The notes under the pieces: model-generated
The model's database searches: none
Told to the model about the DNA's origin: nothing
What the model saw: only the letters and a program-made list of their open reading frames with translations
IMG/VR virus record: IMGVR_UViG_2671180674_000006
Location: 1 to 4,282 of that record
Source of the DNA: a virus
Taxonomy: Duplodnaviria; Heunggongvirae; Uroviricota; Caudoviricetes
Strand: one strand, 5' to 3'
DNA: 4,282 nt
Program-made: the position numbers and the translations under genes
In this document: piece by piece, positions 1 through 4,282 of the stretch
Position numbering within the stretch: the first letter of the stretch is position 1
How the letters are laid out: each line of letters begins with the position of its first letter

Positions 1-149
1 GAACGGCGGTGAAATGGGCACTGGTAGCGATACTGGTGCCTTTTTTCCTGGTGGGATGCGTCAGCCTGGATAAGGCGCGCCAGCTTTTCGATACAGCTTC
101 TCAGGTCTGTGAAATTGTCGACGGTGTTCGGCAGTGTATGCAGAACTGA
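1..149 (+). CDS. Partial ORF (frame 3), putative small lipoprotein; may begin upstream of the window or at GTG 9-11
   Basis: Frame 3 reads TAVKWALVAILVPFFLVGCVSLDKARQLFDTASQVCEIVDGVRQCMQN with stop TGA at 147-149. From GTG 9 it would be MKWALVAILVPFFLVGC...: a basic residue, a hydrophobic stretch and an LVGC lipobox-like motif. A second frame (frame 2) is also open from the window edge and ends at TAA 71-73, so two overlapping reading frames enter the window. No homolog recognised. Confidence 0.35.
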   Translation, partial: TAVKWALVAILVPFFLVGCVSLDKARQLFDTASQVCEIVDGVRQCMQN

Positions 150-320
150 TCGCCTGTAAGAGCAGAATATTTTGCTGAAAAATGAAGGATGCGCTGGCGT
201 CTGGAAAGCATGAAATTCTGTGTTTGTGGCTACTCAATAAAATAAATTCTTTCTGTCGCCGCGAATACTCAAATGTTGATCAGCGCCCGGTGCGGCGACG
301 GGCTTCGATATCAGGAGACG

Positions 321-620
321 ATGATGGAAAAAACAGAAAACAAACCGATTGTAATTGGTGCTGATGCTGCTCCGTTTAAGTTTGAGTTGTCTCAACTGGT
401 GGAGATGCGCATCAGTGATGAATGGGGGGAGGTTAAAGCCCGCGCGCAGTATGCGGATGGCGAAAACCAGTACTTGATCCACTACAAAGCAGCTGATGGT
501 CGCGCCACGATGGAGTGGTTTGGTGAGTCAATGCTGGAAGCAACGGAAGATGATCGCCATCCTGGCTGTCCGGTATTTGCTGGTATGAAATTGCCGGAAG
601 GTGCGGTTGTTACAGAGTAA
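321..620 (+). CDS. Hypothetical small acidic protein (about 98-99 aa) in the moron position between lysis region and cos
   Basis: ORF with GGAG at 314-317 followed by tandem ATGs at 321 and 324 (324 gives the better spacing), stop TAA 618-620. Product MMEKTENKPIVIGADAAPFKFELSQLVEMRISDEWGEVKARAQYADGENQYLIHYKAADGRATMEWFGESMLEATEDDRHPGCPVFAGMKLPEGAVVTE has no signal peptide or TM segment. The listed ORF start at 273 lacks an RBS. I do not recognise the family. Confidence 0.6.
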   Translation: MMEKTENKPIVIGADAAPFKFELSQLVEMRISDEWGEVKARAQYADGENQYLIHYKAADGRATMEWFGESMLEATEDDRHPGCPVFAGMKLPEGAVVTE

Positions 621-631
621 CAGACATTACA

Positions 632-654
632 GCAGCCCTTCAGCGAGGGGCTGC
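632..654. other. GC-rich hairpin 12 nt after the stop of the 321-620 ORF
   Basis: GCAGCCC (632-638) pairs with GGGCTGC (648-654) around a 9-nt loop. On the + strand it is followed by an A-rich run, not a U-run, so it is not a canonical intrinsic terminator for the upstream gene. Confidence 0.3.
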
Positions 655-662
655 GATAATGT

Positions 663-705
663 GAGAAATAAAAAACCGGTCACAGGGAACAGCTACACAG
701 AACCG
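663..705 (-). terminator. Possible minus-strand terminator-like element (copy A of a duplicated motif)
   Basis: AAATAAAAAACCGG at 666-679; read on the minus strand this is a short CCGG-containing stem followed by TTTTTTATTT. The stem is weak with a large loop. Confidence 0.2.
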
Positions 706-796
706 GCCGGCGAAGACCGCCAATACCACCCATGCATTGATGCAACATACTAATGACAATAGCTGCTCTTGATGTAAATGCAATGTTATGTATCGA

Positions 797-841
797 CGAA
801 AATAAAAAACCGGCAGGGGAAATCCATTGAAGATTTGCCGG
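797..841 (-). terminator. Possible minus-strand terminator-like element (copy B of a duplicated motif)
   Basis: AAATAAAAAACCGG at 800-813. CCGGC (810-814) pairs with GCCGG (837-841) and AAATC (820-824) with GATTT (832-836); on the minus strand the stem is followed directly by TTTTTTATTTT. Imperfect stem, so low confidence. Confidence 0.3.
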
Positions 842-985
842 TGGCAAAAGATGGCCATGCTTTCAACTTTAGTCGCAGGGTTACGGAGTGCAACTACGAA
901 TGCTGCCGGTATATGGCTGAATGGCGTTTCAATGATGTACGTCATCTTATCTGTAAATGTTAATGATAAATGCTCTCATTTGCGC

Positions 986-998
986 GGGTCCTTTCCGG
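986..998 (+). promoter_or_regulatory. cosQ-like / terminase large-subunit-side cos flank
   Basis: GGGTCCTTTCCGG matches, as I recall it, the segment of the lambda right end (…ACGGGTCCTTTCCGGTGATCCGACAGGTTACG) that precedes cosN and contains cosQ. It sits about 14-27 bp upstream of the proposed cosN core. Confidence 0.5.
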
Positions 999-1004
999 AA
1001 TCTG

Positions 1005-1034
1005 AAACACCGGGGGTCGTAGGACGCGCAAAAA
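1005..1034 (+). other. cosN region (terminase nicking site, cohesive-end core); exact nick positions not determinable from sequence
   Basis: The core GGGGGTCGTAGGA (1012-1024) is flanked by conserved lambda-like sequence: GGGTCCTTTCCGG upstream and CGCG…CGCTATTTACGAAAATTTTCAGG (1025-1059) downstream, which closely matches the lambda left-end CGCGGGTTTTCGCTATTTATGAAAATTTTCCGG. The core itself differs from lambda GGGCGGCGACCT and has partial dyad symmetry (GTCGTAGGAC). Confidence 0.55.
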
Positions 1035-1058
1035 CGCGCTATTTACGAAAATTTTCAG

Positions 1059-1078
1059 GGAACCATGTCCGGTTTCAC
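1059..1078 (-). repeat. cosB R-site candidate (R3-like), inverted orientation
   Basis: + strand GGAACCATGTCCGGTTTCAC; its reverse complement GTGAAACCGGACATGGTTCC carries the AACCGGACATG core shared with the two downstream copies. Confidence 0.55.
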
Positions 1079-1084
1079 TACTGG

Positions 1085-1118
1085 TTAACTATATGAAAAA
1101 TATAAAAACAAGCTTTTT
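1085..1118. promoter_or_regulatory. A-tract bend / IHF-like site between R-site candidates (I1-equivalent)
   Basis: Phased A5 (1096-1100), A5 (1104-1108) and T5 (1114-1118) tracts spaced 8-10 bp, positioned between the first and second R-site candidates as the IHF site I1 is in lambda cosB. Only a partial match to the IHF consensus WATCAANNNNTTR. Confidence 0.3.
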
Positions 1119-1135
1119 GTGAACCGGACATGTAC
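1119..1135 (+). repeat. cosB R-site candidate (R2-like), direct orientation
   Basis: GTGAACCGGACATGTAC; core AACCGGACATG at 1122-1132. Confidence 0.55.
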
Positions 1136-1149
1136 AAAAAACGAACATG

Positions 1150-1165
1150 CAAACCGGACATGAGC
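1150..1165 (+). repeat. cosB R-site candidate (R1-like), direct orientation
   Basis: CAAACCGGACATGAGC; core AACCGGACATG at 1152-1162. A degenerate partial copy GAACATG lies at 1143-1149. Confidence 0.55.
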
Positions 1166-1206
1166 GGTTTTCTGATTGTGAGGTGAGAGTTTTTGCGAGG
1201 TGAGTC

Positions 1207-1716
1207 GTGGCTACGCAGACTGAAGTTGCCAGGCATTTGAGTCTGACCGATCGCCAGCTTCGCAGATTGCAGAAATTGCCGGGTGCCCCGGTCTCGAATA
1301 AACGGGGGCATCATGACTTGGATGCCTGGCGTGATTTTTACATATCGTATCTGAGGAGAAGTAAAAATGATGTGTCTGATGGTGATAGCGAAGAAGACTA
1401 TGAAGAAAAATTACTTATCGCCAGATGGAAATTGACTGAAGAACAGGCAATAGCACAGCAATTAAAAAATCAGGTAACTGAAGGCAGACTTATTGATTCA
1501 GGGTTCTGCGTTTTCGCCCTCAGCAAACTGGCGATGGCATTGTCCAGTACGCTTGATTCCATTCCTTTATCCATGCAGCGACAGTTCCCGGATTTAACCC
1601 CGCGTCATATTGATTATCTGAAAACCCTTATCGCAAAGGGAGCGAATCAGTGTGCGCGGGCAGGGGATAAATTGCCGGAGTTACTCGATGAATATATCCG
1701 AACAACAGTTGAATAA
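1207..1716 (+). CDS. nu1: Terminase small subunit (lambda Nu1-like), GTG start
   Basis: GTG start at 1207 preceded by GAGGTGAG (1198-1205), stop TAA 1714-1716. The C-terminal half (…GFCVFALSKLAMALSSTLDSIPLSMQRQFPDLTPRHIDYLK…LPELLDEYI…) matches my recollection of lambda Nu1 (…AFCTFVLSRIAGEIASILDGLPLSVQRRFPELENRHVDFLK…IPGLLSEYIEQSG); the N-terminal third is divergent. Lies immediately downstream of cos and overlaps the start of the large subunit, as in lambda. Confidence 0.85.
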   Translation: MATQTEVARHLSLTDRQLRRLQKLPGAPVSNKRGHHDLDAWRDFYISYLRRSKNDVSDGDSEEDYEEKLLIARWKLTEEQAIAQQLKNQVTEGRLIDSGFCVFALSKLAMALSSTLDSIPLSMQRQFPDLTPRHIDYLKTLIAKGANQCARAGDKLPELLDEYIRTTVE

Positions 1717-3604
1717 TATGATGATCGCCGTCACAACCGCATTACAGCCACTAATAAGGGCATTGCCGGTCACGCCGGTTGAATGGGCTGATCAAAATTA
1801 TTATCTGCCTAAAGAATCGTCATACGGTGAAGGAGAGTGGAAAACCCTGCCGTTTCAGGTCGCCATTATGAACAGCATGGGGCACGACAGGATCCGCACT
1901 GTTAATCTGATTAAATCGGCGCGTGTGGGTTACACCAAAATGCTGCTGGGCGTGGTCGGGTATTTTATTGAGCATAAATCCCGTAACAGCCTGCTCTTCC
2001 AGCCGACAGATTCCGCAGCTGAAGATTTTATGAAAGCGCATGTGGAAGCAACGCTCCGGGATGTCCCCAGCCTTAAAGCGTTATCGCCATGGCTGGGCAG
2101 AAAACATCGGGACAACACACTCACCCTGAAGCGTTTTTCCTCCGGCGTGGGGTTCTGGTGCCTGGGGGGGGCCGCTGCTAAAAACTACCGTGAAAAATCT
2201 GTGGATGTGGTCTGCTATGACGAACTCTCCTCGTTTGAACCGGATGTGGAAAAAGAAGGCTCGCCGACGCTGCTTGGCGATAAACGTATCGAAGGCTCGG
2301 TATGGCCTAAATCCATACGCGGCTCAACGCCAAAAATTAAAGGCTCCTGCCAGATTGAGAAAGCGGCGAATGAATCTGCGCATTTCATGCGGTTTTATGT
2401 CCCTTGCCCTCATTGCGGGGAGGCCCAGTATCTGAAGTTTGGCGATGATGCGACGCCGTTTGGCCTGAAATGGGAGAAGGGTAAACCCGAAACGGTGTAT
2501 TACCTGTGTGAACATAATGGCTGTGTGATCCGCCAGTCGGAACTTGACCAGACCGACGGATGCTGGATTTGTGACAATACCGGGATGTGGACGCGTGACG
2601 GCCTGACATTTTACAGTGCCGGTGATGAGGAAATCCCGCCACCGCGCTCAATTTCGTACCACATCTGGACGGCATACAGCCCGTTCACCACCTGGGTACA
2701 GATTGTTTATGACTGGCTCGATGCACTGAAGGATCCGAATGGCGTCAAGACGTTCATTAACACCACGCTCGGGGAGCCCTATGAAGAGGCCGTGGCAGAA
2801 AAACTGAGCTTTGAGTTGTTGCTGGAAAAAGTCTGCCACTATGGCGCGCAGGTTCCCCTGCGGGTGGTTTACCTGACCGCAGGGATAGACTCCCAGAAAG
2901 ATCGCTATGAAATTTATGTTTGGGGCTGGGCTCCCGGCGAAGAAGCCTTTCTGATTGACAAGCAAATTATCATGGGGCGACCGGAGGACGAGGACACCCT
3001 TAAACGTGTTGATGCGGTGATCCGGAAAAAATACCGCCATGCTGACGGTACTGAAATTTCCATTTCCCGCGTCTGCTGGGATACCGGTGGTATCGACCAG
3101 GACATTGTGTATCAACGTTCCAGGAAACACGGCACTTTTTTTGTGCTTCCCATAAAAGGGGCATCGGTGTATGGCAAGCCGGTGATCACCATGCCCAAAA
3201 AGCGCAACCAGCGTGGTGTGTTTTTGTGTGAGGTGGGCTCCGATACCGTCAAGGAAATGCTGTACGCCCGTTTTGCCCTGCCGGTGGTTTCTGCCAGTGA
3301 AGCAGCCCCGTATATCTTCCGTTTTCCGGATAACCCGGACATTTTTTCGGAAGAAGAGGCGCGTCAAATCGTAGCGGAAGAACTGGTGGAAAAGGTGGTT
3401 AACGGCAGGGTGAAACTGCTGTGGGATAAAAAAGGGCGACGCAACGAAGCCCTCGACTGCCTGGTATATGCTTATGCCGCCCTGCGCGTTTCGGTACAGC
3501 GGTGGCAACTGGACCTTGAAGCGCTGGCGAGGGCACGAAGAGATGAGCAGGATGAGGATGATATGAGCATGGAAGAGATCGCGGCTGCACTGAGTGGAGG
3601 ATAA
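1688..3604 (+). CDS. A: Terminase large subunit (lambda gpA-like), ATPase/endonuclease
   Basis: Start chosen at ATG 1688 (MNISEQQL…, GGAG at 1677-1680) rather than the listed GTG 1652, because lambda gpA begins MNIS…. Long collinear similarity to lambda gpA as I recall it: VEWAD-NYYLPKES, KSARVGY-KMLLGV, FWCLGG-AAKNYREKSVDV, GSPT-LGDKRIEGSVWPKSIRGSTPK, HFMRF-V-CPHCGE-QYLKFGD, IWTAYSPFTTWVQIV, YLTAGIDSQ-DRYE--VWGW-PGEE, IPIKGASVYGKPV, WDKKGRRNEALDC. Stop TAA 3602-3604. Confidence 0.95.
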   Translation: MNISEQQLNNMMIAVTTALQPLIRALPVTPVEWADQNYYLPKESSYGEGEWKTLPFQVAIMNSMGHDRIRTVNLIKSARVGYTKMLLGVVGYFIEHKSRNSLLFQPTDSAAEDFMKAHVEATLRDVPSLKALSPWLGRKHRDNTLTLKRFSSGVGFWCLGGAAAKNYREKSVDVVCYDELSSFEPDVEKEGSPTLLGDKRIEGSVWPKSIRGSTPKIKGSCQIEKAANESAHFMRFYVPCPHCGEAQYLKFGDDATPFGLKWEKGKPETVYYLCEHNGCVIRQSELDQTDGCWICDNTGMWTRDGLTFYSAGDEEIPPPRSISYHIWTAYSPFTTWVQIVYDWLDALKDPNGVKTFINTTLGEPYEEAVAEKLSFELLLEKVCHYGAQVPLRVVYLTAGIDSQKDRYEIYVWGWAPGEEAFLIDKQIIMGRPEDEDTLKRVDAVIRKKYRHADGTEISISRVCWDTGGIDQDIVYQRSRKHGTFFVLPIKGASVYGKPVITMPKKRNQRGVFLCEVGSDTVKEMLYARFALPVVSASEAAPYIFRFPDNPDIFSEEEARQIVAEELVEKVVNGRVKLLWDKKGRRNEALDCLVYAYAALRVSVQRWQLDLEALARARRDEQDEDDMSMEEIAAALSGG

Positions 3605-3607
3605 AGG

Positions 3608-3817
3608 ATGGTTTATACGCATGAAATGCTTTGCGAGGCGCGTCGGGCATTACATGAACTGATGATCGGGCGTGCTGTGGTTTCTGTCGGCAGGAACGGA
3701 CGGCAGGTTCAGTATTCGCGTGCGACGATTGGTGAACTGCGGCAATACATTGAAGAGCTGGAGAGTGCGCTGGGCGTGTCCGGACGGCGTCGCGGTCCGG
3801 TGGGAGTGAGACTGTGA
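3608..3817 (+). CDS. W: Head-tail joining / head completion protein (lambda gpW-like)
   Basis: ATG 3608 with GGAGG at 3595-3599, 3 nt after the large-subunit stop; stop TGA 3815-3817. The 69-aa product MVYTHEMLCEARRALHELMIGRAVVSVGRNGRQVQYSRATIGELRQYIEELESALGVSGRRRGPVGVRL resembles lambda gpW as I recall it (…[27 protein letters not shown]…YIAELE…RRRGPAGFYV) and is in the expected position. Confidence 0.9.
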   Translation: MVYTHEMLCEARRALHELMIGRAVVSVGRNGRQVQYSRATIGELRQYIEELESALGVSGRRRGPVGVRL

Positions 3818-4282
3818 ATGTGGAGTTGATAGATGTTCACGGACAGCCCCTGCGACAGAGTATGGGATATTCCGGTGGCGGCTCCGGATTTGGTGGGCAG
3901 CTTGCGGAATGGTTACCTGCGCCGGAAAGTGCCGATGTGGCGCTGCTGCCTTCCATTCAGTTGGGTAATGCCCGTGCGGATGATCTGGTCCGTAATAATG
4001 GCATTGCCGCGAATGCTGTGGAAATTCATAAAGACCATATCGTCGGGCATATGTTTCGTCTGAGTTATCGCCCCAACTGGCGCTGGCTGGGGATGTCGGA
4101 AGCAGATTCACATGCTTTTATTGAAGATGTTGAGGCGGCGTGGATGGAATACTGCGATCCGGTGTTTGGTACGATGGATGTGGAAGGGCGTCGTTCGTTT
4201 ACCGAATTCATTCGTGAAGGGGTGGGTGTCCATACTTTTAATGGAGAAATATTTGTCCAGCCTGTATGGGATGCGGAATCCA
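3814..4282 (+). CDS. B: Portal protein (lambda gpB-like), 5' partial, continues past window end
   Basis: The frame opens after an in-frame TGA at 3733-3735 and the first start codon is GTG 3814 (GGGAG at 3802-3806), overlapping the W stop as GTGA; GTG 3820 and TTG 3826 are alternatives. Translation …GYSGGGSGFGGQLAEWLPAPESADVALLPSIQLGNARADDLVRNNGIAANAVEIHKDHIVGHMFRLSYRPNWRWLG…FNGEIFVQPVWD… matches my recollection of the lambda gpB N-terminus (GYHGGGSGFGGQLRSWNPPSESVDAALLP…GNARADDLVRNNGYAANAIQLHQDHIVG…). Confidence 0.9.
   Translation, partial: MNVELIDVHGQPLRQSMGYSGGGSGFGGQLAEWLPAPESADVALLPSIQLGNARADDLVRNNGIAANAVEIHKDHIVGHMFRLSYRPNWRWLGMSEADSHAFIEDVEAAWMEYCDPVFGTMDVEGRRSFTEFIREGVGVHTFNGEIFVQPVWDAES

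What the first reader, a model, noticed from the sequence alone, without database searches (positions are those of the whole stretch)
1..149. Two overlapping reading frames at the window edge, one with a lipoprotein-type signal that is not Pro-rich
Frame 2 ends at TAA 71-73 (…NGGEMGTGSDTGAFFPGGMRQPG) while frame 3, offset +1, continues to TGA 147-149 and encodes a hydrophobic stretch plus an LVGC lipobox followed by a short Cys-containing tail (CVSLDKARQLFDTASQVCEIVDGVRQCMQN). A +1 overlapping pair at the end of a lysis cassette resembles the i-spanin/o-spanin (Rz/Rz1) overlapped arrangement. But the mature part is not proline-rich like typical Rz1 proteins, so it may be a different small lipoprotein (for example an exclusion or outer-membrane moron). 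The upstream parts are outside the window, so this cannot be resolved here.
Basis: inference. Interest (0 to 1): 0.45.

Follow-up and report, generated by a model that had tools for sequence, protein, structure and literature searches.

The report
Spanin-slot phage lipoprotein without partner
The first 149 bases of the window are the end of a real 60-codon prophage gene for a tiny outer-membrane lipoprotein that sits where phages normally keep their outer-membrane-breaking "spanin" genes; it has no inner-membrane partner, and the supposed overlapping second reading frame is not a gene.

Summary
Across 86 related loci, frame 3 varies mainly at third codon positions and never carries a stop. Frame 2 changes mostly non-synonymously and is cut by stops in most loci.

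The gene starts at an invariant ATG 34 nt upstream of the window. It encodes a 60-aa prolipoprotein: a basic n-region, the lipobox LVGC, and a 30-aa helical mature peptide with three invariant Cys.

The family is small and confined to Escherichia and Salmonella prophages. It lies after holin(s) plus endolysin in every locus whose upstream flank was held. In 33 of 82 loci it lies directly after the M15 endolysin. Phages with closely related endolysins carry Rz-like spanins in that slot.

No inner-membrane spanin (i-spanin) candidate exists in any locus or anywhere in the phiP27 genome. Kongari et al. 2018 list the phiP27 homolog as an o-spanin, but their paired "i-spanin" appears to be a spurious antisense ORF. 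In GER2-type Stx phages, which have canonical Rz/Rz1, the homolog is a pseudogene.

My best reading is a late-expressed outer-membrane lipoprotein that acts at the outer-membrane step of lysis without a phage partner. Function is untested. A conserved terminator-like hairpin lies inside the signal-peptide codons.

The parts
1..149 (+). 3' 149 nt of a 183-nt gene (60 codons plus stop) for a prolipoprotein. The window holds the last two bases of codon 12, codons 13-60, and stop TGA 147-149. The first 34 nt, including the ATG, lie outside the window.
   Evidence: ORF and translation. Codon-position test. Invariant upstream ATG and synonymous variation in codons 2-11. phrog_7528 matches positions 1-60 of 60. 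PGAP calls the 60-aa form in STEC409.
1..56 (+). Signal-peptide part. It comprises the end of the unusually long basic n-region (full form MSRKHWTHRMPRTAVKW), then the h-region ALVAILVPFF and the first three lipobox residues LVG. The lipobox L-V-G-C spans 48-59.
   Evidence: PROSITE PS00013-type lipoprotein rule passed by 38 of 39 family members and by the window's 60-aa form (Cys31). F26, L19 and V20 invariant, G30 nearly invariant.
57..146 (+). Mature 30-aa peptide CVSLDKARQLFDTASQVCEIVDGVRQCMQN. The lipidated Cys is at 57-59. Two further invariant Cys are at 108-110 and 135-137. The +2 residue is Val.
   Evidence: Three Cys invariant in 39 aligned sequences. The +2 residue is V, A or I, never Asp. 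Amphipathic (muH 0.53; 4% of shuffles reach it), net charge -1. AF2 predicts a single helix, pLDDT 70.
16..47 (+). RNA hairpin (11-bp stem 16-41, loop GCGA) followed by a T6 run (42-47), inside the signal-peptide codons. It resembles an intrinsic terminator.
   Evidence: Terminator-like scan hit. MFE -16.1 kcal/mol. Only 0.1% (codon-usage weighted) or 0.4% (uniform) of synonymous recodings of KWALVAILVPFFLV fold as stably. Hairpin retained in nearly all of 43 sequence variants.
2..73 (+). Frame-2 open stretch (equivalent to the 3' end of phiP27 CDS P27p32). It is not a gene.
   Evidence: 5 synonymous against 22 non-synonymous types, with stops in relatives. No PHROG family. No such ORF in E. 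coli C5.

Best explanation
Window 1-149 is the 3' end of a late-operon prophage gene encoding a 60-aa prolipoprotein. After Lgt/LspA processing at Cys31 it would give a 30-residue lipid-anchored amphipathic helix with two further conserved Cys. Because it has no Asp at +2, it would be sorted to the inner leaflet of the outer membrane.

The gene occupies the spanin slot of a holin-holin-endolysin cassette. It most likely acts at the last step of lysis, destabilising the outer membrane once the endolysin has removed the peptidoglycan. It has no phage-encoded inner-membrane partner, so it is not a canonical two-component spanin.

Shown here:
- The gene is real and under purifying selection.
- It has a lipoprotein signal.
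- It has a fixed position after the endolysin, across different holins and endolysins.
- No i-spanin is present.
- The gene has decayed in a lineage that carries Rz/Rz1.

Inferred only: outer-membrane localisation, late expression, the role in lysis and its mechanism.
For: 1. Real gene. The codon-position pattern fits coding and there are no stops in 86 loci. The ATG is invariant, preceded by an SD-like motif, and marks the homology breakpoint.

2. Lipoprotein. The PS00013 rule is passed by 38 of 39 members, and the +2 residue is V, A or I. Three Cys are invariant.

3. Slot.
- In all 82 loci with upstream sequence the gene follows Phage_holin_3_7, and Phage_holin_8 in 79 of them, plus an endolysin.
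- In 33 of 82 loci it lies directly after the M15 endolysin, in the intergenic context TGATAACCAGGTGTGTTATG.
- After de-duplication, 56 loci have an M15 endolysin and 25 a GH108-type endolysin.
- Divergent members keep the slot: P0134 follows a lambda-S-type holin plus M15, and P0121 follows Phage_holin_8, Phage_holin_3_7 and M15.
- In the window's own lineage an HNH homing endonuclease is inserted between endolysin and lipoprotein.

4. Phages with 70-80% identical endolysins have an Rz-like spanin or a DUF2570 gene directly after the endolysin (P88, 9NA).

5. The small TM gene tm37 is followed at the same GGTGGTGAnATG junction either by Rz/Rz1 (GER2) or by this lipoprotein.

6. None of 82 distinct intact loci carries an Rz or Rz1 homolog or any other plausible lipoprotein except Bor. 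The scan does find Rz1 in the positive control.

7. In GER2-type Stx phages with canonical Rz/Rz1, the homolog carries three C-to-T nonsense codons.

8. phiP27 was isolated as a phage. Its genome has no i-spanin-like ORF, and its only other lipoprotein is a 276-aa early-region protein.

9. Pinto et al. 2021 found Rz in 277 of 279 Stx phages. The metallopeptidase-endolysin pham had two members (PMC8136144).

10. No sigma-70-like promoter was found near the gene in the window or in L003. This fits expression from the late operon.
Against: - No experiment bears on this gene.
- A 30-residue peptide cannot span the periplasm, and without an inner-membrane anchor it cannot fuse membranes the way spanins do. 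The mechanism is therefore unknown.
- The mature peptide is not cationic (net charge -1), unlike the phiKT disruptin.
- There is no homology to colicin lysis proteins or to any Pfam or NCBIfam family.
- Position alone is ambiguous. Lambdoid morons such as bor also sit just downstream of lysis genes.
- In about half the loci other small genes and a terminator-like hairpin separate the endolysin from this gene.
- The pseudogene-with-Rz/Rz1 observation is one lineage, hence a single evolutionary event.
- A terminator-like hairpin inside the gene could limit its expression.
Confidence: 0.5

Rival explanations
1. It is the o-spanin of a canonical two-component spanin. The partner i-spanin would be either overlapped in frame 2 or a separate upstream gene (SpaninDB: phiP27 20348-20542).
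For: Kongari et al. 2018 list phiP27 as a 'separated' two-component spanin, with the o-spanin at 20706-20861 (this gene) and a 64-aa i-spanin at 20348-20542. The gene has a lipobox, conserved periplasmic Cys and a position in the lysis cassette.
Against: - Frame 2 is not coding.
- The SpaninDB i-spanin is a TTG-start ORF found only in phiP27-identical loci (3 of 82). It has no PHROG family.
- It lies antisense to a 90-aa ORF that is conserved at 46% protein identity in another locus and belongs to phrog_36812.
- In 33 loci there is no room for any gene between the endolysin and the lipoprotein.
- No ORF with an N-terminal TM segment and at least 50 further residues is conserved near the gene or found anywhere in phiP27.
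- The combined periplasmic length of 62 aa is the shortest outlier of the whole survey.
Confidence: 0.1
2. It is a moron-type or accessory lipoprotein unrelated to lysis. Examples would be superinfection exclusion by receptor blocking (like Cor or Llp) or a host-fitness factor (like Bor) that merely rides behind the lysis genes.
For: - Lambdoid phages commonly carry morons just after the lysis genes.
- The region between the endolysin and this gene is a hot spot of insertions: HNH, a 93-aa gene, small TM genes and a reverse-strand gene.
- In some loci a terminator-like hairpin precedes the tm37-lipoprotein pair.
- The family is narrow and strain-variable.
Against: - The gene is on the late-operon strand, and in 33 loci it is tightly coupled to the endolysin.
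- No own promoter was detected.
- Bor co-occurs downstream on the opposite strand in 8 loci, so this is not the Bor equivalent.
- Known exclusion lipoproteins sit next to tail or receptor-binding genes (own knowledge).
- Linkage to holin-endolysin cassettes is conserved across about 40%-identity members, with three different holin/endolysin combinations.
- The gene has decayed where Rz/Rz1 is present.
Confidence: 0.25
3. It is a lysis-timing or regulatory factor (an antiholin-like or endolysin-modulating lipoprotein) rather than an outer-membrane disruptor.
For: The gene is always linked to holin and endolysin genes. The basic n-region MSRKHWTHR is conserved, and a second in-frame Met at codon 10 is present in 44 of 48 variants. 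This loosely recalls dual-start lysis regulators.
Against: - No known antiholin is an outer-membrane lipoprotein (own knowledge).
- The second Met is not invariant.
- The cassette already has two holin-family genes that could form a holin/antiholin pair.
- The slot is that of spanins in related cassettes.
Confidence: 0.1
4. The conserved DNA is primarily an RNA element (an intrinsic terminator or attenuator at 16-47), and the ORF is incidental.
For: The hairpin plus U-tract is significantly more stable than synonymous recodings allow, and it is conserved.
Against: The codon-position pattern, the lack of stops, three invariant Cys and a conserved lipobox extend over 180 nt, far beyond the hairpin. 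The hairpin is better read as an extra layer on a real gene.
Confidence: 0.03

Closest known systems
Lambda Rz1 and other o-spanins; specifically the SpaninDB entry 'PhiP27 o-spanin' (Kongari et al. 2018, PMC6139136)
   Same: It is a small outer-membrane-type lipoprotein encoded in the lysis cassette downstream of the endolysin, with conserved periplasmic Cys. The phiP27 homolog (20706-20861) is the very gene listed in SpaninDB.
   Different: It has no i-spanin partner, whether embedded, overlapped or separated. The mature part is only 30 aa, helical and not Pro-rich. There is no sequence similarity to any other o-spanin family: it is a singleton in the survey, and an HMM search of 1.84 billion proteins finds only its own small family.
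Unimolecular spanins (T1 gp11 type)
   Same: A single gene in the spanin slot with an N-terminal lipoprotein signal.
   Different: u-spanins have a C-terminal TM anchor and a periplasmic domain of about 100 aa. This protein ends 29 residues after the lipidated Cys, with no second hydrophobic segment.
Colicin lysis / bacteriocin release proteins (Pfam Lysis_col)
   Same: The architecture is the same: a precursor of about 45-60 aa with a lipobox, a mature lipopeptide of about 28-33 aa, and co-expression with a product that must cross the envelope. Those proteins permeabilise the outer membrane without an inner-membrane partner, through OmpLA activation (own knowledge).
   Different: There is no detectable homology (no Pfam hit at E<=0.1). 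Three conserved Cys and the helical character are absent from BRPs. The genetic context is phage rather than Col plasmid.
phiKT gp28 'disruptin' (Holt et al.; bioRxiv 10.1101/515445)
   Same: A precedent for a small, non-spanin protein that performs the outer-membrane step of lysis in a phage without spanins.
   Different: gp28 is a cationic amphipathic peptide without a lipid anchor. This peptide is lipidated by prediction and has net charge -1.
Lambda Bor / phi80 Cor / T5 Llp (prophage moron and exclusion lipoproteins)
   Same: Small prophage-encoded outer-membrane lipoproteins. bor lies just downstream of the lysis genes.
   Different: There is no homology. Bor is present in addition, on the opposite strand, in 8 loci. 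Those proteins are 60-80 aa when mature and are not translationally linked to an endolysin.

Membership tests
Bacterial lipoprotein (Lgt/LspA substrate) | N-terminal signal peptide with basic n-region, hydrophobic h-region and lipobox [LVI][ASTVI][GAS]C, with Cys at position 15-35 | tested here: met
   The PS00013-type rule is passed by the window's 60-aa form (Cys31) and by 38 of 39 aligned members. Cys31 is invariant and G30 nearly invariant. LipoP and SignalP were not available, and lipidation was not tested experimentally.
Bacterial lipoprotein (Lgt/LspA substrate) | Outer-membrane sorting: no Asp at +2 (Lol avoidance rule) | tested here: met
   The +2 residue is V (31), A (5) or I (2) in the family. 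Localisation itself is not testable here.
Two-component spanin, o-spanin subunit (Rz1-like) | Outer-membrane lipoprotein gene located in the lysis cassette | tested here: met
   The gene lies downstream of holin(s) and endolysin in all 82 loci with upstream sequence.
Two-component spanin, o-spanin subunit (Rz1-like) | Cognate i-spanin gene (N-terminal TM segment plus periplasmic, usually coiled-coil domain) that embeds, overlaps or adjoins it | tested here: not met
   No such ORF is conserved within about 3 kb upstream or 2.5 kb downstream of the gene in 82 loci. There are no Rz homologs and none in the whole phiP27 genome. Frame 2 is non-coding. The SpaninDB i-spanin is an antisense ORF of phrog_36812.
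Two-component spanin, o-spanin subunit (Rz1-like) | Periplasmic domains together long enough to bridge inner and outer membranes | tested here: not met
   The mature part is 30 aa and no partner exists. Even with the SpaninDB partner the total is 62 aa, the minimum of 528 systems.
Two-component spanin, o-spanin subunit (Rz1-like) | Required for outer-membrane disruption (spherical-cell phenotype when absent; complements Rz/Rz1 defects) | not testable with these tools
   This needs genetics. The only indirect hint is pseudogenisation where Rz/Rz1 is present.
Unimolecular spanin (T1 gp11-like) | N-terminal lipobox plus C-terminal transmembrane domain | tested here: not met
   There is a single hydrophobic segment, at residue 15, and the protein ends at residue 60.
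Colicin lysis protein / BRP (Pfam Lysis_col) | Sequence membership in the family | tested here: not met
   No Pfam hit at E<=0.1 and no NCBIfam hit at E<=1.
Colicin lysis protein / BRP (Pfam Lysis_col) | Mature lipopeptide of about 30 aa that permeabilises the outer membrane on its own, dependent on OmpLA | not testable with these tools
   The size and architecture match. The activity is untested.
phrog_7528 (PHROGs, unknown function) | Full-length HMM match | tested here: met
   E = 1.2e-37, residues 1-60 matching profile positions 1-60 of 60.

The most novel reading that the evidence does not exclude
This 30-residue lipid-anchored helix is a third kind of phage outer-membrane disruptor, neither spanin nor cationic disruptin. 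It would be a stand-alone outer-membrane lipoprotein that breaks or permeabilises the membrane after endolysin action. Possible routes are activation of OmpLA in the manner of colicin lysis proteins, or disulfide-linked oligomers that perturb the inner leaflet. Its expression might be gated by an intragenic terminator that only Q-modified RNA polymerase reads through.
Probability: 0.3. Interest if true: 0.75.

Novelty: new variant of a known kind. Interest (0 to 1): 0.55.

Why it matters
How phages without recognisable spanins breach the outer membrane is an open question; about 13% of phages of Gram-negative hosts in the 2018 survey fall in that class.

This gene family gives a concrete, easily testable candidate in E. 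coli. It is a 30-aa lipoprotein in the spanin slot of inducible Stx2e and Stx2k phages (phiP27, phiSTEC1575-Stx2k). DNA matching window 1-700 occurs in 320 of 5426 complete E. coli genomes.

The analysis also corrects two database records. phiP27 CDS P27p32 is annotated in the wrong frame. The SpaninDB phiP27 i-spanin is probably a non-gene, which removes the shortest outlier from the published spanin length distribution.

If the lipoprotein alone disrupts the outer membrane, it would link phage lysis mechanistically to colicin release. It would also be a minimal outer-membrane-permeabilising lipopeptide.

Tried and rejected
- Pfam and NCBIfam scans of the lipoprotein and of its small neighbours (tm37, the 93-aa and 99-aa ORFs) gave no hits. 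PHROGs gave only families of unknown function.
- A profile HMM search of 1.84 billion representative proteins found 24 hits, all members of the same small family or fragments and fusions. It gave no link to any known o-spanin or lipoprotein family.
- AlphaFold2 on the 39-sequence alignment gave one long helix at pLDDT 70. This was too featureless for a fold search, so none was run.
- The genome-contig scan returned a single Salmonella locus, so it was of little use. The viral-contig scans were the productive source.
- tm37 as a mini i-spanin was rejected. It is present in only 41 of 82 loci, is 37-48 aa with almost no extramembrane part, and it also precedes canonical Rz in GER2.
- GTG at window 9 as the start, suggested by a GTGA overlap with a frame-1 stop, was rejected. 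Homology and synonymous variation extend upstream to the invariant ATG.
- A Hok/Gef-like toxin was considered because of a 'CEI' motif. It was dropped because the spacing differs and no family hit was found.
- Literature searches for 'orphan o-spanin' and 'spaninless' found no experimental work on this gene.

Full report
**What the window is.** The 4282-nt window comes from a lambdoid prophage.
- It begins at the tail end of the lysis region (1-149).
- A 99-aa ORF of unknown function follows (323-620, phrog_1935), then a strong terminator-like hairpin.
- Next come an ORF-poor AT-rich stretch and a cos-like region with three copies of AACCGGACATG (1064-1162).
- Lambda-type head genes follow: terS 1207-1716, terL about 1688-3604, a gpW-like gene 3608-3817, and the start of the portal gene.
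- The closest complete genomes over the whole window (93.6% identity) are Stx2e/k-type prophages of STEC strains.
- The first 660 nt are 96.5% identical to Stx2e phage phiP27.

**Check of the observation.** I collected 86 homologous loci from E. coli genomes, phage records, metagenome contigs and IMG/VR. I then asked which frame evolves like a protein.
- Frame 3 has 18/14/36 variable columns at codon positions 1/2/3, 48 extra synonymous codon types against 31 extra amino-acid types, and no stop in any sequence.
- Frame 2 has 5 synonymous against 22 non-synonymous types. Its variation is concentrated at its own first codon position, which is frame 3's third.
- In most loci frame 2 is closed by a stop about 35 codons upstream of TAA 71-73, leaving at best a 19-codon ORF from the internal ATG.

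Frame 2 is what the 2002 phiP27 annotation called L32/P27p32. It has no PHROG family and is not an ORF in E. coli C5. So one frame is a gene and the other is not.

**The gene.** Sequences from loci with five or more different upstream contexts become alignable exactly at an ATG 34 nt upstream of window base 1.
- That ATG is invariant in 48 of 48 unique sequences.
- It is preceded by AGGTG- or GGTGG-type Shine-Dalgarno motifs.
- It is followed by codons that vary synonymously: Arg CGA/AGA/CGT/CGG, Lys AAA/AAG, Thr ACA/ACG and His CAC/CAT.
- The second in-frame ATG, 7 nt upstream of the window, is not invariant.

The product is therefore 60 aa: MSRKHWTHRMPRTAVKWALVAILVPFFLVGC|VSLDKARQLFDTASQVCEIVDGVRQCMQN. 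PGAP calls this form in STEC409, and phrog_7528 matches positions 1-60 of 60.
- The sequence passes the PROSITE-type lipoprotein rule, with Cys at position 31. The +2 residue is Val (V, A or I across the family, never Asp), so outer-membrane sorting is predicted.
- Cys31, Cys48 and Cys57 are invariant in 39 aligned members.
- The mature 30-mer is amphipathic with net charge -1.
- It is predicted helical (83% helix in the table of Kongari et al.).

The family is tiny. The word-indexed database gave 132 proteins, all from Escherichia, Salmonella or phage metagenomes and all named 'hypothetical' or 'lipoprotein'. An exhaustive profile search of 1.84 billion representatives gave 24 hits, with no link to any other family. 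Pfam and NCBIfam gave nothing.

**Context.** In all 82 loci that hold upstream sequence, the gene follows a Phage_holin_3_7 gene, a Phage_holin_8 gene in 79 of them, and an endolysin.
- In 33 of 82 loci it comes directly after the M15 endolysin.
- In the others the interval has picked up variable inserts: a small TM protein ('tm37', phrog_4493/1115; 41 loci), a second small TM protein (17 loci), a 93-aa ORF, a reverse-strand 90-aa ORF (phiP27), or an HNH homing endonuclease. The HNH insert is found in contigs L003 and L004, which encode a lipoprotein identical to the window's.
- After de-duplication, 56 loci have an M15 endolysin and 25 a GH108-type endolysin.
- Two divergent members (about 40% identity in the mature part) keep the slot. 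P0134 lies 3 nt after an M15 endolysin that follows a lambda-S-type holin downstream of Q. P0121 lies 6 nt after the M15 endolysin.
- In phages whose endolysins are 70-80% identical to this one (P88, 9NA), the gene immediately after the endolysin is DUF2570 (P88) or 'Rz-like spanin' preceded by a small membrane protein (9NA).

This is the spanin slot.

**Is there a partner?** I scanned every locus for lipoprotein signals and for ORFs with TM segments.
- The only other credible lipoprotein is Bor, on the opposite strand just downstream, in 8 loci.
- No ORF with an N-terminal TM segment and a periplasmic domain is conserved.
- tblastn with lambda Rz and with GER2 Rz and Rz1 found hits only in GER2-type loci. 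As a positive control, the lipobox scan does find Rz1 there.
- The complete phiP27 genome has no i-spanin-like ORF. Its only other lipoprotein is the 276-aa L05 near the integrase gene.

**Relation to the literature.** Kongari et al. 2018 (PMC6139136) list phiP27 as a 'separated' two-component spanin. Their i-spanin is at 20348-20542 (64 aa, 32 periplasmic residues). Their o-spanin is at 20706-20861 (51 aa, 30 mature residues, 83% helix). They note it as the shortest system of the whole survey, at 62 periplasmic residues in total.
- The o-spanin coordinates are exactly this gene, read from its second ATG.
- The 'i-spanin' is a TTG-start ORF found only in phiP27-identical loci (3 of 82), and it has no PHROG family.
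- It lies antisense to a 90-aa ORF that is conserved at 46% protein identity at the same place in another prophage and belongs to phrog_36812.

I conclude the i-spanin call is spurious and the lipoprotein is an orphan. Pinto et al. 2021 found Rz in 277 of 279 Stx phages, and the metallopeptidase-endolysin pham had two members. That is consistent with phiP27-type phages lacking Rz.

**A natural experiment.** In GER2-type Stx phages the cassette is S, R, tm37, Rz/Rz1. About 1.2 kb downstream lies a copy of the lipoprotein gene with three in-frame stops, each a C-to-T change of CGA or CAG. The rest of the sequence, including the lipobox and the Cys codons, is still recognisable.
- After de-duplication, none of 82 intact loci has Rz. 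All four pseudogene loci that extend far enough upstream have Rz/Rz1.
- This is what redundancy would predict. It is one lineage, though, and so one event.
- tm37 is joined by the same GGTGGTGAnATG junction either to Rz (GER2) or to the lipoprotein (C5 type).

**Mechanism.** The following are shown: a real, selected gene; a lipoprotein signal; the spanin slot; no partner. The rest is inference.

The gene lies on the late-operon strand. It is often separated from the endolysin stop by only 14 nt, and no promoter-like site was found. So it should be made late, together with holin and endolysin.

Once processed and sorted by Lol, a 30-residue amphipathic helix with two free Cys would sit on the inner leaflet of the outer membrane. 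It cannot bridge the periplasm or fuse membranes as spanins do. If it performs the outer-membrane step, it must act locally. It might perturb the inner leaflet as a disulfide-linked oligomer. Or it might trigger a host factor, as colicin lysis proteins of the same size and architecture do through OmpLA (own knowledge).

I put about 0.5 on a role in the outer-membrane step of lysis. I put about 0.25 on an unrelated moron or exclusion lipoprotein, and about 0.1 each on a canonical spanin with an unrecognised partner and on a lysis-timing role.

**An extra layer.** Window 16-41 forms an 11-bp RNA hairpin followed by U6, inside the codons for WALVAILVPFF. Only 0.1-0.4% of synonymous recodings of the same peptide fold as stably. 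The hairpin is kept in nearly all 43 sequence variants, including a divergent member. It looks like an intrinsic terminator inside the gene. It might be a block to read-through transcription in the lysogen that Q-modified polymerase overrides, but this is speculation.

**Verdict.** The gene family is already catalogued, though probably mis-paired, as a singleton o-spanin. What is new here:
- There is no i-spanin.
- The gene is a fixed occupant of the spanin slot across different holins and endolysins.
- It decays where Rz/Rz1 is present.
- It carries a selected intragenic hairpin.

I rate it a new variant of a known kind. Interest is moderate, and the hypothesis is directly testable.

Noticed in passing
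window 16-47: An 11-bp RNA hairpin plus a U6 run lies inside the signal-peptide codons. MFE is -16.1 kcal/mol, more stable than 99.6-99.9% of synonymous recodings, and the hairpin is conserved across family variants. It may be an intragenic terminator or attenuator.
   Followed up: partly
window 1064-1074 (inverted), 1122-1132, 1152-1162: Three exact copies of AACCGGACATG lie just upstream of the small terminase gene (1207). They look like cosB-type terminase small-subunit binding sites. A direct repeat TTGTGAGGTGAG / TTGCGAGGTGAG at 1176-1204 abuts the terS start.
   Followed up: partly
window 323-620 and 633-657: A 99-aa ORF (MMEKTENKPIVIG...; phrog_1935, unknown function, no Pfam or NCBIfam hit) is followed by a GC-rich terminator-like hairpin. 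It accompanies the lipoprotein gene in only a subset of loci.
   Followed up: partly
window 660-960: An ORF-poor, AT-rich stretch contains AAATAAAAAACCGG twice (666-679 and 800-813). No gene or function was assigned.
   Followed up: no
L003 2527-3015 and L004 609-1097 (upstream of the window's equivalent): In the contigs that encode a lipoprotein identical to the window's, a 162-aa NUMOD4/HNH_3 homing endonuclease gene sits between a variant endolysin (131 aa; the N-terminal half is M15-like, the C-terminal half differs) and the lipoprotein gene.
   Followed up: partly
L091 (phage GER2) 2989-3171; L146-L157: A lipoprotein pseudogene with three C-to-T nonsense codons occurs in Stx phages that carry canonical Rz/Rz1. 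It is unannotated in the GER2 record.
   Followed up: yes
L002 4852-4965; L091 1669-1782: A small TM protein family (tm37, MKGIEVETPASLDLTRAAAFAIRLVAVAVLIWAVRWW; phrog_4493/1115/3246, unknown function) sits between the endolysin and either Rz or the lipoprotein, with the same GGTGGTGAnATG junction. Both downstream genes begin M-[S/N]-R. Its role in lysis is unknown.
   Followed up: partly
L001 / NC_003356.1 20348-20542 and 20630-20785: Two probable non-genes are in public resources. One is the SpaninDB phiP27 'i-spanin', which is antisense to a conserved 90-aa ORF of phrog_36812 that is itself unannotated in the record. The other is CDS P27p32, which is in the wrong frame over the lipoprotein gene.
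   Followed up: yes
PP818812.1 (Actinobacillus phage vB_Apl-pPE4) 18917-20332: A record labelled as an Actinobacillus pleuropneumoniae phage carries an endolysin and lipoprotein 93-95% identical to E. coli prophage sequence. The host assignment looks doubtful.
   Followed up: no
L164 1684-2248 (STEC409) and L090 384-948: The Stx2k-type prophages carry a second, apparently partial lysis module (a class II holin plus a YdfR family protein) upstream of the holin-holin-M15 cassette.
   Followed up: no

Follow-up and report, generated by a model that had tools for sequence, protein, structure and literature searches.

Introduction

Phage lambda carries bor in the interval between its lysis genes and cos. 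In T4-type phages, PeSLs join a strong early promoter to a terminating stem-loop (Arbiol et al. 2010, PMC2839356). On the host side, the C-terminal tail of HspQ, including K96, governs the Lon and ClpS activities of the protein; acetylation of K96 turns HspQ from a Lon activator and substrate into a ClpS inhibitor (PMC6719616).

In this study, a 4,282-nt stretch of a Caudoviricetes genome (IMG/VR record IMGVR_UViG_2671180674_000006, positions 1 to 4,282; hereafter the window) was analyzed around a small open reading frame (ORF) near its left end. A first-pass annotation had described this ORF as an uncharacterized small acidic protein gene in the moron slot between the lysis cassette and cos, where genes often serve lysogenic conversion or host interaction. 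The observation is confirmed here, and the interpretation is partly supported.

Results

The window and its neighboring genes

The window comes from the late region of a lambdoid prophage. Its whole-length identity to any complete Escherichia coli genome is at most about 95%, and positions 1-661 share 96.5% nucleotide identity with the Stx2e phage phiP27. At the left end, ORF 9-149 on the plus strand, taken from the ORF list, encodes a probable Rz1-type outer-membrane spanin lipoprotein (lipobox LVGC read from the translation; phrog_7528, E 1e-25); its position and the full-length 60-aa form in the related locus L079 suggest that it is a spanin at the end of the lysis cassette. The small ORF, here called the cargo gene, is followed by about 590 bp in which no gene is convincing. 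The packaging and head module then begins with a Nu1-type small terminase gene (1207-1716, plus strand; Pfam Phage_Nu1, E 4e-20; phrog_57 and phrog_1790, 'terminase small subunit'), and is continued by a gpA-type large terminase gene (start about 1688, end 3604), a gpW-like ORF and the first part of a portal gene. The lysis-to-cos position given earlier is therefore correct. An eight-G run at 2164-2171 lies within the large-terminase frame, which is intact here; this is a possible slippage-prone site.

Several features occupy the interval before the Nu1 gene. Just 5' of it, CATGTCCGGTT occurs three times (one inverted and two direct copies, at 1064-1075, 1122-1132, and 1152-1162), and these copies resemble the R-type sites of cosB to which the small terminase binds. 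A tandem repeat, TTGTGAGGTGAG/TTGCGAGGTGAG, is found at 1176-1204, before the Nu1 start. Positions 958-1075 are kept across many loci, as cos would be expected to be. Positions 662-957, on the other hand, are missing in several related prophages, in which 661 is joined straight to about 958. This segment holds a 14-nt direct repeat, AAATAAAAAACCGG (666-679 and 800-813), each copy of which reads on the minus strand as a T-run after a possible stem sequence; the copy at 800-850 has a plausible minus-strand terminator fold, and the other folds unconvincingly (z +0.45). No convincing minus-strand gene was found in 662-957, and ORF 640-945 on that strand has no Pfam or PHROG match. Bor, expected as a minus-strand lipoprotein of about 97 aa, is absent, as had been reported: this ORF has no Pfam match, including Bor, and no lipobox was seen in the other minus-strand ORFs of the interval inspected by eye.

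Coding evidence and properties of the product

The cargo gene is read in frame from an ATG at 321 or 324 to a TAA at 618-620, within a maximal ORF of 273-620. A Shine-Dalgarno AGGAG read from the sequence at 313-317 on the plus strand stands 3 nt before the first ATG and 6 nt before the second. ATG 324 is the likelier start (324-620, plus strand, 98 aa; 99 aa from ATG 321) because of its 6-nt spacing, because most database entries begin with MEKTENK and have 98 aa, and because the 321 codon is ATA in locus L087. The string GGAGA(C/T)GAT is kept in loci whose upstream sequence is otherwise unrelated. In phiP27, positions 20985-21332 of NC_003356.1 correspond to window 273-620, and the RefSeq start of its homolog L33, at the upstream ATG, gives 115 aa. 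That start is not conserved, since similarity to the window resumes only at 308 in loci bearing an upstream insert; it lies outside the conserved cassette and is probably 17 codons too early.

The predicted protein of about 11 kDa has a pI of 4.62, with 19 D+E against 10 K+R residues. Its best 19-residue Kyte-Doolittle mean is 0.9, so that a hydrophobic segment is absent, and neither hydropathy nor sequence revealed a signal peptide, lipobox, or transmembrane segment in the 98 residues, in line with the first-pass annotation. The product is soluble and cytoplasmic. Pairwise dN/dS was 0.05-0.16 against the homologs of phiP27, Enterobacter, Edwardsiella, Yersinia, and Salmonella (0.055 for phiP27; 0.10-0.16 for the Enterobacter, Edwardsiella, and Salmonella homologs, where synonymous sites are saturated). 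These low values, together with a frame that is kept across genera far beyond chance, indicate a protein-coding gene under purifying selection. The ORF is a real gene, and the reasonable ribosome binding site and coding appearance noted for it are borne out. Its base composition is not deviant (49.5% GC, compared with 50.6% for the window).

A large family without a described function

Homology searches placed the protein in a family that has been seen often and never characterized. Its match to phrog_1935 is full-length (E 6.1e-60; residues 2-99 aligned with positions 1-98 of a 116-position profile), and that to phrog_8618 is confined to the core; both profiles are labelled 'unknown function'. 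The phiP27 protein L33 (NP_543085.1), with 98% amino-acid identity, is listed in RefSeq as 'hypothetical protein; unknown'. A total of 109 close homologs, all unnamed, come from E. coli, Shigella, Salmonella, Yersinia, Edwardsiella, Enterobacter, and Klebsiella. The gene is present in 164 of 5,426 complete E. coli genomes, in up to five copies per genome and always as 'hypothetical protein'. Among 108 family members, 73% have a pI below 6.

A core of about 58 aa defines a wider superfamily. A profile search of 1.84 billion cluster representatives returned 716 clusters at E<=1e-3, most of which are stand-alone proteins of about 60 aa that consist of the core alone. The core consensus is FKFxLxQxVxIxxSGExGxVxGRAEYxxxxNxYLVRYKAADGRAVExWWxESxL, and the enterobacterial subfamily adds a conserved tail, DDxHPGCPVF...LPEGA. 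The window protein has every invariant or near-invariant column of a 34-sequence family alignment, including the motif F-x-F-x-L-x-Q-x-V...S-(D/G)-E-x-G-x-V...R-A-x-Y...N-x-Y...Y-K-A-A-D-G...W-(F/W)-x-E-S-x-L and the tail DDxHPGCP...LPEGA. The conserved HPGCP is unlikely to bind a metal, for the His is often Tyr and only one Cys is conserved.

In the superfamily (P0110-P0250; L138 3599-4189), the core is duplicated in tandem in some members. In others it is joined to zinc fingers of the DnaJ type (CxxCxGxG), to H1-like AKKA-rich or poly-acidic tails, or to Lcl_C, RyR, or Tudor-knot-like domains; none of these partners points clearly to a function. An apparent fusion to a reverse transcriptase (L115) was rejected as a frame artefact, the family match being out of frame with the 541-aa ORF in GC-rich DNA. 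A common E. coli variant of 130-131 aa has about 33 extra C-terminal residues (ELQPGEMFVMTDIIDGKPQYSRIEMNGKSARLIRE; clusters of 260, 65, 39, and 34 sequences). It arises from an indel of about 100 bp at window 609-615 (L045 4286-4388), and the hairpin described below is kept after the new stop.

Scans of the window protein against Pfam, NCBIfam, and PADLOC gave no match (E<=1 for Pfam and PADLOC), and the 108 family members showed scattered sub-threshold matches to Pfam and NCBIfam, with no model covering the domain. PDB sequence searches with the protein and two profiles returned nothing significant, and a literature search found nothing on the phrog_1935/L33 family. The description of a genuine, uncharacterized small acidic protein gene therefore holds, and the gene is one more member of a large, often-seen, uncharacterized phage protein family.

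An accessory slot and its terminal hairpin

Comparison of related loci delimited a cassette around the gene. In about 10 of them an insert of about 620 bp separates window 228 from position 308, the left mosaic boundary, at which the similarity begins again. This insert (L079 3364-3985) contains two small ORFs (about 75 aa and about 71-81 aa) and ends in an intrinsic terminator. On the right, similarity to the window breaks off in most related loci exactly at 661/662, where a hairpin ends. Both the presence of the gene and its neighbors are polymorphic among related prophages, with mosaic boundaries at 308 and 661/662; other small ORFs are found in the interval in some, and among 47 other phage loci at least 25 unrelated last-gene clusters were found just before the same hairpin. 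The spanin-to-packaging interval is thus a variable accessory slot, as had been proposed, and the window gene is one of many alternative cargos. In phiP27 the upstream neighbors and the downstream hairpin are those of the window; further downstream, phiP27 has an HNH gene and an HK97-type terminase in the order HNH-cos-terS, whereas the window has Nu1/gpA.

The hairpin, identified by folding, conservation, and covariation, occupies 39 nt at 624-662 on the plus strand and begins 4 nt after the stop codon (dG -24.8 kcal/mol, z -7.7; none of 200 shuffles was as stable). Its layout is ACATTAC-AG-[10-bp stem, 3-nt loop]-CG-ATAATGT. The same hairpin stands behind the homologs in phiP27, in P2-like Enterobacter prophages, in an Edwardsiella lambdoid prophage, and in others. 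Its sequence is kept in the outer arms CATTAC/GATAATG and the CA/GA internal loop, and the inner stem of 9-10 bp varies by compensatory changes. In 48 distinct 37-mers, 8 of 16 pairs showed double-sided changes, a degree of covariation that no shuffle reached, and 96.9% of cells were paired, compared with 37-52% when the partner was slid; the outer arms of these sequences were fixed by the search pattern.

That pattern, the exact arms CATTACAG-N15-30-CGATAATG, was found in at least 120 IMG/VR stretches. The canonical fold was present in 66 of the 82 matches read, and a stop triplet in any frame lay within about 15 nt upstream in 61 of these 66. Loci bearing the hairpin are the window, L001, L002, L006, L173-L192, and L203-L282; wherever genes were recognizable, the hairpin was on the sense strand, 3' of holin, endolysin, and spanin genes and 5' of HNH or terS. 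Its distance from the spanin stop is sometimes 1-3 nt and sometimes up to about 900 bp. The complete phiP27 genome, the one checked, has a single copy. In E. coli, the sequence variant of the window occurs at 437 places in 303 of 5,426 genomes and is never annotated there. Nor is the hairpin annotated in 23 GenBank phage records; Rfam gave no match on the whole window (E<=1), and the interval from the lysis genes to nohD in DLP12 of K-12 has no copy. In temperate enterobacterial phages, this hairpin delimits the cargo slot in which the lysis cassette ends. The new finding here is a physical delimiter of the accessory slot that follows the lysis genes, a structured hairpin without annotation or an Rfam match.

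The strand bias of the hairpin, and the stop codons that immediately precede it, favor an RNA-level role as a processing or stabilizing signal. The mosaic breakpoints at the same place suggest that it may also be a recombination joint. Most copies lack a U-tract, which makes a canonical terminator improbable: the window copy has none, and a T-run follows the hairpin in only a few loci. Three other roles were considered and set aside. The arms contain a -10-like GATAAT, but the only -35-like hexamer is 22 nt away, which argues against a promoter; a cos-related site is ruled out because the hairpin lies far from cos in P2-like phages; and a binding site for the protein itself, in the simple sense, does not fit with the observation that only 2 of the 82 matches read follow the phrog_1935/L33 family. 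Should the hairpin be a site of RNA processing or a joint for recombination, it would go some way to explain the exchange of cargo genes among temperate enterobacterial phages, and would be an easy marker for finding such genes.

Expression and the moron interpretation

A promoter scan of window 1-1300 found no sigma-70-like promoter. In loci of the L079/L087 type, a canonical intrinsic terminator (AGCCCCGCAAATGCGGGGCTTTTTT) abuts the ribosome binding site of the gene, about 15 nt before the ATG, and this leaves no room for a promoter. In P2-like prophages, the ATG overlaps the spanin stop codon, and the gene is translationally coupled to the spanin gene. The missing promoter, the abutting terminator, and the translational coupling together point to late read-through expression rather than lysogenic conversion; most likely, the gene is transcribed by read-through as the last cistron of the antiterminated late lysis transcript.

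This bears directly on the possibility that the gene is a moron for lysogenic conversion, one that the prophage expresses to alter a host phenotype such as serum resistance or phage sensitivity. The gene shares its interval with lambda bor, is present or absent among relatives, and has a strong hairpin downstream, all of which would suit a moron. But it has no promoter, stands about 15 nt behind a terminator in some loci and overlaps the spanin stop in others, its hairpin lacks a U-tract, its GC content is like that of the flanks, and its product has no signal peptide, lipobox, or PADLOC match. Such a role is accordingly improbable. The lysogenic-conversion reading of the first-pass annotation is weakened by the same evidence, and the gene does not fit the definition of a classical moron.

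Position relative to lysis and packaging genes

A survey of genomic context in other prophages, as the first-pass annotation had advised, found the gene nearly always after spanins in lambdoid and P2-like phages. All of the 80 close viral loci have it downstream of the same Rz/Rz1 region, with variable downstream neighbors. In about 17 of 20 diverse loci (60-100% identity to an Enterobacter homolog), the nearest identifiable upstream gene encodes a spanin from one of three families with no relation to each other (DUF2514; DUF2570 with LysC; Rz Phage_lysis). The diverse loci comprise lambdoid/HK97-like phages, in which the gene precedes HNH or terS, and P2-like phages, in which it precedes tail gene R, far from cos. 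In one of them it follows a methylase gene. HP1-like Peduoviridae are an exception, with a short form between terS (gpM) and gpL. The family is thus not specific to the lysis-to-cos interval.

Positions are scattered in the wider superfamily (76 non-redundant loci, mostly from GC-rich hosts), where the neighbors include DNA polymerase, DUF2800, DUF2303, RdgC, ssDNA-binding proteins, methylases, repressors, HNH nucleases, terminases, and portals. In Burkholderia phage Bcep176, for example, tiny early genes surround a family member.

Standing last in the lysis cassette, the gene could encode a cytoplasmic lysis accessory or regulator that tunes, for example, holin or spanin timing in the manner of T4 RIII, a soluble antiholin cofactor. 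The place of the gene downstream of spanins from three unrelated families, directly so in most loci and in lambdoid and P2-like phages alike, its coupling to the spanin gene in the latter, and its enclosure in a unit closed by the lysis-cassette hairpin are what this explanation would predict. However, a position shared by at least 25 unrelated genes is not in itself a sign of a lysis function. The gene is also missing from most related prophages, HP1-like phages keep it away from the lysis genes, and distant relatives are found in replication and early regions; the protein itself has no membrane segment, signal, lipobox, or muralytic domain according to hydropathy and Pfam. A lysis role is therefore unlikely. 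Because unrelated genes share the slot and distant relatives lie elsewhere, the near-constant position after the spanin is better understood as that of a permissive, hairpin-closed slot.

A non-essential accessory protein of DNA packaging or head completion would account for a different set of positions: just 5' of cos and terS in lambdoid phages, before HNH-cos-terS in phiP27, between terS and gpL in HP1-like phages, and next to gpA-type large terminase, HNH, or portal genes in several distant members. Against this, P2-like prophages place the gene before gene R, most distant members are not near packaging genes, and the gene occurs in about 3% of E. coli genomes, though more than 1,800 records carry related terminase DNA. 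We regard a packaging role as quite unlikely.

Predicted fold and relation to HspQ

An AlphaFold2 model built from the 34-sequence alignment (pLDDT 84) has six strands and supports an acidic SH3/Tudor-like beta-barrel with an HspQ-like fold. HspQ (YccV-like; PDB 5ycq) was the best structural match by two methods, and the model shares the fold of this solved structure; Foldseek ranked it first (E 3.7e-3), with the next match at 5.4e-2. The absence of a recognizable motif noted in the first-pass annotation stands for Pfam, but the protein is a full-length phrog_1935 member with a recognizable predicted fold.

Profile comparison gave a mixed picture. With hhalign, the 108-member family profile matched an 18-sequence, low-diversity HspQ alignment at 78.6% (E 1.7e-5), and a single E. 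coli HspQ sequence at 50%; the Pfam assignment of the latter sequence and its identity to database HspQ were confirmed. The hhalign alignment to HspQ covers the whole barrel and the following D-(D/E)-x-H-P segment, and ends at about HspQ residue 89. HMM-to-sequence searches, including HMM-to-PDB, do not link the family to HspQ. Pfam YccV-like (PF08755) gave no match to the protein at E<=1 and is not listed among the families of the 108 members. A search of the BFVD viral structures returned weak matches only, to other uncharacterized small barrels. Homology to HspQ is plausible but unproven, and likeness of fold is no basis for family membership. The 716-cluster family, for which Pfam and NCBIfam have no model, can now be given a fold, the SH3/Tudor-like barrel, with HspQ as its nearest characterized relative.

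The other fold neighbors include NusG/Spt5 KOW domains, UvrD/PcrA Tudor domains, and PWWP and chromo barrels. UvrD/PcrA Tudor domains bind RNA polymerase, and YccV was first described as a binder of hemimethylated DNA. These neighbors raise the possibility that the barrel acts on (hemimethylated) DNA, RNA, or the transcription machinery, which the H1-like AKKA-rich basic tails of some superfamily members, and the DNA methylases, HNH nucleases, ssDNA-binding proteins, and polymerases adjoining distant members, would also suit. The acidity of the window protein, shared by most of its family, speaks against nucleic-acid binding; no basic surface is evident from the sequence, and other members have poly-acidic tails. 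Tudor-knot, chromo-barrel, and KOW barrels show no significant sequence relationship to the protein (E>=0.03). We consider this explanation doubtful.

Discussion

For a small, acidic, soluble barrel found at early as well as late accessory sites, binding to a host macromolecule is the most economical explanation. Superfamily members in early or replication regions as well as late accessory positions fit a host-directed function that is not tied to one phage process, and the acidity of the protein suggests a protein partner rather than DNA. We therefore propose that the cargo gene would be co-transcribed late, as the last cistron after the spanin genes, and that its HspQ-like barrel may bind a host protein stoichiometrically late in infection. 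The Lon/ClpS proteolysis system is the leading single candidate for this target, a speculative and weakly supported one, since HspQ, the only characterized fold relative, modulates the AAA+ protease Lon and the adaptor ClpS. The probability of this reading as a whole is put at roughly 30%; a structural, lytic, or lysogenic-conversion role is less likely. Points against it are that the K96 tail and the beta2-beta3 insert of HspQ are missing, and that the position after the spanin could reflect a lysis role after all.

A more specific form of the proposal is a long shot. In it, a phage HspQ mimic would dock on Lon or ClpS late in infection, encoded in a hairpin-closed cassette (CAUUACAG-stem-CGAUAAUG) whose orientation-specific hairpin would serve as both an mRNA processing or stabilizing signal and a recombination joint. 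If the mimic is real, phage proteins may be stabilized, or abortive infection by Lon-dependent toxin-antitoxin systems may be blocked. If the cassette is real, the hairpin joint may shuffle cargo genes between lambdoid and P2-like phages.

Three described systems offer a comparison. Like lambda bor and the HK97/HK022-type morons, the window gene is accessory, lies in the lysis-to-cos interval, and is present or absent among relatives. Unlike them, it shares the coding strand of the late operon and lacks its own promoter; its product is not a lipoprotein and is unrelated to Bor. The closest analogs of the hairpin are the PeSL cassettes of T4-type phages, which are likewise short conserved intergenic stem-loops flanking non-essential ORFs in a hyperplastic region, at recombination boundaries (PMC2839356). 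The window hairpin differs from PeSLs in having neither a promoter nor a U-tract and in its location at the lysis-cassette end of temperate enterobacterial phages.

HspQ, finally, resembles the window protein in size (105 and 98 aa), pI (4.5 and 4.6), and cytoplasmic location. It differs in its beta2-beta3 insert of about 15 residues, which the window protein lacks, and in its C-terminal tail with K96 (LAQTIRKQLQAPRLRN), which has no counterpart here; the family-specific tail HPGCPVF...LPEGA stands in its place. HspQ is encoded by a host heat-shock gene, whereas the gene described here is phage-borne and most likely expressed late.

Follow-up and report, generated by a model that had tools for sequence, protein, structure and literature searches.

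A probable leftward terminator and a candidate small-RNA gene in an exchangeable spacer before cos of a lambdoid phage

The DNA analysed here (the window, 4,282 nucleotides in full) spans the right end of a lambda-like (lambdoid) phage genome, including its packaging region. Its order is a late gene of unknown function, a spacer, cosQ/cosN/cosB, Nu1, A, W, and the portal gene. The late gene is a plus-strand ORF at 321-620, assigned by a PHROG match to the phage family phrog_1935 (function unknown); Nu1 occupies 1207-1716, the gene for the large terminase gpA 1691-3604, and that for gpW 3608-3817. The motif GGGTCCT at 986-992 (plus strand), which we take to be the cosQ of Wieczorek and Feiss (2001), is the right limit of the spacer and lies outside the cassette considered below. 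It aligns with lambda-type cos in two related loci (L002 and L004), and alignment with loci carrying lambda-type cos places cosN at about 1013-1026. Three copies of AACCGGACATG, at 1064-1075 (inverted), 1122-1132, and 1152-1162, lie between cosN and the Nu1 start; presumably, these are the cosB sites bound by the terminase small subunit in this phage type. Because positions 621-985 fall between the final late-region gene and cosQ, they constitute the last ~365 bp of the packaged genome.

This spacer is non-coding, as the first-pass annotation had supposed: it contains neither family matches, nor codon periodicity, nor RefSeq genes. Three ORFs, 778-963 (plus), 640-945 (minus), and 851-1096 (plus), were considered as genes and rejected. 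None has a Pfam or PHROG family match; codon periodicity is absent (variable alignment columns in 866-960 divide 20/17/17 by phase); and relatives carry frame-breaking indels. A 2-nt indel is present near 864 in related sequences. In E. coli STEC005, 401651, SE11, and H10407, the corresponding ~580 bp carry no RefSeq gene. In phage phiSTEC1575-Stx2k, three small "hypothetical protein" calls span the equivalent spacer (L002 1541-1978, genes 55-57); these probably are spurious, since the coding signal is missing. Nor does the interval resemble a protein-coding, bor-like moron, having no conserved ORF, codon-phase pattern, or family match. The message for annotation is that 621-985 should carry no protein-coding genes.

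Hairpin 1 (624-662), a palindrome with arms at 624-641 and 645-662, directly follows the stop codon of ORF 321-620 and forms the left edge of a variable slot. It folds at -24.8 kcal/mol (z -6.4); across relatives, 90% of cells are paired and four pairs show compensatory changes, a score that none of 500 shuffles reaches. PhiP27, Fels-1, and an Actinobacillus phage have this hairpin but lack the remainder of the spacer. Loci vary in the genes upstream, and similarity to the window starts at 624-662 whichever gene precedes; by this comparison, hairpin 1 is the left breakpoint of mosaic exchange. Folding of the whole 365-nt spacer gives z scores of -2.35 (minus strand) and -0.67 (plus strand), but a structured RNA covering the entire interval was rejected, the signal being accounted for by two hairpins: hairpin 1 and T2, described below.

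Loci with other slot contents resemble the window again only from about 957-974. In one close relative (L012), window positions 663-973 are replaced by a gene for a 274-aa secreted protein with its own terminator, which looks like a typical lysogenic-conversion cassette; the gene is on the plus strand at 1833-2657, and the protein has a signal-peptide-like N-terminus. Lambda carries at this position a leftward 64-aa DUF3950 ORF (orf-64), so leftward units beside cos have a precedent. This ORF (lambda 48109-48303, minus strand; L232 2210-2404) matches DUF3950 at E 2e-20, lies ~200 bp from cosQ, and is without annotation in the RefSeq lambda record used. In other lambdoid prophages the slot holds, just left of cosQ, a conserved, non-coding-looking, GC-rich element of ~190 bp (L071 2520-2730; also L016, L044, L046, L047, and L233-L237), in some prophages to the right of a T2-type hairpin. 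Rfam does not match it, and neither strand gives a fold signal. Given such varied occupants, the 621-985 interval is one of several exchangeable cassettes; it would be a non-coding cassette in a variable lambdoid slot that extends from the end of the lysis region to cosQ. Homology with the lambda right end or orf-64 was sought and rejected, since the 14-mer at cosQ, CGGGTCCTTTCCGG, is the sole sequence that the window shares with the lambda right end. About 30 bp left of cosQ, lambda-type genomes (L013, L023, and L232, for example) contain the almost perfect palindrome TGATAAT(N)ATTATCA, which could be a protein-binding site; the window keeps part of it at 959-975 (TGTTAATGATAAATGCT).

Within the cassette, the 14-mer AAATAAAAAACCGG is present exactly twice, at 666-679 and 800-813, as first described. 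It is absent elsewhere in the window even when two mismatches are allowed; 0.04 matches are expected by chance, and none of 200 shuffles reaches two. The spacer recurs at 85-96% identity in ~247 E. coli chromosomes and in many IMG/VR prophage contigs, and its carriers divide into two alleles, long and short. The short allele consists of hairpin 624-662, GAG, a single 14-mer, and the T2 stem (in L011, for example, 679 is joined straight to 801). The long allele, that of the window, contains an additional unit of ~134 bp (680-813, or equivalently 666-799) with the 14-mer at either end; depending on the locus, the unit is 134, 131, or 126 bp long. The 14-mer thus is the junction of an allelic insertion or deletion difference. 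An IMG/VR sample of 128 loci includes 84 long and 44 short alleles. Among 5,426 complete E. coli genomes, 243 (about 4-5%, including ETEC H10407 and E24377A) carry the T2 side, and 126 carry the insert. In H10407 the module is at about 1,307,767-1,307,927 of NC_017633.1, in E24377A at about 1,282,888-1,283,049 of NC_009801.1, and in SE11 at about 2,146,302-2,146,701 of NC_011415.1. The ~134-bp segment occurs in one to three copies per E. coli genome, within this module wherever its context was inspected. A transposable element, or transposon-like insertion with a 14-bp target duplication, was rejected, given that the ends of 680-799 are not inverted repeats and that scattered copies are absent. 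No promoter that is conserved or near consensus was found inside 680-799.

The first-pass annotation had noted that the AACCGG core of the 14-mer recurs in the cosB repeats. A meaningful tie is not supported: the identical module also precedes lambda-type cos regions in which AACCGGACATG is absent. Read off the sequence, copy 1 matches the Nu1 R site at nine of 12 bases and copy 2 at seven, and a relationship between the 14-mer and the R site is rejected, as the module also occurs with other types of cosB.

What the 14-mer does represent is the 3' half-stem plus U-tract of the minus-strand T2 terminator. T2 (800-842, minus strand), which includes copy 2 of the 14-mer, is a predicted Rho-independent terminator with its hairpin at 809-842 and its U-tract at 809-800. 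The basal stem is G+C-rich and comprises seven base pairs (ACCGGCA 809-815 with TGCCGGT 836-842), followed by an upper stem of five. A bulge of 5 nt interrupts the stem, which explains why a simple consensus scan missed T2. The minus strand folds at -13.5 kcal/mol (z -2.9, equalled by two of 200 shuffles) and the plus strand more weakly (z -1.5). Directly after the stem on the minus strand comes UUUUUUAUUU, beginning at the final stem base. For copy 2, the proposal that the motif is half a terminator stem with its T-tract thereby is borne out.

Conservation points the same way. Among loci fetched with the anchor 920-938, which does not include T2, per-site diversity is 0.018 in T2 (800-842; seven of 43 sites variable), 0.090 in 843-917, and 0.168 in 937-985. 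T2 thus is about fivefold less variable than adjacent DNA. Most of the variation that does occur falls in the loop, at a single A-tract position, or in A-to-G substitutions by which minus-strand pairing is preserved as G.U. Compensatory double changes are absent from the T2 stem among the family sequences, so the stem is supported by conservation rather than by covariation. T2 probably is a functional leftward terminator. The octamer GCCGGTGG at 837-844, within T2, matches Chi at seven of eight positions, in what would be the active orientation; it was rejected as a Chi site, the window holding nine sites with one mismatch (4.2 expected). There is no exact Chi in the window.

Copy 1 (666-679), which reads CCGGUUUUUUAUUU on the minus strand, is the tail of a degenerate unit, T1 (666-729, minus strand). 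Its stem, CCGGT...ACCGG, has five to six base pairs around a loop of ~20 nt (z -0.5, equalled by 62 of 200 shuffles), and in the commonest related haplotype it is broken by a change of ACCGG to AGCGG. A stable, conserved stem before the U-tract is lacking over 666-710 (minus strand). The window had been read as containing two terminators; copy 2 stands and copy 1 falls. Since the stem of copy 1 is weak, and is disrupted in that haplotype, there is one convincing terminator-like structure. Copy 1 lacks the conservation of copy 2: its stem is poorly conserved, and the insert is present in about half of the carriers.

T1 is a marginal relative of the T2 unit. It keeps UGGC..UCUU..CCGG plus the tail; read off the sequence, it has no -10-like hexamer at the corresponding place and no promoter-like hexamers. 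In a covariance model of the T2 family, T2 scores 92.8 bits, compared with 13.2 bits (E about 0.03) for 666-729 (minus strand), and a profile made without the 14-mer finds no match at T1. An alignment anchored on the two 14-mers and extended 46 nt beyond each is weakly suggestive (nine of 500 shuffles are as good). Tandem duplication of the 134-bp unit was rejected, local alignment of 680-799 with 814-985 not being significant (31 of 300 shuffles). With alignments this weak and so marginal a covariance score, T1 qualifies at most as a decayed relation of T2. It is most plausibly a second copy that has decayed, or otherwise no more than a back-up terminator.

A relaxed pattern search found four more T2 types, designated a-d, beside W. 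Types a-c begin at the Rz stop codon, and type d follows hairpin 1. The family alignment comprises 38 distinct minus-strand sequences; on that strand, all types have the basal stem ACCGGC/GCCGGU and all retain the U-tract, of five to six U. The sequence that would form the 5' leader also is partly shared. In the window this predicted leader (843-860, minus strand) reads about GCAUGGCCAUCUUUUGCC and has a U-rich tract immediately ahead of the terminator stem-loop; the motif UGGC...CUUU.GCC is kept across types W and a-d, and other leader positions vary.

Farther upstream, each type has on the minus strand a TTGnnn hexamer, an unconserved spacer of 16-17 nt, and TAnnnT at a fixed distance from the hairpin, with the exception of one abundant type in which TAGCAT stands in the -35 place. 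In the window, these elements make up a candidate σ70-type promoter (866-893, minus strand): TTGCAC at 893-888, a 16-nt spacer, and TAAAGT at 871-866, ~23 nt upstream of the T2 hairpin (21-25 nt across the family types). The -35-like hexamers of the family are TTGCAC, TTGCAT, TTGTAT, TTGTGT, or TAGCAT; the -10-like hexamers are TAAAGT, TAAGGT, TAGGTT, TAAATT, or TAAGCT. Matches to the promoter consensus number only six to seven of 12 positions (seven for the hexamers in the window). A standard promoter scan called none on either strand of 1-1300, and 843-1000 contains no other minus-strand promoter that is conserved or near consensus. Pairwise identity among the five types is 70% and 73% in the hexamers vs 36% in the spacer, whose length is constant. 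This pattern fits that expected of a σ70 promoter driving an RNA of ~58 nt, although some common hexamer positions could be inherited rather than selected, the family members being related by descent.

Together, these features suggest a model for the locus. The weak σ70-type promoter (-35 at 893-888, -10 at 871-866) would fire leftward, against the late operon, and yield a predicted RNA of ~58 nt running from about 860 to about 800. Its start, near 858-860, is placed from the position of the -10 hexamer alone; with an end at 800-806, the RNA would be 57-60 nt long. A single-stranded, partly variable, U-rich leader of ~15-20 nt would precede the T2 terminator. This layout would be that of an Hfq-type small RNA, which might act in trans on host or phage mRNAs. 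Action in cis on the late transcript also would be possible, because the RNA would be perfectly complementary to that transcript just upstream of cos and Nu1. T1, closed by the 14-mer at 666-679 and confined to the allele that is ~134 bp longer, would be a second, degenerate copy of the unit. Among the options offered by the first-pass annotation, a short RNA that runs leftward from a start within about 850-1000 agrees best with the comparative data, and the promoter-like sequence at 893-866 would supply its start. We give close to even weight to the proposal that compact promoter, short RNA, and T2 terminator constitute a self-contained small-RNA gene. More tentatively, T2 and its relatives may constitute an undescribed family of ~58-nt prophage small RNAs at lambdoid right ends, directed against the late operon and in some cases accompanied by a tandem copy in decay; its members could be Hfq-dependent regulators of host genes in lysogens, or could act as cis-antisense RNAs that restrain leaky late transcription from entering the terminase genes just across cos.

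The main rival to a small-RNA gene is a stand-alone insulating terminator: T2 would be a working leftward terminator with no dedicated product, keeping out of the lysis genes any antisense transcription that begins in the cassette or cos-proximal DNA to its right, and the promoter-like hexamers would be incidental. Cos itself, which the repeats once were thought perhaps to insulate, is on the wrong side. For leftward transcription T2 lies downstream of cos and therefore could shield lysis-side genes only. The constant place of T2, next to Rz or hairpin 1 at the left end of the slot regardless of the contents to its right, agrees with such a task; so do the weak promoter match, the leftward units among other slot occupants (lambda orf-64, for example), and T1, which could be a back-up terminator in the long allele. 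However, a bare terminator needs neither the leader motif nor two hexamers at fixed spacing, and both are kept while the 16-17 nt between the hexamers vary. Moreover, the W-type cassette has no recognisable leftward gene to the right of T2 that would need termination. An insulator of this kind appears unlikely, if a serious contender.

Another alternative assigns the action of the T2 hairpin to the plus strand or to the DNA itself. In the Q-antiterminated late mRNA, it could be a stem-loop for stabilisation or processing that lies between lysis and head genes; as DNA, it could be a packaging-related, protein-binding palindrome near cosQ (ACCGGCA...TGCCGGT with an A-tract). T2 does lie inside the late transcript, types a-c starting at the Rz stop codon, and the neighbouring hairpin 1 is equally symmetrical, with neither strand assignable as the functional one. 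At three pairs of the T2 stem, one-sided changes from A-U to G.U pair on the minus strand only, being A.C mismatches on the plus strand; at one position, in two sequences, the change runs the opposite way (U-A to C.A on the minus strand) and is tolerated in the plus-strand reading only. The plus strand folds less well (z -1.5 vs -2.9) and has no U-tract after the stem. The conserved run there is an A-tract before the stem, whose sole known role is as the U-tract of the minus-strand terminator. A packaging function is disfavoured because the module is joined to many cosN/cosB types and relatives lie at very different distances from cosQ (~145 bp vs >300 bp). Action on the plus strand or as DNA accordingly appears improbable.

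Equally improbable is an origin of the spacer as neutral debris, in which a bor-like leftward gene was deleted, its terminator and a few neighbouring bases hitch-hike with cos, and the 14-mer repeats are microhomology from illegitimate recombination. In favour of it, the slot is a hot spot of cassette exchange, T1 looks decayed, and a single unit bounded by the repeats separates the two alleles, a difference that recombination or slippage at direct repeats would produce. Against it, T2 shows about fivefold lower variability than the flanking DNA and persists with the same flanking motifs in diverged lineages, the ~150 bp from T2 to ~956 are the same in all W-type carriers retrieved (119 sequences; 82 in another set) with no gene between T2 and cosQ, and apart from the cosQ 14-mer nothing resembles the lambda right end. 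The lost bor-like unit that had been suggested for the window is not supported, given the same constancy of the T2-to-~956 stretch and the low variability of T2. Part of that stretch, the cassette remainder at 894-956, is non-coding and moderately conserved.

If the short leftward RNA of the small-RNA model exists, then the interval between Rz and cos is a second conserved regulatory-RNA site in lambdoid prophages, the known one being downstream of PR'. It also would provide a simple case of small-RNA cassettes that move as units of ~100 bp and then decay, as the long and short alleles and the degenerate T1 illustrate. If the RNA does not exist, then what remains is a mosaic spacer with an orphan terminator of an ordinary kind.

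T2 resembles intrinsic terminators in its 7-bp, G+C-rich basal stem with the U-tract directly after it, its stable fold, and its strong conservation. Unlike the standard examples it has a 5-nt bulge in the stem, and termination is predicted from sequence. The leftward orientation between Rz and cos, against the late operon, is shared with bor and with lambda orf-64 (DUF3950); those units encode proteins, whereas the window cassette has no coding signal. OOP, the paQ transcript, and P22 sar are short leftward RNAs fully complementary to a rightward phage message, as the predicted RNA would be. Their effects are known, and the regions that they overlap are coding or regulatory; the predicted RNA would instead be complementary to late-transcript sequence that is not translated.

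The Pas small-RNA genes of EPEC prophages (PasA-D) are situated near Q, holin, or structural operons, a prophage locus different from this one. This comparison is of location and phage records rather than of sequence: the phages reported to carry Pas genes (NC_011356, NC_049945, and NC_049952) are absent from the eight phage records that match 621-1000. Two contigs that carry T2-type hairpins have strong Rfam matches elsewhere to isrC and STnc100 (L243 9443-9565; L233 8888-9077), so those prophages hold several small-RNA genes. For the spacer and for the relatives of T2, Rfam searches returned nothing beyond a chance match to an archaeal snoRNA (E 3.5), and the spacer sequence was not found in the literature searched.

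The closest parallel is with the anti-sRNAs of EHEC prophages: AgvB/EcOnc01, AsxR/EcOnc02, and EcOnc03 (Tree et al. 2014, PMC4104026; Rfam RF02702, RF02703). These RNAs are 51-60 nt long, are convergent with the late operon at sites of cassette insertion, and consist of a conserved 3' part of ~42 nt and a variable 5' part of 14-18 nt (PMC4104026). RF02702 and RF02703 have no match in the window at E up to 1, in 600-1000 at E up to 10, or in the relatives L238, L243, L277, and L233. The sites also differ: the EHEC genes are downstream of PR', and the T2 unit is between Rz or hairpin 1 and cos. In other respects, the layout is alike. Both belong to lambdoid prophages, occupy a cassette-tolerant site, and are convergent with a Q-antiterminated late operon (PMC4104026); the sizes are similar (~58 nt predicted here vs 51-60 nt); both exist as related, non-identical copies; and in the family alignment of the T2 unit, as in the EHEC RNAs, a conserved 3' terminator part is joined to a short, variable 5' part.

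Follow-up and report, generated by a model that had tools for sequence, protein, structure and literature searches.

The interval 960–1206 of the window, that is, of the whole 4,282-nt stretch of DNA analysed, is confirmed as a complete lambda-type cos of a lambda-like E. coli prophage. As an element it is an ordinary, normal packaging site, and its predicted cohesive end falls into a widespread and apparently undescribed class of end sequences, here termed the W class and defined by the pattern GAAACACCGRG^12-mer^CGCAAAAAC (carets marking nick positions). This class breaks the published conservation rule for cosN. No other viral packaging signal has been studied as thoroughly as cos, and sharing identical cohesive ends formerly belonged to the criteria by which a phage was called 'lambdoid'.

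The subsites of the window follow the order cosQ, cosN, a conserved I2-like block and three R repeats, and the Nu1, gpA, W and portal genes come next (Table 1). The original prediction had described a complete cos, and this description holds: cosQ, a core at the cosN position, the I2-like block and the three R repeats are all present, with Pfam-identified Nu1, gpA, W and portal genes downstream. It had also placed lambda-like motifs on both sides of the nicking site, and both were found where claimed. The upstream motif, GGGTCCTTTCCGG, is exact at 986–998, against a chance expectation of 0.12 matches at two or fewer mismatches, and the downstream motif, CGCTATTTACGAAAATTTTCAGG, was matched by 0 of 200 shuffles even at 3 mismatches; compared with the joined ends of lambda, their identities are 13/13 and 21/23, respectively.

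Table 1. Features of the cos region and of the adjacent genes in the window.
Feature	Position	Strand	Basis or remark
Conserved block upstream of cosQ, TTAATGATAAATGCTCTCATTTGCGC	960–985	+	Aligns with lambda, phi80, PhiR12, cdtI and SerU (ATGATAA..TCATTT)
cosQ block, GGGTCCTTTCCGG	986–998	+	13/13 identical to lambda joined ends
cosQ heptamer GGGTCCT, packaging-termination signal	986–992	+	Within the exact 13-mer
cosQ–cosN spacer, AATCTGAAACACCGGG	999–1014	+	16 nt, against 17 in lambda
cosN, GG^GGTCGTAGGACG^CG	1013–1028		Predicted 12-bp cohesive-end segment with 2 flanking bp on each side
Predicted 5' cohesive end, GGTCGTAGGACG	1015–1026	+	6/12 identical to lambda GGGCGGCGACCT
Class-specific right flank, CGCAAAAACG	1027–1036	+	bp 13–22
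I2-like block, CGCTATTTACGAAAATTTTCAGG	1037–1059	+	Between cosN and R3; 21/23 identical to lambda
R3, CATGTCCGGTTT, predicted small-terminase binding site	1064–1075	+	Repeat analysis
A+T-rich spacer	1076–1121		At the position of lambda IHF site I1
R2, AACCGGACATG	1122–1132	-	Repeat analysis; inverted relative to R3
Degenerate additional R-like copy, AAACGAACATG	1139–1149	-	Repeat analysis; 82% identical to R2
R1, AAACCGGACATG	1151–1162	-	Repeat analysis; oriented as R2
Nu1-family small terminase subunit	1207–1716	+	GTG start, 169 aa; Pfam PF07471, E = 4e-20
gpA-family large terminase subunit	1688–3604	+	638 aa, ATPase and endonuclease domains; PF05876 2.4e-53, PF20454 1.8e-68
gpW head-tail joining protein	3608–3817	+	Pfam PF02831, 4.8e-24
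Lambda-family portal, N-terminal part	3817–4282	+	Continues past the window end; Pfam PF05136, 1.2e-26

Several of these elements can be placed against their counterparts in other phages. The block preceding cosQ matches the upstream portion of a 55-nt feature listed in the phi80 record under 'cosQ; aka R4 region', and the cosQ heptamer corresponds to what we take to be bp 48473–48479 of lambda. The block between cosN and R3, presumably the counterpart of lambda I2 and named after it, is kept across the lambda, W and C classes, the last being that of cdtI and phi458. From the cosQ block to the I2-like block, 38 nt of mostly dissimilar sequence in the window stand against 39 nt in lambda; the 3' end of the cosQ–cosN spacer is the W-class left flank GAAACACCGRG, and the right flank has CGC alone in common with lambda CGCGGGTTTT. 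High conservation of cosQ has been reported (PMC4669245). Counted from the predicted left end, R3 occupies bp 50–61 and begins where lambda R3 (bp 50–65) does; in lambda R1 is oriented as R3 (PMC9026076). No match to the IHF consensus WATCAANNNNTTR at one mismatch or fewer was found within 1076–1121, and the studied interval yielded no Rfam family, promoter-like site or convincing terminator.

The gene context agrees with this anatomy. The reading frames of Nu1, gpA and W are intact, and the GTG start of Nu1 at 1207 falls at bp 192–193 if the proposed register is used, the lambda value being 191. The window Nu1 resembles lambda Nu1 in its C-terminal part only, the N-terminal part being without detectable similarity; towards the Nu1 of PhiR12 phages its identity is 88%, without any difference in the first 28 residues. 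The cos sits uncut between lysis-region and terminase genes, which points to a prophage or to circular gene order. The closest complete-genome relative is a full-length chromosomal Stx2 prophage with the same layout and a complete head gene set, and the earlier suggestion of a prophage or a circular or concatemeric form is thus upheld.

The position of the cohesive end within this cos was deduced from homology and symmetry, and the predicted nicks fall between 1014 and 1015 on the top strand and between 1026 and 1027 on the bottom strand. The core originally proposed, GGGGGTCGTAGGA, is indeed present at 1012–1024, but the 12 bases homologous to the lambda end lie at 1015–1026, 2–3 nt further to the right. 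In a MAFFT alignment, the only gap falls directly after the cosQ block, and the one-base length difference from lambda falls in the cosQ–cosN spacer. In PhiR12-type phages, which share the R sites of the window and have an 88%-identical Nu1, the lambda 12-mer lies exactly 37 nt upstream of R3; since this equals the window distance from 1026 to 1064, R3 would start at bp 50 as in lambda. Intermediate loci point to the same register, as locus L095 has the exact lambda 12-mer after a W-like left flank, and L051 and STEC409 carry GGGCGGCAGACG within W flanks. Furthermore, the record of Hafnia phage yong2 is cut directly after the equivalent 12-mer. Two-fold symmetry is also highest here, with 4.21 of 8 pairs symmetric compared with 2.5–3.0 in shifted registers. 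The symmetric pairs of the window are -1/13, 2/11, 3/10, 4/9 and 6/7, centred on a 12-bp stagger, and pairs 2/11, 3/10 and 4/9 are symmetric in 16–17 of 19 alleles; at 4/9 the symmetry is kept through a double change from C.G to A.T. As to physical ends, termini at cos were not seen in any deposited phage with a W core, nor does any IMG/VR contig start or stop at the site.

The same cos could in principle be nicked elsewhere, giving either an overhang at 1013–1024, GGGGTCGTAGGA, near the core first proposed, or a 14-nt overhang at 1013–1026 between CG dinucleotides; we regard both placements as quite improbable. CG dinucleotides flanking both nicks have been published as highly conserved (PMC4669245), and in the shifted register the window reads CCG^GGGGTCGTAGGA^CGCG, with the variable positions at 7–10, in keeping with the published pattern in which the right half varies. 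However, with an overhang at 1013–1024 the cosN–R3 distance, which is reportedly critical (PMC9026076), becomes 2 bp longer than in phages that combine the lambda cosN with the same cosB and Nu1. Such an overhang also lowers the symmetry to 2.54 of 8 pairs, gives class members different bases (G, A or C) at position 1, and leaves the canonical GGGCGG of L095 and L051 two bases farther right. The CG^...^CG register was therefore rejected on spacing, symmetry and the intermediate loci. A 14-nt stagger is unlikely, as it would require another geometry from gpAs that are 83–100% identical to those using the lambda 12-mer. A mere misalignment, the refutation that the original prediction had itself named, does not account for the difference either: no register restores the lambda 12-mer, the best giving 6/12; gpAs that are 92–100% identical adjoin many different 12-mers, and phages of the PhiR12 type, which have the same cosB and Nu1, hold the lambda 12-mer at exactly this position.

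In the preferred register, 1015–1026, the predicted end differs from lambda GGGCGGCGACCT at positions 3, 6, 7, 9, 10 and 12, and this places the window 12-mer outside the classical lambda cohesive-end group. According to the published rule, CG flanks and the left half GGGC are conserved and variation is confined to bp 7–12 (PMC4669245). The window reads GG^GGTC...^CG, so that its right flank fits this rule, whereas left-flank position -2 and position 3 (T, not G) break it; read by strict lambda rules, the left GG and the T at position 3 could impair or displace top-strand nicking. The proposal of a non-lambda end between retained gpA-recognition flanks is accordingly sustained for the end, given the predicted 6/12 identity, and for cosQ and the I2-like block, which are kept, but not for the nick-adjacent bases, where the left GG replaces the CG of lambda. 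The left end of HK97 bears no resemblance to the window cos, and the gpA-family terminase speaks against an HK97-type cos or headful (pac) packaging.

The window does not stand alone. The W-class pattern was matched in about 550 of 5426 complete E. coli genomes, and its 12-mers, 19 alleles in all, fit GG[T/G/A][C/A]NNNN[G/T/C][A/C]CG, a form with symmetric outer positions and a free interior. The allele of the window itself occurs in 1 of the 5426 genomes, and its context in 3 distinct cos contexts in the collections examined. Over at least 46 distinct contexts and at least 6 cosB types, the cosQ block, the left flank and the I2-like block are conserved; in these contexts the Nu1 and gpA reading frames are intact and the outer positions symmetric. 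The W-class core pairs with at least six cosB/Nu1 types, gpAs that are 92–100% identical adjoin 12-mers differing at up to 6 positions, and the core is found both in the lambda-like group and in the 705R4-type lineage, whose gpA is 43% identical. The last two observations favour a loose reading of the core by gpA. A scan of one genome per species gave 39 matches, of which 38 were without cosQ, consistent with a rough chance expectation of about 17, and only that in Escherichia whittamii was genuine. Stx2-converting prophages and elements in ST131 genomes are among the carriers of the class, and STEC409 and PapRG-04-4 have the cosB/Nu1 type of the window. Six 12-mers of the W class, the C class or yong2 were looked for, and none was found in a phage context in the literature searched, although the class may be listed by Vahanian et al. 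2017 (Virology 509:140), reportedly a dedicated survey of natural cosN variation; no paper on the PhiR12 phages was found in the literature searched.

Taken together, these features suggest that the window holds a lambda-type cos that is probably functional, in which gpA nicks at 1014/1015 and 1026/1027 would leave the 12-nt end GGTCGTAGGACG, the cutting, the nick positions and the length all being predictions. In this model, the Nu1-family small subunit would bind the three R repeats (CATGTCCGGTTT) and anchor gpA, which would then nick the top strand at the former and the bottom strand at the latter position, so that the mature chromosome would carry a 12-nt 5' overhang. The expected left end is 5'-GGTCGTAGGACGCGCAAAAACG; at the right end, the top strand would stop at ...GAAACACCGGG, with a bottom-strand 5' extension CGTCCTACGACC. 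Packaging would run rightward from cosB, and cosQ (GGGTCCT, 986–992) would serve termination at the next cos. Nick placement would be set by the anchoring distance from cosB together with a few two-fold-symmetric contacts (-1/13, 2/11, 3/10 and 4/9). We propose that the overhang is unlike that of lambda because gpA leaves most of the 12-mer unread, and that interior positions 5–8 are free to differ as a result of this mode of placement. On this model, changes would be expected to be tolerated at positions 5–8, and sensitivity would be expected at the symmetric outer positions.

Besides the left GG and the T at position 3, other observations count against a functional cos: no IHF consensus was found at the I1 position, and R1 is inverted relative to lambda. 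Many E. coli lambdoid prophages are defective, and the present one could be so too, since only 4.3 kb of it is visible. A decayed, non-functional cos, whose core drifted in the absence of selection, would also fit with the fact that no W-core phage is on record as packaging DNA and that SerU-LTIIb, which has a related core, is a truncated element. Decay would not, however, be confined to the core, leaving cosQ, the left flank, the I2-like block and the R repeats untouched; nor would it be expected to recur in at least 46 contexts with intact Nu1 and gpA frames and symmetric outer positions. As the window Nu1, gpA and W frames are intact and the nearest relative is a full-length Stx2 prophage with complete head genes, we consider such decay very unlikely and retain the reading of a functional cos.

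How the 12-mers came to be so diverse is a separate question. The diversity could be actively generated or selected, rather than merely tolerated, either through elevated mutation of single-stranded ends or through diversifying selection for ends that do not cohere among co-resident prophages and satellites. Per-site divergence at interior positions 5–8 of the lambda-like W group is 0.42–0.57, compared with 0.04–0.15 at four-fold sites of Nu1 and gpA and 0.09–0.11 in the flanks, and among 11 pairs whose two flanks are each at least 95% identical, 5 have 12-mers that differ by 1–6 bases; the lambda class shows the opposite, with an invariant 12-mer. Nevertheless, over all 48 close pairs, which are not phylogenetically independent, divergence per site is equal in the 12-mer (0.031) and in the flanks (0.030), and the 705R4-type lineage has kept one allele across flanks that have diverged by 3–5%. 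The differences moreover occur as multi-base blocks, resembling allele exchange, and such block changes were seen only in the lambda-like subgroup. Hypermutation of the overhang was rejected, as the excess is gone among pairs with both flanks at least 95% identical, and active generation or selection appears unlikely. In a packaged genome, the left flank and the right flank stem from different cos copies, which makes cosN a natural joint, and mismatched ends can persist through replication (PMC4669245). With no general excess and with changes in multi-base blocks, the pattern was reinterpreted as allele exchange: the 12-mers behave like exchangeable alleles, and no general hypermutation was found.

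Coevolution of gpA with cosN was likewise considered and rejected, no co-variation being found. Eight gpA columns unique to the W class (405, 555, 556, 559, 561, 581, 583 and 627) are taken to be lineage markers; lambda, cdtI and yong2 share some of the residues, and the 705R4-type gpAs, which are 43% identical and adjoin a W core, share 2 of the 8 columns. A broader and rather doubtful conjecture is that the W-class cosN represents a second nicking-site design of the lambda family, in which gpA would read only the symmetric outer triplets at positions 2–4 and 9–11, the four bases in the centre would be freely exchangeable, and selection might keep many mutually non-cohering ends, as incompatibility groups, among lambdoid prophages and satellites with shared E. 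coli hosts. If this were true, such groups would limit mixed end-joining and the rescue or piracy of the DNA of one element by another.

The practical consequence for the window itself is small. If the predicted ends are confirmed, the requirements of gpA for nicking would narrow to a few symmetric contacts plus anchoring at cosB, a natural series of about 19 overhang alleles would become available for tests of terminase specificity, and searches for cos by GGGCGGCGACCT would be shown to miss W-class phages.

Among known systems, lambda itself shares with the window the order of subsites and genes, the cosQ block (13/13), the I2-like block (21/23), the start of R3 at bp 50 and the Nu1 and gpA families. 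It differs in the 12-mer (6/12) and in the left flank, which is CG instead of GG; the cosQ–cosN spacer of the window is 1 nt shorter and unrelated in sequence, and the R sites are unrelated as well (CATGTCCGGTTT in the window, CGTTTCCKTTCT in lambda), R1 being inverted in the window. The vB_EcoM-705R4-type elements, common in ST131, and SerU-LTIIb, a truncated prophage, share the W-class cosQ, left flank, core frame and right flank CGCAAAAAC; the 705R4 type differs in a gpA that is 43% identical, in another cosB and small subunit, and in a 12-mer, GGTCGGTAGACG, that is invariant in the lineage. The cdtI/phi458-type phages of the C class and Hafnia phage yong2 likewise combine gpA-family terminases and cosQ with non-lambda 12-mers, with GGGCGGGAGCGT at the record start in cdtI and GGGGCAGCGACA before the record break in yong2. 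Phage yong2 shares the left flank GAAACACCGAG with the window; the C class, unlike the window, keeps the CACG^ flank and the left half GGGCGG, and both yong2 and cdtI differ from the window in their small subunits and cosB. The PhiR12-type E. coli phages (PV340549–PV340554) have the same R sites and spacing as the window, with Nu1 88% and gpA about 84% identical. They carry, however, the exact cosN and left flank of lambda, GTTACG^GGGCGGCGACCT^CGCGG, and it is not until 1039, immediately right of the core, that they become homologous to the window. Finally, the cosN variants studied by the Feiss laboratory (N15, phiD326, Gifsy-1 and mEp213/LLS) also belong to gpA-family phages with non-lambda 12-nt 5' ends whose changes are tolerated by terminase. 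These variants are altered at positions 7–12 only (N15 at 9 and 12, Gifsy-1 at 8, 9 and 11, mEp213 at 9 and 10) and keep GGGCGG and the CG flanks, whereas the window is also changed at positions 3 and 6 and at flank position -2; the conserved part is the left half in the Feiss-laboratory variants and the outer four plus four bases in the W class.

The best-supported reading of the cos region is that of an ordinary lambda-type packaging site whose core differs from that of lambda. The window (4282 bp) is organised like the left-end region of lambda, and because an uncut cos lies between late-region and terminase genes, the predicted prophage, circular or concatemeric order is borne out. Searches of 600-1215 gave no Rfam family, no promoter-like site and no convincing terminator. 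Lambda cos was rebuilt by joining the ends of the lambda record and compared with the window subsite by subsite (see the table). The two flanking motifs of the original prediction, GGGTCCTTTCCGG and CGCTATTTACGAAAATTTTCAGG, lie where they had been placed and far above chance: 0.12 hits were expected in shuffles for the former (search with up to two mismatches), and none of 200 shuffles matched the latter. The core between these lambda-like flanks was indeed non-lambda, the 12-mer agreeing with lambda far less than the cosQ and I2-like blocks do. The parts of a complete cos, as had been proposed, were found, namely cosQ, the I2-like block, three R repeats and the Nu1, gpA, gpW and portal genes, with gene content, subsite order and spacing observed directly. 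In lambda, R1 is oriented as R3 (PMC9026076), whereas in the window it is oriented as R2. The same R1 arrangement occurs in the PhiR12-type phages (PV340549-PV340554), whose deposited records are complete phage genomes listing E. coli K-12 or C as host; a literature search traced no paper on them. No IHF consensus was found at the I1 position of the window. In addition, a perfect 9-nt inverted repeat flanks the entire cosB; its left arm belongs to the flank of the window-type cosN (W class) and its right arm is a feature of the window's Nu1 type. Since the two arms are found separately in other loci, their pairing is probably coincidental.

Features of the window and their agreement with lambda cos
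Feature	Position	Remarks
Two small late-region ORFs	start of window	
Small ORF with lipobox-like LVGC	9-149	phrog_7528, function unknown
phrog_1935 ORF	321-620	function unknown
Non-coding DNA	621-1206	
Conserved block upstream of cosQ	960-985	equivalent to a portion of the phi80-record region 'cosQ; aka R4 region'
cosQ block	986-998	13/13 identical to lambda
cosQ-cosN spacer		16 nt (lambda 17 nt); sequences unrelated
12-mer (predicted cohesive end)	1015-1026	6/12 identical to lambda
10 bp after 12-mer		3/10 identical to lambda
Inverted repeat CGCAAAAAC / GTTTTTGCG	1027-1035 and 1189-1197	
I2-like block	1037-1059	21/23 identical to lambda
Beyond I2-like block (cosB)		7/37 identical to lambda
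R3, CATGTCCGGTTT	1064-1075	one of three copies of an 11-12-bp repeat
R2	1122-1132	inverted relative to R3
Degenerate fourth R-like copy	1139-1149	
R1	1151-1162	inverted relative to R3
Direct repeat TTGTGAGGTGAG / TTGCGAGGTGAG	1176-1187 and 1193-1204	directly upstream of Nu1 GTG start; each copy includes Shine-Dalgarno-like GAGGTGAG
Nu1-family small terminase	1207-1716	Pfam, well above threshold
gpA-family large terminase	1688-3604	ATPase and endonuclease domains; Pfam, well above threshold
gpW	3608-3817	Pfam, well above threshold
Lambda-family portal, start of gene	after gpW	Pfam, well above threshold

By sequence alone, two registers of the cohesive end are plausible: 1013-1024, which has CG on both sides and lies near the core originally proposed (1012-1024), and 1015-1026. 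The general position of that core stood; its exact register did not, as four independent lines favour 1015-1026 (GGTCGTAGGACG). MAFFT placed a single-base gap directly after the cosQ block and aligned GGTCGTAGGACG to lambda GGGCGGCGACCT. The PhiR12-type phages and many IMG/VR prophages combine the window's R sites with lambda's exact cosN. In both groups, Nu1 is 88% identical to that of the window (first 28 residues identical), and the 12-mer ends 37 nt from R3, as it does in the window from 1026 to 1064, so that R3 starts at bp 50 from the predicted left end, as in lambda. The cosN-cosB distance has been reported to be critical (PMC9026076). Furthermore, one fetched locus (L095) joins a window-type left flank (…CCGAG) to an unaltered lambda 12-mer in the 1015-1026 register, and another (L051), together with a prophage of E. 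coli STEC409, carries GGGCGGCAGACG within window-type flanks. The linear record of Hafnia phage yong2, which has the left flank GAAACACCGAG in common with the window, is broken, as the lambda record is, between the corresponding 12 bases and CGCG. Among 19 distinct W-class 12-mers, two-fold symmetry was highest in the 1015-1026 register (4.21 of 8 pairs, compared with 2.5-3.0 when shifted by 1-2 bp). Because these lines favour this register, nicks are predicted at 1014/1015 on the top strand, with an uncertainty of 1-2 nt, and at 1026/1027 on the bottom strand; a stagger of 12 nt, as elsewhere in the family, is assumed. No physical evidence for ends at a W-class core was found in the IMG/VR contigs and deposited phage records searched.

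At an ordinary lambda-type site, Nu1 dimers would bind the R repeats. The bottom strand would be nicked after bp 12 by a gpA anchored at R3, and the top strand by another gpA; the resulting 12-nt ends would separate, and packaging would proceed rightward until terminated through cosQ and the next cosN. Binding, cutting and overhang length at the window cos would thereby follow the family (PMC9026076, PMC4669245). TerL nuclease centres are reportedly weakly sequence-specific and positioned via cosB anchoring (PMC9026076), so the window core can differ from that of lambda. Herein, very different 12-mers were found to be served by near-identical gpAs, with just the outer symmetric positions kept.

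The window-type core is widespread. A 91-bp probe spanning it matched 553 of 5426 complete E. coli genomes, and flank-only patterns found it in 50 contigs of IMG/VR and 24 from metagenomes. In a one-genome-per-species collection, the sole genuine match was Escherichia whittamii; the other 38 hits lacked cosQ and were at chance level by our own estimate. Eighty IMG/VR loci gathered by gpA anchor alone, a set unbiased with respect to cos, fell into three flank classes: the lambda class (gpA 82-84% identical to the window; GTTACG, GGGCGGCGACCT, CGCGG), the C class with a cdtI-type flank (gpA mostly about 92%; CCACG, GGGCGGCAGCGG or three related 12-mers, CGCGG) and the W class (gpA 93-100%; GAAACACCGRG, 12-mer, CGCAAAAACGCGCTATTTATG). 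At least six different cosB/Nu1 types carry the W core, and 705R4-type elements, with a gpA just 43% identical to that of the window, use it as well. This lineage (vB_EcoM-705R4, L008; L015-L043; E. whittamii, L147; E. coli hits H93-H136) has the W-class cosQ, flank and core frame, a different small subunit and just one allele, GGTCGGTAGACG; ST131-type genomes commonly carry this lineage.

W-class 12-mers follow the pattern GG[T/G/A][C/A]NNNN[G/T/C][A/C]CG (19 alleles, 46 distinct contexts). Pairs 2/11, 3/10 and 4/9 are complementary in 16-17 of the 19 alleles, the last being C.G in 13 and A.T in four, and pairs 5/8 and 6/7 are near chance (3/19 and 6/19). The window allele itself is rare, with three contexts in the fetched data and one among the 5426 complete E. 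coli genomes. Conservation runs in opposite directions in two of the classes: the lambda-cosN 12-mer is invariant (21 unique loci, L098-L124) with a cosQ-cosN spacer diverging at 0.12 per site, whereas W-class loci conserve the end of the spacer, GAAACACCGRG, and vary inside the 12-mer.

Eight alignment columns of gpA, each within the C-terminal nuclease domain, set the W class apart. Co-variation of gpA with the core was nevertheless rejected: distant W-core gpAs share just two of the eight, and several are also seen in lambda, cdtI or yong2. The W-class interior (positions 5-8) diverges at 0.565 per site versus 0.148 at gpA 4-fold sites, and at 0.42 versus 0.043 at Nu1 4-fold sites within one Nu1 type; in the lambda class, the 12-mer is invariant despite 9% 4-fold divergence. 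Hypermutation of the core was also discarded, as 12-mer divergence was 0.031 versus 0.030 in the flanks across 48 close pairs (identity of 95% or more in each flank, 300 bp on the left and 700 bp on the right). The allele was constant throughout the close pairs of the 705R4 lineage, and 12-mer differences occurred in 5 of 11 lambda-like close pairs, in blocks of 6, 4, 4, 3 and 1 bases. These core differences fit an exchange of pre-existing alleles rather than local mutation. Mismatched cohesive ends are viable and can persist through replication (PMC4669245). Moreover, cosN is a natural joint, because a cyclised genome takes its left flank from the terminating cos and its right flank from the initiating cos; from these facts we infer a plausible route for allele exchange.

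The closest complete-genome relative is the chromosomal Stx2-converting prophage of STEC409 (93.6% identity over 97% of the window), which has the window's layout, cosB and Nu1 type and a different W-class allele. The STEC409 locus (L210; 3327-4567 and 9001-9240) lies in a prophage that converts to Stx2 (e/i/l/k subtype). Shiga-toxin phages can therefore have W-class cos sites, and no mapped termini of such phages were found in the sources searched. The Stx2k phage phiSTEC1575, also related, carries an ordinary lambda cos and ceases to resemble the window exactly where the cosQ block ends. Further left, window 1-661 is 96.5% identical to phage phiP27, which has no detectable DNA similarity to the remaining window. 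Upstream of cosQ, 801-936 (136 bp) is 89-90% identical in phages cdtI and phi458, whose small terminase subunit differs from that of the window and whose cosN is C-class. As this match occurs despite another packaging module, the DNA just left of cos seems common to different module types. Four loci (L203, L204, L128, L130) contain two convergent W-class cos sites about 750 bp apart, with differing 12-mers and cosB-like sequences. In L203 (4299-4348, plus strand; 5057-5106, minus strand), one copy sits between capsid E-like and decoration D-like genes, which it follows directly, and a 146-aa HTH protein; past the other copy comes a gene for an AIDA/Ag43-type autotransporter. The arrangement may represent a satellite (PICI-like) element abutting another cos-bearing element.

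Altogether, the cos finding stands. In function the element is ordinary; what makes it interesting is the pattern across the class and the chance to test directly what gpA actually reads. Natural cosN variation has already been described by the Feiss laboratory (PMC4669245): in N15 and phiD326, bp 9 and 12 are not those of lambda (the N15 12-mer, checked here, is GGGCGGCGTCCG), Gifsy-1 differs at 8, 9 and 11, and the mEp213/LLS 12-mer is GGGCGGCGCGCT. Of six W-class, C-class or yong2 12-mers looked for, none was found in a phage context in the searchable literature; the W-class cosN appears new as a variant, although the survey of Vahanian et al. 2017 may already list it. According to a later paper citing that survey, lambda-like phages all have the same first four bases and the same two flanking bases on either side. 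Like lambda, the window class keeps cosQ and the right CG; it departs from the lambda rule in having G or A at -2, mostly T at position 3 and bases that vary freely at 5-8, with positions 9-12 conserved almost as well as 1-4. Because of the bases at -2 and 3, the window lacks the conserved left flank and GGGC; the structural features of a lambda-type cos are otherwise present, apart from an IHF consensus, none of which was found at I1.

Follow-up and report, generated by a model that had tools for sequence, protein, structure and literature searches.

The window analysed here, a stretch of 4,282 bases, represents the late-region junction of an Escherichia coli lambda-like prophage, and its gene at positions 1207-1716 (+ strand) encodes a Nu1-family small terminase (TerS) of 169 residues. 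The sequence comparisons identify this protein as a genuine mosaic of a predicted DNA-binding N-terminal module and a putative TerL-binding C-terminal module. In our judgement it is very probably the TerS of an E. coli lambda-like cos prophage, assembled from an N-terminal head termed type A, a linker and a Nu1-like tail, and forming part of a co-adapted, swappable cassette. The N-domain and the repeats upstream of the gene appear, from the loci compared, to travel together as this cassette. The head, a predicted winged helix of the MATQ type, and its AACCGGA-core cosB sites may constitute a fourth packaging-specificity class, distinct from those of lambda, phage 21 and N15/Monarch, and this is the assignment towards which we lean.

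Gene organization of the window

The window comprises an ORF of no assigned function, the cos region (~980-1200), terS (1207-1716), terL (1691-3604), gpW (3608-3817) and the start of the portal gene, in this order. The terL gene (+ strand) encodes a gpA-family large terminase with Pfam GpA_ATPase and GpA_nuclease matches, which is 64% identical to lambda gpA; terS lies directly upstream of it and overlaps it by 26 nt, the same overlap as in lambda. The nearest complete genomes are those of E. coli from ruminants and patients, with ~93-95% identity to the window, and the nearest sequenced phages are PhiR12_1 to PhiR12_5, which match positions 1039-3510 at 81% nucleotide identity. At the left end, positions 1-661, including the ORF at 324-620 (PHROG 1935, unknown function), are 96.5% identical to the Stx phage phiP27. 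This match stops before the cos/terminase region and, at the sequence level, marks a further mosaic joint upstream of cos. In addition, a short ORF at 9-149 has a signal-peptide-like start and a lipobox-like LVGC motif (MKWALVAILVPFFLVGC...), and may represent the end of an Rz1/spanin-type lipoprotein gene from a lysis cassette.

The GTG at 1207 is the earliest possible start in the terS frame, and it is preceded by a ribosome-binding site, GAGGTGAG (1197-1204, + strand), read from the sequence and conserved in PhiR12_1. The same 510-nt gene is annotated in PhiR12_1, and other relatives have an ATG at the same codon. Differences within codons 2-53 fall mostly at third positions (36/54 against a Citrobacter relative), which indicates that the N-terminal part is translated and under purifying selection. 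The preliminary description had allowed that the true start might lie elsewhere; an upstream start is impossible, codon-position bias and conservation favour translation from 1207, and a mis-called start was thus rejected. The ORF is a real gene of the Nu1 family, and its product is already annotated as a small terminase in the databases. Just 5′ of the start, a direct repeat (TTGTGAGGTGAG / TTGCGAGGTGAG, 1176-1204, 17 bp apart) gives two ribosome-binding-site-like motifs, both of which are conserved in PhiR12_1.

The N-terminal domain is a predicted winged helix-turn-helix

Codons 1-55 (1207-1371, + strand) encode a predicted winged helix-turn-helix DNA-binding domain, called type A or the MATQ class, that begins with MATQxEVAxHL. 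AlphaFold models, built on shallow alignments of 17 and 27 sequences, predict three helices (residues 4-10, 15-22 and 38-55) and a loop or wing (residues 23-37), with pLDDT 78 for the domain model. By BLASTP, a PDB-sequence search and Pfam Phage_Nu1, residues 1-~60 have no similarity to lambda Nu1 or phage 21 gp1. A phmmer search of the window protein against the PDB gave chance matches only, with the lambda-type TerS N-domain entries 1J9I and 6HN7 absent; lambda Nu1 itself, used as a control, retrieves 1J9I, 6HN7_B, 7LW0 and related entries. The NCBIfam profile search of the window protein returned no match.

Profile comparison gave a different picture. Residues 1-167 match PHROG 57 at an E-value of 4.8e-52, the same PHROG that is matched by lambda Nu1 and phage 21 gp1, and residues 1-55 alone match it at 2e-9 over profile positions 12-69, with the lambda Nu1 and phage 21 gp1 N-domains mapping to positions 11-75. 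When a type A N-domain profile of 31 sequences was compared by hhalign with a lambda/21-type N-domain profile, the probability was 75% (E-value 2.5e-5), with residues 3-45 in register with Nu1 residues 4-50. The N15-type and lambda-type profiles are related at the same level, and type A against N15-type was not significant (3% probability). Foldseek placed lambda-type TerS DNA-binding domains among its best-ranked structural matches, at E-values that are not significant, and distant relatives of the N-domain give sub-threshold matches to HTH_17 and MerR. Altogether, the profiles and models place the N-domain, a predicted MerR-like winged helix-turn-helix, in one class with the DNA-binding domain of Nu1. 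The winged-helix fold raised in the preliminary description is supported by the modelled helices and wing and by the register with Nu1. Its statement that the N-terminal ~90 residues do not resemble Nu1 stands for pairwise sequence and falls for profile and fold, and the non-lambda part shrinks to ~60-72 residues.

An exhaustive representative search located the type A domain at the N-terminus of proteins of ~150-190 aa, whose C-terminus is Nu1-like or of another kind. In Pseudomonas phage Y8 and E. coli phage 705R4, the gene of the type A protein lies directly upstream of the large terminase gene. A foreign, non-TerS origin of the N-domain was considered and rejected, since the matches to residues 1-62 are the N-termini of small-terminase-sized proteins; in the loci with context checked, these matches adjoin a large terminase gene. 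A second large protein search, with residues 1-62 alone, found only truncated copies of the same protein.

Long tandem-repeat proteins in the representative search were set aside as score-accumulation artefacts. P0130 (584 aa) has ~11 tandem units of LGI.S..EY..RY.EIPGAP..P..Y.EW.SW.DLFGR with a weak match to N-domain residues 14-46, and P0118, P0122, P0137 and P0141, probable artefacts, resemble translated tandem repeats. Of the 105 type A terS genes in viral contigs (L020-L138), some 12 are truncated or frameshifted, e.g. VATQTEVARHLSLTDRQLRRLQKLFPHHYG... Such fragmentary terS genes fit many entries of 89-129 aa named ‘hypothetical protein’ as well as PHROG 7289 (‘unknown function’), which seems to have been built from N-terminal terS fragments of this kind.

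The linker and the Nu1-like C-terminal module

The head is joined to the tail by an acidic disordered linker, DVSDGDSEEDYEE, at codons 55-67 (1369-1407, + strand), where pLDDT drops below 50 at residues 56-60. The linker varies in sequence among relatives and is always acidic, and the equivalent segment of lambda Nu1 is acidic as well. The acidic stretch had been singled out as unusual; it is present as described, at residues 55-67, but it is an ordinary low-confidence linker located just before the right recombination joint.

Codons 73-167 (1423-1707, + strand) encode the Nu1-like helical part, for which roles in oligomerization and TerL binding are predicted by homology, from BLASTP and Pfam matches. 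BLASTP aligns only residues 73-167 to lambda Nu1 (residues 86-180; 44% identity over 95 residues, E-value 7e-28), and only residues 64-165 to phage 21 gp1 (38% identity). Pfam PF07471 Phage_Nu1 scores 72.5 bits against a cut-off of 30, with residues 49-150 covering profile positions 62-163 and the N-terminal third of the profile left unmatched. At 44% identity the lambda match is homologous but not close; the description of the C-terminal ~80 residues as closely matching lambda Nu1 was thus right in homology, too strong in closeness and too short in length, which is ~95-100 residues.

R-site repeats in the cos region

A cosQ-like heptamer, GGGTCCT (986-992, + strand), is identical in the lambda type, phage 21, PhiR12_1 and all sister loci; the role of cosQ is known from lambda (PMC4669245). 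Flank alignment with lambda and phage 21 places the putative nicking region cosN at 1011-1030 and the cohesive end at ~1015/1016-1026/1027 (GGTCGTAGGACG). This probable cohesive-end region (CGGGGGTCGTAGGACGCGC) is strongly unlike the lambda GGGCGGCGACCT, with cosQ and both flanks conserved. The same cosN variant occurs in the sister loci L011 and L017 and in phage 705R4 alongside different cosB types, and PhiR12_1 pairs the lambda cohesive end with a type A cosB, so that cosN type and cosB type assort independently. Beside cosN, the conserved block CGCTATTTACGAAAATTTTC (1037-1056, + strand) shares 19/20 bases with lambda bp 23-42 and coincides in part with the location of the annotated IHF site I2 of phage 21.

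Between cosN and terS lie three R sites, of which R3 and R2 form an inverted pair, as in the layout of a lambda-like complex cos. R3 (1064-1074, − strand) and R2 (1122-1132, + strand) are exact copies of AACCGGACATG, and a degenerate copy, AAACGAACATG (1139-1149, + strand), retains 9/11 bases. R1 (1152-1169) is a composite near-palindrome, AACCGGACATGAGCGGTT, in which an exact + copy (1152-1162) overlaps a 9/11 − copy (1159-1169); AACCGGACATGACCGGTT occupies the R1 position of PhiR12_1. The exact R1 copy is oriented as R2, whereas R1 of lambda is opposite to R2, and only the 9/11 copy has the lambda-like orientation. There are exactly three copies of AACCGGACATG in the window, and allowing up to two mismatches gives 7 matches against 1.25 expected, a number reached in 0/200 shuffles. 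The A/T-rich spacer between R3 and R2 holds a candidate IHF site at the I1 position, TAACTATATGAAA (1086-1098, + strand), with two mismatches to YAANNNNTTGATW; in a scan of the window for the IHF consensus this match was no better than chance. The relatives L011 and L013 have perfect IHF consensus matches at the same position.

The resemblance of these sites to those of phage 21 raises the question of whether the type A domain recognizes essentially the phage 21 site, in which case the cassette would belong, in diverged form, to the phage 21 specificity class. The cores of the R sites resemble each other (CCGGACATG in the window, CCGACATG in phage 21), the two loci agree in the R3(−)/R2(+) orientation with respect to the gene and in the R3-R2 spacing of 57 bp, and in the hhalign register Arg occupies the aligned recognition-helix position (R20 in the window, R21 in phage 21). 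These likenesses of core, orientation and helix Arg make type A look architecturally closest to cosB-21, with proteins that are not alignable by BLAST. However, the window site contains an additional base between CCG and ACATG as well as a conserved AA 5′ extension, and in phage 21 and lambda the alteration of just one or two residues of the helix, or of one or two base pairs, suffices to switch specificity (PMC4669245). We therefore consider membership of the phage 21 class unlikely.

Probable recombination joints delimit the cassette

The large protein search revealed three N-terminal types on similar C-termini: type A, the N15 gp1 type (MAFLLNKSDMASSIGISVQAF) and a lambda/21-like type (MKVNKKELADFFG). 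C-termini that are ~94% identical carry N15-type N-domains, and those that are 72-77% identical carry lambda-type ones. For example, P0042 has an N15-type head, yet is ~94% identical to the window protein from residue 76 to its end.

Nucleotide identity profiles have sharp breaks at ~nt 1060 and ~nt 1400-1420. L011, which has a variant type A head, is 90% identical to the window over cosN (1000-1060), 43-65% over 1060-1420 and 93-100% from ~1420 into terL. The pattern of PhiR12_1 is the opposite, with 56-60% over cosN, 79-97% over 1060-1420 and ~80-90% from ~1420 into terL, falling to 50-75% beyond ~nt 2800; its TerS is 87.6% identical to that of the window. L017, an N15-type locus, is 85% identical over cosN, 30-43% (unalignable) over 1060-1420 and 72-100% from ~1420 into terL. 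Because the breaks are sharp at the DNA level, the exchanged unit is placed at ~nt 1060-1400. It spans ~340 bp and contains the cosB repeats R3, R2 and R1 together with terS codons 1-~65; its left joint lies at the cosN-proximal block and its right joint in the DYEEKLLIARW-coding stretch, at ~nt 1395-1420.

An account without recombination would hold that the N-terminal part diverged faster by vertical descent and that the mosaic look is rate variation. DNA-binding domains and their sites can indeed co-evolve quickly, and the linker is variable, but identity to L011 jumps to its high level within a few tens of bases with PhiR12_1 running the other way, the three N-domain types look unrelated, and cosN and cosB types assort independently; vertical divergence is thus highly improbable. 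The preliminary description proposed a packaging-specificity swap of the lambda/phage 21 type. The mosaic and the matching repeats support this, but lambda fails as the partner, with 44% identity in the C-terminus and 64% in TerL. The C-terminal module is not that of lambda, and the sequence comparisons point to other enterobacterial prophages as the exchange partners.

Co-occurrence of the type A domain and its repeats

All of the loci examined with a type A N-domain (11/11) have AACCGGA-core sites upstream of terS. The nine enterobacterial ones among them all have the inverted R3/R2 pair, 57 bp from start to start (9/9), and the core also accompanies the type A domain in Pseudomonas phage Y8 and phage 705R4, where the flanks are otherwise unrelated. 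The N15-type locus L017 has GGTTGTTGT repeats, as in N15, and the lambda-type locus L019 has repeats of the AAAGAAAGGATCT type; GGTTGTTGT is not among the repeats found upstream of the window terS. In the reverse direction, a scan of viral contigs for the inverted R3/R2 pair identified at least 119 loci, all with a 69-bp span. Among the matches listed, a type A terS starts 60-107 nt downstream of the pair in 105/119 contigs; 13 of the others, again among the matches listed, lack any terminase and one runs off the contig. The co-occurrence of domain and repeat anticipated in the preliminary description is thus found in both directions, from protein to DNA and from DNA to protein. From this co-occurrence and by analogy, we infer DNA binding and packaging specificity for the type A domain.

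Further comparison related the recognition helix to the site. The Arg20 helix (RQLRRLQK) goes with AACCGGAC / AACCGGACAT, and AACCGGAA(A/G)T accompanies helices with Asp or Asn at residue 20 (RWLRDLQK, RQLRNLQK and the Y8 and 705R4 helices). Helix residue 20 thus tracks the eighth site base, which suggests an Arg-to-G:C contact; we treat this contact as a hypothesis, since the covariation may reflect one or two evolutionary events. Adjacent as they are, the repeats and the domain would be co-inherited anyway, and it could be argued that another factor (a host factor, a regulator or the large subunit) binds the repeats and that the N-domain has another role, but this is scarcely credible given that the repeats lie exactly where the lambda and phage 21 TerS sites lie and with the same spacing, that the core persists beside the domain in hosts as distant as those of Y8 and 705R4, that site and recognition-helix residues change together, and that satellite-like elements retain the repeats but lack the gene, the pattern expected of a cis-acting site for a helper TerS.

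Satellite-like elements with cos but no terminase

The 13 contigs that have a full cos with no terminase after it are L059, L020, L021, L027, L028, L035, L046, L062, L065, L075, L095, L106 and L133. They have cosQ and GGGCGGCGACCT, followed by the type A R3, spacer, R2 and R1, and their identity to the PhiR12_1 cos ends right after R1. L059 (1-11730; cos at ~9500-9660) encodes an integrase, an Ash-family protein, a D5-type primase and SSB, in addition to capsid and decoration proteins that are like lambda gpE and gpD, respectively. In gene content it is similar to EcCICFT073-type islands, and it has no sequence match to Rpp structures. According to published descriptions, Gram-negative PICIs lack I1, R2 and R1 and rely on Rpp; by comparison, the cos-only elements may exploit type A helpers through a copy of the entire cosB, which would be a second route of satellite piracy beside Rpp.

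Proposed mechanism and significance

In lambda-type TerS, R3 and R2 are bound and brought together by an IHF bend at I1 (PMC9026076, PMC4669245). The two halves of TerS are separable, as demonstrated by a viable lambda/21 chimera (PMC9026076, PMC4669245). The domain roles of TerS (PMC9026076), the architecture of cosB and the specificity classes of lambda, 21 and N15/Monarch (PMC4669245) have been described. The sequence features for the lambda/21 mechanism are all present in the window, except that the IHF site is a weak match here and perfect in relatives.

We propose that residues 1-55 would bind DNA, that residues 55-67 would serve as a flexible linker and that residues ~68-169 would oligomerize and hold the gpA-type large subunit. 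By analogy with lambda and phage 21, dimers of the N-domain would contact the AACCGGACATG sites R3 and R2 by placing helix 15-22 in their major groove. These sites, inverted and 57 bp apart, flank the A/T-rich spacer, which is probably bent by IHF, and the composite R1 would be bound too. TerL would thereby be positioned on the neighbouring cosN, to nick it and initiate packaging. The repeats and codons 1-~65 (~nt 1060-1400) would constitute one co-adapted specificity cassette, which homologous recombination would swap among prophages at two conserved joints, namely the cosN-proximal block CGCTATTTAYGAAAATTTTC and the DYEEKLLIARW-coding stretch. The window would then combine a cassette of the PhiR12_1 kind with the cosQ/cosN, the terS 3′ part and the terL of another prophage lineage.

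Of 5426 complete E. coli genomes, 1166 have the type A module, at a median copy number of two. Our literature search found no description of the type A class or its repeat, which, coverage being incomplete, is not proof of absence; it found no paper on the PhiR12 phages and nothing relevant on cosB mosaicism. If type A is a fourth class, it would occur in roughly one in five complete E. coli genomes and would move as a cassette of approximately 340 bp, with sub-specificities of its own set by helix residue 20 against site base 8. EcCICFT073-like satellites without Rpp would then exploit it via a copy of the whole complex cosB rather than via Rpp redirection. Packaging specificity sets which DNA is loaded into capsids, and therefore which co-resident prophages, satellites and cosmids are mobilized. 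E. coli often carries two copies of the module beside other lambdoid prophages, and an extra orthogonal TerS/cosB pair would help to explain how cross-packaging is avoided or exploited. Moreover, the cassette boundaries and the Arg20/base-8 covariation offer testable rules for re-targeting lambda-type terminases.

Comparison with known systems

The closest annotated relatives are the TerS proteins of PhiR12_1 to PhiR12_5 (PV340549-54, ‘terminase subunit Nu1’), which are 87.6% identical to the window protein and share its recognition helix and the same R3-I1-R2-R1 set with AACCGGACATG. PhiR12_1 differs in its lambda cohesive end and in its terS 3′ part and terL, at ~80-90% nucleotide identity.

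Lambda gpNu1 (1J9I; 6HN7 chain B) has the same gene position, the same 26-nt terL overlap and the same three-part layout; its C-terminal 95 residues are homologous, and the predicted N-domain of the window protein has the same winged-helix topology. In the cosB of lambda, too, there are three sites, two of which (R3 and R2) are inverted relative to each other and enclose an A/T-rich spacer. By contrast, residues 1-72 of the window protein have no pairwise similarity to lambda gpNu1, the N-domain lies outside the Pfam Nu1 coverage, the R sites are AACCGGACATG instead of the lambda CGTTTCC type, the probable cohesive end is not GGGCGGCGACCT and the exact R1 copy takes the R2 orientation. The predicted specificity is thus not of the lambda class.

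Phage 21 gp1 and cosB-21 are the paradigm of an N-terminal TerS module and R sites that change together. The phage 21 N-domain is plainly lambda-like, whereas that of the window has no pairwise similarity to it, and the window site, with its extra base and AA extension, has a core (CCGGACATG) that is similar but not identical to CCGACATG; these differences would set it outside the phage 21 class. N15 gp1 and Monarch-type TerS also have a divergent class of N-domain on the same C-terminal module (94% identity in sister prophages), but with GGTTGTTGT repeats and an N-domain that has no significant hhalign match to type A (3% probability), which separates type A from that class. Compared to Rpp of Gram-negative PICIs (RppC, 6HN7 chain A), the window protein has a full Nu1 C-terminus and its own terL. 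Rpp lacks the TerL-binding tail and acts by heterodimerizing with the helper TerS (PMC9026076).

The present analysis adds exact cassette boundaries, a two-way co-occurrence test, a candidate specificity determinant and cos-only satellite-like elements. Modular TerS proteins and mosaic lambdoid genomes are textbook knowledge, and the window TerS with its cosB is a further member of a well-known kind of system, not a new mechanism.
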